A DNA stretch of 64,000 nucleotides from an uncultured Candidatus Rokubacteria bacterium (GTDB taxonomy: Bacteria > Methylomirabilota > Methylomirabilia > Rokubacteriales > CSP1-6), in NCBI GenBank assembly GCA_963762145.1, contig CAVXJS010000014.1, positions 416,001-480,000 of the forward strand, written 5' to 3'. Each line of letters begins with the position of its first letter. Within the stretch, counting starts at the first letter, position 1. Of this stretch, positions 1 to 64,000 are shown piece by piece. The position numbers and the translations under genes were made by a program. The notes under the pieces were generated by a model. It had not been told where the DNA came from and ran no database searches. It worked only from the letters and a program-made list of their open reading frames with translations.

Positions 1-115
1 GCTTCCACATCCGGCTGTGCATGACCACCTGGCACGGCGGCAGCAGGAACAGGTCGCGCGCGCCGCTGCCGGTCACCTGGTAGAAGATCCTCGCGTCGGG
101 CCGGTGCACGTACAT
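1..115 (-). CDS. Alpha/beta hydrolase, N-terminal part (runs off the window edge)
   Basis: Hand translation MYVHRPDARIFYQVTGSGARDLFLLPPCQVVMHSRMWK resembles an alpha/beta-fold hydrolase N-terminus; starts 8 nt after the ROK stop. Confidence 0.6.
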   Translation of the reverse strand, partial: MYVHRPDARIFYQVTGSGARDLFLLPPCQVVMHSRMWK

Positions 116-123
116 GGTCGCTC

Positions 124-1116
124 TCAGACCTCCCGGCCCAGTCGGGCCATCTCGTAGCGGACCAGGGCGGCGCCGCCCTGGACGGTGGTGCGCTTGTCGG
201 TCGGCACGAAGCGGACGGTGGTCGCGTCCAGGATCGAGGCGAGCGTTCGCCGCCGCGCCCGGTTCATGATGTCGTCGCGGAGGGGCGCCAGAGAGGCGGC
301 GACGCCGCCGGTGATCACGATCACCTCCGGATTCAGCAGGCTGGCCAGAGCGCCGATGCCCATCCCGACCGCCTCGCAGGCCTCGTCCACGAGCTCGCGG
401 GCGAGAGGATCGTCCTCGCCGGCCGCCGCCGAACACGCCTTCGCGGTGATCCGGCCCGCGTCCCCACCGGCCCGGGCGAGGACCGCGGAGTCCGGATATC
501 GCGTGAGTCGCTCCCGGACCCGCTCGGTCAGGAAGCCGCCTGCCACGTACGTGCCCAGGCACGCGACGCCTCCGCACACGCATCGCGGCCCGGTGAGATT
601 GACCGCGAGGTGCCCGATCTCTCCCGCCGCGCCGAAGTGACCCCGCACCAGCACACCGTCCGCGATGAACCCCGCGCCGATTCCGGTGCCGATCGCCACG
701 GTGACCAGCGACGAGGCGCCCTGTCCGGCGCCGAACATCCATTCGGCGAGCGCGAGGGCGTTCACGTCGTTGTCCACGAATACCTGGTGCCCGGTCCGGT
801 CCCCGATGGAGCTCCGCAGCGGGACGTTGCCGAGCTCGGGCAGCCAGGCACCCGGCAGCAGCGATCGCACGTATCCCTTCTCCACGTCGACCAGCCCGGG
901 GAGGCCGATTCCGATGCCGGCGACCCGGAGACCGCGCCGATCGGCCAGCGTCAGCATGTGCTCGACGAGCGACGTGATCGAGGCCACCGCATCGCTCCCG
1001 GCGGCGGACACCTGGGCGCTCGCGAGCACGCTGCCGTCGCCGGGCTGGACCAGCCCGGCCGAGATCGTCGAGGCGCCGACGTCCACGCCGATGACTGGAT
1101 CGGTCAGGGGTGCCAT
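124..1116 (-). CDS. ROK family sugar kinase (glucokinase-like)
   Basis: IGVDVG, GIGLPG, VDNDVN, GTGIG, AGEIGH and CxCGxxxCL motifs; ATG at 1116 with GGGAGA upstream. Confidence 0.9.
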   Translation of the reverse strand: MAPLTDPVIGVDVGASTISAGLVQPGDGSVLASAQVSAAGSDAVASITSLVEHMLTLADRRGLRVAGIGIGLPGLVDVEKGYVRSLLPGAWLPELGNVPLRSSIGDRTGHQVFVDNDVNALALAEWMFGAGQGASSLVTVAIGTGIGAGFIADGVLVRGHFGAAGEIGHLAVNLTGPRCVCGGVACLGTYVAGGFLTERVRERLTRYPDSAVLARAGGDAGRITAKACSAAAGEDDPLARELVDEACEAVGMGIGALASLLNPEVIVITGGVAASLAPLRDDIMNRARRRTLASILDATTVRFVPTDKRTTVQGGAALVRYEMARLGREV

Positions 1117-1130
1117 GCGATCTCCCAAAG

Positions 1131-1145
1131 GCAAGCAGTGTGCCA
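1131..1145 (-). promoter_or_regulatory. Putative sigma54 (-24/-12) promoter for the ROK operon
   Basis: Minus strand TGGCAC-ACTGC-TTGC matches TGGCAC-N5-TTGC, although it lies very close to the start codon. Confidence 0.55.
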
Positions 1146-1414
1146 GTGAAAAAACCGTGCGAAAGCGCACGGACTCGAGGGCGGAACGCAAGCTGGGCTT
1201 GCGGGCCCCGCGGCGGACGGCCGCAAGTCCGCGCCCCGGCGGAGCCGGCGACCCGCAAGGTGAGATTGCGGTCCCCGACGGCCACCGTGCAAGGTCGAGA
1301 TGCGCGTTCCTCTCCTGGTCATGTCTTCGGCCGCCCCGTCCTGGGGCGATCTCACAGAGAGTGCGGTGCCAAGTAGCCGAAATCAAGCGAGCGCCGAGAC
1401 GGCCGCGGGCGCGC

Positions 1415-1430
1415 GGGCACGGCGCTTGCT
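1415..1430 (+). promoter_or_regulatory. Putative sigma54 promoter for the cupin/hydrolase/methyltransferase genes
   Basis: GGGCAC-GGCGC-TTGCT about 46 nt upstream of the ATG at 1477. Confidence 0.55.
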
Positions 1431-1476
1431 CGACGACGCGGTCGATCGACACCACCCGTCACGAGGAGGATCGGCC

Positions 1477-1943
1477 ATGTTTCGACTCGATACCCGCGGT
1501 TCTGATGCTCATCACGCTCGTCGCCGTGCCCGTGCGCGCCCAACACCAGCATGCTCACAGCGTCGTGATGCCCGAGACGCTCAAGTGGGTGGACCCGCCG
1601 GTCCTGCCCGGCGCCAAGCTCGCGGTCGTCCAGGGCGACCCGAGCAAGGAAGGGCTGTTCGTCTACCGCATCAAGATGCCGGCCGCGTACAAGATCCCTC
1701 CCCACGTCCACAAGGCGAGCGAGAACGTCACCGTGCTGACCGGGTCGTTCTTCATCGGGGTCGGGGAGAAGTTCGACACGAAGGCCGGTGTGGAGCTGCC
1801 GGTGGGCGGGTTCGTGTCGATCCCGCCGAGCCATCCGCACTTCGCGTGGGCGGGCGACCAGGAAACCGTCGTGCAGGTGCACGGCTTTGGGCCCACCGAC
1901 CTCGTGTTCGTCAATCCCGGCGGACGACCCCAGAAAGAAGTAG
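1477..1943 (+). CDS. Secreted cupin-domain protein (DUF4437-like), with apparent frameshifts at both ends
   Basis: GAGGAGG RBS then ATG 1477; signal peptide; GDPSKEG, PPHVH and HPHFAW cupin motifs; correcting single-base indels restores MFRLIPAVL... and ...NPADDPRKK*. Confidence 0.8.
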
Positions 1944-1953
1944 GCGCCCCACC

Positions 1954-2760
1954 ATGACCCCCGGTCAGGCGTTCTACCGTGAGGCCGGTCGCGGCCCCGC
2001 GGTGGTGTGCATCCACGCGAGCGCGAGCTCCTCGTCGCAATGGCGGCTGCTCGACCGAGCGCCTGGCCGGCCGCTTTCGCGTGCTCGCGGCGGACCTGTA
2101 CGGCGCCGGCAAGAGCCCGGCGTGGCCGGGGGCGCGGCCCCTGTCGCTCGCCGACGAGGTCGCCCTGCTCGGCCGGTGCTCGCGGCGGCGGGTGAGCCGT
2201 TCCACCTCGTGGGCCACTCCTACGGCGGCGCGGTGGCCCTCGCGGCGGCACTCGCCGAGCCGGGCGGGTCGCGTCCCTCGTCCTGTTCGAGCCGGTGCTG
2301 TTCTCGCTGCTGATCGCCGAGGATCCGACCCAGCCGGCGGCGCGCGAGATCATCGCGGTGCGCGACGAGACCAACGCCGCGCTCGAGCGCGGCGACCCGC
2401 ACGCGGCCGGAGCCCGCTTCGTGGACTACTGGATGGGACCGGGCGCCTGGGCGGCGCATGCCGGACCGCGCCGGCGACGGCCTCGCCGCCGCGATGGGCA
2501 AGGTGAAGGCGGAGTGGGAGGCGGCATTCCGACGAGCCGGCGCCACTGGCGGCCTTCGCGGCGCTCGAGATGCCGGTCCTCTATCTCGCCGGCTCGGAAT
2601 CTCCCGCCTCCGCCCGCGGAGTCGCCCGGCTGCTCGCGCAGGCCTTGCCGCGCGTGACCGCGGTCGAGATCGAGGGCGTGGGCCACATGGGCCCGATCAC
2701 CCATCCGGATCGGATCAACGCGCTGATCGAGCGCCATCTCGAGGAAGCGGCCCCGGCTGA
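1954..2760 (+). CDS. Alpha/beta hydrolase split by several frameshifts
   Basis: Pieces in different frames: CIHASASSSSQW, ADLYGAG, GHSYGG nucleophile elbow, GVGHMGP catalytic His. Confidence 0.8.
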
Positions 2761-2834
2761 CCCCGCCGGGGCTCGACGGCGGCCCGGGCAGGACCGAACC
2801 ATCACATGGGCGTATCGCCCGAAGGAGGATCGAC

Positions 2835-3897
2835 ATGTCACCCGAGCAGGTAACCCTGGATCCCAGAGAAGGTGGAAGAGTTCCTCGGCAAGGCCATTCA
2901 GGACGTCGCGGCCACGTTCCATGCCGGCCTCGTGCTCATCGGCGACAAGCTCGGCCTGTACCGCGCGATGGCCGGGGCCGGCCCGCTGATTCCCGCCGAG
3001 CTCGCCCAGCGCACCGGCACGCGCGAGCGGTACGTGCGCGAGTGGCTGTCCTCGCAGGCGGCCGGCGGCTACGTCACCTACGATCCGGCGACCGGCCGCT
3101 TCACGCTGCCCCCGGAGCAGGCCTTCCTGCTGCTCGACGCGGATCTGCCCGGCGCGTTCCAGCTCAGCGTGGGCTCGGTGCGCGACGAGCCGCGGATCGC
3201 GGATGCCTTCCGCACCGGCGAGGGCGTGGGCTGGCACGAGCACGACGCCGGCGTGTACGAGGGATGCGAGCGTTTCTTCCGTCCGGGCTACGCCATGAAT
3301 CTCGTCAGTCAGTGGATTCCCGCCCTCGACGGCGTGAAGGCCCGGCTCGAGGCGGGCGGCCGGGTGGCCGACGTGGGCTGCGGCCACGGCGCTTCGACCA
3401 TCATCATGGCGCAGGCGTACCCGCGCGCGACGGTCACCGGGTTCGACTACCACACCGCTTCCATCGAGGCCGCGCGGCGCGCCGCCGACAAGGCCGGAGT
3501 GGGCGACCGGGTGTCCTTCGAGGTGGCGCCCGCGAAGGCGTACCCGGGAAGCGGCTACGATCTGGTCACCTTCTTCGACTGCCTGCACGACATGGGCGAC
3601 CCGGTGGGGGCGGCGCGCCACGTGCACAAGTCGCTCGGCCCAGGAGGCGCGTGGATGCTGGTCGAGCCGTTCGCCAACGACCGGCTCGAGGACAACCTCA
3701 ACCCGGTCGGTCGGCTGTACTACTCGGCGTCGACCTTGCTCTGCACGCCGGCGTCGCTCAGCCAGGAAGTGGGCCTGGCGCTGGGAGCCCAGGCCGGAGA
3801 GCAGCGCCTGCGCGGGGTGCTGAACGAGGCGGGCTTCACGCGCGTGCGGCGGGTGGCGCAGACCCCGGCCAACATGGTCCTCGAGGCCCGGGCCTGA
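2835..3897 (+). CDS. Class I SAM-dependent methyltransferase with N-terminal winged helix (frameshift near the start)
   Basis: AAGGAGG RBS before ATG 2835; GDKLGLY, ERYVREWL, DVGCGHG and FDCLHD motifs. Confidence 0.9.
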
Positions 3898-3915
3898 CGG
3901 CTTGAGCCCGAGTGT

Positions 3916-3931
3916 AGAGAGAGAGAGAGAG
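3916..3931 (+). repeat. (AG)8 dinucleotide microsatellite abutting the RBS
   Basis: agagagagagagagag runs directly into AGGAG before ATG 3941. Confidence 0.85.
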
Positions 3932-3940
3932 GAGCCCATC

Positions 3941-4327
3941 ATGCGCATATCCAAGGGTCAGATTCCCGCCAAGATCAATGTCCCCGGCGCGGTCGCGCGT
4001 GTAGCCACCGACTTCGGTGACGCAACCGGCTTCGGCAAGCTGGGAGGCGAGTACTTCTCTCTCGGCGCCGGCACCGACATCGCACCGCTGTTGAAGGGGC
4101 TCAAGGACGATGCCTGCCACGCGCCGCACTGGGGTTACATGCTCTCCGGAGAGCTCGTGGTCACGTACACGGACGGCAAGGTCGACGCGTGCAAGGAGAG
4201 CGACCTGTTCTACTGGCCGCCCGGTCATAGCGTGCGGGTGATCAACGATTCCGAGGTCATCCTGTTCAGCCCGCAGCGTGAGCACGTCCACGTCATGGAC
4301 CACATGCTGAACGCGATGAAAAGCTGA
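3941..4327 (+). CDS. Cupin-domain protein
   Basis: CHAPHWGYMLSG...FYWPPGH cupin motifs; AGGAG RBS. Confidence 0.85.
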   Translation: MRISKGQIPAKINVPGAVARVATDFGDATGFGKLGGEYFSLGAGTDIAPLLKGLKDDACHAPHWGYMLSGELVVTYTDGKVDACKESDLFYWPPGHSVRVINDSEVILFSPQREHVHVMDHMLNAMKS

Positions 4328-4346
4328 GGGCCGGATCCGCGAGGGA

Positions 4347-4393
4347 GGGTCAGGTCTTACATTCCGACATTGTCGGAATGTAAGACCTGACCC
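4347..4393. repeat. Perfect 23-bp inverted repeat, REP-like family A
   Basis: GGGTCAGGTCTTACATTCCGACA-T-TGTCGGAATGTAAGACCTGACCC between convergent genes; partial second copy at 14609-14640. Confidence 0.9.
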
Positions 4394-4396
4394 CGT

Positions 4397-5539
4397 CTAC
4401 TTGATCAGGCCGTAGAAGCGGCCCGCGTTCTCGCACGTCATCTTGTGCATGACGTCGGCGGGCAGGTGGCCGAACTGCTCGGCGATGTACTTGGAGGAGT
4501 CGGGCCACACGCCGTCGCCGTGCGGGTAGTCGGAGCCCCACATGAGCGTCTCCACGCCCATGTCGTCGATCAGCTTGGTGCCGATCCGGTCGAACTGGAA
4601 CGTGGCCTTGCACTGCCGCCGCCAGTAGTCGCTCGGCTTCATCTTGAGCCCGAGATCGGTGAAGCGATCCTCCCACTCGAAGTCCATGCGGTCGAGGGCG
4701 TAGGGTACCCAGCCGATGCCGCTCTCCCCGAAGGCGATGCGCACGTTGGGATAACGCTCGAGCACCGCGGCCCCGATGATCGCGGCCAGGATGTTGACCA
4801 GATTCATCTGGAACGCGGAGACCACCGTGAAGAAGGCGGCGCGCCGCGTGAGGCCGGTCTGCTTCTCCAGCACCGAGGGCGGCAGCGCCGGGAAGGTGTG
4901 GAAGTGCAGCGGCAGGTTGACGTCGTTGACCGCTTTCCAGAGCGGCTCCCACGACGGATGCCACATCGGCTCCATGTCCCACGAGCACGAGAGCTCCATG
5001 CCGCGCAGGCCCAGCTTGGCCACCCGGTAGACCTCCTGCACCGCCGCGTCGATGTCGCCGTACGGCAGGCAGGCCAGGCCGATGAACCGGTCCGGGTCGT
5101 GGCCGCAGAAGTCCACGAGCCAGTCGTTGTAGATGTGGAACATCTCGGTGGCGGCCTCGTGGTCGTTCAAGCGGGTGGCCGCGCCGAGGATGCCGTAGAT
5201 GACCTCGGCCTGCACGCCGTCGCGGTCCATGTCCTTCGCGCGCCGCACCGGATCCGTCGGACGGGCGATCCCCTTCTTGCCGTCATCGTAGAGACCGGTC
5301 GCCGCCATGACGTCGACGCGGTGATGCTTGCCGGCCTCGTACTTGGACCCGGCCGGGCCCACGCCGCCCCAGAGGCCGAAGTTGGTGCCGTTCCGCGCGG
5401 TCCAGAACGGGCCGTCGGGGCCGTCCTTCACGAAGGGCATGCGGTCCTTGAGCGCCGCCGAGGCATTTCCGGTGAACAGATCGCGTGGGATCCAGGGCAG
5501 GTCGATGTGGCAGTCGGCGGAGATCCGTTGGTAGCGCAT
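4397..5539 (-). CDS. Amidohydrolase family protein (amidohydro_2)
   Basis: ISADCH, YNDWL, LHFH, GESGIGW and WGSDYPH motifs. Confidence 0.9.
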   Translation of the reverse strand: MRYQRISADCHIDLPWIPRDLFTGNASAALKDRMPFVKDGPDGPFWTARNGTNFGLWGGVGPAGSKYEAGKHHRVDVMAATGLYDDGKKGIARPTDPVRRAKDMDRDGVQAEVIYGILGAATRLNDHEAATEMFHIYNDWLVDFCGHDPDRFIGLACLPYGDIDAAVQEVYRVAKLGLRGMELSCSWDMEPMWHPSWEPLWKAVNDVNLPLHFHTFPALPPSVLEKQTGLTRRAAFFTVVSAFQMNLVNILAAIIGAAVLERYPNVRIAFGESGIGWVPYALDRMDFEWEDRFTDLGLKMKPSDYWRRQCKATFQFDRIGTKLIDDMGVETLMWGSDYPHGDGVWPDSSKYIAEQFGHLPADVMHKMTCENAGRFYGLIK

Positions 5540-5672
5540 GACGCCCCCTTTGGCCGGTACCGGGTCACTGCGTGCGTGTGGACAGAGCCTAGCTACCGGC
5601 GGGGCCCGCGTCAAGCCATGCGGCCGCGCCTTGACTCCGGGGCTCCGGACGCGGCACCATGCCCGGGCCGCC

Positions 5673-6863
5673 ATGCTCCAGGGTATCCGCGTCCTCGACC
5701 TCTCCCGCGTCATCGCGGGCCCCTACTGCGCGGCCATGCTGGGCGACCTGGGCGCCGACGTCATCAAGCTGGAGCGGCCGGGCCGCGGCGACGACCTGCG
5801 CGCCCTGCGCGGCGATGGCCGGATGAGCGCGTCGTTCGCGGCGGTCAACCGCAACAAGCGCGGGATCGCGGTCGATTTGCAAAGGCCGGAGGGCGCCCGC
5901 CTCGCCTTCGACCTGGCCCGCCGCGCGGACGTGGTCATCGAGAACTTCCTGCCCGGCGTGGCCGAGAAGCTCGGCGTGGGCTACGCGGCGGTCCGCGCGG
6001 CAATCCCTCGGTGGTCTACGCCTCGGTGACCGGCTTCGGCCAGACCGGCCCGCTCGCACGCAAGCCCGGCTACAACACGATCGCGCAGGGCATGAGCGGC
6101 CTCATGGCGCTCACCGGCATGCCGGGCGATCCGCCGACGCGGGTGGGCGGATCGGTCTCCGACGTGGCCGCGTCCTACATGACCTTCGGCATGGTCAACG
6201 CCGCGCTCGTGCATCGCTTCCGCACCGGGGAAGGCCAGCACGTGGACGTGAGCCTGGTGTCCGCGAGCCTGGGACTCCTGCCGGATCCGGTCGCGATCTT
6301 CTTCGCCACGGGCGAGCGGCCGAAGCGCGCGGGCAACCGCAACCTGAACCTCTCGCCCGCGGAAGCCTTCCAGGCCAAGGACGGCTTCGTCAACGTGGTG
6401 CTGCTGAACGCCGAGCAGTGGGGCCGGTTCTGCCAGGCGCTCGGCGACAAGGCCATGGAGACCGACCCGCGCTTCGCCGACAATCCCGGCCCGGCTGGCC
6501 AATCATGCCGCCTTCAAGGCGCGGGTGGAGGCCATCCTCGGCACCGGCTCCGTGACCGACTGGGTCGCGCGCCTCGAGGCGGGAGGCATCGCGGCCGGGC
6601 CCATCTACGAGTTCCACGAGGTCTTCGAGGATCCGCAGGTGCGTCACCAGGGGCTCGTGGCCGAGGTGGAGCAACCCGGCGCGGGCAAGGTGAAGATGCT
6701 CACGTTCCCGGGCCGCGCCTCCGGCACCCCGCCGCGCATCGATCGCCCCGCGCCGCTGCTCGGCCAGCACACCGCCGAGGTACTCGGCGAGCTCGGGCTC
6801 GCGCGCGAGGAGATCGATCGCCTCGCCGCCGCGGGCGTCATCGTGCTCGGCGACCAGCCCTAG
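5673..6863 (+). CDS. CaiB/BaiF family III CoA transferase (two apparent frameshifts, near 6000 and 6487)
   Basis: LQGIRVLDLSRVIAGP, LGADVIKLE, NRNKR, ENFLPG, GFGQTGP and APLLGQHT spread over three frames. Confidence 0.9.
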
Positions 6864-6964
6864 CCAATCTCGTTAGACGCGGCCGCCCGGCCGCGCGCTT
6901 ACACGCCACGAAAGGAATATTCGCGCCGGCGTCCCTCGTCTTATCGGGCGAGGAGGACACCGTC

Positions 6965-7144
6965 ATGCGACTGTTCTGGATTCCACTGGCCGCGCTGCTG
7001 CTGGCCGGTTGCGCCATAGTACCGCTCGCCCCGTACGCGTACGCGCCGCCGCCTCCGCGGCCGCGCGTCATCTACCGCTACCCGGCTTACCCGGCTTATC
7101 CGTACTGGAACGCGCCGCGCTACTACGACCGCGGCCGCTGGTAG
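6965..7144 (+). CDS. Small Pro/Tyr-rich lipoprotein (59 aa)
   Basis: GAGGAGG RBS; MRLFWIPLAALLLAGC lipobox followed by PPPP and YPAY repeats. Confidence 0.8.
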   Translation: MRLFWIPLAALLLAGCAIVPLAPYAYAPPPPRPRVIYRYPAYPAYPYWNAPRYYDRGRW

Positions 7145-7344
7145 CTAGTATCCTCGGCGGGTGCGCCGCCCACTGGCCGGCTTCCGCTGGCTGCTTCCGC
7201 TCCTCGGAGGCCTGGCGGTGCTGGCGGCGCCCTCGGAGACGGCACGGCCGCTTGGCCGTCGCGAATCACCAACCGGCGTAGCGCAAGGGTCGTGCCGGGT
7301 ACTGACCTTCCGAGCGGAAGAAGGTTCGCCGGAATCGTCGAGAC

Positions 7345-8646
7345 TCACGCCCGGAAGGAAGGGGTGGTGAGCTTGTCGCCCCAGCTTGCCGGGTCCGCGC
7401 CCATGCGTTCGCCCAGATCGGCCAGATTGTTCATGGTCTCCTTGACGAACACTCCGGGTGCCGGCGGGAACCAGTCGCCGGGAATCGACACGAGGCGAAT
7501 TTCCACGTCGGCATTGCGCTTGAGTCGAGCGATCTCCGCGAGCGCGACGAGATGCTTCACCGCGGTGGCCGTGGACGCGCGCGTTGCCGTCTCCAGGCTT
7601 CGTTGAACGACCGCGAGCCACTTCGGCGGCGTCACGTCGGGCACCGGGCGGAACTGATTGTTGAAAATGATCCAGAATCGGATCGCGGGGATCGGAACGC
7701 CTGGATAGGTCCGCTGCCAGACGGCCGGCAGGGCATCCTCCTCTTCGGCCCGTCCGCCATAGAGGATGTTCCCCGTCACGCCGCCATCCACGTAGAGCTC
7801 GTGGTCGATGATCCGGAACGGGAACGCGCCGGGGATGCCCGCCGAGGCCAACATGATGCTGTGAAGACGTTCGAGCTCGCCCGAGTCGGCGGCGCGCTGC
7901 GCTTCCTCGACCAGGTCGAACACACGCGGTCCGGCGTCGTCGAGGTTGGTCGCGTTCACCACCAACATTCGACCGTCCGCGCCCTCCTTCGCAATTCTGC
8001 GCACCATGTCCACCGTGATGTGCCGGCGCATCTCGCGCTCCAGCCCGGGCACCTCCGCGAACGAGATGTTGTCAGGTAGGAAATAGAGCATCCCACGCGG
8101 CTTCACCCAGTCCGCCCCTGGGTTGCGGTAGAGGTTCACGATCTGGTCGAGCGCCGGCTCGTCCCCCAGAAAGGCGAACGGCGCGATCAGGGTGCCGGTG
8201 CTCACCCCGGTCACGATGTCGAACTCGGGCTTGGCGAGTGGGTGCTGGGCAGGCACCTTATGCCACCCCTTGAGAAACCCCGCCCCGAACGCTCCCCAGT
8301 CCCCTCCGCCCGAGACGATCAGGACGTCGAGCACCGGCGGTTCCTTCTGTGCGCCCGCGGTGTACCGGTCGTACTCGGCCTTGATGCGTTCGAGCAGCCG
8401 AACGAGCACTCGGCGGTGCGCGCTCGTATTCCGTTCGGCCTCGGCGCGGCGCAGGTTCAGGAGATCCGGCCGGGCTACGGACGCACGTCTGGGAGAGGGA
8501 CCATAGCCGGCGAGCGCGAGGCCTCCGGCGAGTGCTGATGACCCTACCCGTGCGAGCGCACGACGATAGGCCACCACGCCGAGCGCGGCGGCAAGGAGAA
8601 GAACCACAGGCGTTCTCGTTCGCATGGAGCCACCTCTATTTCGCAT
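7345..8646 (-). CDS. Patatin-like phospholipase
   Basis: SGGGDWG, GVSTG, ASAGIPG and DGG motifs; N-terminal hydrophobic segment; start may be 8625. Confidence 0.9.
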   Translation of the reverse strand: MRNRGGSMRTRTPVVLLLAAALGVVAYRRALARVGSSALAGGLALAGYGPSPRRASVARPDLLNLRRAEAERNTSAHRRVLVRLLERIKAEYDRYTAGAQKEPPVLDVLIVSGGGDWGAFGAGFLKGWHKVPAQHPLAKPEFDIVTGVSTGTLIAPFAFLGDEPALDQIVNLYRNPGADWVKPRGMLYFLPDNISFAEVPGLEREMRRHITVDMVRRIAKEGADGRMLVVNATNLDDAGPRVFDLVEEAQRAADSGELERLHSIMLASAGIPGAFPFRIIDHELYVDGGVTGNILYGGRAEEEDALPAVWQRTYPGVPIPAIRFWIIFNNQFRPVPDVTPPKWLAVVQRSLETATRASTATAVKHLVALAEIARLKRNADVEIRLVSIPGDWFPPAPGVFVKETMNNLADLGERMGADPASWGDKLTTPSFRA

Positions 8647-8783
8647 GAGCCACGTCTGTGAAGAAGAGACCGAGCGGCAAGAGGAACGTCGTCAGGCGAC
8701 AAGCGAGGTGCGTTGCGCAAGGCGTCCCTCGAGTAACGTCGCCCCTAGCCCTCTCTCTGTAGGACAGGCGGGCACCCTCAGCA

Positions 8784-8801
8784 ATAGGACTTTAGTCCCA
8801 T
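8784..8801. promoter_or_regulatory. Palindromic NarL/DosR-type operator
   Basis: ATAGGACTTTAGTCCCAT closely matches the DosR consensus core GGGACTWWAGTCCC. Confidence 0.5.
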
Positions 8802-8926
8802 GGCCACTCCCCCTTCGGCTTCGGCCTCCTGATGACTGTCCTCGCCACGGGTCGTGGTGCGGGCGGTGGCGATCCCCTACTGGACAATGATCGGAGACCC
8901 GCTGACCACAAGCCGATGAGCCGGCG

Positions 8927-9000
8927 CGTTCGAGCGCGGGCTTCGCCCGCGCAATCTGTTTCTGGGGGAGGTTCGGAAGGGGGCGTAGCCCCCCTCCGAG
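8927..9000 (+). repeat. Two-hairpin dispersed repeat, family B, copy 1
   Basis: CGTTCGAGCGC..GCGCAATC..GGGGGAGG.TCGGAAGGGGGC..GCCCCCCTCCGA; inverted copy at 62243-62321. Confidence 0.8.
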
Positions 9001-11706
9001 CTACTTGTCGAGGACTTCGCGGACCTTGGCGATCAGCGCGACGGGCGTGAACGGCTTCCCGAGCAGCAGCAGGCTCGCGTCGAGCACGCCGTGGCGAACG
9101 ATGGCGTCGCCGGTGTAGCCCGACATGTACAGCACGCGCAGGTCGGGTCGCGTCGCCCGCACCCGGTCCACCATCTCGCGGCCGCTCATGCGCGGCATCA
9201 CCACGTCGGTGAGGATGAGGTCGATCCGCTTGCCTTCCTTCTCGAAGACCGCGACGGCCTGGACGCCGTCGCTCGCCTCCAGCACCGTGTAGCCCTGCCG
9301 CTCCAGCACCTCGCGGGCGAGCGCGCGCACGTCGGATTCGTCCTCCACCAGCAGGATGGTTTCCTGGCCGGTGGCCGGCGGGGGCGTCCCGGTGTCGTCG
9401 ACGGCGCCGGTGTCGGCCGCGGTCTCGACCTGGGGCAGGTAGATCTCGAAGGTCGTGCCGCCGCCCATGACGCTGCGGACGTGGATCGCGCCGCCGTGCT
9501 GGCGCACGATCCCGTGCACCATCGAGAGCCCGAGGCCGGTGCCCTTACCCGCCTCCTTGGTGGTAAAAAACGGCTCGAAGATGCGCGCCTGGGTCGCCGC
9601 GTCCATGCCGGTGCCGGTGTCCATCACCCGGAGCACCGCGTACGGTCCGGGCGGGAGCGCGTCCGGCCGATCGGGCGGGGCCGGTCCGAGCCGCACGTGG
9701 TCGGTCTCGAGGCCCAGGGTGCCGCCGCCCGGCATCGCGTCGCGCGCGTTCACGGCCAGGTTCATCAGCGCCTGCTCGAGCTGGGCCCGATCGGCGTTGA
9801 CCCGTCCGGCGCTCGGCCCCGGCGTCACCAGCAGGTCCACGTCCTCGCCGATGAGCCGCCGCAGCATCGTGCTCACGTCGGCGACCATGGCGTTGAGATC
9901 GAGGACGCTCCGCTGGAGCACCTGCTTGCGGCTGAAGGCCAGGAGCTGGCGCGTGAGGCCGGCGGCGCGGTCCGCCGTCTTCTGGATCACCTCGACGCTG
10001 CGGCGCACCGGGTCATCGGCTTTCAGCTTGCCCAGGACCAGGTGGGTGCGGCCGGTGATGATCGTGAGCAGGTTGTTGAAGTCGTGCGCGACGCCGCCCG
10101 CGAGGCGGCCCACCGCCTCCATCTTCTGGGCCTGCCGGAGCTCCTCCTCGAGCTGCTTGCGCTGGGTGATGTCCATCATCGCGCCGATCATGCGGGTGGG
10201 CCGGTCGTCCCCGTCGTGCAGCACGTAGCCCCGGTCGTAGGCGTGAGCGTACGTCCCGTCGGCCCGGCGAACCCGGTATTCCGCGCTCCAGCTCTCGGCG
10301 CCGCGCTCCACCGCCGCGTTGATGTCGGCCTTCACGCGCTCGCGGTCGTCGGGGTGGATCGTCTCGTACCACCAGGTGATGTCCGGGCCGACCTGCTCCG
10401 GGGTGTAGCCGAAGAGCGTGCCCACGCCTTCGTTCCACCAGAGCGCGTGGCTCACGAGATCCCAGTCCCACACCGCGTCGTTGGTGGCGCGCGCCACGAA
10501 CTGGAAGCGGTCCTGGCTCTCCCGCAGCGCCCGGACCAGTCGCTCCGCGGTGCCGCGGGCGATCTGCTCGGCCTCGAGGATCTGGGCGTTGCGGATGGCG
10601 ATCGCGGCCTGCGCGGCGAGCCGCAGCAGGACCGACTCGTGCTGGTCGGTGAACGCGCGGGGCGAGCGATTGTCCACGTAGAGCAGGCCCTCGACCCGGT
10701 CGTCGATCCGGATCGGCACCACCATCTTGGCGGTGATCCCGAGCGCGGCGATCTGCTCCGCGTAGTCGCGGCTGATCTGCGGATCCTGGAGGTAGTGACT
10801 CGTCCGCGCCGGGCGGCCCTGCTCGAGGGCGAGGCCGCCGAGCCCCTTGCCGGGCTCGACCCGGACGCGGGCGACGTCGGTGTACCACGGGGCCGTCCAG
10901 TAGTGCAGCCGCACCGCGGGGGAGTCGGCAACGCGCAGGCCGATCATGGCGCCGTCGCTGCCGCAGAGCTCCTGCGCGGCCTCGGCGACGTGCTGGAGCA
11001 CGGTGGCGAGCTCGGGCGCGGCGCCGATCGTGCGGGCGAGCTCCGCCAGCACCTCGGCCTCGCGCCGGCGCCGCTTCTCCTCCGCGAAGAGCCGGGCGTG
11101 CTCGAGGGTGATCGCGGCCTGATCGGCCAGGGCCTCCGCGAGCTGCACCGCGCGGGCGTCGAAGAGGGTGCCGGTCGCGGTGCGCACCGCGAGCACCCCG
11201 ATCAGCCGGTCCTGCGTGAGCAGGGGCACCGCGAGGATGGCCCGGTCGCCCCGCGCCTCCATGTGCGTCCGCAGGGCCGGGGGGATGTCCATCCGCTCAT
11301 CGGCCAGGACGTCCGGGCTCGTGATGGTGCGGCGCTCGCGCATGGCGAGGCCGACTGCGCCCGATCCGACCTCGCGCACCGGGCGCCAGCCCGTGGTCGG
11401 GCCCGCGGGCCCGTGCGCCACCGCCATCGCGAGCAGGTTCGCGGAGTCGTCGTCCAGGCGGTAGACGACGGCGGAACCGCCGCCCAGCAGGGAGCGGAGG
11501 CTCTCGGCGATGCGCTCGCCCACCACGTCGGGGTCGAGCCGCTCGGAGAGCAGCCGGCCGATGCCGGTCAGCGCCCGGGTCTCCTGCTGGCGCGTCCACT
11601 GCTCCTCGAGCAGGCGCGCGTTCTCCTGCTCGAGCCACCGCAGCCGGGCGTGGAGCGCCGTCTGATCCTCCGTCTCCGCGCGGTTCTCGGGGCTCATCGG
11701 CGTCAT
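9001..11706 (-). CDS. Hybrid sensor histidine kinase (GAF-GAF-PAS-HisKA-HATPase-REC)
   Basis: Two GAF-like segments, PAS (WDWD..IHPDDR), AHDFNN H-box, NARDAM, GKGTGLGL, receiver LLVEDE..TDVVMP..KP. Confidence 0.95.
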   Translation of the reverse strand: MTPMSPENRAETEDQTALHARLRWLEQENARLLEEQWTRQQETRALTGIGRLLSERLDPDVVGERIAESLRSLLGGGSAVVYRLDDDSANLLAMAVAHGPAGPTTGWRPVREVGSGAVGLAMRERRTITSPDVLADERMDIPPALRTHMEARGDRAILAVPLLTQDRLIGVLAVRTATGTLFDARAVQLAEALADQAAITLEHARLFAEEKRRRREAEVLAELARTIGAAPELATVLQHVAEAAQELCGSDGAMIGLRVADSPAVRLHYWTAPWYTDVARVRVEPGKGLGGLALEQGRPARTSHYLQDPQISRDYAEQIAALGITAKMVVPIRIDDRVEGLLYVDNRSPRAFTDQHESVLLRLAAQAAIAIRNAQILEAEQIARGTAERLVRALRESQDRFQFVARATNDAVWDWDLVSHALWWNEGVGTLFGYTPEQVGPDITWWYETIHPDDRERVKADINAAVERGAESWSAEYRVRRADGTYAHAYDRGYVLHDGDDRPTRMIGAMMDITQRKQLEEELRQAQKMEAVGRLAGGVAHDFNNLLTIITGRTHLVLGKLKADDPVRRSVEVIQKTADRAAGLTRQLLAFSRKQVLQRSVLDLNAMVADVSTMLRRLIGEDVDLLVTPGPSAGRVNADRAQLEQALMNLAVNARDAMPGGGTLGLETDHVRLGPAPPDRPDALPPGPYAVLRVMDTGTGMDAATQARIFEPFFTTKEAGKGTGLGLSMVHGIVRQHGGAIHVRSVMGGGTTFEIYLPQVETAADTGAVDDTGTPPPATGQETILLVEDESDVRALAREVLERQGYTVLEASDGVQAVAVFEKEGKRIDLILTDVVMPRMSGREMVDRVRATRPDLRVLYMSGYTGDAIVRHGVLDASLLLLGKPFTPVALIAKVREVLDK

Positions 11707-11896
11707 CCGCCGTTAGGGGAGCAAGGACCACGCCACGGACAAGTATCTGAAATCACGGGATATCCTGGTCGTCCTCGGTCGCAAACTGTCAGTTTGTGGC
11801 TGAAAATGAGCACAGCCCGGCGGACAAGGCCTGGTCGCTCTGCTACGATCCGCTCACCGTTGCCAGCCGCTCACCCCCATCGGGAGACTCACCGTC

Positions 11897-13249
11897 ATGA
11901 CGACCGACGCGAAGATGATCAATCACCTGTGGACGCACAAGACGCAGGACCATCCGTTCCTGTCCGACGCGGAGCTGGTGATCGATCGCGGGGAAGGGGT
12001 GTGGGTGTGGACCGAGCAGGGCAAGAAGCTCCTGGACGGCTTCGCCGGGCTCGCGGTCGTCAACGTGGGCCACGGCCGCCGCGAGATCGCGGAGGCGATC
12101 GCGGAGCAGACGGTGCGGCTGGCCTACTATCCGACGACCAGGCAGTTTTCCAATCGGCCGGCGGCGGAGCTGGCCGCGAAGCTCGCGTCGCTCACGCCCG
12201 GCGACCTGCGCTACACGATGTTCGCGGTGAGCGGCTCCGAGGCCAACGAGCGCTCGATGCAGATCGCGCGGCAGTACTGGCTCGCCACCGGCAAGCCCGG
12301 CAAGCACAAGGTCATCTCGCTCAAGGGCGGCTACCACGGGGCGACCATGGGCACCTTCGCGGTCTGCGGCCTGCCCCATCTCTCCCAGGCCTACGCGCAG
12401 CTCGAGGTGCCCGGCTTCGCCAAGGTGGCGCCGCCGCATCCCTTCCGCGACCTCGCGGGCGGCACCGAGGCGGAGCTGATCGCGCGCCGGATCGCCGAGA
12501 TGCGCGAGGCCATCGTGCGAGAAGGGCCGGACACGGTGTCCGCGGTGATCATGGAGCCGGTGCTCTCCTCGGGCGGATTCATCATGCCGCCGATCGGCTG
12601 GCTCCGCGCGGTGCGCGCGCTCTGCGACGAGCTGGACGTCCTGATGATCGCCGACGAGGTCATCACCGGCTTCGGGCGCACCGGGCGGTGGTTCGCGGTC
12701 GAGCACGACCAGGTCGTGCCCGACCTGATGTCGGTGGCCAAGGGCATCACCTCGGGCTACATCCCGCTCTCGGCCAGCATCGCGCGCGGCCGCCTCGCGG
12801 ACGCCTTCTCCGACACCACCACCCAGGAGAACGTGCACCCCAACACCTACGCCGCGCATCCGGTGGCCTGCGCGGCCGCCCTCGCCAACCTGCGCATCAT
12901 GGAGCAGGACAAGCTGGTGGCGAACGCGGCGGCGATGGGCACGCGCCTGCTCGAGGGCCTGCGGGCAAAGGTGGGCAAGCACCCGATCGTGGGGGAGGTC
13001 CGCGGCCGCGGTCTCCTGGTCTGCGTGGACTTCGTGCAGCCCGACGGCTCCGGCAAGCCGCTCGACGGCAAGCTGGTGGCCGAGCTCGACCGCAAGGCCT
13101 GGGATCGCGGCGCCATCATCTACGCGCGCGGGACGGTGCTGCGCCTCGCCCCGCCGCTCTGCATCACCGCGGCCGAGGTGGACGAGCTGGTCGGCGTGGT
13201 CGCGGACTGCGTCGATTCGCTCCAGCGCGACATGGCGGCGGCCGGCTAG
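11897..13249 (+). CDS. Class III PLP-dependent aminotransferase
   Basis: SGSEAN, YHG, MEPV, DEVITGFGRTG and SVAKG (PLP lysine). Confidence 0.95.
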   Translation: MTTDAKMINHLWTHKTQDHPFLSDAELVIDRGEGVWVWTEQGKKLLDGFAGLAVVNVGHGRREIAEAIAEQTVRLAYYPTTRQFSNRPAAELAAKLASLTPGDLRYTMFAVSGSEANERSMQIARQYWLATGKPGKHKVISLKGGYHGATMGTFAVCGLPHLSQAYAQLEVPGFAKVAPPHPFRDLAGGTEAELIARRIAEMREAIVREGPDTVSAVIMEPVLSSGGFIMPPIGWLRAVRALCDELDVLMIADEVITGFGRTGRWFAVEHDQVVPDLMSVAKGITSGYIPLSASIARGRLADAFSDTTTQENVHPNTYAAHPVACAAALANLRIMEQDKLVANAAAMGTRLLEGLRAKVGKHPIVGEVRGRGLLVCVDFVQPDGSGKPLDGKLVAELDRKAWDRGAIIYARGTVLRLAPPLCITAAEVDELVGVVADCVDSLQRDMAAAG

Positions 13250-13252
13250 CGC

Positions 13253-14596
13253 CTAGCCGAGGAACTCGCGCGCGAGCGTCTCCCACATCATCGCGGAGAG
13301 CTTGAGGCTCTCGGTGTCCACGCGCTCGTTGTGGCCGTGGAACATGAGCGGGTAGTCGGTGTAGGGGATGCGGAGCGACTGCAGGCCGAAGCCGTAGGCG
13401 GGCACGCCCTGCCAGCGGAAGAACTTGGCGTCGGTGCCGCCGGTGGTCATCTTGGGCACCACGCGGCTGCCCGGCATCAGCCGGGACGTCACGCGCTCCA
13501 TCGCGGCCACCAACGGCGTGTCGTGGGTGCTGAGCGAGCCTTCCTGGCCGCGGCCGGTGCGGATCGTCACCCGCGGAGCCAGGTCGCCGATCGCCTCCCG
13601 CAGCATCACGTCCACCTCGTCGCTCGTGACTCCCGGCAGGGCGCGGATGTCCACGTCGATCTCCACCCGGTCGGGGATCACGTTGGTCTTCACGCCGCCG
13701 TGCATGACGTTCGGGGAGAAGGTGGTATGCGTGCAGGCGTGGGCCTCGCGCGCGAGTGCGAGGTTGTCCATGCCGCGTACCGTCTCCAGCACCCGGGCGG
13801 GATCGGTGAGGCCGGCGGTCAGCTCGGGCCCGAGGTCCATCGCCTTCACGTACTCGCGCCACACGTCGAGCACGCGCGCCTTCGGCTGGTAGGCCGCGAT
13901 GCGCCGCACCACTTCCGCCGCGGTCACCAGGGCGTTGTCGGTGCGAAACGGGCGGGACCCGTGGCCCGGCGTGCCCGCGACCGTGAGCCGCCGCCAGTTG
14001 GCGCCCTTCTCGCCCACCGTGACGCCCAGCACGTGGCCCTTGCTGGTCGGGATCGGCACGCCGCCGCTCTCGGTGATGACGTAGTCCGCCTTCACCGCGT
14101 CGGGCCGCCGCTCGACCAGATGCCCGGCGCCGAGATTGCCGCCCGCCTCCTCGTCCGCCACCGCGAGGTAGATCAGCGTACCGCGCGGCTTGAAGCCGCT
14201 CTTGGCCAGCCGCCGCGTCGCCACCGCCATCGTGCTGGTGAGGTTCAGCATGTCGATCGCGCCGCGGCCCCAGACCACCCCGTCCACCAGCTCGCCGCCG
14301 AAGGGATCGCGCTGCCAGCCGTCCGGGCTCACCGGCACCACGTCGGTGTGCCCCATCAGGAGCAGGCGCGGAGCCTTGGGGTCCGAGCCCTCGATGCGCG
14401 CGATGAGGCTCTCGCGTCCCGGCTCGGAGGTGTAGCGCTCGCACGCCACCCCCGCCCCCGCGAAGTAGTCCTCGAGCGCCGCGCAGCTCCGCGTCTCCTG
14501 GCCGGAGGCCGCGGTACCGTCGTTGACGCACGCGTTGCGGATCATCGTGCGCAGCAGCTCGGTCGCCTCGGTCTCGATACTCTGCTCGTCTCGCAT
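13253..14596 (-). CDS. M20/M25/M40 family metallohydrolase
   Basis: GHTDVVP, GRGAIDM, ADEEAGG, GHGS, GGTD and HGHNER motifs. Confidence 0.92.
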   Translation of the reverse strand: MRDEQSIETEATELLRTMIRNACVNDGTAASGQETRSCAALEDYFAGAGVACERYTSEPGRESLIARIEGSDPKAPRLLLMGHTDVVPVSPDGWQRDPFGGELVDGVVWGRGAIDMLNLTSTMAVATRRLAKSGFKPRGTLIYLAVADEEAGGNLGAGHLVERRPDAVKADYVITESGGVPIPTSKGHVLGVTVGEKGANWRRLTVAGTPGHGSRPFRTDNALVTAAEVVRRIAAYQPKARVLDVWREYVKAMDLGPELTAGLTDPARVLETVRGMDNLALAREAHACTHTTFSPNVMHGGVKTNVIPDRVEIDVDIRALPGVTSDEVDVMLREAIGDLAPRVTIRTGRGQEGSLSTHDTPLVAAMERVTSRLMPGSRVVPKMTTGGTDAKFFRWQGVPAYGFGLQSLRIPYTDYPLMFHGHNERVDTESLKLSAMMWETLAREFLG

Positions 14597-14608
14597 GGGT
14601 TCCTCGCT

Positions 14609-14640
14609 GGGGTCAGGTCTTACATTCCGACATTGCCGGA
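14609..14640. repeat. Partial copy of REP-like family A overlapping the nudC stop
   Basis: GGGGTCAGGTCTTACATTCCGACATTGCCGGA matches 4347-4377 apart from one base. Confidence 0.85.
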
Positions 14641-15513
14641 GAAGTTCCGGATGATCCAGCCCGCGATGGAGTGACGGGCCGGGCCCACTGGCATTTCGGT
14701 GCGCGGAAACCACCGCGCGTCCTCGAGCTCCTCGCGGTCGATGGTGATCTCGCCGCCCGCGTAGCTCGCGATGAAGCCGAGCATGATCTGGCTCGGGAAG
14801 GGCCAGTTCTGGCTGCCCACGTACTGGATGTCCTTGACGTCCACCCCGACCTCTTCCTTCACCTCGCGCGCCACGCAGCCCTCGAGCGACTCGCCGTTGT
14901 CCACGAAGCCGGCGACCAGCGCGTAGCGGCCCGGCGCCCAGATCGCCTTGCGCGCGAGCAGCACGCGGTCGCCGTCGCGCACCAGCACGATGATCGCGGG
15001 ATGCAGATGCGGGTAGTGCTCGTAGCCGCAGCCGCCGCAGCGCTTGCCCCACTCGCCCTCGAGGCGGCCGGTGGGCGCGCCGCAGCGCGGGCAGTGGCCG
15101 CTGGTGGACTCCCAGTAGAGGAGCTGCATCGCCATGCCGCCCATCGTCAGCAAGTCGTCGGGCAGCCGCGTGCCCTGCATCGGCACGACCGTTTCCGGCT
15201 GGAGGCCGGCCGGGACCGGCGCCCCCTTGGGCAGCGCGGCGACCCAGCAAGGCTCGCCCGCCCACGTGCCGAGCCAGTGGCGTGGGCCCAGGCCGTCGAC
15301 GCCGCGCGGCGGCGCCTCCGGCGTGGCGCCCGCGGGCAGGCGGAAGCCGTCGCCCTCGGGCACCACCAGGAGCTTCTGATCCTGGACGATCAGCCAGCGG
15401 CCGACGCCCGCGGGCGCGCCGCCGCCTTCGCGCTTGGCGGGCGTGAACTCGCCGCGAAGGCAGTCCATGTTGAAGGGCAGGTACACGGACAGCGGGGTCA
15501 TCGTCGTCGTCAT
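14620..15513 (-). CDS. nudC: NAD(+)/NADH diphosphatase (Nudix)
   Basis: CPRC/CGGC zinc ribbon, YPHLHPA, Nudix box GFVDNGESLEGCVAREVKEEVG, SQNWPFPS signature. Confidence 0.92.
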   Translation of the reverse strand: MTTTMTPLSVYLPFNMDCLRGEFTPAKREGGGAPAGVGRWLIVQDQKLLVVPEGDGFRLPAGATPEAPPRGVDGLGPRHWLGTWAGEPCWVAALPKGAPVPAGLQPETVVPMQGTRLPDDLLTMGGMAMQLLYWESTSGHCPRCGAPTGRLEGEWGKRCGGCGYEHYPHLHPAIIVLVRDGDRVLLARKAIWAPGRYALVAGFVDNGESLEGCVAREVKEEVGVDVKDIQYVGSQNWPFPSQIMLGFIASYAGGEITIDREELEDARWFPRTEMPVGPARHSIAGWIIRNFSGNVGM

Positions 15514-15582
15514 CGGCGCGGCCGAGTCTATCACGGAGAAAACCCGGTTGCGCTCCGGCCCCGGCCGGGGTACCACTACCCC

Positions 15583-16083
15583 GTGCCCGAGCTGCTCTCC
15601 GCCCTCGCTGCCTCCGTCGCCGCGCGTCTCATCGCGCGCAAGGAGACGATCGCGGTCTCCGAGTCCTCGACGGGCGGCCTCATCTCGGCCGCGCTGCTGT
15701 CGATCCCGGGCGCGTCCGCGTACTTCGTGGGCGGCGGCGTGATCTACACCCAGACCGCGCGCCGCGGCCTGCTCCAGCTTCCCGACGACGCGGTGCGCGG
15801 CATCCGCTCCAGCACCGAGGCCGCCGCCCGCATCAACGCCAGGACGGTCCGCGAGCGGCTCGGGACCACCTGGGCGCTCGCGGAGACCGGCGCGGCGGGC
15901 CCCACCGGCAATCGCTACGGCGACGCGGCCGGCCACTCGTGCTTCGCGGTGGCGGGCGCGGTGGAGGCGGCCCGCACGCTCGAGACGGGCCGGAGCGACC
16001 GCGAAGCGAACATGTGGGCCTTCACCCGGGCCGCCCTCGAGCTGCTCGACACCTGCCTCCAACAAGCGGGAGAGAAACCATGA
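15583..16083 (+). CDS. CinA/PncC family protein
   Basis: SESSTGG, PGASAYF and ETGAAGP motifs; GTG start; stop overlaps the next ATG. Confidence 0.85.
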   Translation: MPELLSALAASVAARLIARKETIAVSESSTGGLISAALLSIPGASAYFVGGGVIYTQTARRGLLQLPDDAVRGIRSSTEAAARINARTVRERLGTTWALAETGAAGPTGNRYGDAAGHSCFAVAGAVEAARTLETGRSDREANMWAFTRAALELLDTCLQQAGEKP

Positions 16084-17123
16084 GCGACTCCAAGATCCGC
16101 ATCGGCTTCATCGGCGCCGGCGCCAACACGCGCAAGCACCACATTCCCAAGCTCAAGGCCCAGCCCGGCGTCGAGCTGGTCGCGGTGGCGAACCGGTCGA
16201 AGGAGTCGGGCGAGAAGGTGGCGAAGGAATTCGGGATCGGCCGGGTGCACGCGGGCTGGCAGGAGATCGTCAACGCCCCCGACATCGACGCGATCTGCAT
16301 CGGCACGTGGCCCTACATGCATTGCGAGATGACGACCGCCGCGCTCGGCGCGGGCAAGCACGTGCTCTGCGAGGCGCGCATGGCCATGAACGCGGCCGAG
16401 GGCCGGCGCATGCTGGACGCCTCGCGCAAGGCCCCGAGCCTGATCGCCCAGCTCGTGCCCGCGCCCCACACCCTCGAGCTGGACGCCACCGTCCAGGCGC
16501 TGCTCGCGGAGGGCTTCCTCGGCGAGGTGCTCGCGGTCGAGCTGCAGTCCTCGTCGGGCCGCTTCGTCGAGCCGGACGCTCCGCTGCACTGGCGGCACGA
16601 CGCCGCGCTCAGCGGGCACAACATCCTCAACATGGGGATCTGGTACGAAGCCATGATGCGCTGGCTCGGCCCCGCGCAGCGGGTGACCTCGATGACCAAG
16701 ATCGCGGTGCCGAAGCGGAAGGACGCGGCGGGCGCGACCCAGGAGATCAAGGTCCCGGATCACGTGGACATCCTGGCCCAGCTCCGGCGCGGCGCGGTCG
16801 CCCACCTGCGCTTCAGCTCGGTGACCGCGCTGGCCCCCGCGTCCGAGGCGTGGATCTTCGGGAGCGAAGGGACGGTGAGGCTGGAGGCCGACGCGCTGCG
16901 GCTGACCGGGGCCCGGCGGGGGGAGTCGGCGCTGCGGGAGATCCCGGTGCCGCCCAAGACCCGGATCGGCTGGCGGGTGGAGGAGGAGTTCGTCAACGCG
17001 ATCCGGGGCCGCGAGAAGATCGCGCGGACGACGTTCGAGGACGGCGTGCGCTACATGGAATTCACGGACGCGGTGACCCGCAGCGCCACCGCCGGCCAGA
17101 CCGTCGACGTGAAGGAGTTGTAA
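16080..17123 (+). CDS. Gfo/Idh/MocA family oxidoreductase
   Basis: IGFIGAG Rossmann motif; AGKHVLCEAR. Confidence 0.9.
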   Translation: MSDSKIRIGFIGAGANTRKHHIPKLKAQPGVELVAVANRSKESGEKVAKEFGIGRVHAGWQEIVNAPDIDAICIGTWPYMHCEMTTAALGAGKHVLCEARMAMNAAEGRRMLDASRKAPSLIAQLVPAPHTLELDATVQALLAEGFLGEVLAVELQSSSGRFVEPDAPLHWRHDAALSGHNILNMGIWYEAMMRWLGPAQRVTSMTKIAVPKRKDAAGATQEIKVPDHVDILAQLRRGAVAHLRFSSVTALAPASEAWIFGSEGTVRLEADALRLTGARRGESALREIPVPPKTRIGWRVEEEFVNAIRGREKIARTTFEDGVRYMEFTDAVTRSATAGQTVDVKEL

Positions 17124-17148
17124 GTCTGGAGGGCTTCCCACCCTATTC

Positions 17149-17183
17149 CCCTCTCCCCTCAGGGGAGAGGGCAGGGTGAGGGG
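17149..17183 (+). repeat. REP-like palindrome, family C, copy 1
   Basis: CCCTCTCCCCT-C-AGGGGAGAGGG-CAGGGTGAGGGG between convergent genes; second copy at 29824. Confidence 0.8.
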
Positions 17184-17199
17184 TGGTGCTCTAGGCGGG

Positions 17200-18987
17200 T
17201 TACGTCCGGTACCAGTAGGCGATCCGGCCGAAGATCGAGTCCCACGAGTTCAGCTCGATACCGGCCAGGTTGTTGCCGGCGGCGTGGATCACGTTGCGCA
17301 ACGTCACCGGGATCACGATCGCCTTCTGCACCACGAGGTCGTTCATCTTGATGAACAGCTCGGTCCGCTTGACCGGGTCCATCTCCACCTCGGCCCGGCG
17401 CCACAGCCGATCGTACTCCGCGTTCCGCCAGCGCACGATGTTCCGTCCCGTCCAGCCGTTCTCCTTGGTGGGCACCTCCCAGGAGACGAACTGGGCCATG
17501 AAGAGCTGCGGATCGAGGCCGGTGAACACGGTGTAGGTCTGCAGATCGGCGTGGAAGCGGACGTTGGTGTCGACGTTGTTGACGTCCGCGGCGAAGAACA
17601 CCGAGGCCGGGATCGCCTTGATCTCCATCTCGACGCCCGCGCGCGCGGCCGCCTGCTTGATCACCAGCTGGACCTTCTGCACGGTTGCGTTGGCGGCGGC
17701 CTGATAGAGTAAGCGCAGCCGCCGGCCGGCCTTGGCGCGCACCCCGTCGGCGCCGCGCACGAAGCCCGCCTGCTCCAGGATGTCGTTGGCCTTGTCGACG
17801 TTGAACTCCCAGGTCGTATTCCGCGAGCGGAAGCGATCGGGCGAGGCCAGGAAGTTGGCCGTGATCTGGCCGGTGCGGCCGACCAGGTGCTCCTGGATGG
17901 ACTCGCGGTCCACCAGCAGGCTCAGCGCGCTGCGCACCGGCTGCTCGCTCAGCAGCGGGTGGGGAGCCTTGAGGCTCGAGCGCTCGCCGTCCATCTCGCG
18001 GGCCGGATCCGTCTGGTTGCACTGGATGAAGCTCACCCCGCTGCTCGGGATCGTGAGGACGCGGCCCTTGCCGCCCTGCTCGATCCGCCGCAGGACCTCC
18101 TCCTCCACCAGCACGTAGTAGGCGAAATCGTACTCGCCGGTCTGCAGCACCGCGCGGGCCGCCCCCACCGCGTCGCCGCCGCACTTGATCTCGAGCTGGT
18201 CGAAGAACGGGCGGTTCGGCACGTGGTAGGTCTTGTTGATCTCGGCGCGGATGAAGTCGCCCGGCCGCCACTCGGCGAGCCGGTAGGGCCCGGTGCCCAC
18301 CGCGGGGATCATGCCGATGGCCTCGCGGGCGCCGGCTCCCTTGACCTTCTCGAAGAGGTGCCGCGGGAGCAGCCCGCCGCCCGTGAAAGCGGCGTCCCAG
18401 GAGGGCTGGGGCTTCTTGAAGACGAGCTTCACGGTGTGGGAGTCGATCCGCTCGATTCGCGTGATGTCCTCGTAGGCCCCGCGGGTGCCCGCGGCGGTCG
18501 AGGGGTCGATGGCGAACTCCCAGTTGAAGATCACGTCGTCGGCGGTGAACGGGGCGCCGTCGTGCCACACCACGTTGCGCTTGAGTCGCCACGTCACCCA
18601 CTGGCCGTCCTTGGACAGCGTGCCCGCCTTGAGCGAGGGAAGCTCCTGGGCCAGGACCGGCACCAGGGTGCCGTCGGCGGCGGGGGCGGCGAGGGGCTCG
18701 TAGAAGATCCGCTGGACCGTGAAGTCGCGGAGGCCGCGGCCGAAGTGGGGGTGGAGCAGGGTGGGGGCATCCCACATCAGGATGCGAAGCGTGCCGCCCC
18801 CGCCGCGCCGGGTGGGCGCGAGCTCGGCCTCGCGCGGCTGCGCGGTGGCCACGCCCGCCGCGCCCAGGAGGCGGCCGGCTACCGGACCGGCGAGGCCGGC
18901 CGCGGCGAGCGCCTGCACGAAATGTCGGCGTGTGAGGCCGCCCTGCCTCACCTGCCCCAGCATCTCCCGAAGGGTCGCTTCGTCCAT
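17200..18987 (-). CDS. Family 5 (peptide/nickel) ABC substrate-binding protein, Tat-exported, orphan
   Basis: TRRHFV twin-arginine motif; WHDGAPFTADDV and GTGPY. Confidence 0.9.
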   Translation of the reverse strand: MDEATLREMLGQVRQGGLTRRHFVQALAAAGLAGPVAGRLLGAAGVATAQPREAELAPTRRGGGGTLRILMWDAPTLLHPHFGRGLRDFTVQRIFYEPLAAPAADGTLVPVLAQELPSLKAGTLSKDGQWVTWRLKRNVVWHDGAPFTADDVIFNWEFAIDPSTAAGTRGAYEDITRIERIDSHTVKLVFKKPQPSWDAAFTGGGLLPRHLFEKVKGAGAREAIGMIPAVGTGPYRLAEWRPGDFIRAEINKTYHVPNRPFFDQLEIKCGGDAVGAARAVLQTGEYDFAYYVLVEEEVLRRIEQGGKGRVLTIPSSGVSFIQCNQTDPAREMDGERSSLKAPHPLLSEQPVRSALSLLVDRESIQEHLVGRTGQITANFLASPDRFRSRNTTWEFNVDKANDILEQAGFVRGADGVRAKAGRRLRLLYQAAANATVQKVQLVIKQAAARAGVEMEIKAIPASVFFAADVNNVDTNVRFHADLQTYTVFTGLDPQLFMAQFVSWEVPTKENGWTGRNIVRWRNAEYDRLWRRAEVEMDPVKRTELFIKMNDLVVQKAIVIPVTLRNVIHAAGNNLAGIELNSWDSIFGRIAYWYRT

Positions 18988-19121
18988 GGATTCCCGGTTG
19001 GGGGGTCCGACATCGATAGCGCGGGGCGCCGGGGAAGTCAAGGGCCCAAGTCCCTTGTCGCTCCGGAAGGAATCGGGGACAATACGGCGCCGCCCATCCG
19101 GCCCCAGGAGACCGATCGCCC

Positions 19122-20192
19122 ATGAATCTCATCTCGGAGCGCCTCGACGTCGACGATTACGACGAAGCGGTGGAGCTCTTCTATCAGCGAAACTGGACGG
19201 ACGGGCTCCCGGTCGTGCTGCCCACGCGGCGGCGGGTGGAGGCGATGATCGCGGGGGCGGGCCGAGACCCTCAGGAGAGCCTCGGCCCGGTGCCCCCCAA
19301 GGGAGGCCCCGCGACCGTCGAGAAGCTGGCGATCAACGCGGTGATGGGCGGCTGCCTGCCCGCGCACTTCCCGGTGGTGCTGGCCGCGGTGGAGGCGCTC
19401 CTCGACCCGGCCCACAATCTCAACGGGGTGAGCCAGACCACCCACATGTGCGTGCCCCTCGTCATCGTCAACGGCCCGATCGCGCGCGAGCTCGGGTTCA
19501 ACTCGCGCGACGGCGTCTTCGGCAACGGCTACCGGGCCAACGCGGCGGTGGGGCGCGCGGTGCGCCTGGCGCTGTGGAACCTGGGCGGCGCGGTGCCGTG
19601 GGATACCGACAAGGCCACGCTCTCCCATCCGGGCGAGTACGCGTTCTGCATCGCGGAGGAGGAGGAAGACAACCCGTGGCCGCCACTGCACGTCGAGCGC
19701 GGCTGCCCGCCGGGGTCCGACGCGGTGACCATCTTTGCGTGCGAGGCGCCCCACAGCGCGTTCTGCTACGGCACGCCGGAGGAGATGCTGCACGTGCTCA
19801 CCGACTCCATGTGCGGGCTCGGCAACAACAACATGCACGTCATGGGACAAATGCTGGTGGTACTGAACCCCCTCAACGCCGAGGAGTTCGCCAAGCGTGG
19901 CTGGTCCAAGACCGACGTGCGCCGCTACCTCTGGGAGCACGCGCGGCGGCCGATCGCGCAGGTGCGGGCCTGCGGGGTGGTGCACGAGCAGTTCCGGAAG
20001 ATGGAGCGCGACGCCGGCCGCTACCCGCTCCGCTACGACCTCGACAACCCGACCACCCGCGTCCCGGTCTCCGCGGAGCCGGACGACATCCACATCGTGG
20101 TCGCGGGCGGCCGCAGCTACTTCGCGGCGGTCCTGCCCGGGTGGGGCGGCTTCGGGGGCTTCGCGGTCACCCGTGCGATCCGGAGGGCCTGA
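19122..20192 (+). CDS. Conserved uncharacterised protein, partner of the UGSC selenoprotein
   Basis: 356-aa ORF with strong codon bias and AGGAG RBS; WTDGLPVVLPT, ATVEKLAINAVMGGC and NAAVGRA motifs. Confidence 0.8.
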   Translation: MNLISERLDVDDYDEAVELFYQRNWTDGLPVVLPTRRRVEAMIAGAGRDPQESLGPVPPKGGPATVEKLAINAVMGGCLPAHFPVVLAAVEALLDPAHNLNGVSQTTHMCVPLVIVNGPIARELGFNSRDGVFGNGYRANAAVGRAVRLALWNLGGAVPWDTDKATLSHPGEYAFCIAEEEEDNPWPPLHVERGCPPGSDAVTIFACEAPHSAFCYGTPEEMLHVLTDSMCGLGNNNMHVMGQMLVVLNPLNAEEFAKRGWSKTDVRRYLWEHARRPIAQVRACGVVHEQFRKMERDAGRYPLRYDLDNPTTRVPVSAEPDDIHIVVAGGRSYFAAVLPGWGGFGGFAVTRAIRRA

Positions 20193-20195
20193 GCG

Positions 20196-20705
20196 ATGGA
20201 GATCCTGAGCCCGGTCTGGCCCGAGCCCGGTGCGGGCGGCTCCACGGCCGCGCGGCCGCGCGCGCTCGCGGGGGCCACCATCGCCCTGGTGGACGACAAT
20301 CTCGACATCCCGTTCACCACCCACCTCGAGACGCTCCTGAGCCGCGAGCACGGGGCCGCGGTGCGGAGGCTCGTGAAGCCGTCCGGCACCGCGCCCTCGC
20401 CGCGCGCCCTCATCGACGAGGCCGCGGCCGCCGCGAGCGCGGCGGTGGTGGGCATCGGGCTCTGAGGCTCGTGCACGTCGGGCAGTGTGCTCGACGCCGC
20501 CGCGCTGGAGGAGCGAGGGATCCATACCGTGACGATCGTCTGGGACAACTTCGAGAACGCGGCGCGCATGCAGGCGCGCCTGCAGAACGTGCCTGACCTG
20601 GCCCTGGTGGTGATCCCTCACCGGAAGGGGGGAGAGACCGCGGAGGACCAGCGGCGCAAGGCGGAGGCCGCGCTCGCCGACGTCGTCGCGGGGCTGCTCC
20701 GGTGA
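20196..20705 (+). CDS. UGSC-family selenoprotein (Sec encoded by TGA at 20463-20465), 169 aa
   Basis: ORFs 20196-20465 and 20487-20705 are in frame; read-through gives VVGIGL-U-GSCTSGSVLDA (UxxC); SECIS-like hairpin immediately downstream. Confidence 0.9.
20476..20496 (+). promoter_or_regulatory. Putative bacterial SECIS element
   Basis: CGTCGGGCA-GTG-TGCTCGACG 9-bp stem starting 10 nt after the UGA; G-led apical loop about 20 nt from the UGA. Confidence 0.7.
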
Positions 20706-20830
20706 ACCGGCTCTCCTGGATCATGACCGCGGCGGCGGCCCTCGCCATCGCGTCGGGCAGCCTCGGGGGCTCGTCGGAGTCCGCGCTCGTGGAAGCGGTG
20801 GGGCAGGCCCTGCGGATGCTCGGGCTGTGA
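20702..20830 (+). CDS. Uncalled 42-aa hydrophobic small protein
   Basis: MNRLSWIMTAAAALAIASGSLGGSSESALVEAVGQALRMLGL; GTGA overlaps with both neighbouring genes. Confidence 0.65.
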   Translation: MNRLSWIMTAAAALAIASGSLGGSSESALVEAVGQALRMLGL

Positions 20831-21339
20831 TCGCGCGGCTCTCCTGGGCCGCCGCGCTGCTGGCCGGCATCGCCACGCTGATCATCGCGATGCTGATCTC
20901 CGCCGACGTCCTGCTCCGCTACTTCTTCAACTCGCCGCTGCTCTTCGTGGACGAGGTCGCGAGCTTTCTCCTGGTGCTGGTGATCTTCGGGGGTCTCGCC
21001 TACACCGCCCTGTGCGGCGCGCACGTGCGAGTGGACCTGGTCACCACGCACCTGCCGCCGGCGCTGCGCGCCTGGCTGCGGGCCGGCGGCCTGGTGCTGG
21101 GCATCGTCTTCATCCTCGTGGTGTCGTGGACCACGCTCCAGTCCGCGCTCACCGCCTACCGGTACGGGCGGGTGTCCACCGTCATGCTGTACCCGCTCTG
21201 GGTGCCGATGCTGCTGATCCCCGCCGGCCTCATTCTGATGAGCGCGGTGATGCTCGGCGCGCTCCGCCGGCAGGTCCGCGCCGCGCTGGGGCCGCCCGCC
21301 GGCCGCGATGAGCTGCCGCTGTCCCAGGAGCCCCGTTGA
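20827..21339 (+). CDS. dctQ: TRAP transporter small permease
   Basis: Four TM segments; DVLLRYFFN, DEVA and HVRVD motifs. Confidence 0.9.
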   Translation: MIARLSWAAALLAGIATLIIAMLISADVLLRYFFNSPLLFVDEVASFLLVLVIFGGLAYTALCGAHVRVDLVTTHLPPALRAWLRAGGLVLGIVFILVVSWTTLQSALTAYRYGRVSTVMLYPLWVPMLLIPAGLILMSAVMLGALRRQVRAALGPPAGRDELPLSQEPR

Positions 21340-22649
21340 CCGACGCCCTGCTCGGGAGCCTGCTGATCGGGCTCATGTTCCTCCTCCTGGCCCTCGGGCT
21401 CGAAGTGTCCATCGCGCTCGGGCTGGTCGGCCTGCTCGGGCTACTCTATCTCAAGGGCTTCTCGGTGGGCCTGGGCGTCATCGGATCCATCGCCTGGTCC
21501 AACGCGACCAGCTTCTCGTTCATCGCGGTGCCGCTCTTCGTGTTCATGAGCGGCATCCTGCTGCACTCGGGCATCGGCCGCGGTCTCTTCCGGGCCATGG
21601 CGCGCTGGGTCGGCTTCCTGCCCGGCGGGCTCGCGGTGGCCAGCATCTTCTCCTGCGCGGTGTTCGCGGCGGTGTCGGGCTCGAGCGTGGCCACCGCGGC
21701 GACCATCGGCATGATCGCGATCCCCGAGATGGAGCGCCGCGGCTACCGCCGCAGCGTGATCATCGGCTCGCTGGCCGCGGGAGGCACGCTCGGCATCCTG
21801 ATCCCGCCGTCGATCCCGATGATCATCTACGGCGTGATGACCGAGACCTCGGTCGGCCACCTCTACATGGCGGGGATCATCCCGGGCGTCATCCTGTCGC
21901 TGACCTTCGCCGCCTACGTGGTCGTCTACGCGATGATCTGGCCGGAGGCGGCCCCGCGCGCGGCCGAGGACCGCGGCTCCTTCGCCTCCAAGCTCGAGGG
22001 GCTCCGCGAGGTCCTCCCGGTCGCGATCCTGATCATGGTGGTGCTGGGTTCGATGTACCTGGGCATCGTCACCCCCACCGAGGCCGCGGCACTGGGCACG
22101 ATGGTGAGCCTGGTGCTCGCCTGGTGGGCCGGGACCCTCACCTGGGCGGCGATGCGGCGCGCCTTCGAGGAGACCGTGCGCACCACCGCGATGGTCATGG
22201 CCATCATCATCTTCGCGGCCATCTTCTCCCACGTCATCGCCCTGATCGGCGCGCCCCGGGCCCTGCTCGCCTACGTGGTCTCGCTCGGGCTGCCCCAGTG
22301 GGCCTTCTTCGCCGCGGTGTTCTCGTTCCTCCTCGTGGTCGCCTACGCCCTCGAGGAGCTGTCGGTGATGATCATCCTGCTGCCGATCCTGTTCCCGCTC
22401 ATCACCGGCCTGGGCTTCGACCCCGTGTGGTTCGGCATCATCATGGTGGTGTGGCTAGAGATCGGCTTCATCACGCCGCCGGTGGGGCTGAACCTCTTCG
22501 TCATCCAGGGGCTGATGCCGGGGAGCACCGCCCGCGAGGTCACGGTGGGCACCACGCCCTTCGTGATCCTGATGATCCTCATGGTGGTCCTGCTCTTCCT
22601 CTTCCCCGATCTGGCGCTCTGGCTTCCCCGCCAGATGATGGCGCGCTAG
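21336..22649 (+). CDS. dctM: TRAP transporter large permease
   Basis: AVPLF, SGSSVATAA, LIPPSI, TPTEAAA and TPPVGLNLF motifs. Confidence 0.95.
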   Translation: MTDALLGSLLIGLMFLLLALGLEVSIALGLVGLLGLLYLKGFSVGLGVIGSIAWSNATSFSFIAVPLFVFMSGILLHSGIGRGLFRAMARWVGFLPGGLAVASIFSCAVFAAVSGSSVATAATIGMIAIPEMERRGYRRSVIIGSLAAGGTLGILIPPSIPMIIYGVMTETSVGHLYMAGIIPGVILSLTFAAYVVVYAMIWPEAAPRAAEDRGSFASKLEGLREVLPVAILIMVVLGSMYLGIVTPTEAAALGTMVSLVLAWWAGTLTWAAMRRAFEETVRTTAMVMAIIIFAAIFSHVIALIGAPRALLAYVVSLGLPQWAFFAAVFSFLLVVAYALEELSVMIILLPILFPLITGLGFDPVWFGIIMVVWLEIGFITPPVGLNLFVIQGLMPGSTAREVTVGTTPFVILMILMVVLLFLFPDLALWLPRQMMAR

Positions 22650-22925
22650 CCGCCGGACCCGCAGGCCCCGCGCGGGTTCCGCGCCCGAGGGCCGGATCGG
22701 GTAGATCGTTCCGTCTGGTGCTCGCGCCGGCGGCGGGCCATCGCGTGTCGTTCTCGGCCACGAGAACTCCGCCGAATATCAACTTCCTGGCCCCCGTCTT
22801 TTCCCGCGCATTCGCTCCGCGATCACTACGCGATCATTACGCAATGCGCTGCGCCGGAGCGTCAGAGCTTGGTGGGAAATTACCCACGGTCATAGACTTG
22901 AAGGTAGACGACACCGAGAAGCCGC

Positions 22926-24314
22926 ATGAACATCACCCACCCGTTGCTCGCTCTAGCCATCCTGATCGCGATCGCATGGCCGTCCGTTGCGGCCGGCGAA
23001 TCGCGGTCGCTCGAGGATGCTCTCTTCGAGGAGCCTCGGGTCGAGGAGCGTCCGCGCGACCTGCCTCCGTGGCTCTTCGCCTCCCGCCTCGGCCGGCCTC
23101 TGGAGGATCGCCCTCGTGAAGACTCGGGGCTGAGCGACATGAGCGCGCTGCTGCTCCGCGACCCGCCCAGCGCCCCGATCCAGTCCGATCCCCTCACCCT
23201 GCGGTCCACGGGCGAGGAGGACTCGAGCGACCTTCGCGTGCTGCTCGGCAAGGGCGAGCGCTGGCACCTGATGCGCTTCGGCGCCGCCGCCGCGTCCCGG
23301 CCTCAGGAGGCCAAGTTCACCGCCTACGGCGCCGTCGCCTACATTCCGCCGAGTCTCGGGTCCTCGCGCCCGGAGGGCGGCCTCGGCTACGGGCCGGTGG
23401 TGGCGCCGGGCGCCGCCTTCGGGCTCGGGCTCGATGAGCAGGAGGAGCCGGTCTCCCTGGGTCTCAAGGGCTCGATCAGCGACTTCGAGGGTGGCGCCGA
23501 GTACCGATCGGTCGGCAAGCGGTTCGAGCGCCTCGTGAGCGGGCCGCCGTCGCAGCGAGACCGGGAGGGCACCGAGCTCTGGGTCGCGCAGCGGCTGGGT
23601 CTCCTGCGCCTGCGGCTGACGCAATCCGAGCTGACCGACAATGTGGACCGCAACCCGGCGCTGCCCCGCACCACCCGCGCCCAGACCGCGATCAGCGCTC
23701 AGATCGACCCGCGGGGGTGGCCGATCTTCGGGTTGACCTATGCCACCGGCGATTCGGAGCGCGTGTGGCTGACCGGGGACGGCCGCCCGCGCATGACCGA
23801 GGAGCAGACCTTCGACAGCCTGTCGGGCAACGTCTACTATGGCGGGCCGCGCTGGGACGTCTCGGCCTCCTCCAGCTACATCACGAGCCGGGACGTGGCG
23901 CAGCCCGATCACACGATGGCCATGCTGTATCACGATCTGCGCCTCACGCTGCGGCCGTTCGAGTCCCTCGTCATTGCGCCGGCGGTGAGCACCGGCCTCG
24001 ACCGCTACGAATGGTCGGGCACCCGGAGCAATACGACCTCGACCTCGCTGCTGCTGTCCTACGGACCGCCCACGAGCTGGTGGAAGCTGTGGACGCTCGG
24101 CGCCTACACCGCCTCGCAGGCCAGCGACGGGACCATGGACGGACGCACCCTGAGCCTGAGCGGGGGCCTGTCGTGCGGGCTCGGGCGGCTCCTGGGCGGG
24201 CCGACCAGCCTGTCCTTCCAGGCCGGGTACGAGCGATACGACGACGCGGTGTACCGCGACGGCTCCGCGCGCGGCGTCTTCGGCCTCGTGCGCCTCAAGG
24301 TCGTCTCCTTCTAG
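22926..24314 (+). CDS. Putative outer-membrane beta-barrel protein of unknown function
   Basis: Signal peptide, alternating aromatic/hydroxyl strands, C-terminal Phe (GLVRLKVVSF). Confidence 0.6.
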   Translation: MNITHPLLALAILIAIAWPSVAAGESRSLEDALFEEPRVEERPRDLPPWLFASRLGRPLEDRPREDSGLSDMSALLLRDPPSAPIQSDPLTLRSTGEEDSSDLRVLLGKGERWHLMRFGAAAASRPQEAKFTAYGAVAYIPPSLGSSRPEGGLGYGPVVAPGAAFGLGLDEQEEPVSLGLKGSISDFEGGAEYRSVGKRFERLVSGPPSQRDREGTELWVAQRLGLLRLRLTQSELTDNVDRNPALPRTTRAQTAISAQIDPRGWPIFGLTYATGDSERVWLTGDGRPRMTEEQTFDSLSGNVYYGGPRWDVSASSSYITSRDVAQPDHTMAMLYHDLRLTLRPFESLVIAPAVSTGLDRYEWSGTRSNTTSTSLLLSYGPPTSWWKLWTLGAYTASQASDGTMDGRTLSLSGGLSCGLGRLLGGPTSLSFQAGYERYDDAVYRDGSARGVFGLVRLKVVSF

Positions 24315-24328
24315 TCGCTCCGCCCATC

Positions 24329-25192
24329 TCACCCGTGGCGCATGCGCGGGTCGAGGTAGTCCTGCAGCGCGTCGCCGAGGATGTTCAGCGACAGCACCAC
24401 CAGGAAGATCGCCAGCCCCGGCAGCAGCGCCACGTGCGGGCTCAGGATCACGAAGGTGCGCGCGGTCGCGAGCATGCTCCCCCAGTCGGCGGTGGGCGGC
24501 TGGGTGCCGAGGCCCAGGAAGGACAGCCCCGCGGTGGCGAGGATCTTCGCGCCGACGTCCAGGCTGAACGCCACCACGACCGGGGCGAGCAGGTGAGGGA
24601 GCAGGTGGCGCCGCAGGATCAGCCGGTCGGTGCTGCCGAGCGCGCGCGCGGCCTCCACGAACTCGCGCTCGCGCAGCGAGAGCACGACCCCGCGCGCGAG
24701 CCGCGTGTAGATGGGGAAGCCCACGATGGCGATGGCCACCATCGCGTTGGCGAGGCCGGGGCCGAGACCGGCCACGATCGCGATGGCGAGCAGGATGTAG
24801 GGGAAGGCCATCAGGATGTCGGTCAGCCGCATCACCAGCATGTCCACCCGGCCGCCCCAGTACCCCGCGTGCACGCCCAGCAGCACGCCGATCAGCATCG
24901 ACGCGGTGGCGGTGCCCACCCCGGCCAGCAGCGAGATGCGCGCGCCCCAGACCAGGCGGGACAGCATGTCGCGGCCGAACTCGTCGGTGCCGAGCCAGTG
25001 CCCGGGGACGCCGGGCGGCCGGAGCCGATTCGGGGTGTCCACCGCGTCCGGATCGATCAGGGGCAGGACGGGCGCGAGCAGGGCGGCCAGCACCGCGGCG
25101 GCCATGACCGCGGCGGCCGCCCACGCGAGGCGATTGCGGGACGTCCGGCGCGTCTCGACCCGGTCCGCGGTGGTGGTCGTCGCCGGCGTCAT
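24329..25192 (-). CDS. Peptide ABC transporter permease (DppC-like)
   Basis: LGTDEFGRD, EFVEAARALG, LSFLGLG and DPR motifs. Confidence 0.93.
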   Translation of the reverse strand: MTPATTTTADRVETRRTSRNRLAWAAAAVMAAAVLAALLAPVLPLIDPDAVDTPNRLRPPGVPGHWLGTDEFGRDMLSRLVWGARISLLAGVGTATASMLIGVLLGVHAGYWGGRVDMLVMRLTDILMAFPYILLAIAIVAGLGPGLANAMVAIAIVGFPIYTRLARGVVLSLREREFVEAARALGSTDRLILRRHLLPHLLAPVVVAFSLDVGAKILATAGLSFLGLGTQPPTADWGSMLATARTFVILSPHVALLPGLAIFLVVLSLNILGDALQDYLDPRMRHG

Positions 25193-26139
25193 TCGTACCG
25201 GATGCGGGGATCGAGCACCGCGTAGAGCAGATCCACCGCGAGGTTGAAGAACACGAAGACGAGGGCGATCACCAGGACGCAGCCCTGCACGAGCGGGAAG
25301 TCGCGCGCCAGGATGCCCTGGATCATCAGCGTGCCCACGCCCGGCCAGGCAAAGACCGTCTCGGTGAAGATGGCGCCGCCCAGCAGGTAGCCGGCCTGCA
25401 CGCCGACCACCGTCACCGTCGGGATCAGCGCGTTGCGGAGGGCGTGGCGCAGGATCACCGCGCGCTCGACCAGTCCCTTGGCCCGCGCGGTGCGCACGAA
25501 GTCCTGGCGGAGGATGTCGAGCAGGGTGGAGCGGGTGAGCCGCGCGATGATCGTCATGGACGCCGCGGCCAGGGTGATCGCGGGCAGGACCAGGTGCGCG
25601 AGCAGGTCGCCCAGCCCGCCGCCCCCGTGGGCCGAGTACATGCCCGAGGCGGGCAGCCATCCGAGCCAGAGTGAAAAGCACACCATGAGCACCAGACCCA
25701 GCCAGAAGCTCGGCATGCTCGCGCCGAAGATGGAGCCGACCGTGCTGAGCCGGTCCACCAGCGAGTTCGGACGCGAGGCGGAGAGCACGCCGAGCGTGAC
25801 TCCGCCCACCGTGGAGAGCAGGAGCGCGGTGGCGGTGAGGAGCAGGGTCGCGCGGAACCGGATCAGCACCTCGCCCAGGACCGGCTGCCGCATCCGGATC
25901 GAGCGGCCGAGATCGCCCTGGAGCACGTGACCCATCCAGCGCACGTACTGCGCCGGGAGCGGCTCGTCGAGTCCGAGGGAGGCGCGCAGGCGGGCCACGT
26001 CCTCCTGGGTGGCCTGCGAGCCCAGCATGATCTCGGCCGGATCGCCGGGCGAGAGATGCAGGACGAGGAACACCACGACGGACACGCCCAGCAGCACCGG
26101 CACCAGCAGGAGCAGGCGACGGAGGAGGTAGCGGCTCAC
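25189..26139 (-). CDS. Peptide ABC transporter permease (DppB-like)
   Basis: PGDPA, GDLGRS, TARAKGL, HALRNA and DPRIR motifs. Confidence 0.95.
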   Translation of the reverse strand: MSRYLLRRLLLLVPVLLGVSVVVFLVLHLSPGDPAEIMLGSQATQEDVARLRASLGLDEPLPAQYVRWMGHVLQGDLGRSIRMRQPVLGEVLIRFRATLLLTATALLLSTVGGVTLGVLSASRPNSLVDRLSTVGSIFGASMPSFWLGLVLMVCFSLWLGWLPASGMYSAHGGGGLGDLLAHLVLPAITLAAASMTIIARLTRSTLLDILRQDFVRTARAKGLVERAVILRHALRNALIPTVTVVGVQAGYLLGGAIFTETVFAWPGVGTLMIQGILARDFPLVQGCVLVIALVFVFFNLAVDLLYAVLDPRIRYE

Positions 26140-26160
26140 CGGCGGGTCCGGCGCCCCCGG

Positions 26161-27732
26161 CTACTTCAGCGAGATCGTCTCCACGCGCAGGTCGAAGCTC
26201 GGGTGCAGCTTGAAGCCCTGCACGCGCTTGGAGAAGGCGCCGGTCTGCACCTCGTGATCGATGAAGATCCACGGCGGATCGTCGTGGAGCAGGCGCTGCG
26301 CCTCGCGGTAGAGCTCGGCCCGCTTGGCCTGGTCGGTCACCTGGCGTGCCTGGGTGAGCACCTCGTCGAAGCGCGCGTTCTTGTACATGGCGCGGTTCGG
26401 GCCCACCGGCGTCCACTGGCTGGAGTGGAGCAGCGGATACATCACCAGGTCGGGATCCTCCGAGCCGGCCATCCAGGACAGCGCGAACATGTCCTGCTCC
26501 TTGGTGCGGAGCTTGGCCAGGAACGTGCCCCACTCCATGGTCTGGAGCGTCACGTTCACGCCCACCGCCTTCAGGTTCGACTGGATGATCGTGCTCATGG
26601 CCACCGGCGACTGCATGCCCGAGCCCGACTCCGGCACCCAGAGCGTGGTGGAGAAGCCGGTCGGGAGCCCGGCCTCGGCCAGGAGCTTCTTCGCGCGCTC
26701 CGGATCGTAGGGGAAGGGCTTGAGCCCGCCCTCGTCGCCCCAGGTGCCGGGCAGCACCGGGCCCTTGGAGACGGAGCCGGTGCCCTTCAGCACGTCGCGG
26801 ACGATCGCCTCCTTGTTCACCGCGTAGTTCAGCGCCTGGCGCACGCGCTTGTCGTCGAAGGGCTTCTTGGTGTTGTTGAAGCCGAGGTACCAGACGTGCG
26901 CGCCGACCTGCTTCTGCAGCGTGACCTTCGGGTGGTTCTCGAGCTGGGCCACGAAGTCGGGCGGCGTGCCCACGATCAGGTCGAGCCCGCCGGTGAGCAG
27001 CTCGGTGAGCCGCGCCTGATCCTCGGTGACGGGCCGGAAGATGACCCGATCGACCTTCACCGGATAGCGCCAGTAGCTCGGGTTCTTCTCGAGCACCACG
27101 CGCTGGCCGCGGTCCCAGGACGCGAACTTGAAGGGCCCGGTGCCGACCGGGCTCACGGTGTAGTCCTGGCCCGACTTCATGGCCGCGGTCGGGCTCACGA
27201 TGGAGGCGGCCGGCGCGACGAGGACCGCCAGGAAGGAAGCGCGGGGCTCCTTCAGGACGAAGCGCACCGTGCTGTCGTCCATCGCCTCGACCGCCTTGAC
27301 GTTGCCGAAGAAGTAGGCGGCGAAGGGATACTTGCCGAGCTTGTTGGCCGGATGCTCCGGGTTGATCTGCCGCTCGATGGAGAACTTGACCGCCTGCGCG
27401 TTGAACGGGGTGCCGTCGTGGAAGGCGATCCCCTTGCGGAGCTTGAAGGTGTAGGTGAGCCCGTCCTTGGAGATCGTCCACGACTCCGCGAGCCCGGGCA
27501 CGATCTGGGTGGTCTCTTCCGCGAAGGCGACCAACGTCTCCACGACCCGCCGGCCCACGCGGCTGGAATTGAGATCGGTGACCTGGGCCGGATCGAGCCC
27601 CACCGGCTCCGCGACCAGCCCGACCACCAGCGTGTTCGCCGACTGCGCGAGCAGCGGGGGCGTGCCGGCGGTCAGCACCACGAGCAGCGCCAGGGCCAGA
27701 CCCGACCAGGTTCGTCTCCGTCTCATCGCCAT
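26161..27732 (-). CDS. Peptide ABC substrate-binding protein (family 5)
   Basis: Signal peptide; PGLAESW, FHDGTPFNA, GTGPF and VRQALNYA; GGAGGA RBS. Confidence 0.93.
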   Translation of the reverse strand: MAMRRRRTWSGLALALLVVLTAGTPPLLAQSANTLVVGLVAEPVGLDPAQVTDLNSSRVGRRVVETLVAFAEETTQIVPGLAESWTISKDGLTYTFKLRKGIAFHDGTPFNAQAVKFSIERQINPEHPANKLGKYPFAAYFFGNVKAVEAMDDSTVRFVLKEPRASFLAVLVAPAASIVSPTAAMKSGQDYTVSPVGTGPFKFASWDRGQRVVLEKNPSYWRYPVKVDRVIFRPVTEDQARLTELLTGGLDLIVGTPPDFVAQLENHPKVTLQKQVGAHVWYLGFNNTKKPFDDKRVRQALNYAVNKEAIVRDVLKGTGSVSKGPVLPGTWGDEGGLKPFPYDPERAKKLLAEAGLPTGFSTTLWVPESGSGMQSPVAMSTIIQSNLKAVGVNVTLQTMEWGTFLAKLRTKEQDMFALSWMAGSEDPDLVMYPLLHSSQWTPVGPNRAMYKNARFDEVLTQARQVTDQAKRAELYREAQRLLHDDPPWIFIDHEVQTGAFSKRVQGFKLHPSFDLRVETISLK

Positions 27733-27818
27733 GTCCTCCTCGAGCCACGGGCTCCCGGGCAATCGGTCGCCGGGATGGCGGCCGGAGCGCGCCGAGTATA
27801 GCACCGCGCGCCGCGGCC

Positions 27819-27847
27819 TTGACATCGCCCGCCCCCCCACCTAGGGT
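27819..27847 (+). promoter_or_regulatory. Putative sigma70 promoter for the LLM gene pair
   Basis: TTGACA-N17-TAGGGT upstream of AGGAGG/ATG 27873. Confidence 0.55.
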
Positions 27848-27872
27848 GATGCCCGACTCGAAAGGAGGCCTC

Positions 27873-28868
27873 ATGGCCAAGCTCAAGTTCGGCGCCTGGA
27901 TTCCCACCTACGCGTGGAGCGGCAAGAAGACGGATCCGAAGAACATGCGGCGGATCCGCGACTCCATCGTGAAGTGCGAGAAGTACGGCATCGACGTCTG
28001 GGTGATCGACCACCTGCTGTCCGCGCCCGGCCTCTACGGCAACGCCTGGCTCGAGCCGCTCTCCTCGCTCGCCTACGCGGCGGCGCTGACCGCGAAGGTG
28101 GACATCGCCACCGGCATCCTGGTGCTGCCGGTGCGCCACCCGGTGCTGCTGGCCAAGGAGATCTCGACCCTCTGCCACCTCTCGAACAACCGCTACGTGT
28201 TCGGGGTGGGTCCCGGCTGGTACGCGCGCGAGTACGAGGTGACCGGCTCCCGCATCCAGGAGCGCGGCAAGCGCACCGACGAGATCATCGAGGCGGTGAC
28301 CCTGCTGCTCACCAAGCCGAACGCGAGCTACCACGGCAAGTTCTACCACTTCGACGACGTGACGATCGATCCGCGGCCGCCCAAGATGCCGAAGATCTGG
28401 GTTTCGGGCGGCTCGCGCGTGCCCGATCCGGGCGAGCACGACGTGCCGGTCATCGCGACCACCGTGATGGACCGCATCGTCCGAGCCGGCAACTGGCTCT
28501 CGCGCTGCTCGGGCACGCAGGAGTGGGTCAAGCGGGACTGGGGGCTGCTGCAGCAGCACTGCAAGACCCTCGGCCGCGATCCGAAGAAGCTCACGTTCGG
28601 GCACTGCAACTTCATCCACCTGGTGGACACCCCGAGCCACGCCAAGGCGGTGGCCGCGTCGAAGGCCCCCTTCATCAAGACGATGGGCACGCACCGGACC
28701 TACGAGCACCTGCAGGAGTCGTACATGATCGGGTCGATCGATCACATCAACACGCGGATCGACGATCTGGTGAAGGCGGGGCTCAAGTACCTCGTGCTGG
28801 GGCCGGTGACGGACGACCCGGCGCAGATCGACCTGATGGCCAAGAAGGTCATGCCGCACTTCAAGTAG
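27873..28868 (+). CDS. LLM class flavin-dependent oxidoreductase
   Basis: WVIDH, EP, LPVRHPVLLAK, GVGPGW and IWVSG motifs. Confidence 0.9.
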   Translation: MAKLKFGAWIPTYAWSGKKTDPKNMRRIRDSIVKCEKYGIDVWVIDHLLSAPGLYGNAWLEPLSSLAYAAALTAKVDIATGILVLPVRHPVLLAKEISTLCHLSNNRYVFGVGPGWYAREYEVTGSRIQERGKRTDEIIEAVTLLLTKPNASYHGKFYHFDDVTIDPRPPKMPKIWVSGGSRVPDPGEHDVPVIATTVMDRIVRAGNWLSRCSGTQEWVKRDWGLLQQHCKTLGRDPKKLTFGHCNFIHLVDTPSHAKAVAASKAPFIKTMGTHRTYEHLQESYMIGSIDHINTRIDDLVKAGLKYLVLGPVTDDPAQIDLMAKKVMPHFK

Positions 28869-28881
28869 AGGCGTCCCGCCC

Positions 28882-29817
28882 ATGCGCTACGGCTTCTACC
28901 TCCCCACCCGCGGCCAGACCGCGTCTCCCGAGGCGCTCGAGACCCTGCTCGCGCGCGGGGAGGCGCTCGGCTTCTCCTCGGTGGTGATCGCGGACCACAT
29001 CGTGTTTCCGGTCACGATCAAGTCGAAGTATCCGTACACCGTGAGCGGGGCGTTCCCCGGGCAGGGCGACGCGCTCGAGCAGCTCTCGCTGATGGCCTTC
29101 GTGGCGGGCAAGACGCGCACCCTGCGGCTCATCAGCAGCGTGATGATCCTGCCCCACCGCAACCCGGTGGTGACCGCCAAGATGCTCGCCACCATCGACG
29201 TGCTCTCCCGCGGGCGCGTCACGGTGGGGGTCGGGGTGGGCTGGCTGCGCGAGGAGTTCGAGGCGCTCGGCGCGCCGGATTTCGACCGGCGCGGCGCGGT
29301 GAGCGACGAGTACCTCCGCATCTTCAAGGCGCTGTGGACGCAGGATCCGGCCTCGTACCGCGGGGAGTTCTATCGGTTCGACTCGATTCGCTGCGTGCCC
29401 CATCCGGTGCAGAAGCCACACCCGCCGATCTGGATCGGCGGACACAGCAAGGCGGCGCTCCGGCGCGTGGCGCGCCTGGGCGACGGCTGGCATCCGGTCG
29501 GCGCCAATCCGGCCGCGCCGCTGCGCCCGGCCGAGATGCGCGCGCTGCTCGACGAGCTGGCCCGCCTCACCGAGGCGGAGGGGCGCGATCCCGCCGCCCT
29601 GACCATCTCCTACAAGGCGCCGATCTACGACGCGGGGCAGGGGGTGGACGGCGGCGCGGAGCGGCGGCCCTTCTCGGGGAGCCAGCAGGCCATCGCCGAC
29701 GACATCGGCACCTTCGCCGGGCTCGGGGTGAGCGAGCTGATCTTCGACTTCCGCAGCGAGAGCCTCACCGAGAGCCTCGACCGCATGTCCCGCTTCGCCC
29801 CCCTGATCCGCCCCTGA
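28882..29817 (+). CDS. LLM class (probably F420-dependent) oxidoreductase
   Basis: ADHIVFP, YPY, HRNPVVTAK, GVGWLREEF, PPIWIGG and GDGW motifs. Confidence 0.9.
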   Translation: MRYGFYLPTRGQTASPEALETLLARGEALGFSSVVIADHIVFPVTIKSKYPYTVSGAFPGQGDALEQLSLMAFVAGKTRTLRLISSVMILPHRNPVVTAKMLATIDVLSRGRVTVGVGVGWLREEFEALGAPDFDRRGAVSDEYLRIFKALWTQDPASYRGEFYRFDSIRCVPHPVQKPHPPIWIGGHSKAALRRVARLGDGWHPVGANPAAPLRPAEMRALLDELARLTEAEGRDPAALTISYKAPIYDAGQGVDGGAERRPFSGSQQAIADDIGTFAGLGVSELIFDFRSESLTESLDRMSRFAPLIRP

Positions 29818-29823
29818 TTCTCT

Positions 29824-29886
29824 CCTTCTCCCCTCTGGGGAGAGGGCAGGGTGAGGGGCCCAGGGTGAGGGGCACCGGGTGAGGGG
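29824..29886 (+). repeat. REP-like family C, copy 2, with GGGTGAGGGG repeated three times at a 14-bp period
   Basis: CCTTCTCCCCTCTGGGGAGAGGGCAGGGTGAGGGG plus two more GGGTGAGGGG units, between convergent stops. Confidence 0.8.
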
Positions 29887-30748
29887 CTACCCCAGCCGCG
29901 GATCCAGGAGATCCCGCAGCCCGTCCCCCAGCAGGTTGGCCCCCAGCACGACGAGCGAGATCGTCAATCCGGGGTACGGTGGCGAGCCACCACGCGTTCG
30001 AGAGATAGTCGCGGCCCTCGGAGAGCATGAGCCCCCACGACGGCCGCGGGGCCTGGATCCCCATCCCGAGGAAGCTCAGCCCCGACTCGAGCAGGACCAT
30101 CGTGGCGAACTGGCTCGAGCCGATGACGAGAATCGGGGCGAGCGTGTTGGGGAGGATGTGCCGGGCGATGATCCGGAGGTCGCTGGCTCCGAGGGTGTAG
30201 GCGGCCTCCACGAACTCGAGGCGGCGGATCGTGAGCACGTTGGCGCGCACCGTCCGCGCGTAGAGCACCCACCCGCTGAGCGCGAGCACGCCCACCAGCG
30301 CCGCCGGGCTCGTGCCCACCACCGCCACGATGGCGATCGCGAGCATGATGACGGGCAGCGCGAGCTGGACGTCGGCCAGGCGCATGAACAGCGCGTCCAC
30401 CCGCTCGCCGCCGGAGCCCGCCACGAGACCCACCACGATGCCCACCGCGGCCGCGATGAGGACGGAGACCGCGGCGAGGGCGAGCGAGATCCGGCCGCCG
30501 TGCAGCAGGCGGGCGAGGATGTCGCGGCCGAGGTTGTCGGTGCCCAGGACGTGCGCGGGCGTGCCCCCGAGCCCCCAGGGCGGCGCGAGCCGCCGGCTGA
30601 ACTGCGGCTTCACCGGATCGGCGGGCGCGAGCACCGGCGCGAGCACGCTCGCGAGCACCGTGAGCGCGAGCAGGAGCCCGCCGACTACCGCGGTCGCGTT
30701 TCCCCGGCGCGGGCGAAGCGTCTCGGGCGCGGCCTCGGGCGCGTTCAC
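29887..30748 (-). CDS. Peptide ABC permease (DppC-like), frameshift near 29972
   Basis: LGTDNLGRD, EFVEAA and LSFLGMG; the canonical end ANLLGDGLRDLLDPRLG* lies in a shifted frame. Confidence 0.9.
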
Positions 30749-31665
30749 GAGTAGCGGATCCGGGGATCGATCACGGTGTAGAGCAGGTCCACCAGCAGGT
30801 TGATCAGGACGAAGATGGTGGCCGAGAAGATCAGCACCGTCTGCACCACCGGGAAGTCGCGGAAGAAGATCGCGTCCACCACCAGCTTGCCCATCCCGGG
30901 CCACGCGAACACCGACTCGGTGATGACCGCGCCGCCCAGCAGCGTGCCGATCTGGAGCCCGAGCACGGTGAGGACCGGCACCGCCGCGTTCCGCAGCGCG
31001 TGCCGGAGCACCACCGCCCGCTCGGCGAGGCCCTTGGCGCGGCCGGTGCGGATGTAGTCGCGCCCCAGGATCTCGAGCATGCTGGAGCGGGTGAGGCGGG
31101 CCACCAGCGCCATCGGGAACGCGGCCAGGGTCACCGCGGGGAGGATGAGATGGCGCCAGCTCTCGAACCCGGAGGTGGGCAGCCAGCGCAGCGCGACCCC
31201 GAAGAGCAGGATCAGCATGATGCCGAGCCAGAAGTTCGGCAGCGACTGGCCGAGCACCGCGAAGACGGTGCTCGCGAAGTCGTAGCGGGTGCCCCGGTGC
31301 ACCGCGGCCACGATGCCGAGGGAGACGCCCACCGCGCCGGTGAGGAACATCGCGGCCAGCGCGAGCTGGGCGGTGGCGGCCAGCCGGTCGGCGACGACCT
31401 GGAGCGCGGGCGCCCGGTACTGGAAGGACTGGCCGAAGTCGCCCCGGAAGACACTCCGGATGAAGATGGCGTACTGGACGTGCAGCGGCTCGCGCAGGCC
31501 GAGGTGCCGGTTCAGCTCGTCCACCGCGGACTGGGGCGCGCCCTCCGGGAGCAGCATCTTGGCCGGATCGCCGGGCAAGACGCGGAGCACGAGGAAGACG
31601 AGGACCGAGACGCCGAGGAGCGTCAGGGCCGCCTGGCCGAGCCGGCGAAGGACGTAGGCTCTCAT
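30745..31665 (-). CDS. Peptide ABC permease (DppB-like)
   Basis: PGDPA, GDFGQS, RAKGL, HALRNA and DPRIR motifs. Confidence 0.95.
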   Translation of the reverse strand: MRAYVLRRLGQAALTLLGVSVLVFLVLRVLPGDPAKMLLPEGAPQSAVDELNRHLGLREPLHVQYAIFIRSVFRGDFGQSFQYRAPALQVVADRLAATAQLALAAMFLTGAVGVSLGIVAAVHRGTRYDFASTVFAVLGQSLPNFWLGIMLILLFGVALRWLPTSGFESWRHLILPAVTLAAFPMALVARLTRSSMLEILGRDYIRTGRAKGLAERAVVLRHALRNAAVPVLTVLGLQIGTLLGGAVITESVFAWPGMGKLVVDAIFFRDFPVVQTVLIFSATIFVLINLLVDLLYTVIDPRIRYS

Positions 31666-31725
31666 TTCGAGGAGTCCAGGGCCGCGCCCGGTTGCCCGCC
31701 GACCCCTGCCGCGCCCGGCACCCGG

Positions 31726-33258
31726 CTACGCGATCGCGACGTCACTCAGCAGCACGTAGTAGTCCCGGCGCGGCTCGAAGTTGCGCAGGCGATCGCTGAC
31801 CCCGTAGATCGCGACGCTGTAGTAGGGCCAGATCTCGGCGTCCTCGTCCCACAGGATGCGCTCGAGCTCCTCGTACTTGGCCTGACGCACCTTCGGATCC
31901 GGCACCCGGCCCTCCGCGATCAGCTGCTCCACGCGCGGGTTGTTGTAACGGGTGAGCTTCTCGGCGCCCGCCCGCGTGAACCACTGGCCGAAGTACCAGT
32001 CCGGATCGTGCGGCATGTGGGCCCAGCCGGAGAAGAACATGTCGTACGTCCCCGCGCTCCGGTGCTCCCGCGCGGTCGCGATCTCGAGGTTCTTGATGTT
32101 GACCTTGATGCCCACCTCGCCGAGCATGGCCGCCACCGCCTGGGTGATCTCGAGCTGCTTCGGGTAGAGGTCCTTCATCAGCACGAAGTCGAGCGAGACG
32201 TTGGTGTAGCCGGCCTGCTTCAGGATCTGGCGCGCCTTCTCGGGATCGTAGGGCTTGGGCGGCAGGCTGGTGTGGCCGATCAGCCCGGGCGGAACCGGGC
32301 TGTCCACCGGCCGGCCGTAGCCCAGCAGCAGCTCCTTGATGATCACGTTCCGGTCGATGGCGAGCGAGATCGCCTGCCGCAGCCGCGCGTCCTTCACCGG
32401 CTCCTTGGCGAGCTGGAAGATCCAGCGCTGGGCCTCGACCGCGGGCACGTCGAACACCTTCACCCCGCGGCTGCTCTTGAGCGTCTCGACCAGGTCGGGG
32501 GTGACGCGGTCCACCACGTGGATCTCGCCCGCGCGCAGCCCCGCGGCGCGGGTGGAGAGCTCGGGGATGAAGCGGAACGTGACCTTCTCGACCCGCGGCT
32601 GGGCGGGCTTCCAGTAGCTCGGGTTGGCCGAGAGCACGATGTGGTCGCCGTGCGTCCACGACACGAAGCGGAACGGGCCGGTGCCGATCGGCTTCTGGAA
32701 GAACGCCTCCTCGTTCTTGCCCGCGTGCGCCGGCAGCATGCCGAGCATGGTGAGGTGCGCGGGCAGGGAGCCGAACGGCCGCTTGGACGTGACGGTGACC
32801 GTGTAGTCCCCGTCCTTCTCCACCGATTCGATGTCCTGGTACACGAAGGACTTGATGAGCTTGGTGTTGTCCTTCACCCGACGCAGCGTGAACAGCACGC
32901 TGTCCGCGTTGAACGGGGTGCCGTCGTGGAAGCTGACGTTTTTCCGGAGATTGAACCGCCAGGTGGTGTTGTTGATCGCGCGCCAGGATTCGGCCAGCGC
33001 GGGCACGAACTTCGAGTCGTTGGTGACGTCCACCAGCGGATCGAACATGTGCCGGTGCACCGAGGTGGCGGAGATGGAGTAGTGATTGGCCGGGTCGAGG
33101 GTCAGCATGCGCTCGGAGAGCCCGGCGACGAGCTCGCCGCTCCGCTTGCCCTGCGCGCGGGCCGCGCGCGGCAGGCCGGCCGCGGCCAGGCCGGCCGCGC
33201 TCAGGGTCAGGAACTGCCGTCGGCCTACCGGGTGGGACGCTGCCGAGCTCTTGCGCAT
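31726..33258 (-). CDS. Peptide ABC substrate-binding protein, Tat-exported
   Basis: GRRQFL; PALAESW, FHDGTPFNADSV and GTGPF. Confidence 0.93.
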   Translation of the reverse strand: MRKSSAASHPVGRRQFLTLSAAGLAAAGLPRAARAQGKRSGELVAGLSERMLTLDPANHYSISATSVHRHMFDPLVDVTNDSKFVPALAESWRAINNTTWRFNLRKNVSFHDGTPFNADSVLFTLRRVKDNTKLIKSFVYQDIESVEKDGDYTVTVTSKRPFGSLPAHLTMLGMLPAHAGKNEEAFFQKPIGTGPFRFVSWTHGDHIVLSANPSYWKPAQPRVEKVTFRFIPELSTRAAGLRAGEIHVVDRVTPDLVETLKSSRGVKVFDVPAVEAQRWIFQLAKEPVKDARLRQAISLAIDRNVIIKELLLGYGRPVDSPVPPGLIGHTSLPPKPYDPEKARQILKQAGYTNVSLDFVLMKDLYPKQLEITQAVAAMLGEVGIKVNIKNLEIATAREHRSAGTYDMFFSGWAHMPHDPDWYFGQWFTRAGAEKLTRYNNPRVEQLIAEGRVPDPKVRQAKYEELERILWDEDAEIWPYYSVAIYGVSDRLRNFEPRRDYYVLLSDVAIA

Positions 33259-33388
33259 GGGGGACTCCTCCTGTGGGCCTGGGTGTAAGTCATCGGCCCC
33301 GCGCTGTCAAGGCCGCCCGGGGCCGACTGGTTGCTCTCGCCCACGGACCCGTCTACTCTATGCCCCGTCGCCGACAAGGAGATCTCCC

Positions 33389-33595
33389 ATGGCCGAGCAG
33401 ACCCCTGACATCACGATGGACGAGGTGAAGGAGCGCGTGCGCCTCGCCGGTCTCTCCATCCCCGCGAACCGCCTGTCCGTGGTCCGCGGCTTCCTGGTCA
33501 ACGCCCTGCGGCCCATCCGGGCTCTGGACAGCCGGGCGATCCGGACGGTGGAGCCGGCGGTGACCTTTGACGCCAAGGGCGGGAGCGGATCATGA
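33389..33595 (+). CDS. Small GatC/AtzG-like amidase partner (68 aa)
   Basis: AAGGAG RBS; RLAGLSIP...EPAVTF; ATGA overlap with the amidase. Confidence 0.7.
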   Translation: MAEQTPDITMDEVKERVRLAGLSIPANRLSVVRGFLVNALRPIRALDSRAIRTVEPAVTFDAKGGSGS

Positions 33596-34983
33596 GCGCC
33601 GACGAGCTCGGTTACGCGGGCATCCGGGAGCTGGGCGGCCTCTTCCGCCGCGGCGAGCTTTCGCCGGTGGACTACGCCACCGACCAGATCCGCCGCATCG
33701 AGACGCTCGACAAGAGCCTCAACGCCTACGTGACGGTCACCGCGGAGCGCGCCCTCGCCGACGCCCGCGCCGCGGAGGCCGCGCTCAAGCGGGGCGACGC
33801 GGGACCGCTCACCGGCATCCCGATCGCGTACAAGGATCTCTACGCGACGAAGGGGATCCTCACCACCGCGGGCTCCGCGCTCCTGGCCGACTGGGTGCCC
33901 GACTTCGACTGCACGTGCGTGACCCGGCTGCAGCAGGCCGGCATGGTCATGCTCGGCAAGCTGATCACCCACGAGTTCGCCTTCGGGATCCAGTTCCCGG
34001 GCCATCGCTTCCCGCCCGCCCGCAACCCGTGGAACCTCGATCACATCCCGGGCGGCTCGAGCAGCGGCTCCGGCGCGGCGCTGGCCGCCGGCATGGCGGT
34101 GGGCGCGCTCGGCTCCGATACCGGCGGGTCCATCCGGGGCCCGGCCGCCTTCTGCGGCATCGCCGGGCTCAAGCCGACCTACGGGCGCGTCAGCCGCGCG
34201 GGCGTGGTCACGCTGTCGTGGACGCTCGACCACACCGGCCCCATGGCGCGCTCCGCGGAGGACTGCGCCTTCATGCTGCAGGCCCTCGCCGGCCACGACC
34301 CGGCCGATCCCGCCTCCGCCCGCGAGCCGGTGGCGGACTACCTGACCGCCCTCGAGGGCGGCGTCAAGGGCCTCCGGGTCGGGGTGGTGCGCGACTACTT
34401 CTTCGAGCAGGTGGAGCCGGAGACGGTGGCCGCCTTCGAGCGCGCGGCGGGCGAGCTGGGACGGCTCGGCGCCACCGTGCGGGACGTGACCATCCCGAGC
34501 ATCCACGCCACGCCGTCCTTCATGGTGATCATGCTCGCCGAGGCATTCGCCTATCACGAGCGTGACCTGCGCACCCGTCCCGAGCTCTACGGCGACGTGC
34601 TGCGCGAGAAGCTGATGGCGGGCGGGCTCTTCCGGGCGGACGAGTACGTCCAGGCCCAGCGCCTGCGGGCCCAGATCCGGGAGGACACCGAGCGCGTCCT
34701 GCAAACGGTGGACGTGCTGATCACGCCCACCGCGCTCGGGCCGGCGCCCGCGTTCAAGGTCGTCCTCGATCCGGACTTCCCGTTCGCCAAGAGCAACATG
34801 GGGCCATTCAACATCACCGGCCTGCCCACGCTGGCGCTGCCGACCGGCTTCTCCTCCACCGGCCTGCCGCTGTCGTTCCAGATCTCGGGCCGGCCCTTCG
34901 ACGAGGCCACCGTGCTGCGCGCGGGCCACGCCTATCAGCGGGCGACGGACTGGCATCGCCGCCGGCCGCCGGTGCGCGCATGA
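33592..34983 (+). CDS. Amidase signature family protein
   Basis: AYKD, NPW, PGGSSSGS and GSDTGGSIR (Ser-cisSer-Lys triad). Confidence 0.95.
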   Translation: MSADELGYAGIRELGGLFRRGELSPVDYATDQIRRIETLDKSLNAYVTVTAERALADARAAEAALKRGDAGPLTGIPIAYKDLYATKGILTTAGSALLADWVPDFDCTCVTRLQQAGMVMLGKLITHEFAFGIQFPGHRFPPARNPWNLDHIPGGSSSGSGAALAAGMAVGALGSDTGGSIRGPAAFCGIAGLKPTYGRVSRAGVVTLSWTLDHTGPMARSAEDCAFMLQALAGHDPADPASAREPVADYLTALEGGVKGLRVGVVRDYFFEQVEPETVAAFERAAGELGRLGATVRDVTIPSIHATPSFMVIMLAEAFAYHERDLRTRPELYGDVLREKLMAGGLFRADEYVQAQRLRAQIREDTERVLQTVDVLITPTALGPAPAFKVVLDPDFPFAKSNMGPFNITGLPTLALPTGFSSTGLPLSFQISGRPFDEATVLRAGHAYQRATDWHRRRPPVRA

Positions 34984-35858
34984 CCACGGTCGGAGCATCG
35001 GGCGCCGCGCTCGACGATCTGAAGGCGTACGTCGGCCGGCGCGAGAGCGCGACCGACGTGGTCACCGCGGCGCCCGCCAACCTGCTGCGCCTGACCTTCG
35101 GCCGCGACGAGCGCGAGCTCGGGCCGGGCGATCCGCTGCCGCCGGGCTGGCAGTCGCTCTACTTCCTCCCGCGCTTTCCGCCCGAGGCGCTGCGTCCGGA
35201 CGGCAGCCCGCTCGACACCGGCGTGATCCCGCCGATGCCGCTGCCCCGCCGCATGTTCGCGGGCGAGCGCTTCCGCTTCCACCATCCGCTGCGCATCGGC
35301 GATACCGTGCGCCGCGAGACCGAGCTGGCCGACATCGCGGTCAAGACGGGCGGCACCGGCACGCTCGTCTTCGCCACCGTGGCCCAGCGCATCTTCGTGG
35401 GGCCGGCGCTGGCCATCGAGGAGGAGCGCCGCACCGTATTTCGCGAGGAGGTCCGGGCGGGTGAGCGCAACCAGGCGCCGCGCCGGGAGACCGCGCCCGA
35501 CGACGTGCCCTGGCGGCGGCGGATCGTGCCGGACCCGGTCCTGCTCTTCCGCTTCTCCGCCCTGACCTTCAACAGCCACCGCATCCACTACGACCGACCC
35601 TGGGCTATGGAGCGCGAAGGATACACCGGGTTGGTGGTCCACGGTCCGCTCACCTCCACGCTGCTGATCGATTTCGCACGCGACCACAATCCGGGCCGCG
35701 TCTTCACGGGCTACGAGACCCAGGCCCGGGCCCCCCTCTTCGATACCGCGCCCTTCGAGCTGCGCGGCCGTCCCACCGCGGACGGTCGCGGCGCCGAGAT
35801 GTGGGCCGTGACCCCCGAGGGCACGGTGGCCATGAGTGCCCGGGCCGAGCTCGCGTGA
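34980..35858 (+). CDS. Double hot-dog (MaoC/HTD2-like) acyl-CoA hydratase
   Basis: RRMFAG, LFRFSALTFNSHRIHYD and LVVHGPL motifs. Confidence 0.88.
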   Translation: MTTVGASGAALDDLKAYVGRRESATDVVTAAPANLLRLTFGRDERELGPGDPLPPGWQSLYFLPRFPPEALRPDGSPLDTGVIPPMPLPRRMFAGERFRFHHPLRIGDTVRRETELADIAVKTGGTGTLVFATVAQRIFVGPALAIEEERRTVFREEVRAGERNQAPRRETAPDDVPWRRRIVPDPVLLFRFSALTFNSHRIHYDRPWAMEREGYTGLVVHGPLTSTLLIDFARDHNPGRVFTGYETQARAPLFDTAPFELRGRPTADGRGAEMWAVTPEGTVAMSARAELA

Positions 35859-35891
35859 CGGATCTCTCGACGAAAGAAAGGACGACCGACG

Positions 35892-36281
35892 ATGGCCGAT
35901 GAGCTCGAGCTGCGGATGGACGCGACCGCTCTCTATCGCGAGGAGACCTACACCGATCGTCGCATCGGCATCATCCGGGTGATGACGCCGGTGAAGACGG
36001 ACGGCTCGATCGACCTCGCCCGCAAGATCCTCTACGTGGGCGAGGCCCAGCTCCTCTCGCCGATGGGCGCCCTGCCGATCACCTTCGAGATCGACGCGAC
36101 CTCGCTCGGCGACGCGGCCGAGAAGTTCGCGGAGGGCGCCAAGGTGGGCGTCGAGCGCGCGATCCGCGAGCTGCAGGAGCTGCGCCGGGAGCAGTCCTCC
36201 AACATCGTCATTCCCGACCGCATGCCGCCCGACATCGGTGGCCGAGGCGGACCGCGGGGCCCGGGCCGCATCCAGCTCTGA
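35892..36281 (+). CDS. Conserved hypothetical protein
   Basis: AAAGGA RBS, strong codon bias; LYREETYTD...GALPITFEI. Confidence 0.8.
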   Translation: MADELELRMDATALYREETYTDRRIGIIRVMTPVKTDGSIDLARKILYVGEAQLLSPMGALPITFEIDATSLGDAAEKFAEGAKVGVERAIRELQELRREQSSNIVIPDRMPPDIGGRGGPRGPGRIQL

Positions 36282-36291
36282 TCGCGTCGGC

Positions 36292-37107
36292 ATGAACCTG
36301 CTGCGGCCGATCGACCGGACCGTCACCGTCCAGGGCCTGCGCTTCCACGTGCTCGACTGGGGTGGGGAGGGCCGCACCCCGCTCCTGCTCCTGCACGGCT
36401 TCACCGGGCACGCGCACGCCTGGGACACGCTCGCCATCGCCCTGCAGCCCCACTTCCACGTCTACGCACTCGACCAGCGCGGCCACGGCGACAGCGATCC
36501 CGCCGAGGTCTACGGACCGATCGCGGCGTTCGACGATCTGAGCGGCGTGATCGATCAGCTCGGCCTCGCCCCCCTCGTCATCGTCGGCCTCTCCATGGGC
36601 GGGCGGAACGCGATGTACTTCGCGTCCAAGCGCCCCGAGTCGGTGCAGAAGCTGGTGATCCTGGATATCGGACCGGTGGTCAGTACCCGCGCGGCGCAGG
36701 CCCCGCCCGGCCCGCCCGAGCCCGAGTTCTGGGACAGCATCGAGCAGGCGGCCCAGCATCTCTTCCGCGGCAACCCGTATCCCGGCATCCACTACTACCG
36801 CTGGGTGGCGGCCCAGAGCCTGCGGCAGCGGGCGGACGGGCGCATCGTGTGGGCGTGGCACCCGAGCGTGAAGACGCGGCGCTCGACGGTGGAGGTGGAC
36901 TGGTGGGCGGCGCTGCGGGCGATCCCGGTGCCGACCCTGGTGCTGCGCGGCGAGGAGAGCCCGATCCTCGATCGCGACGTGGCCCTCCGCATGGCCCGGG
37001 AGCTGCCGCAGGGCCACTTCGTCGAGATCCCGCGCGCGGTGCACACGCTGCACGAGGACAATCCGGACGCGGTGCTCGCCGCGCTCAAGACGTTCCTCGG
37101 CTTCTAG
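36292..37107 (+). CDS. Alpha/beta hydrolase
   Basis: LLHG, DQRGHGDS, GLSMGG and a C-terminal His. Confidence 0.9.
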   Translation: MNLLRPIDRTVTVQGLRFHVLDWGGEGRTPLLLLHGFTGHAHAWDTLAIALQPHFHVYALDQRGHGDSDPAEVYGPIAAFDDLSGVIDQLGLAPLVIVGLSMGGRNAMYFASKRPESVQKLVILDIGPVVSTRAAQAPPGPPEPEFWDSIEQAAQHLFRGNPYPGIHYYRWVAAQSLRQRADGRIVWAWHPSVKTRRSTVEVDWWAALRAIPVPTLVLRGEESPILDRDVALRMARELPQGHFVEIPRAVHTLHEDNPDAVLAALKTFLGF

Positions 37108-37123
37108 ATCGGAGGCTCACGCG

Positions 37124-39022
37124 ATGGGAGTCGTCAGGCTCGAGATCACCCGGCGCGAGCCGGTTCTGAACGGCACCTACGAAAAAATCGACGGCGTGCT
37201 GCACTTCTGCGCGGACCCGGCGGCCCGACAGAACGAGTCGATCGCGGACCTGGGGCTCGCCCCGCGCAACGCGCGCGGGCTCGTCGAGTACTCCGCCGAC
37301 TTCTACCTGCTCCGGCCCCTCGACGGCGGCCGCGGGCGGCTCCTCCTCGACGTGCCCAACCGCGGGCGCAAGATCGCGCTCGGGATGTTCAACAGCTGCC
37401 CACGCTCGAACGATCCCGCTTCCGAGGAGGACTTCGGCAACCGGTTCCTGATGCGCCACGGCTACACGGTGGCGTGGATCGGCTGGCAGCCCGACGTGCC
37501 CCGCCGCGACGGCATGATGGCGATGACGGTGCCGCGGGTACCCGGCGTCTCCGAGCGGATGCGCTGCGAGTTCCGGCCGAACGCGCGCGTGGAGACGCTG
37601 CCGCTGGCCGACCGCTACCACATCCCGCATCCGGTGGCCCGCCTCGACGATCCGGAGGCGGAGCTGCACGTGCGGGAGCACGGCGACGCGCCCGCGGCCA
37701 CCGTGCCGCGCTCGGCCTGGCGCTTCCCGGACGCGGGCTCGATCGCGCTCGACGGCGGGTTCGAGCCCGGCCGCATCTACGACTGCTACTACCGCGCGCA
37801 GGATCCGCCGGTGGTCGGCCTCGGCTTCACCGCGGTGCGGGACACCGCGAGCTTCCTGCGCTGGGGCACCGCGGCGGAGGGGAACCCCTGCGCGGGCACC
37901 ATCGAGCGATCGTACGTGTTCGGGGTCTCGCAGAGCGGCCGCTTCCTGCGGCACCTGCTCTACCTGGGCCTCGACGAGGACGAGGCCGGCCGCTTCGTGT
38001 GGGACGCGGTGATCCCGCACGTGGCGGGGGCCCGGCGCGGGGAGTTCAACTGCCGCTTCGGCCAGCCCTCGCTCAACGCGGTGCACGCGGTCGGCAGCCT
38101 GTTCCCGTTCACCGACGACGTGCAGGACGATCCGGTGACCGGCCAGCGCGACGCCCTGCTCCGGCGGCTGGCCGGGCGGGAGAAGCCGCCGCGCATCTTC
38201 ACGATCAACACCTCGGCCGAGTACTGGCGCGGCGACGGCTCTCTCGTGCATACCGACGTGGGCGGCACGCGCGACGTGCCCCCGCCGGCTTACGTGCGCC
38301 AGTACCTCTTCGCGGGGAGCCAGCACACGCCCGGCGCGCTGCCGCCCCCCGCGGCGGATCCGAACACGGGCGGCCGGGGCTTCCACCCGTTCAGCGTGGT
38401 GGACTACTCGCCCCTCCTGCGCGCCGCGCTGGTCAATCTCGACCGCTGGGTGACCGAGGGGGTCGAGCCGCCCCCGAGCGCGGTTCCGCGCCTGGCCGAC
38501 GGGACCGCGGTGGCCGCGGAGACGATCCGCGGCGCCTACCGCGTCATTCCTGGCGCGCGCTTCCCCGACCACGTCCAGCGGCCGCAGCGGCTCGACTTCG
38601 GGCCCGCGGTGGAGCGCGGCATCGCGATCCTGCCGCCCAAGCAGGGCGCGCCCTTCGTGACGTTCGTCTCCGCGGTGGACGGCGACGGCAACGAGCGCGC
38701 GGGTATCCGGCCGCCCGAGCTGCGGGTGCCGCTGGCCACCTTCACGGGCTGGAACCCGCGCCATCCGGAGCAGGGCGCCCCGGGCGACATCATGGCCATG
38801 ATGGGCTCCACGCTCGCCTTCGCGCGCACCGCGGCCGACCGGGCGCGGACGGGCGACCCGCGTCCCTCCATCGAGGAGCGCTACGCGAGCCGCGAGACCT
38901 ATCTCGCGCGGGTGCGCCAGGACGCCGACGCGATGGTGGCGGCCCGGCAGCTCCTCGCCGAGGACGTGGCCGCGGTGGTGGAGCGCGCGGGCGCCCTCTG
39001 GGACTTCGTCTGCCCCCGCTGA
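37124..39022 (+). CDS. Alpha/beta hydrolase-domain protein (Abhydrolase_10-like)
   Basis: VPNRG, GWQ, GVSQSGR, EYW, QH and DGDGNE motifs. Confidence 0.8.
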   Translation: MGVVRLEITRREPVLNGTYEKIDGVLHFCADPAARQNESIADLGLAPRNARGLVEYSADFYLLRPLDGGRGRLLLDVPNRGRKIALGMFNSCPRSNDPASEEDFGNRFLMRHGYTVAWIGWQPDVPRRDGMMAMTVPRVPGVSERMRCEFRPNARVETLPLADRYHIPHPVARLDDPEAELHVREHGDAPAATVPRSAWRFPDAGSIALDGGFEPGRIYDCYYRAQDPPVVGLGFTAVRDTASFLRWGTAAEGNPCAGTIERSYVFGVSQSGRFLRHLLYLGLDEDEAGRFVWDAVIPHVAGARRGEFNCRFGQPSLNAVHAVGSLFPFTDDVQDDPVTGQRDALLRRLAGREKPPRIFTINTSAEYWRGDGSLVHTDVGGTRDVPPPAYVRQYLFAGSQHTPGALPPPAADPNTGGRGFHPFSVVDYSPLLRAALVNLDRWVTEGVEPPPSAVPRLADGTAVAAETIRGAYRVIPGARFPDHVQRPQRLDFGPAVERGIAILPPKQGAPFVTFVSAVDGDGNERAGIRPPELRVPLATFTGWNPRHPEQGAPGDIMAMMGSTLAFARTAADRARTGDPRPSIEERYASRETYLARVRQDADAMVAARQLLAEDVAAVVERAGALWDFVCPR

Positions 39023-39029
39023 GCCGGTC

Positions 39030-40025
39030 CTGGCCACGCCGCTGATCGAGTGCCACGCCCACGTCTTGCCCGACGGGGCGCTGGCCCGCTTCCCGGACGG
39101 CGGCGATCCGCGCTACGTCACCGCCGAGCGCCGCGTGCTCGACCGCATGCTCGAGGCCCACGACGCGTGCGGGGTCACGCACGCACTGGTCTCCGACTCC
39201 TTCTACATGGAATCCGCGGCCGCCGCGCTGCCCGGGTGGAGCCCGGCCGATCGTGCCCGGCTCTACAACGACTCGCTGGCCGCGCTGATCGCCCGGCATC
39301 CGGACCGGCTCTTCGGGGTGGGCTGCGTGGACCCGTTCTCGGGCGAGGCGGCCGCGCGGGAGCTCGAGCGCATGGTCGGCGAGCTGGGCTTCGTGGGCGC
39401 GCTGGTGAACCCGAGCGATTCGCCGTCCGGCGGGCGGCGCTATCTCGACGACCCGGCGTGCGGCCCGCTCCTGGCCGCCGCCGAGGCGCGGGGCCGGCCG
39501 CTCTTCATACATCCGTCACGTGATCTGCCGGCCGGCGAGCACTACGATGACTTCGTCATGTCGCTCGCCGTCGGCCGCCCGAGCCAGACCGCGGTCTGCG
39601 CGGCCCGGCTGATCTTCACCGGCACGCTCGACCGGTACCCGCGGCTGTCGCTCCTGCTCGCCCACGGCGGCGGCGTGCTGCCCGCAATGGCCGGCCGGCT
39701 CGACGCCACCTGGCGGGCCTACCGGCCGGATCGCTGGCAGGGCCCGGACGTGCTCGCGGTGCCCCCCTCGAGCTACCTGGGCCGCTTCCACGTGGACAGC
39801 AATGTCTGGTCGCTGCCCGCGCTGCGGCTCCTGCTCGAGGTGCTGGGCCCCTCGCGGATCTTGGTCGGCAACGATCAGCCGCCGGTGTGGTTCCCTCTCG
39901 CGGAGTCGCTCGCGCTGCTGGATCAGCTCGGGCTGTCCGCCGCCGACCGCGACGCGGTCCGCTGGCGGAACGCCACGCGCCTGTTCGGGCTCGAGCCGTC
40001 GCGGACGGCGCACGCGCGGCCGTGA
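39030..40025 (+). CDS. Amidohydrolase family protein (ACMSD-like); start codon uncertain
   Basis: ECHAH upstream of the called TTG; YND, FIHP, AHGGG and GND motifs. Confidence 0.8.
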   Translation: MATPLIECHAHVLPDGALARFPDGGDPRYVTAERRVLDRMLEAHDACGVTHALVSDSFYMESAAAALPGWSPADRARLYNDSLAALIARHPDRLFGVGCVDPFSGEAAARELERMVGELGFVGALVNPSDSPSGGRRYLDDPACGPLLAAAEARGRPLFIHPSRDLPAGEHYDDFVMSLAVGRPSQTAVCAARLIFTGTLDRYPRLSLLLAHGGGVLPAMAGRLDATWRAYRPDRWQGPDVLAVPPSSYLGRFHVDSNVWSLPALRLLLEVLGPSRILVGNDQPPVWFPLAESLALLDQLGLSAADRDAVRWRNATRLFGLEPSRTAHARP

Positions 40026-40750
40026 GCGAGCTGCCCGCGCCGGTGGCGGACCTGTGTGTGATGCTCGCCGCCATCTCCGGGGTCGAGGCGGTGGCGATGG
40101 GGGGCTCGCGGGCTACCGGCGTCGCGGACGCGGAGAGCGACTGGGACATCGGCCTCTACTACCGGGGGCATCCGGATCTCTCGCCGCTCGCCAGCCCGGG
40201 AGAGCTGCATCCGCCCGGCTCATGGGGGCGCGTCATGAACGGGGGCGCCTGGCTCCGTCTCGACGGGCTCGAGGTGGACGTCCTCCTCCGCGACCTCGAC
40301 GTCGTCGAGCACTGGTCGGCGCGGGCCCGGGACGGCCTCTACGAAGTGGATGCGCTGCTCGGGTACGTGGCTGGAGTCCCCACGTACAGCTTGACGGCGG
40401 AGGTCGCGGTCAACCGGGTCGTCGTGGGCGCCCTCCCGCGCATCGGCGACTACCCTCAGGCGCTGGCCCGGACCGGCGCGTCTCGCTGGCGCCGGCACGC
40501 CGAGTTCAGCCTCGTCCACGCCCGGATGCGGGCCGCACGCGGTGACGTGGTCGGCACGGTCGCGCAGGCCGCGAAGGCGGTGATGGAGACGGCCCACGCG
40601 GTGGTCTGCCAGCGCCGGGAGTGGGTGCTGAACGAGAAGCACCTCGTCGAGCGAGCCGGCCTTCGCGAGCTGCACGCGCAGTTCACCCGCGTGCCTCCGG
40701 CCGCGCCCGGGCTGGTCGACTGGGTGGATGCCCTGCGCGGGCAGATCTGA
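40022..40750 (+). CDS. Nucleotidyltransferase-domain protein (pol-beta-like)
   Basis: GGSRATG..D.ESDWD plus a third Asp (VDV); GTGA overlap with the previous gene. Confidence 0.8.
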   Translation: MSELPAPVADLCVMLAAISGVEAVAMGGSRATGVADAESDWDIGLYYRGHPDLSPLASPGELHPPGSWGRVMNGGAWLRLDGLEVDVLLRDLDVVEHWSARARDGLYEVDALLGYVAGVPTYSLTAEVAVNRVVVGALPRIGDYPQALARTGASRWRRHAEFSLVHARMRAARGDVVGTVAQAAKAVMETAHAVVCQRREWVLNEKHLVERAGLRELHAQFTRVPPAAPGLVDWVDALRGQI

Positions 40751-41859
40751 TGTCGGCCATCTCGGTCGAGCACCTGAGCCGCTGGTGGGGCCCCACCCGG
40801 GCGGTGGACGACGTGAGCTTCGCGGCCCCCGCCGGCAAGATGCTCGTTCTGCTGGGGCCGTCCGGCTGCGGCAAGTCCACCACGCTGCGGCTCATCGCGG
40901 GGCTCGAGGTCGCGACCGCCGGGCGCATCGCGATCGGCGGCGTGGACGTGACCCACCTGCCGCCGGCCGAGCGGGGCCTGTCCATGGTGTTCCAGTCCTA
41001 CGCGCTCTTTCCCCACCTCTCGGTGGCCGAGAACATCATCTTCGGCCTGCGGGTGCGGCGGGTGAACGCGGCCGAGCGCAGCACGCGCCTCGCCCGGGTG
41101 GCGGGCCTGCTGGGTCTCGACGGGCTGCTCGCCCGGAGACCGTCGCAGCTCTCGGGCGGACAGCAGCAGCGGGTGGCGCTCGGCCGCGCCCTGATCGCGG
41201 AGACGCCGGTGTGTCTGATGGACGAGCCGCTCTCGAACCTGGACGCCCAGCTCCGCCTCGAGATGCGCCGCGAGATCCGGCAGCTCCAGCAGGGCCTCGG
41301 CATCACCATGGTGTACGTGACGCACGACCAGACCGAGGCCATGAGCATGGCCGACCAGGTGATCCTGCTCCGCGACGGCCGGGTCGAGCAGGACGCCGCG
41401 CCCGATCTTCTCTACGCCCGGCCCGCCACCGCCTTCACGGCCCGCTTCATCGGCACCCCGCCCATGAACGTTCTCGCGCTCGCCGACGGGGCCGGCGGGG
41501 CGATCATCGCGGGAGCGGGCTCCGACGGGCCGCCGGTGCTCGGGGGGCGGGGCGCCGGCCTGCTGCTCGGGATCCGCCCCGAGGACGTGCGCCTGGACGC
41601 GGGGGCGGGCGCCGACGGGATGGCCGCGACCGTGAAGAGCGTGGAGTACCTCGGCGCCGATTCGATCGTGACCTGCGAGGTGGGGAGCGAGACTCTCGCG
41701 GTACGGGCGCCGGGGCGGGTCACGCGGGTTCCCGGCGCGCCCGTCCGCCTCTCGTGGAGCCCGGGCGCCACGCACGTGTTCGATGCCGAGAGCGGGCGCC
41801 GTCGCGACGACGCGGCCGCCGTTTCATCCATCACTCGAGAACGAGGAGGCCACTCATGA
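40750..41859 (+). CDS. ABC ATP-binding protein (UgpC/MalK-like)
   Basis: GPSGCGKS, LSGGQQQR, MDEPLSNLD and YVTHDQ; TOBE-like tail. Confidence 0.95.
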   Translation: MSAISVEHLSRWWGPTRAVDDVSFAAPAGKMLVLLGPSGCGKSTTLRLIAGLEVATAGRIAIGGVDVTHLPPAERGLSMVFQSYALFPHLSVAENIIFGLRVRRVNAAERSTRLARVAGLLGLDGLLARRPSQLSGGQQQRVALGRALIAETPVCLMDEPLSNLDAQLRLEMRREIRQLQQGLGITMVYVTHDQTEAMSMADQVILLRDGRVEQDAAPDLLYARPATAFTARFIGTPPMNVLALADGAGGAIIAGAGSDGPPVLGGRGAGLLLGIRPEDVRLDAGAGADGMAATVKSVEYLGADSIVTCEVGSETLAVRAPGRVTRVPGAPVRLSWSPGATHVFDAESGRRRDDAAAVSSITRERGGHS

Positions 41860-43157
41860 CGAGACGCATGCTCGGATGGCTCACCGCGGCGCTCCTGCTC
41901 GCCGCCTTCGCGGGCGGCGCGGTCCCCGCGGGCGCCCAAGCCCCGGTGGAGCTCACCTTCTACTACCCGGTCGCGGTCGGCGGACCGGTGACGAAGATCA
42001 TCGATGGGCTCGCCGCCGACTTCGAGAAGGAGAACCCGGGCATCCGGGTGAAGCCGATCTACGCTGGCACCTACCAGGAGACGATCGTCAAGGTGCTCAC
42101 CGCGCTCAAGAGCGGCGAGCCGCCGCAGATGTCGGTGCTGCTCTCCACCGACATGTTCACGCTCATCGACGAGGACGCGATCGTCCCCTTCGACACGATG
42201 GCCACGAGCGCCGAGGACCAGGCCTGGCTCAAGAGCTTCTTCCCCGCCTTCATGCTCAACAGCCAGACCGGCGGCAAGACCTGGGGCATCCCGTTCCAGC
42301 GCTCCACCATCGTGCTGTACTGGAACAAGGAGGCCTTCAAGGAGGCCGGCCTCGACCCGAACAAGCCGCCCGCCACCTGGGCCGAGCAGGTCGAGTACGC
42401 GCGCAAGCTCACCAAGCGGGACGCGGGCGGAAACGTCAGCCAGTGGGGACTCGAGGTGCCCTCGTCCGGCTTCCCGTACTGGCTCTTCCAGGGCTTCACG
42501 ACCCAGAACGACGTGCTCCTGATGAACCAGGCGGGCAACGAGACGTACTACGACAAGCCGGCGGTGGTGGAAGCGCTCCAGTACTGGGTGGATCTGAGCG
42601 CCAAGCACAAGGTCATGCCCACCGGGATCATCGAATGGGGCACCACCCCGAAGGACTTCTTCGAGCGCAAGACCGCCATGATGTGGACGACCACCGGCAA
42701 CCTCACCAACGTGAAGAACAACGCCAAGTTCGAGTTCGGCGTCGCGATGCTGCCCGCGGGCAAGCGGCGCGGCTCGCCGACCGGCGGCGGCAATTTCCAC
42801 ATCTTCAAGAAGAGCACGCCCGCCCAGCAGACCGCCTCGCTCCGCTTCATCAAGTGGATCACGTCGCCTCAGCGCGCCGCGCAGTGGGGTATCGACACCG
42901 GCTACGTGGCGGTGCGCCCCGACGCGTGGGAGACGCCCGCGATGAAGCAGTACGTGGCGGGCTTCGCGGCCGCCGCGGTGGCGCGCGATCAGCTCCCGCA
43001 CGCGGTGGCCGAGCTGTCGACCCACGACAACCAGCGCGTGACCAAGGCGCTGAACGATGGGCTGCAGGCCGCGCTCACCGGCGCGAAGGCGCCCGAGCAG
43101 GCGATGAAGGACGCGCAGCGCGAGGCCGACCGCATCTTGCGCCCGTATCGGCGGTGA
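41856..43157 (+). CDS. ABC substrate-binding protein (UgpB-like, family 1)
   Basis: Signal peptide; IPFQRST, YWNKEAF and PTGGG motifs. Confidence 0.9.
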   Translation: MTRRMLGWLTAALLLAAFAGGAVPAGAQAPVELTFYYPVAVGGPVTKIIDGLAADFEKENPGIRVKPIYAGTYQETIVKVLTALKSGEPPQMSVLLSTDMFTLIDEDAIVPFDTMATSAEDQAWLKSFFPAFMLNSQTGGKTWGIPFQRSTIVLYWNKEAFKEAGLDPNKPPATWAEQVEYARKLTKRDAGGNVSQWGLEVPSSGFPYWLFQGFTTQNDVLLMNQAGNETYYDKPAVVEALQYWVDLSAKHKVMPTGIIEWGTTPKDFFERKTAMMWTTTGNLTNVKNNAKFEFGVAMLPAGKRRGSPTGGGNFHIFKKSTPAQQTASLRFIKWITSPQRAAQWGIDTGYVAVRPDAWETPAMKQYVAGFAAAAVARDQLPHAVAELSTHDNQRVTKALNDGLQAALTGAKAPEQAMKDAQREADRILRPYRR

Positions 43158-43194
43158 GGGGCGCGCGGCGGAGGTCGAGCGTGCTCATCGTCTG

Positions 43195-44073
43195 ATGTCG
43201 CCCGCGTGGCGGGTGCACGTGATCGGGTGGCTGCTGCTGCTGCCCGCCGCGGTGCTGCTGGTGGCGTTCACGCACTATCCGGTGGCCGCGACCATCTACA
43301 CGAGCCTGTTCTCGAACCCGAAGGCGGGGCGGGCCGCGGTGTGGGTGGGGCTCGACAACTATCAGGCGATGGTCGAGGATCCGGTGTTCTGGCAGGCGCT
43401 GGGAAACAACCTCTGGTTCGCGCTGGGCACGATTCCGGTCTCGGTGGCCCTGGCCCTGCTGATGGCGGTGTGGGTGAACGGGCGGATCGCGGGGCGGGGA
43501 CTCCTGCGCCTGGCCTTCTTCACGCCGACGGTGCTGCCGATGATCGCGGTGGCGAATATCTGGCTCTTCTTCTACACCCCGGGCTACGGCCTGCTCGAGC
43601 AGATCACCGGGCTCGTCGGCCTGCCGAGCCACAACTGGCTCGGCAGCCGCGAGACCGCGCTGGGCTGCCTGGTGGTGGTGACGGTGTGGAAGGAGGCGGG
43701 CTTCTTCATGATCTTCTACCTGGCCGCGCTCCAGTCGCTCTCGCCGAGCCTGGGCGAGGCGGCGTCCCTCATGGGCGCGAGCCGGTGGTACTTCTTCCGC
43801 CGGGTGACGTTTCCCCTGCTGATGCCGACCACGCTCTTCGTGCTGGTCAACGCGGTGATCAACTCGTTCCGCCTCGTGGATCACATCGTGGTGATGACGA
43901 AGGGCGGCCCCGACAACACCACCGCGCTCCTCCTGTATTACATCTACGACGTGGGCTTCAAGTTCTGGGATCAGGCCTATGCGGCCGCGCTGACCCTGGT
44001 GCTGCTGGTGATCCTCGCCGCGGTGGCGCTCGGGCAGTTCGTGCTGCTGGACCGCCGGGTGCACTACCAGTGA
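43195..44073 (+). CDS. Carbohydrate ABC permease (UgpA-like)
   Basis: VGLDNY, EAA loop and TKGGP. Confidence 0.93.
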   Translation: MSPAWRVHVIGWLLLLPAAVLLVAFTHYPVAATIYTSLFSNPKAGRAAVWVGLDNYQAMVEDPVFWQALGNNLWFALGTIPVSVALALLMAVWVNGRIAGRGLLRLAFFTPTVLPMIAVANIWLFFYTPGYGLLEQITGLVGLPSHNWLGSRETALGCLVVVTVWKEAGFFMIFYLAALQSLSPSLGEAASLMGASRWYFFRRVTFPLLMPTTLFVLVNAVINSFRLVDHIVVMTKGGPDNTTALLLYYIYDVGFKFWDQAYAAALTLVLLVILAAVALGQFVLLDRRVHYQ

Positions 44074-44879
44074 CGCGGCCCGGTCGCGCGCTCGAGACGG
44101 CGGGGGCCTGGCTGCTCGGCGTGCTCTGGGTCCTGCCACTGGCCTACGCGGTGTGGACCGCGTTCCACCCGGCGGAGTTCTCGACGCGCTTCGTGCCGAC
44201 CGCGCCGCTCACCCTCGAGAACTTCGTCAACGCGTGGGCGGCCGCGCCGTTCGCCCGCTACTTCGTCAACACCGTCGCGCTGGTCACCATGATCCTGGCC
44301 GCGCAGCTCGTGCTCTGCACGCTCGCGGCCTACGCCTTCGCGCGCTTCGCCTTCGCGGGCCGCTCGCTGGCGTTCCTGCTCGTGCTGGTGCAGCTCATGA
44401 TCATGCCGGACGTGCTCATCGTGGAGAACTACCGGACCATGAGCCGCCTCGGCATCCTCGACACGCTGGCCGCCATCGGCCTGCCCTACATGGCCTCGGC
44501 GTTCGGCATCTTCCTGCTGCGTCAGACCTTCAAGACGGTGCCGAAGGAGCTGGATGAGGCCGCGCGCGTCGAGGGCGCCGGGCCGCTGGAGGTCCTGTGG
44601 CGGGTCTACGTGCCGCTCGCGAAGCCGGTGTACATCGCCTACGGGCTGGTCTCGGTCAGCTACCACTGGAACAACTTCCTGTGGCCGCTCATCGTCACCA
44701 ACTCCGTGCAGTCACGCCCCCTGACGGTGGGGCTTCAGGTCTTCTCCTCGGTGGATCAGGGGGTGGACTGGTCCATCATCACCGCCGCGACCCTGATGAC
44801 CTCCGGCCCCCTGCTGGTCGCGTTCCTGCTCTTCCAGCGCCAGTTCGTGCAGAGCTTCATGCGCGCGGGCATCCGGTGA
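44070..44879 (+). CDS. Carbohydrate ABC permease (UgpE-like)
   Basis: AYAFAR, FLLRQ, ELDEAARVEG and WNNFLWP. Confidence 0.93.
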   Translation: MTRPGRALETAGAWLLGVLWVLPLAYAVWTAFHPAEFSTRFVPTAPLTLENFVNAWAAAPFARYFVNTVALVTMILAAQLVLCTLAAYAFARFAFAGRSLAFLLVLVQLMIMPDVLIVENYRTMSRLGILDTLAAIGLPYMASAFGIFLLRQTFKTVPKELDEAARVEGAGPLEVLWRVYVPLAKPVYIAYGLVSVSYHWNNFLWPLIVTNSVQSRPLTVGLQVFSSVDQGVDWSIITAATLMTSGPLLVAFLLFQRQFVQSFMRAGIR

Positions 44880-44895
44880 CGCGGATCGCGCGGGC

Positions 44896-46938
44896 CTAGC
44901 GCGGGTTGGGGGCGCCGCCCCGGTCCTGCCCCCCGCGATCCTGGCCGGTGCCGCGCTCGGGAGCGCCCTTGCCCTGCGGCTGCGGTTCCACGCGGTGCGG
45001 AGCGGGCGTGCTCTGGCGCGCGCGGGGTGGGGCGTTCTGGACCGCGGGAGCCGGCGGCGACCCGGGTGGAACCGCGGCCGGAGCCGGCCGAACGCCGGGC
45101 GCGGTGGGGGCGGCCGGAGCTGCCGGCGCGCCTTGCGGTGCCGGGGCGCCCTGCGGTACAGGGGCGGCCACCGGAGGGGCGGGCGCGCCCTGCGTACTCG
45201 GCGCGGGCGGCGTCACCGGCGGCTGCTGGGCCGGCGCCGGAACCCGGGCGGCATCGGGCGGGACGGTCTGACGCGGGCCCCGTTCGCCGCGCGAGCGTCC
45301 GCGCTGGCCGTCATCAGGTGTCGCGCGGCCGGCGCCGGCCGCGGGCGCCGGGGCGGCAGCGCCCGCGCCCGGTGTCGGCATCGCAGTCGCCGCCGGCGGC
45401 GTCACGCGAGCGGGCGCCGGCACGATGCGCTGCTGTGGCTGCGGGGCGGTCGCGGCCGCCGCGGCGCCCAGACCCTGCTCGCGTAGCACCGGCGCCGTGT
45501 CCACGGGCGGTCGCGTCGCCACCACCGGCCGCGCGCGGATCGCATCCGGCGGGCGCGTGGCGGCGGCAGTCGCGCTCCCGGTGACGCTGGCCGCGACCGG
45601 CCGCACATCGAGAGCGCCGCGCACCGGCGTGAGCTGGCGCGCCTCGGCGGCGTCGGCGAGGCGGACCGGGCGCACCACACCCTGGCCGAACCGGTCGGCG
45701 GGGACGCCCACCACTGCATTGGTCACGTTCACGTTGCGGTAGACGTTGATGGTGTTGACGTTCACGGTCGTGTTGCGGTTGATGACGACGTTGTTCACCA
45801 CGCGCGGGCCGCCCCAGCCGCCCCACCAGGCGGCGCCGACATAGCGCGGCCCGCCCCACCAGCGGATCACCGGCTCCCCCCAGCCGAGCGGAGCCCAGTA
45901 GAGCGGTCGCCCCACGACAACCGGTCCGCCGAGGAAGACCACCAGCGCGGGCGAATAGACGGGCCGCACGATGATCGGGCCCGGCGCCCACGCCCAGTAG
46001 CTGCCGACGAAGACCCAGCGGCCGTGGTGATAGGGCGCCCAGCCCCAGGGCGCATCGTCGAGCCACGTCCAGCCGAAGCGGGGGTCCCAGATCCAGCGAC
46101 CGGTGGAGTAGGGGGACCAGCCCGGGGCCACCCCGGCGGGGACCCACACGCTGCCGTAGCTCTCGACCGTGCGCCAGCTCCCGTGCTGATCGAGGGCCTC
46201 CGCACCGTAGACGCCGGCCGGGAGCTGCTTGGCGCTGGCGGGCTGCGTGAGGTAATCGCTCCGCTGATAGTTCCAGCGATCCCACGCGGTCAGCGCGGGC
46301 GGCGCGGTCGTCTCGACGCGCGGCGAATCACCGGTGGTGATCACCATCTGCTGATTCGCCGCCACCGCCGTCGCGGTGCCTCCGGACGGCGTCATGACCG
46401 CGCTGCCGCTGCGGTAGGTCCGGAACGCCGTCGTGTCCGGCCTGACCTCGGTGTGGTAGTACCCGGGGCGCTCCATCGTGAACGCCCCGCCGGGCGTCGC
46501 GAGCTCCACCGTGTGGCCGGGCGCGAGCTCGCGGAGATCGAGGGAGGCATAGCCCGACGTGACGCGGAGCTGGATGAAGTCGGGCTCCTGGTTGTCGAGA
46601 CCGATCTGGGCGCCATAGGCCGCGCGGGCGAAGGCGCGCGGGCCGATCTGGATCTCCACGTTGCCGGCCGGACCGGCGTAGAGGACGTCGCCCGGCGCCA
46701 GGGGCATGTTGAGCGCGGCGGGGGTCCAGTCCGCGGCCCCAGGCCGCCAGAACGAGACCTCGCCGTGCAGATAGCTGACGCGCGGCGGGGTCACCTCCTG
46801 GGCGTCGGCCGTGGGCTCGGGGGGCGGGGGACCAGGGGGAGGCGGAGGGCTCGAGCTGCCCGTCCAAGCGGACGGCGCGGCGCCCAGGACCATCAACAAC
46901 GCCAGCAATCCCGCGAGGATCCGTTGCATCGCTCGCAT
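44896..46938 (-). CDS. Secreted FecR-like/DUF6600-like protein with a long Pro/Ala-rich tail
   Basis: Signal peptide; N-terminal beta region (RVSYLHGEVS...ATPGG); Trp-rich PWGWAPYHHGRW repeats; low-complexity C-terminus. Confidence 0.8.
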   Translation of the reverse strand: MRAMQRILAGLLALLMVLGAAPSAWTGSSSPPPPPGPPPPEPTADAQEVTPPRVSYLHGEVSFWRPGAADWTPAALNMPLAPGDVLYAGPAGNVEIQIGPRAFARAAYGAQIGLDNQEPDFIQLRVTSGYASLDLRELAPGHTVELATPGGAFTMERPGYYHTEVRPDTTAFRTYRSGSAVMTPSGGTATAVAANQQMVITTGDSPRVETTAPPALTAWDRWNYQRSDYLTQPASAKQLPAGVYGAEALDQHGSWRTVESYGSVWVPAGVAPGWSPYSTGRWIWDPRFGWTWLDDAPWGWAPYHHGRWVFVGSYWAWAPGPIIVRPVYSPALVVFLGGPVVVGRPLYWAPLGWGEPVIRWWGGPRYVGAAWWGGWGGPRVVNNVVINRNTTVNVNTINVYRNVNVTNAVVGVPADRFGQGVVRPVRLADAAEARQLTPVRGALDVRPVAASVTGSATAAATRPPDAIRARPVVATRPPVDTAPVLREQGLGAAAAATAPQPQQRIVPAPARVTPPAATAMPTPGAGAAAPAPAAGAGRATPDDGQRGRSRGERGPRQTVPPDAARVPAPAQQPPVTPPAPSTQGAPAPPVAAPVPQGAPAPQGAPAAPAAPTAPGVRPAPAAVPPGSPPAPAVQNAPPRARQSTPAPHRVEPQPQGKGAPERGTGQDRGGQDRGGAPNPR

Positions 46939-47044
46939 CGTACTGATCATCGTATCAGATGGAGTTAATGCGTCCCGGGCGATATGCTGGAATCGTTGTA
47001 GATGTAAATGAAGGTGGGCCAACGCCCGTCAGAGTGAGGCAGCC

Positions 47045-47401
47045 ATGAGAAAGACCCTGCTGGTCCTGCTGCTCGCGTTCGCGGTGCTCGCGACCGCCGT
47101 CACGCCGGGCGATGCCGGCTGGCGAGGCGGCGTCTTCGTCGGCGTCGGCCCCTACTGGGGGCCCTATCCGTACCCGTACTACTACTACCCGCCACCGCCG
47201 GCTTACTACGTCTACCGCCCACCCGCCGTCGTGGTGGAGCAGGCGCCGGTGTACGTCGAGCGGCCGCCGGTAGAGCAGCCCGCGCCCCCGGCGGCGGCGT
47301 CCACCGCGTACTGGTACTACTGCGAGAGCGCCCGGGGATACTACCCGACGGTGCCGAGCTGCGCGGAGGAGTGGATCAAGGTTCCGGAGCGGCCGCGATG
47401 A
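47045..47401 (+). CDS. Secreted Pro/Tyr-rich protein with a C-terminal YWYYC-x-YYP-x-C motif
   Basis: Signal peptide; GAGG RBS; ATGA overlap with the next gene. Confidence 0.85.
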   Translation: MRKTLLVLLLAFAVLATAVTPGDAGWRGGVFVGVGPYWGPYPYPYYYYPPPPAYYVYRPPAVVVEQAPVYVERPPVEQPAPPAAASTAYWYYCESARGYYPTVPSCAEEWIKVPERPR

Positions 47402-47973
47402 CCCCGGTCGCGCGCGGAACGGTCGCGGCGGTGCTGGCCGTCGCCCTTGTGAGCGGCTGCGCCACCGTGCCGCAGGGTCCGAGTGTCATGGTGCTGCCCG
47501 GCAGCACGAAGAGCTTCGAGCAGTTCCAGGTCGATGACGCCGCCTGCCGCCAGTGGGCCTCGCACCAGATCGGCACCACGGCGGACAGGACCGCGACGGA
47601 CAGTACGGTCGGGGGCGCAGTGATCGGTACCCTGGTCGGCGCCGCCGCCGGCGCGGCCCTCGGGGCTGCGGCGGGCAATGCCGGCGTAGGCGCGGCGGCC
47701 GGCGCGGGCGTCGGCCTGCTCGGCGGTACCGCAGTCGGGGCGAGCCGCGGAGACGCCTACGGCGGCTCGGTGCAGCGCCGGTACGACATGAGCTACACGC
47801 AGTGCATGTACGCCAAGGGCAACCAGGTGCCGGGCGCGCGCGGCTCGCGGGTGCAGCAGCAACCGGCGTACTCTCCGGCTCCGCCGCCCCCACCTCCGCC
47901 GCCACCGGCGAACTCCGTATCGCCCACGATCCCGCCGCCACCGCCGGGACCGCCGCCGCCCCCCACCCGCTAG
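47398..47973 (+). CDS. Glycine-zipper lipoprotein
   Basis: VSGC lipobox, GxxxG zipper, YTQCMYAKGNQVP and a poly-Pro tail. Confidence 0.88.
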   Translation: MTPVARGTVAAVLAVALVSGCATVPQGPSVMVLPGSTKSFEQFQVDDAACRQWASHQIGTTADRTATDSTVGGAVIGTLVGAAAGAALGAAAGNAGVGAAAGAGVGLLGGTAVGASRGDAYGGSVQRRYDMSYTQCMYAKGNQVPGARGSRVQQQPAYSPAPPPPPPPPPANSVSPTIPPPPPGPPPPPTR

Positions 47974-48034
47974 TTACGCCCGCGCGTCGCGCGAGCGCGA
48001 ACCCGCTCTCGCGTCGACGCGCGGCCGTTCCTCG

Positions 48035-48424
48035 CTACGGACGGCGGGGAGGCGGTGGGGGAGGCGGCACCGTCGCGCTGCCGGCGGGCACCCACACCCA
48101 GTAGTAAGGCGACGACGACGTGCCGTCACCGTAGAGCTGATACCGGCCGTCGGTCGCCGCGGTCGCCACGCGCGTCGGCGGAAGCGCGGGCGGTGCGGGT
48201 GGATTCGTGCCGGCCGGGATCCACACCCAGTAATACGGCGCCGAAGTCGTGCCGTCGCCGTAGAGCTGATACTTGCCGTTGGAGTACTCGACCGTCCGCG
48301 GCCCAGGCGCGCCGAGGACCGCGCCGGTGGTCGGGGGATAGGCCGGGTCCTGTATGGCGCAGCCGGAGAGAACGCCGACCGCGAGGGTTGCGGGAACGAG
48401 AATTCGTGTGATCGCCCGATGCAT
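48035..48424 (-). CDS. Lipoprotein with two 23-aa YQLYGDG..PYYWVW.PAG repeats
   Basis: GGGAGG RBS; LSGC lipobox; repeats at 48209-48277 and 48080-48148. Confidence 0.85.
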   Translation of the reverse strand: MHRAITRILVPATLAVGVLSGCAIQDPAYPPTTGAVLGAPGPRTVEYSNGKYQLYGDGTTSAPYYWVWIPAGTNPPAPPALPPTRVATAATDGRYQLYGDGTSSSPYYWVWVPAGSATVPPPPPPPRRP

Positions 48425-48451
48425 GATGGATCCTCCCTGCCCGACCGACGG

Positions 48452-48467
48452 AGCATTCCGTGTGCCA
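48452..48467 (-). promoter_or_regulatory. Putative sigma54 promoter
   Basis: Minus strand TGGCAC-ACGGA-ATGCT, 27 nt upstream of ATG 48424. Confidence 0.6.
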
Positions 48468-48598
48468 TGCGAATCCGCCACGAAATCACACGCTTTTCGC
48501 GGGCGACGCGCGCCGGCGCCCGGGAGAATCTACCGGGCAAGCCTTACCGGATTCTGTCACTGGCGACCGCCCGTGGAATCGGCTAGCATCCCTCTGCC

Positions 48599-49939
48599 AT
48601 GACCCGGGACGAGCTGAAACGGAAGGTGTTCGCGGCGATCGATCGGCGCGCCGAGGAGATCGTCGGCCTCGGCGAGCGCATCCGCAAGCAGCCGGAGATG
48701 GGATTCAAGGAAGTGAAGACGGCGGCGCTCGTCGAGGCGGCCCTCGGCCGTCTCGGCATGTCGCCCCGGACCGGTCTCGCGATGACCGGCGTGCGCGGGG
48801 ACGCCCAGGGTCGCGCGGGCGACGGGCCGACCTTCGCCCTGATCGGCGAGCTTGACGGCCTGCGGGTGACCGGGCATCCGGAGGCCGATCCGCAAACCGG
48901 CGCGGCCCACGCGTGCGGCCACAACGCGCAGGTCGCGGGGATGCTCGGCGCTGCGATGGGCCTCGTGGACGCGGGCGCCTTCGATCACCTCGCGGGCCGC
49001 CTGGTCTTCTTCGCGGTGCCCGCCGAGGAGGGCGGCGACATCGAGTGGCGCCAGGCGCAGATCCGGGCCGGCCGGCTCGAGTTTCCCTGCGGCAAGCAGG
49101 AGCTGATGCGCCTCGGGCACTTCGACGACGTGGACCTGGCCATGATGATCCACACCAACTGGCGCGCGGAGGACGGCAAGGCGGGCGTGCCCGCGTCCAA
49201 CAACGGCCGCGTCGGCAAGACCGCGCGCTTCGTGGGCCGCGCGGCCCACGCCGGCGGCGCGCCTCACATGGGGGTCAACGCGCTCTACGCGGCGCAGGTC
49301 GCGCTGGCCGGCATCAACGCGGTCCGCGAGACGTTCCGCGACGAGGACTCGATCCGGGTGCATCCGATCCTCACCCACGGCGGCTCGCAGGTGAACGTGA
49401 TCCCGGGCGAGGCGCGGCTCGAGATGTACGTGCGCGGCAAGACCGCCGAAGGAGTGAGCGACGCCAGTCGCAAGGTCGATCGCGCGCTCCGGGCGGGCGC
49501 CCTCGCCCTGGGCGCGCGGGTGGAGATCGACACCCTGCCCGGACCGATGCCGCTTCTCTGCGACCGCGCGATGGCCCGGCTCTTCGAGGAGACCGCTCGC
49601 GGCCTGGTGGGCCCCGAGCACTACCGCGACATCCCGCATCGCTCCGGCTCGACGGACATGGGCGACCTGAGCCAGGTGATGCCGGTGCTGCATCCCTACA
49701 TGGGTGGCGCCCGGGGACCCGGCCACTCGGCCGACTTCGCGATCGTGGATCCGGAGCTGGGCTACGTGCAGCCGGCCAAGGCGCTCGCCGCGATGGCGGT
49801 GGACCTGCTCGCCGCCGGCGCCGCGGGCGCGCGCGAGGTGCTCGCGGGGCCGCGGCCCCCCATGACCCGCCAGGGCTACCTGGCCTTCCAGCGCGGTATC
49901 GCCCGCCGCGAGCTCTACGACGGAGGAGACCCGACATGA
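48599..49939 (+). CDS. M20D amidohydrolase
   Basis: PEMGFKE, ELD, HACGH, PAEE, GSTDMG and GHS motifs. Confidence 0.92.
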   Translation: MTRDELKRKVFAAIDRRAEEIVGLGERIRKQPEMGFKEVKTAALVEAALGRLGMSPRTGLAMTGVRGDAQGRAGDGPTFALIGELDGLRVTGHPEADPQTGAAHACGHNAQVAGMLGAAMGLVDAGAFDHLAGRLVFFAVPAEEGGDIEWRQAQIRAGRLEFPCGKQELMRLGHFDDVDLAMMIHTNWRAEDGKAGVPASNNGRVGKTARFVGRAAHAGGAPHMGVNALYAAQVALAGINAVRETFRDEDSIRVHPILTHGGSQVNVIPGEARLEMYVRGKTAEGVSDASRKVDRALRAGALALGARVEIDTLPGPMPLLCDRAMARLFEETARGLVGPEHYRDIPHRSGSTDMGDLSQVMPVLHPYMGGARGPGHSADFAIVDPELGYVQPAKALAAMAVDLLAAGAAGAREVLAGPRPPMTRQGYLAFQRGIARRELYDGGDPT

Positions 49940-50364
49940 GCCTGTTCAAGATCCTGAGCCACGTGAGCATCACCGTCACCGACGTCACCAAGGCGCGCGA
50001 GTTCTACACCGGCGTGCTGGGATTCCCGGAGATCCCGCGCCCCGCCTTCGACTTCCCGGGCATCTGGTACAGCCTGGGCGGGGACCTGCAGCTCCACATC
50101 ATCCTGAACGACCAGCTCGTGCGCCCCGCGACGGAGCGGGAGAAGATCGTGGCGCGGTATCCGCACTTCGCGCTCTGGACCGAGGACGTGGACGGGACCG
50201 CGCGGCGCATCGAGGAGCTGGGGCTGGTCTGCCGCGACGTGATCTCGGGGCCCACCGGCCTGCGTCAGCTCTTCGTCAAGGACCCGGACGGCAACATGAT
50301 CGAGTTCCTCGGGCCCAGCGCTTCCGCGGCGGCCCGGCGCATGGAGACGCCCGCGGCCCGATGA
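49936..50364 (+). CDS. VOC/glyoxalase family protein
   Basis: HVSI, FYTGVLG, QLH, HFA and DPDGNMIE motifs. Confidence 0.9.
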   Translation: MSLFKILSHVSITVTDVTKAREFYTGVLGFPEIPRPAFDFPGIWYSLGGDLQLHIILNDQLVRPATEREKIVARYPHFALWTEDVDGTARRIEELGLVCRDVISGPTGLRQLFVKDPDGNMIEFLGPSASAAARRMETPAAR

Positions 50365-51278
50365 AGATCGGCGTCAACCTCATCACGTTCGGTCCGGGCG
50401 CAAGCGAGGACGCGCTCGCGCGCTGGGCCGGCTTCGCCGAGAGCACCGGCTACCACTTCATGATGCTCGGCGACCACGTCACGATCACCTCCGACGTGCA
50501 GGGCCGGTACCCGGCGCCGTTCTACGACCCGTTCACGACCCTCGCCTGGCTCGCCGGGCTGACCCGTCGGGTGGAGCTGGGCTTCACCGTGATCGTCGTG
50601 CCGTACCGCCACCCGCTCGAGACCTCTCGCATGGTGGCCACGCTGGACCGGATCAGCGGCGGGCGGCTCATCTTCGGGGTCGGGGTGGGCTGGGCGCGGC
50701 AGGAGTTCGAGGTGCTCGGGCTGCCGTTCGAGAAGCGCGGCGCCATGACCGACGACTACCTCGCCGCGCTCAAGGCCACGTGGACCCAGGACGTGGCCAG
50801 CTACCAGGGGCGCTTCGTGTCCTTCAAGGACGTCTACACCGCGCCGCGCCCGCTGCAGCGGCCACACCCGCCGATCTGGGTGGGCGGCTCGAGCGAGGCG
50901 GCGCTCCGGCGCACCGTGCGCCACGGCGACGCGTGGCATCCGATCCGCAGCCGCATCACGTTCCTGCGCGACGAGGGCATGCCGAAGCTCCGCGCCATCG
51001 CCGAGAAGGAAGGCCGGCCCGTGCCCGCGCTCTGCCCGCGCATCCGCCTGCGCCTGACCGATTCCCCGATGCCGGAGGAGACGCGGCTGGCCGGGGAGGG
51101 GACCATCGACCAGGTGCGGCGCGACTTCGAGGCCCTCGCCAAGCTCGAGGTGCCGTACCTCTGCCTCGACACGTTCGCGGACGACGTCGAGGGCTCGCGC
51201 AATCACGAGCAGGCGTGGCGCATGCTGACCACGCTCGCGGAGCGAGCCTTCGACCTGGGGCGCCAGAGCCTGCGCTAG
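50361..51278 (+). CDS. LLM class (probably F420-dependent) oxidoreductase
   Basis: GDHV, DPF, PYRHP, GVGW and PPIWVGG motifs. Confidence 0.9.
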   Translation: MKIGVNLITFGPGASEDALARWAGFAESTGYHFMMLGDHVTITSDVQGRYPAPFYDPFTTLAWLAGLTRRVELGFTVIVVPYRHPLETSRMVATLDRISGGRLIFGVGVGWARQEFEVLGLPFEKRGAMTDDYLAALKATWTQDVASYQGRFVSFKDVYTAPRPLQRPHPPIWVGGSSEAALRRTVRHGDAWHPIRSRITFLRDEGMPKLRAIAEKEGRPVPALCPRIRLRLTDSPMPEETRLAGEGTIDQVRRDFEALAKLEVPYLCLDTFADDVEGSRNHEQAWRMLTTLAERAFDLGRQSLR

Positions 51279-51303
51279 CACCCGGCCCGCCACTAGCCTC
51301 CGA

Positions 51304-51888
51304 ATGGACGCGATCGACCTCTGGCTGCTGCGCTACGAGTCGGTCCACAGCTTCGTGGCCGACGACCTGGTCGCGGATCTGACCGAGGCGCAGGTGCGCG
51401 GGCGGCCCGTGCCCGGGGTCAACCCGGTGGCGTGGCTCATCTGGCACGCGATGCGGATCGAGGACGTGTGCGTGAACCGCTTCATCCTCGACCGGCCGCA
51501 GGTGCTCGACGCCGGCTGGCTCGAGCGGCTCCGCGTCGGACGGCGCGACGTCGGGACGGGCATGGACGACACGCAGGTGGCCGCGCTCTGCGAGCGCGTG
51601 GACATCGGCGAGCTCCGCGGCTACTGCCGCGCGGTGACGCGGGCCACGCTGGACGCGGTGCCGGCTCTGCGGGGCATGGAGCTCGAGGCGACGATCGCGG
51701 CCGACCGGGTCGAGCACGTGTCCACCGTCGAGGGCGCGGTCGATCCCGGCGCCTCCTGGCTCACCGAGTTCTGGGCCGGCGGGCGGAGCCGGGGCTGGAT
51801 CCTGTTCCAGACGTCCCTGCTCCACGTCTACGGCCACTACTTCGAGGGCCTCGCGACCAAGGGCCTCTGGGGCGCCCGCTCGCGCTAG
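51304..51888 (+). CDS. DinB family protein
   Basis: NPVAWLIWH..R.ED and C-terminal HxxxH. Confidence 0.85.
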   Translation: MDAIDLWLLRYESVHSFVADDLVADLTEAQVRGRPVPGVNPVAWLIWHAMRIEDVCVNRFILDRPQVLDAGWLERLRVGRRDVGTGMDDTQVAALCERVDIGELRGYCRAVTRATLDAVPALRGMELEATIAADRVEHVSTVEGAVDPGASWLTEFWAGGRSRGWILFQTSLLHVYGHYFEGLATKGLWGARSR

Positions 51889-52892
51889 AGGCGCGCCATC
51901 ACCTGGTCGGCGAAGAGGCGCAGCACCTGCTCGCGCTCCACGAAGTCCTGGCCGGGGACCTGCGGGAGCAGGATGACCCGGCCCACGCCGCCGACCTGCG
52001 CGATGCGCTGCACCTGCCCGCGGACGTCGTCGGGCGTCCCCGCGAGGGCCATCAGGTCGACGAAGCGGTCGGTGACGAGCAGGCGATGCTTCGACGCGGC
52101 GGTGGCGTGCTGGTAGGAATCGTACGCGGCGCGGACCTGCTCGATGACCGCCTGGTCCTCGGGGCTCCAGGTCACCGGGAACGCGTGACGGAGGGCGGAG
52201 GCGACGCGGCCGCGCACGTGGTCGCGGGCCAGCGCGCGATCGTGCGAGATCGAGGTGGGCGCCCAGATCGCGACGTCGATCGAGCCGGCGGCGCGGCCGC
52301 TCGCCTGCACGCCGCCGGCCACGCGGGCGAGCGCGGCCTCGACCAGCCACGGCGCCACGCCCGAGTACATGATCGCGCCGTCGCCGAGGCGCCCGGCCGC
52401 GTCCAGCATGCGCGGGCCGGAGCCGGCCAGGTAGAGCGGGACGTCGAGCGGGCGGGGCAGCCAGGCCAGGCGCGCGTCGGTGCCGGTGTCGAGCCGGATC
52501 GACTCGCCGCGCAGGAGGCGCTTGAGCGCGTGCGCCATGGACTCGAGCGTGGCGACGCGGGCGGTCCGGGCCACCGACAGCCCCATGGTCTCCGACGCGC
52601 TGCCGCCGGTGCCGATGCCGAGGACCAGGCGCCCGGGCGCCAGCTCGTGGAGGGACGCGATGGCGCTCGCGGTCACCGAGATGTGGCGCGTGTGCGGTAC
52701 GGTGATCCCGGGGCCCAGCCGGATCCGCGAGGTCGCGGCCGCGCACGCGGTCAGCACGACCCACAGCTCACGGCAGACCAGGTGGGTGTCGGCGATCCAG
52801 GCGGTGTCGAAGCCGAGCGTCTCGGCCAGCCGCACCTGCTTGACGATCACGGGCAGCGGCTGGCTGGCGAGGATGCCGATGTCGAACTTCAT
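51885..52892 (-). CDS. LLM class flavin-dependent oxidoreductase (Mer-like)
   Basis: AETLGFDTAWIAD, TRH, LGIGTG and AGSGPRML motifs. Confidence 0.9.
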   Translation of the reverse strand: MKFDIGILASQPLPVIVKQVRLAETLGFDTAWIADTHLVCRELWVVLTACAAATSRIRLGPGITVPHTRHISVTASAIASLHELAPGRLVLGIGTGGSASETMGLSVARTARVATLESMAHALKRLLRGESIRLDTGTDARLAWLPRPLDVPLYLAGSGPRMLDAAGRLGDGAIMYSGVAPWLVEAALARVAGGVQASGRAAGSIDVAIWAPTSISHDRALARDHVRGRVASALRHAFPVTWSPEDQAVIEQVRAAYDSYQHATAASKHRLLVTDRFVDLMALAGTPDDVRGQVQRIAQVGGVGRVILLPQVPGQDFVEREQVLRLFADQVMARL

Positions 52893-52950
52893 GGACGCGG
52901 CTGAGAATCGGGCCAAAGGCCCGGCGCGTCAAGGGGTAAGCTAGGGACCC

Positions 52951-54240
52951 ATGACCCTCGAGACCGGCAATGGACAGGGCTTCGACGTGGCGGTGATCGG
53001 CGGCGGGCCGAGCGGATCGAGCACCGCCACCGCGCTCGCGCGGCGCGGCCGTCGCGTGCTCCTGCTGGAGCGCGACCACTTTCCGCGCTTCCACATCGGC
53101 GAGTCGCAGCTTCCGTGGATCAACGGGGTGCTGGAGGAGCTGGGCGCCCACGACACGATCGCCAAGGCCGGCTTCGTCGAGAAGTGGGGCGCGAGCTTCT
53201 GGGAGATCGACGGCACGCCGGCGTCCTATGTGGACTTCACCGCCGCGGTGGAGACGCCGAGCCCGCAGACCTTCCAGGTCCCGCGGGCCCGCTGGGACGA
53301 GCTGCTGCTTCGCCACGCCGAGCGCTCGGGCGTCATCGTGCGCGAAGGGCACCGGGCGGTGGACGCGGCCTTCGAGCCCGACGGCGTGACCCTGCGCTAC
53401 GCCGGGCCCGACGGAGTGGAGCAGACCACGCGGGTGGCGGCGGTGGTGGATGCCTCCGGCCGCGCCGGCTTCCTGGCCCGCAAGCTCGGCCGCCACGAGC
53501 ACGACCCGATGCTGCAGCAGGTGGCGGTGCACGCCCAGTACGAGGGCGTCCCGCGGGCCGAGGGCCGCGCGGCGGGCGACATCCGCGTGCTCACGCGGCC
53601 CGACGTGGGGTGGATCTGGCTGATCCCGATCTCGGAGACGCTGACGAGCGTGGGGGCGGTGGTGCCGAAGGAGTTGCATCGCCGGGAGGCCAGGGCCACC
53701 GCGGAGGAGAGCCTCGAGCACTATCTGGACACCACGCCGGCGTGTCCGTCGGTGATGAAGGAGGCGCGGCGGGTGTCGCCGGCCCGTTTCGACGCCGACT
53801 ACTCGTACCTGGCCACGAAGATGGCCGGCGATCGCTGGGTCTCGGTGGGCGACTCGGGCTCCTTCCTCGACCCGATCTTCTCCACCGGCGTGCTCCTGGC
53901 CATGCAGGGTGGACTCGAGGCGGCGGCGGCGATCGACGCGGGGCTCCGGGCCGGCGATCTCTCGGCCCGCCGGTTCGCGCGCTACGAGCGCATCGTGCGC
54001 AAGCGCTACCGGTATTTCCACCGCTTCGTGGTGGGCTTCTACGATCCGTATTTCCGGCGGCTGCTCTTCCGGCGCTCGCGCAAGCTCGGGATCTACGAGG
54101 CCGTGCTCTCCGCGCTGGCCGGGAACTGGCGCCCGACACTCGGCACCCGGCTGCGCATCCAGCTCTTCTTCGCCATCGTCGCCATCAAGCGACTGTTCCG
54201 CGTCGCGCCGCCCGAAGACGCCGGGGTGTGGCGCCAGTAG
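52951..54240 (+). CDS. Flavin-dependent halogenase-like FAD oxidoreductase
   Basis: GGGPSG, FPRFHIGES, DASGR, GWIWLIP (WxWxIP) and GD..SFLDPIFSTG motifs. Confidence 0.85.
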   Translation: MTLETGNGQGFDVAVIGGGPSGSSTATALARRGRRVLLLERDHFPRFHIGESQLPWINGVLEELGAHDTIAKAGFVEKWGASFWEIDGTPASYVDFTAAVETPSPQTFQVPRARWDELLLRHAERSGVIVREGHRAVDAAFEPDGVTLRYAGPDGVEQTTRVAAVVDASGRAGFLARKLGRHEHDPMLQQVAVHAQYEGVPRAEGRAAGDIRVLTRPDVGWIWLIPISETLTSVGAVVPKELHRREARATAEESLEHYLDTTPACPSVMKEARRVSPARFDADYSYLATKMAGDRWVSVGDSGSFLDPIFSTGVLLAMQGGLEAAAAIDAGLRAGDLSARRFARYERIVRKRYRYFHRFVVGFYDPYFRRLLFRRSRKLGIYEAVLSALAGNWRPTLGTRLRIQLFFAIVAIKRLFRVAPPEDAGVWRQ

Positions 54241-54246
54241 CGGTCG

Positions 54247-54852
54247 CTAGACCCCGGAGCCGAAGCCGCCCGCGGTGCGCACCGTCTGGGCCTCGCCCAT
54301 GTGCATGGCGGCGTGGGTGACGAGCAGGGCGCCGAGGATGCCGAGGCGCGGCCGGCCGGTGAACGCCTTCGCGACCATCTCGCCCTTGGGGCCGAAGCAG
54401 CCGAGCGAGGCCGCCTTCTCGAGCGCGCTCGTCTGCAGCTCGCCCTGCCAGTCGGACGGCCCGAAGCCGCGGATGACGTCCTGGGTGCGGCGGCCCACCG
54501 CGTCTCGGTAGTCGCGCAGGGCCGCGACGTCGATCTGGGCGGTGAGCTCGGCAACCTCCGGCTTGGTCATCCCGATGCCGAAGTCGGGCCGCGAGATCTT
54601 GAGGCGCCCGAACCATCCGTCGTCCACGACCTGGTCGCGTCCGCTCAGGATCACGTTGGCGAAGACGTCCTCGGCGCGGGCGATGTGCCACATCAGCCAC
54701 GCCAGCGAGTTCAGGTCCTCGCGCGGACGCACCCGCATCTGCTCGTCGGAGAGGCCGGCGAAGGTCCGCTCGGCCAGGGTGCCCTTCTCGCCGGTGACGC
54801 TGGTGGCGTGCATGCGGCGGTGCTCGTCGAGGAGAAGATCGCGCGCGTCCAT
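54247..54852 (-). CDS. DinB family protein (paralog of 51304-51888)
   Basis: NSLAWLMWH..R.ED and HAAMH; GGAGG RBS. Confidence 0.85.
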   Translation of the reverse strand: MDARDLLLDEHRRMHATSVTGEKGTLAERTFAGLSDEQMRVRPREDLNSLAWLMWHIARAEDVFANVILSGRDQVVDDGWFGRLKISRPDFGIGMTKPEVAELTAQIDVAALRDYRDAVGRRTQDVIRGFGPSDWQGELQTSALEKAASLGCFGPKGEMVAKAFTGRPRLGILGALLVTHAAMHMGEAQTVRTAGGFGSGV

Positions 54853-54887
54853 GAGGCCTCCGCGGGGAGAGTGAGTCGCCGCCGGGT

Positions 54888-55778
54888 TCAGGTCCGAGGA
54901 GTGGGGGCCGGCTCGTCGGCGACCGAGAAGTACCGGCGTCCGGTGTCCGACTGGTTCTCGTAGATCGAGCCCTGGCGCCGGGCGGGCGGCAGGGGCAGAC
55001 GCACCGGGGCCGGCACCAGCCGGGGCTCGATGGTCGGCTCGCCGGTGATCAGGCGGCTGTCGAACTCGGCGAGATCTGCGACGCCCATGATCGGCCAGGC
55101 GTCGGCGGCGCCGTATTCGTAGAGCAGGAGGGTGCGGGGCAGGCTCGAGACGTTCTGGGCCGAGCCGTGCACGAGCCGCACGTGATGGAAGCTCATCGAG
55201 CCCGCGCGTCCGGTGAGCGGCACCGCGCGCGCGATCTCGTCGCGGATCGCGGCGGGGTCGATGGCGCCGCAGAAGTAGCCGTCCGCGTGATGATCGAACG
55301 TGGGCCCGCGGTGGCTGCCCGGCACCACGAGAAGCGGACCGTTGTCGCTGGTGGCGTCGTCGAGCATCACGCCCACCGCGAGCAGGTCGTCGTTGGTGTG
55401 CGGGTAGAACGCCCAGTCCTGGTGCCACTCCACCGGCGAGCCGTAGCGCGGCGACTTGAGATTGATCTTGGAGCCGTGCAGCCGGACGTCCCGGCCGAGC
55501 AGGCTCTGCAGGACCGCCACCAGGCGCGGATGCCGCATCAGGTCGTGGAAGACCGGGTAGAAGCGATGCGGCTGCTTGATGCGCCGCACGCGCGGATCGT
55601 CGGCGCGATGACCCGGCTCCAGATCGTAGTGCTCGGTGTGGGTGGTCACCGCGCGCGCCCCGTCGAGGACGCGGGCCAGCTCGGCGCGAACCGCGGCCAG
55701 CGTGGCGGCGTCGAGCACGTCGGGAACCACCAGATACCCCTGATCCTGGTAGAACTTCACGTCGGCGGGCGAGAGCAT
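54888..55778 (-). CDS. Phytanoyl-CoA dioxygenase (PhyH) family Fe(II)/2OG enzyme
   Basis: QGYLVV, WHQD, NGPL..VPGSH and HGS..N...R motifs. Confidence 0.9.
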   Translation of the reverse strand: MLSPADVKFYQDQGYLVVPDVLDAATLAAVRAELARVLDGARAVTTHTEHYDLEPGHRADDPRVRRIKQPHRFYPVFHDLMRHPRLVAVLQSLLGRDVRLHGSKINLKSPRYGSPVEWHQDWAFYPHTNDDLLAVGVMLDDATSDNGPLLVVPGSHRGPTFDHHADGYFCGAIDPAAIRDEIARAVPLTGRAGSMSFHHVRLVHGSAQNVSSLPRTLLLYEYGAADAWPIMGVADLAEFDSRLITGEPTIEPRLVPAPVRLPLPPARRQGSIYENQSDTGRRYFSVADEPAPTPRT

Positions 55779-55831
55779 GGGAGCGAATCTCCTTGCTCGA
55801 AAGGTTAGCACGAACCGGCGGCACTCCGCCC

Positions 55832-55860
55832 TTGACAGGGGAACGCGGGTGACCGACATT
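55832..55860 (+). promoter_or_regulatory. Putative sigma70 promoter for the ABC/TauD operon
   Basis: TTGACA-N17-GACATT upstream of ATG 55902. Confidence 0.5.
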
Positions 55861-55901
55861 CGGAGCGCGTCCCGATCAAAGACGATCAAGGGGGAACACA
55901 C

Positions 55902-57263
55902 ATGCCCGATCAGCGCCTCAGCCGCCGCTCACTCCTCGCCGGGGCCGCCGGAGCTTCCGCCCTGCTCACGCTGTCGAAGTCGGCGCGGGCCCAGGGCCCC
56001 GCGGTCAAGAAGGGCACCAGCCTTCGCCTCTGGATCCTCAAGACGTACGTGGAGCCCACCAACAAGGCGATCGAGGCGAGCGCCCAGCGCTGGGCGCAGA
56101 AGCACGGGGCCAGCGTGACGGTGGAGTACTTCACCTTCGAGGACATGCAGACGAAGTACGTGGCCGCGATCGAGAACAAGAGCACCCCGGACGTGGGCCA
56201 GCTCGAGACCGGCGCGCCCGCGCGCTTCAGCGGGATGGGTCAGCTCGTCGACCTCACGTCGTTCGCGCGCCAGATCGAGGGCCAGGTGGGCAAGCCGCCC
56301 GCCAACGTGGCGCCGGTCACCATGGTCGGGGACAAGATCTACGCGCTGCCGTGGTACGTGATGGCCGGGTTCTGGTACGTGTGGCGCGACGTCTTCGAGA
56401 AGGGCAAGGTGAAGCTGCCCAACACCTTCGAGGAGGCCAAGCAGGCCGCCGCCGCGCTCAACCGGCCCAAGGACAACTTCTACGGCATTGGCCAGAGCTG
56501 GAACCGCACCTCGGACGGCTACGGGGTGATGCAGAGCCTGATGTACTCCTACGGCGCGGGCTGGGCGGACAAGGACGGCAAGTACAAGTCCATCAAGACG
56601 GCGCAGATGCAGGCGGCCATGAAGTGGGCCACCGACATCTACAAGGACGGCATCCAGCCGGCCGACACTCTGACGTGGACCGGCTCCGGTAACAACGAGA
56701 ACTTCATCGCCAAGAACATCGCGCAGACCTCCAACGGGCCCAGCATCACCTTCGCCCTGGAGAACGCCCTCGCCAAGGCCACCGACGCCAAGGAGCGGAA
56801 GACGCGCGAGGAAGCGCTCGCCAACCACGTGGCCCTGCCGCACCCCGGCGGGCCCGACGGCCGGCGGATGTGGGCCATCGCGATGAGCTTCGGCATCTTC
56901 AAGAACAGCAAGGACCCCGAGGCGGCGATGAGCCTGATCGCGCACATGCTCGCCCCCGAGGAGACGGTATCGGTCATGAAGGATTCCTACGGGCAGTTCG
57001 CGCCGGTGATGTCCAAGGCGCGCGACGCGTCCAAGGACTACTTCAACAAGAACGACAACTACCGCACGTTCGGCCGGGCCGCGGAGTGGTTCGTGCCCAC
57101 CGGCTTCCCCGGCCCGGTGACCGCGGCCGCCGCGGAGGTGCAGGCGAGCAACGTGCTCACCGACGCCCCCGCCAAGGTCATCGTGGACAAGTGGTCGCTG
57201 GACCAGGCCATCGACTGGGAGGACAAGAAGATCAAGGAAATCTACGACACTCTCCGCGGATGA
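55902..57263 (+). CDS. Carbohydrate-type ABC substrate-binding protein, Tat-exported
   Basis: SRRSLL twin-arginine motif; PDV and YALP; family 1 SBP size. Confidence 0.88.
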   Translation: MPDQRLSRRSLLAGAAGASALLTLSKSARAQGPAVKKGTSLRLWILKTYVEPTNKAIEASAQRWAQKHGASVTVEYFTFEDMQTKYVAAIENKSTPDVGQLETGAPARFSGMGQLVDLTSFARQIEGQVGKPPANVAPVTMVGDKIYALPWYVMAGFWYVWRDVFEKGKVKLPNTFEEAKQAAAALNRPKDNFYGIGQSWNRTSDGYGVMQSLMYSYGAGWADKDGKYKSIKTAQMQAAMKWATDIYKDGIQPADTLTWTGSGNNENFIAKNIAQTSNGPSITFALENALAKATDAKERKTREEALANHVALPHPGGPDGRRMWAIAMSFGIFKNSKDPEAAMSLIAHMLAPEETVSVMKDSYGQFAPVMSKARDASKDYFNKNDNYRTFGRAAEWFVPTGFPGPVTAAAAEVQASNVLTDAPAKVIVDKWSLDQAIDWEDKKIKEIYDTLRG

Positions 57264-57278
57264 TCTGGCGCGGGTGAC

Positions 57279-58217
57279 GTGGCGCTTCCCGCAGCATCCC
57301 GCATTCCCGTGATGCGGCCGCGCGCTTCCCTCTGGAAGCGCGCGCGCATCCGGGAAGCGGGGACGGCGCTTCTCTTCCTGCTGCCGCTGCTGGTCCTGGT
57401 GGTGGCCCTGATCGTCTACCCGGTCTACCGGGCGGTCTGGCTCTCGCTCACCGACAAGCTGGTGGGCTATCCCGAGCGGTTCGTCGGCCTCAAGAACTAC
57501 ATCTATCTCGCCGAGGACGACACCTTCCACCAGGTCATCCGGAACAGCTTCGTGTTCACGGGGGTCTCGGTGGGCCTCAAGGTCGTGACCGGCGTGCTGA
57601 TGGCGCTGGTGCTGAACAACGTGATCCGGGGCCGCAATTTCTTCCGCGGCCTCTTCCTGCTGCCGTGGATCACCTCCACCGTGATCATCGCGCTGACCTG
57701 GCGGTGGATGTTCGACGCCTTCCCGGGCCGTGGCTTCTTCAACAGCGTGCTGCTCGACCTGGGATTGCTCAGTCGCCCGATCGCCTTCATGGCCACGCCG
57801 GAGGGCGCGATGATGGCGGTGATCGTGGCCAACTGGTGGCGCGGTTTCCCCTTCTTCGGGGTCTCCTTCCTGGCCGGGCTGCAGGCGATCCCGCGCGAGC
57901 TCTACGAGGCCGCGTCGGTGGATGGCGCCACCACCTGGCGGCGGTTCTGGCACATCACGCTGCCGGGGCTCAAGCACGTGATGATCGTCACCACGCTGCT
58001 GAGCTTCATCCTCACCATCAACGACTTCAACATCATCTACGTGATGACCCGGGGCGGCCCGGGCAGCGCGACCCAGATCTTCGCGACCTACTCCTACCAG
58101 GTCGCGTTCAACCAGCTCCGCTGGGGCCGCGGCGTCACCATCTGTCTCTTCGTGGTGCCGATCCTGGTGGTCGGCATCATCCTGATCAGCCGCTACCTCC
58201 TCCGGGACAAGAAATAG
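57279..58217 (+). CDS. Carbohydrate ABC permease
   Basis: FVGLKNY, LYEAASVDGA and TRGGP. Confidence 0.93.
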   Translation: MALPAASRIPVMRPRASLWKRARIREAGTALLFLLPLLVLVVALIVYPVYRAVWLSLTDKLVGYPERFVGLKNYIYLAEDDTFHQVIRNSFVFTGVSVGLKVVTGVLMALVLNNVIRGRNFFRGLFLLPWITSTVIIALTWRWMFDAFPGRGFFNSVLLDLGLLSRPIAFMATPEGAMMAVIVANWWRGFPFFGVSFLAGLQAIPRELYEAASVDGATTWRRFWHITLPGLKHVMIVTTLLSFILTINDFNIIYVMTRGGPGSATQIFATYSYQVAFNQLRWGRGVTICLFVVPILVVGIILISRYLLRDKK

Positions 58218-58283
58218 CCGGCAACGGAAACGACCACAACCAATGACGATCGGATCGAACGAGATGATCAATGTGGTGGGGGG

Positions 58284-58316
58284 GTGTGGGGGAGGAGCGG
58301 CGCCGCTCCCCCCCAC
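58284..58316 (+). repeat. GC-rich palindromic element at the 5' end of the permease gene
   Basis: GTGGGGG-AGGAGCGGCGCCGCTCC-CCCCCAC imperfect hairpin. Confidence 0.55.
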
Positions 58317-59147
58317 TTCAAAGGGGGGCTCCCGTTGAAAGCCCTCACGTGGACCGGCATGGCCCTATTCCTCCTCGTCATCCTGGTGCCGTTCTGGTGG
58401 ATCGCCAGCATGTCGTTCAAGACGTACGAGCAGATCCAGTTCGCCACCAGCATCTACTTCCCGAACCCGTTCACCTGGGAGAACTACACCGGGCTCTGGA
58501 CCGAAACGCGCTTCCCGACCTGGCTGCGCAACAGCCTCGTCACCGCGCTGGTGGTCACCGGGATCACCACCGTGGTCTCGGCCCTTGGCGGCTACGCGGT
58601 GGCGCGGCTGCGCTTTCCGGGCCGCGAGTCGGTGGCGAGCCTGATCCTGATCCTCTACCTCATCCCGCCCGCGCTGCTCTTCATCCCGCTCTACCGCGTG
58701 CTCGCCGAGCTGGGGGCGACCAACCACCTGATGTCGCTGTTCATCTCGTATCCGACGTTCACGGTGCCGTTCTGCACCTGGCTCCTGATCGGCTTCTTCA
58801 AGGCGCTGCCGGACGAGCTGGAAGAGGCGGCCCTGATCGACGGGGCGGGGCGGGTGACCGCGTTCGTTCGCGTGCTGCTGCCGCTGGCCGCCCCGGGGCT
58901 GGTGGCCTCGGCGATCTTCGCGTTCACGCTGTCCTGGAACGAGTTCCTCTACGCGCTGGTCTTCATCCAGGATGAGACGGCCACCACGGTGCCGGTGGGC
59001 CTCAACCTGCTCATCTACGGCGACGTGTTCCACTGGGGCCAGCTCATGGCCGCCTCCGTGATCACCACGATCCCGGTGGTCGCCCTCTACGTCTTCATCC
59101 ATCGCTGGATGGTGGAGGGGCTGGTCGCGGGCTCCGTGAAGGGCTAG
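58284..59147 (+). CDS. Carbohydrate ABC permease (true start uncertain, possibly 58243)
   Basis: ENY, GYAVAR, ELEEAALIDGA, WNEFL and GSVKG. Confidence 0.9.
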   Translation: MWGRSGAAPPHFKGGLPLKALTWTGMALFLLVILVPFWWIASMSFKTYEQIQFATSIYFPNPFTWENYTGLWTETRFPTWLRNSLVTALVVTGITTVVSALGGYAVARLRFPGRESVASLILILYLIPPALLFIPLYRVLAELGATNHLMSLFISYPTFTVPFCTWLLIGFFKALPDELEEAALIDGAGRVTAFVRVLLPLAAPGLVASAIFAFTLSWNEFLYALVFIQDETATTVPVGLNLLIYGDVFHWGQLMAASVITTIPVVALYVFIHRWMVEGLVAGSVKG

Positions 59148-59170
59148 ACTTTCCCGCGAGGAGGCTGCCC

Positions 59171-60046
59171 ATGGCGACCATCACGGGCCCGCTCACGGTC
59201 TCGCCCGTTCACCCCACCTTCGGGGCCCTGATCTCCGGAGTGGATCTGACCCAGCCGCTCGACGCGGCCACCTTCGACCGTATCGCGGTGGCGTTCGACG
59301 ACTACTCGGTGCTGGTCTTCCGCGATCAGGCGCTGAGCGACGCGGAGCAGATGGCTTTCAGCGAGCGCTGGGGCCCGCTCGAAACCACCGTGCGGACCAT
59401 GGGGGGCGAGGACCGGCTGGGGGCCCACATCGTGGATCTCTCCAACACCGACGCCAACGGCGAGCTGATGGGCTGGGACGACCGCCGCATGCAGTATCAG
59501 TCCGGCAACCAGCTCTGGCACAGCGACAGCTCGTTCAAGCCGGTGCCCGCCCACTCCTCGGCGCTCTCCGCGCGCGTGGTGCCGCCCGAGGGCGGCGAGA
59601 CCGAGTTCGCGAGCATGCGCCTTGCGTACGAGACGCTCGACGAGAACGTACGCCGCGACCTGGATCGGCTCGTGGTCGTGCACAGCTTCGGCTTCTCGCG
59701 CAGCCTGATCGATCCGGGCATCGGCACCGAGATCGGGCGCGACTACCCGCCGGTGCGTCACGCCCTGGTGCGCGCCAACCCGCGCAACGGGCGCAAGTCG
59801 CTCTACATCGGCTCGCACGCCTGGTACATCGAAGGGATGGGGCTCGACGAGAGCCGCATCCTCATCGCCAGGCTGCTCGAGCACACCGTACGCGCCGACC
59901 GGGTCTACCGGCACCGCTGGCAGGTGGGCGACCTCGTGATGTGGGACAACCGGTGCGCGCTGCACCGGGGCCGCCTCTGGGACAGCGCGCGCTACGAGCG
60001 CGTCATGCACCGCACCACGGTGGCGGGCGACGGGCCGACCGTGTAG
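59171..60046 (+). CDS. TauD/TfdA family Fe(II)/2OG dioxygenase
   Basis: GVDL, WHSDSS (HxD), GGETEF and WDNRCALH motifs. Confidence 0.93.
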   Translation: MATITGPLTVSPVHPTFGALISGVDLTQPLDAATFDRIAVAFDDYSVLVFRDQALSDAEQMAFSERWGPLETTVRTMGGEDRLGAHIVDLSNTDANGELMGWDDRRMQYQSGNQLWHSDSSFKPVPAHSSALSARVVPPEGGETEFASMRLAYETLDENVRRDLDRLVVVHSFGFSRSLIDPGIGTEIGRDYPPVRHALVRANPRNGRKSLYIGSHAWYIEGMGLDESRILIARLLEHTVRADRVYRHRWQVGDLVMWDNRCALHRGRLWDSARYERVMHRTTVAGDGPTV

Positions 60047-60120
60047 GTCATCGCCCCGGGGCCACGACGGCACGGCCCCCGTTTCAGGATCGAGCTGGAA
60101 CCTTCAATGAGGAGGGGACC

Positions 60121-62241
60121 ATGAGGCGCGGATTTCGGATCATGGCGGTCGCGCTGCTCGGCCTCGCGGGACCGATCGATCAGACCCTCGCGCAGGACCG
60201 CACCCCGGACAAGGGTTCCGCGGCGCACATCCGGGCCGTGACCGGCAAGGTGGATGGCGCCTCGATCCAGGCCAATGGCCGCACCGCGCGGGACTGGCCC
60301 AGCCACGGCCTGGACTACGCCGAGAGCCGCTTCAGCCGGCTCGGCCAGATCAACGCGGACAACGTCCGGGCCCTCGGCCTCGTCTGGTCGTACGACCTCG
60401 AGTCGACCCGCGGCGTCGAGGCGACCCCGCTGGTGGTGGACGGCATCATGTACGTCACCGCCTCGTGGAGCGTGGTCCACGCCGTCGACGCGCGCAGCGG
60501 CAAGCGCCTGTGGACCTACGATCCGAAGGTTCCGAAGGAGGCGGGCTACCGGGGGTGCTGCGACGTGGTCAACCGCGGAGTGGCCCTGCATCGGGGCAAG
60601 GTGTTCGTCGGCACCTACGACGGCCGCCTCGTGGCGCTGGACGCCGCGTCCGGCACGGTGGCGTGGGAGAAGGACACCATCGTCGACCGGACCCGCTCCT
60701 ACACGATCACCGGGGCGCCGCGGGTGTTCAAGGGCAAGGTCATCATCGGCAACGGCGGCGCCGAGTACGGCGTCCGCGGGTACATCACCGCCTACGACGC
60801 GGAGACCGGCGCGCAGCGCTGGCGGTGGTTCACGGTGCCCGGCGATCCGGGCAAGCCCTTCGAGGACGAATCGATGGCCCGCGCGGCCAAGACCTGGGAC
60901 CCGAGCGGCCGGTACTGGGAAGCCGGCGGCGGCGGCACCGCGTGGGACACGATGGCCTTCGATCCGGACCTGAACCTGATGTACGTCGGCACCGGCAACG
61001 GCTCGCCGTGGGCGCGCAGCCGGCGCAGCCCGGGGGGCGGGGACAACCTGTACCTCGCCTCGATCGTCGCCCTCAACCCGGACACCGGCAAGTACGTCTG
61101 GCACTACCAGGAGACGCCGGGGGACAACTGGGACTTCACCTCGAGCCAGCCGATGATTCTCGCCGACCTGAAGATCGGCGGCCAGACGCGCAAGGTGATT
61201 CTCCACGCGCCGAAGAACGGCTTCTTCTTCGTCATCGACCGCGCCAGCGGCAAGCTCATCTCGGCGCGCAACTTCGTCGACGTGAACTGGGCGAGCGGCT
61301 ATGGCAAGGACGGGCGGCCGATCGAGACCCCCGATGCCCGCGTGGTGGACCGATCGCGCGAGATCATCCCGAGCCCCTACGGCGCGCGCAACTGGCATCC
61401 GATGTCGTTCAACCCGCAGACCGGGCTCGTCTACATGCCGGTGCAGGGCGTTCCGGTCGGCCTGATGGACAACCGCAACTGGAAGATGAACGCCAACACG
61501 CCCGGCGAGCCGCACGGCGGCCTGGGCTGGAACCTGGCGATGTACCTCAACGCGGAGCCGCCGAAGAGCAAGCCCTTCGGCCGCCTCGTCGCCTGGGATC
61601 CGGTGCGGCAGCAGGAAGCCTGGCGCCAGGAGCACGTCGCCCCGTGGAACGGCGGCACGCTGAGCACCGCGGGCAACCTCGTGTTCCAGGGCACCGCGGA
61701 CGGGCGCTTCGTCGCCTACAACGCCACGACCGGCGAGAAGCGCTGGGAAGCCGCGACCGGGACCGGCGTGGTGGCGGGTCCCGTCACCTACCTCGTGGAC
61801 GGCAGGCAGTACGTGTCCGTCGCGGTCGGGTGGGGCGGCGTCTACGGGATCATGCATCGGGCCACCGACCGGCAGGGGCCGGGGACCGTCTACACGTTCG
61901 CGGTCGGGAGCGCGGCGCCCGCTCCGGAGTTCGTCGCCTACCAGCAGGGCGCGCTGGTCCAGGGTGTCAAGTACGACCCGGCCCACGTGCAGGAAGGCAC
62001 GCTGCTCTACGTCAGCAACTGCGTGTTCTGTCACGGCGTCCCCGGAGTGGACCGGGGCGGCAACGTGAAGAACCTGGGCTATTCGACGAGCGCGGTGATC
62101 ACCGATCTCGACCAGTGGGTCTTCAAGGGCCCGGCCGTGGCCACGGGCATGCCCGATTTCACCGGGAAGCTCTCCGTGGATCAGGTCGAGAAGATCAAGG
62201 CCTTCATCCAGGGCACGGCCGACGCGATTCGCCCAAAGTAA
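60121..62241 (+). CDS. Type II quinohemoprotein (PQQ + heme c) alcohol dehydrogenase
   Basis: Signal peptide, EATP, vicinal CC (GCCDVVNRG), GNGGAE, WDFT, NWHPM and C-terminal CVFCH. Confidence 0.93.
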   Translation: MRRGFRIMAVALLGLAGPIDQTLAQDRTPDKGSAAHIRAVTGKVDGASIQANGRTARDWPSHGLDYAESRFSRLGQINADNVRALGLVWSYDLESTRGVEATPLVVDGIMYVTASWSVVHAVDARSGKRLWTYDPKVPKEAGYRGCCDVVNRGVALHRGKVFVGTYDGRLVALDAASGTVAWEKDTIVDRTRSYTITGAPRVFKGKVIIGNGGAEYGVRGYITAYDAETGAQRWRWFTVPGDPGKPFEDESMARAAKTWDPSGRYWEAGGGGTAWDTMAFDPDLNLMYVGTGNGSPWARSRRSPGGGDNLYLASIVALNPDTGKYVWHYQETPGDNWDFTSSQPMILADLKIGGQTRKVILHAPKNGFFFVIDRASGKLISARNFVDVNWASGYGKDGRPIETPDARVVDRSREIIPSPYGARNWHPMSFNPQTGLVYMPVQGVPVGLMDNRNWKMNANTPGEPHGGLGWNLAMYLNAEPPKSKPFGRLVAWDPVRQQEAWRQEHVAPWNGGTLSTAGNLVFQGTADGRFVAYNATTGEKRWEAATGTGVVAGPVTYLVDGRQYVSVAVGWGGVYGIMHRATDRQGPGTVYTFAVGSAAPAPEFVAYQQGALVQGVKYDPAHVQEGTLLYVSNCVFCHGVPGVDRGGNVKNLGYSTSAVITDLDQWVFKGPAVATGMPDFTGKLSVDQVEKIKAFIQGTADAIRPK

Positions 62242-62242
62242 A

Positions 62243-62321
62243 GTCGGAGGGGGCCCGGGTGGCCCCCTCCGATGCCTCCCCCGACGGCGGGGATTGCGCC
62301 GGCGGAGCCGGCGCTCGAACG
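62243..62321 (-). repeat. Two-hairpin dispersed repeat, family B, copy 2
   Basis: Reverse complement aligns with 8927-9000; lies between convergent stops. Confidence 0.8.
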
Positions 62322-62334
62322 AACCTCTTCGGGA

Positions 62335-62988
62335 CTAGCCTTCGGTGGTAGTGGAGTTTCCCGAGGCGGCGGGTTTCTGAGCGCCGTCCTCGGGTGTCAT
62401 GCCGCGCATCCCGGGGCCCTGCGGCCCGCGGTGCTGCATGCGCTGGCTCATGAGCGTGCGCAGCTTCTCACGCTGCTCCGGCGTCAGCACCTGGCGGCTC
62501 TGCTCCAGGTTCCGGATCTGGGCCACGCGCCCATCCGCGCGCAGCTTCTCGATCTCCCGCACCTTGGTCTCGATCTTCGCCAGATCCCGCGGCTTGTTGG
62601 GATCGGCCGCGTCGGGCGCCATCATGGTCCGGAGGTCCAGCTCGGCGAGCCGCTGCTCGGCCTTCCGTTTGATGGCGTCTCGGCGTGCGTCCGTGCCGAG
62701 CTTGCGCAGGTTGTCCACCTGCACGGGCGTCAGCGCGAGGTCCTTCTGGTGCCGCAGGGCCAGCCCGCTCAGAGAGAAGCGATGGGCCTTGGCCCGACGC
62801 TGCCACCCGTGATGACGGTGCTGGCCGCCCGGTCCCTCCGGCCGCTGGCCCCAGTTCGACCGCGCGGCCGGGCGCGTGGTGTCCGTGGCCGCCTGCGCGA
62901 GTTGCATGCCGTCGAGCGTCTGGGCGCCCGCGGGCAGGGCCATCCCCAGCACTATGGCCAGTCCTGTCAGTGCGTTCCGTGCCTTCAT
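62335..62988 (-). CDS. Spy/CpxP-like periplasmic helical protein
   Basis: Signal peptide; two LTxxQ motifs (LTPVQ, LTPEQ); AGGAGG RBS. Confidence 0.85.
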   Translation of the reverse strand: MKARNALTGLAIVLGMALPAGAQTLDGMQLAQAATDTTRPAARSNWGQRPEGPGGQHRHHGWQRRAKAHRFSLSGLALRHQKDLALTPVQVDNLRKLGTDARRDAIKRKAEQRLAELDLRTMMAPDAADPNKPRDLAKIETKVREIEKLRADGRVAQIRNLEQSRQVLTPEQREKLRTLMSQRMQHRGPQGPGMRGMTPEDGAQKPAASGNSTTTEG

Positions 62989-63111
62989 GGTCATCCTCCT
63001 TGATCCGTCGATAACGGGGATCCGCCGATCACGGGGGCCCCGGTGGGTTCTCTGCCTCTGCCCCTATGACGAAGCATCGGCCCCGAGCGTTGACAGGGAG
63101 CGGAGGAAAAA

Positions 63112-64000
63112 TCAGGAGGCGATGGCGGCGGCGACCTGGCGGGAGACCAGGCGGGCGTAGAGGCCCCGCCGGCGCAGCAGATCGTCGTGACGGCCCTGCT
63201 CGACCACACGGCCCTCGTCCAGGACCACGATCTGGTCGGCGGCGCGGACGGTGGAGAGCCGGTGGGCGATCACGATGGTGGTACGCGAGCGGGTCAGGCC
63301 GGCGAGGGCCTCCTGCACGACCTGCTCGTTGAGCGCGTCGAGATGCGACGTGGCCTCGTCCAGGATCAGGACAGGCGCCTCGCGCAGGAAGGCCCGCGCG
63401 ATGGCCACCCGCTGGCGCTGCCCGCCGGAGAGCTGGAGGCCGCGCTCGCCGACCCGGGTGTCGAGGCCCTCGGGCAGCGAGCGCACCAGCGGCAGCAGCG
63501 ACGCGCGCTCGATCGCGGCGGTCACGTCCGCGACGGTGGCCTCCGGCCGCGCGATGCGGATGTTGCCGCCGAGCGTGTCGTTGAAGAGATGCGTGTCCTG
63601 CGCCACCAGCGCGATCTCGCGGCGCAGTCCCTCGAGGCGCCATCGCCGCAGGTCGTGGCCGCCGAGCGTGATGGCGCCCGCGTCCGGGTCCCAGAAGCGC
63701 AGCAGCAGGCTCGCGATCGTGGTCTTTCCCGCGCCGGACGGACCGACCAGCGCGACCATCGCGCCCGCGGGCACCGTGAACGACACGTCCTGCAGCGCGG
63801 GCTGGCGGCGGCCCGGGTAGGTGAAGGTGACGTTGTGAAGCGCGATGGCGGCCGCCTCCTCGCGGCGGGGGCCGGGCACGCCGGGCCCGTCGGCGATGCG
63901 CACCGGCTCGGCGTGGACCGCGTGGACGCGTCGGGTCGCCGCGAGCGTGTCCGCGAGCTGGCGCCCGACCTGCGCGATCTCCCAGACCGGCACGAACGCG
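63112..64000 (-). CDS. ABC exporter (fused TMD-NBD), C-terminal part
   Basis: GPSGAGKT, LSGGQRQR, LDEATS and IAHRL; runs off the window edge. Confidence 0.93.
   Translation of the reverse strand, partial: AFVPVWEIAQVGRQLADTLAATRRVHAVHAEPVRIADGPGVPGPRREEAAAIALHNVTFTYPGRRQPALQDVSFTVPAGAMVALVGPSGAGKTTIASLLLRFWDPDAGAITLGGHDLRRWRLEGLRREIALVAQDTHLFNDTLGGNIRIARPEATVADVTAAIERASLLPLVRSLPEGLDTRVGERGLQLSGGQRQRVAIARAFLREAPVLILDEATSHLDALNEQVVQEALAGLTRSRTTIVIAHRLSTVRAADQIVVLDEGRVVEQGRHDDLLRRRGLYARLVSRQVAAAIAS

Follow-up and report, generated by a model that had tools for sequence, protein, structure and literature searches.

The operon described here joins a UGSC-family selenoprotein and its partner protein X356 to the membrane subunits of a TRAP importer. 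We consider it probable (roughly 60%) that X356 and UGSC constitute a two-part selenium-dependent redox enzyme, probably linked to thioredoxin, which acts on a carboxylate imported by the TRAP transporter. An earlier note on the same DNA had proposed a two-subunit selenium redox enzyme; the functional pairing of the two genes is borne out, and a physical complex, thioredoxin dependence, reductase chemistry and the nature of the substrate are parts that we infer.

Five reading frames (19122-20192, 20196-20705, 20702-20830, 20827-21339 and 21336-22649) were confirmed in the window, i.e., the entire stretch of 64,000 nucleotides that was analysed (positions 416001-480000 of contig C14). Genes 1 and 2 are separated by 3 nt and the other three junctions are 4-nt overlaps, and hence the coordinates and spacing previously read as one coupled operon hold. 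A sigma-70 promoter scan found no promoter, and terminator-like sites were not above those in shuffles. The features are as follows.

19122..20192, + strand: X356, 356-aa UGSC partner protein ('Unknown_1' domain), without Pfam or NCBIfam family
20196..20705, + strand: UGSC-family selenoprotein of 169 aa, selenocysteine (Sec) at residue 90 in GL-U-GSC
20463..20465, + strand: in-frame TGA decoded as selenocysteine
20476..20496, + strand: SECIS-like hairpin with a 9-bp stem and a GUG loop, beginning 10 nt past the UGA
20702..20830, + strand: 42-codon frame at the dctP position of relatives, with an N-terminus resembling a signal peptide; a probable remnant or coupler of translation
20827..21339, + strand: DctQ, TRAP small membrane subunit (PF04290)
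21336..22649, + strand: DctM, TRAP large membrane subunit (PF06808)

Pairing of X356 with UGSC

All eight UGSC genes of the genome, each with one in-frame TGA, adjoin one of eight X356 paralogs. The eight paralogous pairs show 33-43% identity, and four of them are fused in the order UGSC-X356. In five other genomes 28 of 29 UGSC matches adjoin X356 and 28 of 32 X356 loci adjoin UGSC, the remaining 4 of the 32 lacking an adjoining UGSC gene. Among the orthologous loci, UGSC lies next to X356 in 24 of 25, and the 25th stops at a contig edge. Both fusion orders occur among database representatives: 15 of 17 tested proteins of 530-570 aa have PF24696 at the N-terminus, and four of about 460 aa consist of X356 followed by the N-terminal half of UGSC, cut at the TGA. 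The model of a natural X356/UGSC fusion reached a pLDDT of 92.9 and a pTM of 0.94 over 561 residues. Both genes are under purifying selection (dN/dS of 0.05-0.10 for X356 and of 0.12-0.21 for the entire UGSC frame). Adjacency, fusion in both orders and purifying selection thus support a functional pair, and the co-occurrence of genes 1 and 2 predicted in the earlier note was confirmed by the neighbourhood survey of homologs.

The idea that the system is undescribed has to be narrowed, because a publication of 2008 (PMC2398784, Fig. S1A) already shows the UGSC family together with a fusion to a domain named Unknown_1. Gene 1 carries the motif block printed there for Unknown_1 (A-x-N-x-V-M-A-G-C-x-P-E-Y ... 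V-N-G-P); the printed alignment was matched by eye, not computed, to AINAVMGGCLPAHFPVV...VIVNGP, and judging from these motifs gene 1 is the Unknown_1 domain. In contrast to the printed fusion, the operon encodes the two parts in two genes that are coupled in translation, the partner preceding UGSC. According to Table 2 of that ocean survey, UGSC is the fifth most numerous of 51 selenoprotein families (255 selenoprotein sequences), and it is the most frequent one in non-marine samples (PMC2398784). In a 2026 review the function of UGSC is still given as uncharacterised (PMC13188914), and the literature searched contained no function in print for the family.

Selenocysteine of UGSC and conserved residues of X356

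Gene 2 matches PF24696 with 116.4 bits (gathering score 25) over residues 3-167, a range that spans the TGA. With 83.3 bits it falls below the cut-off of 125 of the NCBIfam equivalog NF041046, which suggests a divergent, TRAP-linked subgroup of UGSC. Its designation as a selenoprotein proved correct. The TGA column is identical in 22 of 23 aligned UGSC genes, and the 23rd (L039) has TGT, a Cys codon; compensatory changes preserve the hairpin in the paralogs L010, L011a and L012, and the hairpin is absent from the MFE fold of L039; tRNA-Sec, selB, selA and selD are all present in the genome. That the TGA is an ordinary stop, with gene 2 being two small genes or a pseudogene, is hardly tenable. 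Translation table 11 does split the frame into ORFs of 89 and 72 aa, and the hairpin region does not fold more stably than shuffles (z 0.00). However, an ordinary stop is difficult to reconcile with the shared TGA column and its TGT counterpart, with compensatory hairpin changes in a genome that has the full Sec machinery, and with a Pfam match and purifying selection that both extend across the TGA.

The first Cys/Sec of the UGSC motif is kept in 77 of 82 fusions and in all 23 Sec or Cys forms. At the +3 position, Cys-type fusions have Ser in 63 of 82 cases and Cys in only 15, so that not all members can rely on a simple U/C-x-x-C redox couple. The UGSC domain in the natural-fusion model is a beta-alpha-beta-alpha-beta-alpha-beta-alpha sandwich; this predicted alternation of strands and helices appears to differ from the Trx-like fold proposed for UGSC in the 2008 paper (PMC2398784). 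Foldseek placed flavodoxin-like domains as the best matches of the modelled domain, and the matches listed comprised flavodoxin-like domains, lumazine synthase and GH3 C-domains and no Trx-fold entry. Sequence searches of the PDB with UGSC and with X356 yielded nothing below E 0.03.

Gene 1, to which the earlier note could assign no function, matches neither Pfam nor NCBIfam at E<=0.01, and no family model exists for its very large family, of which X356 retrieves 5380 cluster representatives at E<=0.001. Positions conserved in this family are DGLP, PT, C78, R138, N140, G144-R145, C176, E179, W186 and GG329-330. The three Cys motifs previously pointed out in gene 1 are present, but conservation applies only to AVMGGC, whose cysteine (C78) is found in 71 of 72 aligned homologs; the cysteines of CEAPH and MCG are kept in 20 and 4 of the 72, respectively. 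A second conserved cysteine, C176 in YAFCIAEEE (68 of 72), had been overlooked. The Foldseek comparison recommended in the earlier note was run on the X356 model and returned weak partial matches only; cyclic amide hydrolase and class I fumarate hydratase, with TM values of only 0.19-0.31, were not regarded as kin. The same applies to encapsulin, chorismate mutase, PrpD-like and YjgF proteins, which VIA-align matched with Z scores of 4.6-6.9 within residues ~208-345, the best Z of 6.9 extending over 83 residues. The ESM Atlas contributed unnamed clusters only.

TRAP transporter genes and the relocation of dctP

Genes 4 and 5 encode canonical DctQ (PF04290, E 2.9e-25) and DctM (PF06808, E 1.5e-89) subunits as in DctPQM transporters, and TIGR00786 for TRAP membrane subunits is matched with 336.7 bits (cut-off 268.45). 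Both genes are under purifying selection here (dN/dS 0.10-0.43). The linkage is not unique to this genome but ancestral, as DctQ/M are present at 18 of the 25 orthologous loci, 13 of which have a DctP of 335-369 aa between UGSC and DctQ. It was found, together with translational coupling, in Methylomirabilota-labelled and in betaproteobacterial loci. The coupling to organic-acid import put forward earlier is thus conserved among orthologs; within the genome, however, it is a local addition, with TRAP genes beside one of the eight pairs. Because the other seven pairs adjoin quite different genes (Liv-type ABC, MFS, amidase, SIS and DHDPS-family), the TRAP substrate is uninformative for the family as a whole.

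Unlike in DctPQM systems, dctP is located outside the operon here. Its reported absence from operon and window is correct: tblastn with two DctP orthologs matched contig C14 only at 95133-95945, i.e., outside 416001-480000, and PF03480 had no match among the 40 window ORFs scanned. Being 'DctP-less' is nevertheless not a feature of the system but reflects a recent relocation. One dctP ortholog is present per genome, inside the operon in G045 and G041 and elsewhere in G044 and in the genome studied here (G000, C21:877403-878449). The C21 protein matches PF03480 (E 5.4e-51) and shares 81% identity with the DctP encoded within the operon at L036.

The place of dctP is occupied by a 42-codon frame here and in three close relatives. 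In these four genomes the frame is uninterrupted, has the same length throughout and is start/stop-coupled, and conservation is seen at the N-terminus (residues 1-17) as well as at the C-terminus, as would be expected if a five-gene system had the 42-aa protein and a TRAP permease that truly lacks DctP among its working parts. We regard such a system as very unlikely, because the frame evolves nearly neutrally (dN/dS 0.37-1.15 vs 0.05-0.43 for its neighbours) and is missing at the remaining 21 orthologous loci, because full-length DctP stands in its place at 13 loci, and because the genome retains dctP on C21. The microprotein singled out in the earlier note most likely represents a relic retained to couple translation. 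Its likeness to the termini of DctP does not reach significance (the score of the N-terminal half was equalled by 85 of 2000 shuffles and that of the C-terminal half by 576 of 2000), and blastn found no DctP remnant, so that only its position suggests a remnant.

The best solved relatives of the C21 DctP are 2pfy (E 2.3e-35) and 2pfz (E 9.6e-34), presumably DctP7 and DctP6, respectively, of Bordetella pertussis. The DctP6 and DctP7 structures are reported to have been solved with 5-oxoproline (PMC13274462). Since the similarity of the C21 protein to 2pfy and 2pfz is moderate, 5-oxoproline is only a lead as its ligand. Beside the relocated dctP lies a luciferase-like gene with 38% identity to the luciferase-like gene upstream of X356 in L036, of which it is not an ortholog; only a subclade has the IclR/LLM genes upstream.

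Likely chemistry of the pair

Redox domains are fused to distant members of the X356 family: thioredoxin reductase (TrxR; P0211), the beta subunit of ferredoxin-thioredoxin reductase (FTR-beta; P0135, P0147) and an AhpC/TSA-like CxxC domain (P0218), i.e., four of 36 long representatives, which were chosen by length and do not give a frequency. A TrxR-like gene lies immediately upstream in L032 and L033 (2 of 15 loci with annotated neighbours), and the operon in the window contains no reductase gene. The gene order selB-trxR-like-X356-UGSC occurs in Burkholderiales.

Glycine and proline reductases, with which the earlier note had compared the pair, resemble UGSC in the core around Sec. In GrdB/PrdB as in UGSC, a hydrophobic strand precedes U-x-x-C, and a helix and then an E-x-x-G-I-P-x-V strand come after it; GrdB-like genes of relatives read T-U-G-S-C like the UGSC motif itself. 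In hhalign the UGSC profile aligned Sec on Sec with the GrdB-like Sec domain at 65.4% (E 5.9e-5) with three rows and at 87.3% probability (E 3.8e-6) with six, the GrdB-side profile being thin in both cases; none of 40 column shuffles exceeded 1%. The value was 2.75% with GrdB-like rows cut at the end of the Pfam match, a cut that excludes the Sec region, and 0.1% for X356 against the GrdB-like profile. These profiles point to a distant similarity between the UGSC core and the Sec domain of GrdB-like proteins. PF07355, a model that ends just before the GrdB Sec, matched neither gene 2 (E<=0.01) nor four natural UGSC fusions (E<=10), and UGSC has 170 aa as compared with ~435 for GrdB. Neither the operon genes nor the 40 window ORFs scanned included a pyruvoyl proprotein of the GrdE/PrdA type, GrdA or GrdC/D, and X356 itself has no Pfam or NCBIfam family. 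Moreover, the host lineage, labelled Rokubacteria/Methylomirabilota, is not a Stickland fermenter. In Grd systems, the substrate that Sec attacks is bound by a partner subunit, and grd operons encode thioredoxin and its reductase.

We propose that UGSC provides a flavodoxin-like alpha/beta domain that would display Sec90 (U-G-S-C93) where a helix begins, and that X356, the larger part with the conserved cysteines C78 and C176, may hold the substrate. The oxidised enzyme would be re-reduced, probably by a thioredoxin-type system. Given the predicted co-transcription of the pair with the TRAP importer in the orthologous group, we take a carboxylate imported by DctPQM as the most likely substrate. 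After dctP had left the operon in the lineage of the window, the 42-codon frame would keep translation coupled from UGSC to dctQ, and the binding protein would be supplied from contig C21.

The fusions of X356 to an AhpC/TSA-like redoxin, TrxR and FTR-beta would also fit a general thiol/selenol redox-maintenance or detoxification module of the peroxidase-like or disulfide-reductase type, whose adjacency to a transporter is incidental. Such a role would accord with the very varied neighbours of the eight pairs and with the thiol oxidoreductase-like character of most prokaryotic selenoproteins (PMC2398784). We consider it unlikely, because eight diverged pairs, each in a different catabolic or transport context, are better explained by substrate-specific enzymes and because TRAP linkage and translational coupling were kept across Methylomirabilota-labelled and betaproteobacterial loci. 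Still more doubtful is a cofactor-independent isomerase or racemase in which C78 and C176 of X356 form an acid-base pair and UGSC only keeps these cysteines reduced. The two nearly invariant cysteines, the conserved Arg, Asn and Glu, and neighbours such as amino-acid transporters, amidases, a DHDPS-family enzyme and a DAO flavoprotein are compatible with this chemistry. Yet a dedicated, often fused Sec protein would be a costly thiol protectant, its first Cys/Sec is conserved like a catalytic residue, and neither Foldseek nor VIA matched the X356 fold to known racemases.

With a selenium-dependent redox enzyme as the preferred reading, the operon offers a practical entry to UGSC function, because it ties one pair to an importer with a ligand-screenable binding protein; the DctP ligand would name the first candidate substrate for a UGSC pair. 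More specifically, though with rather low probability, the pair may represent a new class of thioredoxin-driven selenoenzyme that resembles D-proline reductase but uses the unrelated subunit X356. X356 would hold a cyclic or N-substituted amino-acid-like carboxylate, which Sec90 would attack at a carbon atom so that a C-N bond is cleaved reductively, and X356 might itself generate an electrophilic cofactor at the invariant Gly-Cys78. If this were true, the many paralogous pairs per genome would make up a large family of enzymes, so far unrecognised, that cleave C-N (or C-S) bonds reductively in aerobic bacteria of soil and water. An example of a substrate, for the orthologous group only, would be something like TRAP-delivered 5-oxoproline.

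Composition of the operon and the X356–UGSC pair

The operon is best read as encoding a two-part selenium enzyme coupled to organic-acid uptake and loosely resembling glycine and D-proline reductases (Grd/Prd). This core of the earlier note is supported, whereas the DctP-less transporter and the microprotein that it had counted as parts of the system are by-products of a recent rearrangement. ORF listing and translation, with Pfam and NCBIfam for DctQ and DctM, place five frames in the same direction:

19122–20192, plus strand: X356, the 356-aa first gene
20196–20705, plus strand: UGSC frame, interrupted by TGA at 20463–20465
20702–20830, plus strand: 42-codon frame
20827–21339, plus strand: DctQ, small TRAP membrane subunit
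21336–22649, plus strand: DctM, large TRAP membrane subunit

A 3-nt gap behind X356 and a 4-nt overlap at each of the remaining three junctions confirm the layout described previously. A genome-trained codon-usage score called all five frames, the 42-codon frame marginally (score 19). X356 has no match in Pfam or NCBIfam, in agreement with the former view that its function is not assignable.

UGSC is almost always paired with X356. The window's own genome, G000, contains eight UGSC genes and eight X356 paralogs (33–43% identical to the window's X356), and all eight pairs are adjacent according to tblastn and profile searches. Public genomes carrying Rokubacteria/Methylomirabilota and Betaproteobacteria labels provided 25 orthologous loci; in 24 of them UGSC adjoins X356, the remaining locus stopping at a contig edge. 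In five further genomes, an X356 match adjoins 28 of 29 UGSC matches and UGSC adjoins 28 of 32 X356 loci. The proposed co-occurrence of genes 1 and 2 is thus borne out by the neighbourhood survey. Where X356 comes first, the two are separate genes; where UGSC comes first, they form one frame. G000 holds four split pairs alongside three intact fusions, each with one in-frame TGA, and a broken copy which represents either a pseudogene or assembly indels:

G000:C19:51839–53467 (L014:9274–10986), minus strand: intact UGSC–X356 fusion
G000:C11:389027–390610 (L011:3512–5116; pair L011a): intact UGSC–X356 fusion
G000:C7:194740–196296 (L012): intact UGSC–X356 fusion
G000:C14:370098–371656 (L009:8341–10926), minus strand: eighth copy, frameshifted into several frames

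The broken copy is followed downstream by DHDPS-family, beta-lactamase-like, PIG-L and ABC_sub_bind genes.

At E≤0.001 the large X356 family counts 5380 cluster representatives, of which 1307 remain at E≤1e-30. In a scan of 36 hand-picked long representatives, 15 of 17 tested proteins of 530–570 aa were UGSC–X356 fusions, and four of about 460 aa consist of X356 followed by the N-terminal half of UGSC, terminating at the expected TGA position. Other representatives join X356 to an AhpC/TSA-like CxxC domain (P0218), thioredoxin reductase (P0211) or ferredoxin-thioredoxin reductase beta (P0135, P0147). Six of about 710 aa (P0132, P0153, P0182, P0188, P0205, P0214) match X356 over two or three stretches and have no Pfam family, which hints at tandem X356–X356 proteins. 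Compared by eye, the X356 block around C78 is the motif block that Zhang and Gladyshev 2008 show for 'Unknown_1' in their Fig. S1A (PMC2398784). Therefore, the fusion of UGSC with X356 has been in print since 2008, without an assigned function. Full-text literature searches found no paper on UGSC function, and a 2026 review lists UGSC among uncharacterised selenoproteins (PMC13188914).

Selenocysteine decoding and conserved residues

Gene 2 is a real selenoprotein of the named UGSC family. Translated with TGA as U, it is a 169-aa protein with the motif GL-U-GSC (Sec90) that matches Pfam PF24696 with 116.4 bits; on NCBIfam NF041046 it scores 83.3 bits, under the equivalog cut-off of 125. The G000 assembly (25 contigs, 88% complete) encodes tRNA-Sec, selB, selA and two selD genes. 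One selD (C11:419505–420437) carries an in-frame TGA and hence encodes a selenoprotein SelD; the other (C14:136744–137655) is without TGA. UGSC is present in all 41 related genomes searched (1–13 matches per genome), with one TGA in each match listed. A candidate recoding element follows the UGA by 10 nt:

20476–20496, plus strand: SECIS-like 9-bp hairpin

Its fold energy alone is no better than that of shuffles (z 0.00). The window and 15 orthologs preserve its sequence apart from changes from G-C to G-U or in the loop, and in three paralogs both arms are altered with pairing retained (GUCGUGCAG/GCACGAC; GUCGUGGAG/CCACGAC). The hairpin is gone from the MFE structure of L039, the sole ortholog with a Cys codon (TGT).

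The +3 cysteine is found in all 23 aligned UGSC genes (22 Sec forms and L039). Cys-type fusions retain Cys at the Sec position in 77 of 82 cases, as against a +3 Cys in just 15 of 82 (Ser in 63), which points to the first residue of the motif as the essential one. A partner thiol may be supplied by X356, whose conserved residues are D27-G-L-P30, P34-T35, C78, R138, N140, G144-R145, C176, E179, W186 and G329-G330.

The predicted X356 fold, of high confidence (pLDDT 95.1, pTM 0.94), has no clear solved relative in Foldseek or VIA-align: Foldseek ranks cyclic amide hydrolases and class I fumarate hydratase highest (TM 0.19–0.31), the best VIA-align Z is 6.9 across 83 residues, and the C-terminal domain is similar to common chorismate-mutase/YjgF-like sandwiches. 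In the UGSC domain model, strands alternate with helices and the Sec position starts a helix; its Foldseek matches are flavodoxin-like domains, with no thioredoxin fold among those listed. The model of P0160, a natural Cys-type fusion of 561 residues (82-row alignment; pLDDT 92.9, pTM 0.94), would fit a fixed interface between the UGSC and X356 domains.

The TRAP transporter and its relocated binding protein

The TRAP linkage is not unique to G000: DctQ and/or DctM lie beside the pair in 18 of the 25 orthologous loci, and two of the other seven stop at a contig edge. In 13 loci a gene of 335–369 aa stands between UGSC and dctQ; in L036 this intervening gene encodes the binding protein DctP (PF03480, E 1.1e-53). 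Elsewhere dctPQM is upstream and divergent (L033), a 71-aa DctP fragment is left without permease (L030), or the transporter is lost (L018).

As the earlier note had stated, no DctP is found within the 64-kb window. The 42-codon frame takes the place of dctP only in the window and the three loci most closely related to it (L015–L017), where all four copies are intact, equal in length and start/stop-coupled. Its N-terminus resembles a signal peptide; similarity of the product to DctP ends is not significant. Its dN/dS is 0.37–1.15, compared with 0.05–0.10 for X356, 0.12–0.21 for UGSC, 0.15–0.43 for DctQ and 0.10–0.15 for DctM, the permease genes still being under selection.

At E≤1e-40, the four genomes tested each carry exactly one L036-type DctP ortholog. 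It adjoins UGSC in G045 and G041; in G044 it sits on a separate contig and shares 94% identity with its G000 counterpart. The G000 ortholog, likewise on another contig, is 81% identical to the DctP encoded within the L036 operon and is located as follows:

C21:877403–878449: DctP ortholog, between two Peripla_BP_6 genes

Because the single ortholog lies off the operon in G000 and G044, dctP has moved rather than disappeared, and a complete transporter is most likely formed in trans. The tie of the X356–UGSC pair to a screenable binding protein is the operon's most useful feature. The closest solved relatives of the C21 protein are 2pfy (E 2.3e-35) and 2pfz (E 9.6e-34), which we take to be Bordetella DctP7 and DctP6. 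Structures of DctP6 and DctP7 were determined with 5-oxoproline (PMC13274462); as ligand of the C21 protein this compound is only a lead.

Window positions 22926–24314 encode a 462-aa secreted protein without Pfam or NCBIfam family and with a beta-barrel-like end (...KVVSF); its L018 ortholog (74% identity) lies directly behind UGSC, where the TRAP genes were lost.

Likeness to selenoprotein B and gene neighbourhoods

Relatives of G000 encode GrdB-family proteins (PF07355) that run beyond the end of the Pfam model, which stops one residue short of Sec, into T-U-G-S-C (or U-G-T-G), a helix and E-x-x-G-I-P-V. UGSC aligned with three GrdB-like rows at 65.4% (E 5.9e-5) in profile–profile comparison, and a 105-row UGSC profile with six GrdB/PrdB-like C-domains at 87.3% (E 3.8e-6), each time Sec on Sec; none of 40 column shuffles rose above 1%, and reversal as a control yielded 0.2%. 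These alignments moderately support UGSC as a free-standing relative of the selenoprotein B Sec domain. X356 has no similarity to the GrdB-like profile and no Pfam family, and therefore is not a recognisable GrdE/PrdA. Thus, the likeness to Grd/Prd concerns a possible way of working, not membership.

Full-length GrdB-family selenoprotein genes occur in Methylomirabilota-type relatives at L042:1228–2532 (minus strand) and L043:1501–2805, both with T-U-G-S-C, and L041:146–1465, with T-U-G-T-G. G000 itself has a small PrdB-like selenoprotein gene (C8:71668–72084 and downstream; in-frame TGA in T-U-P-F-C) whose match to the GRDB model (32 bits) is confined to the C-terminal end region and which has orthologs in L045 and L046.

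The neighbourhoods of the other seven G000 pairs contain a Liv-type ABC system; an MFS gene; alpha/beta hydrolase, M20 peptidase and GNAT genes; FGGY kinase and EamA genes; IclR and SIS genes; amidase, DUF4387 and AtuA genes; and DHDPS-family, beta-lactamase-like and PIG-L genes. In Betaproteobacteria (L033, L035, L032), selB and/or a thioredoxin-reductase-like gene precedes the pair, the latter scoring 202 and 193 bits on TIGR01292, under the cut-off of 343. A thioredoxin-reductase-like neighbour occurs in just 2 of 15 annotated loci, and the thioredoxin link therefore rests mainly on the X356 fusions.

Divergent from the operon, an orphan family-5 ABC binding protein that has a twin-arginine-like leader but lacks neighbouring permease genes (17200–19041, minus strand) is kept in place only in L015–L018; in L031, L036 and L037 the genes ahead of X356 encode an IclR regulator and an F420-type luciferase-like oxidoreductase. 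Elsewhere the window (27846–29817, 50361–52916, 59171–60046) is rich in genes for luciferase-like oxidoreductases, amidases, a TauD-family dioxygenase and numerous ABC binding proteins.
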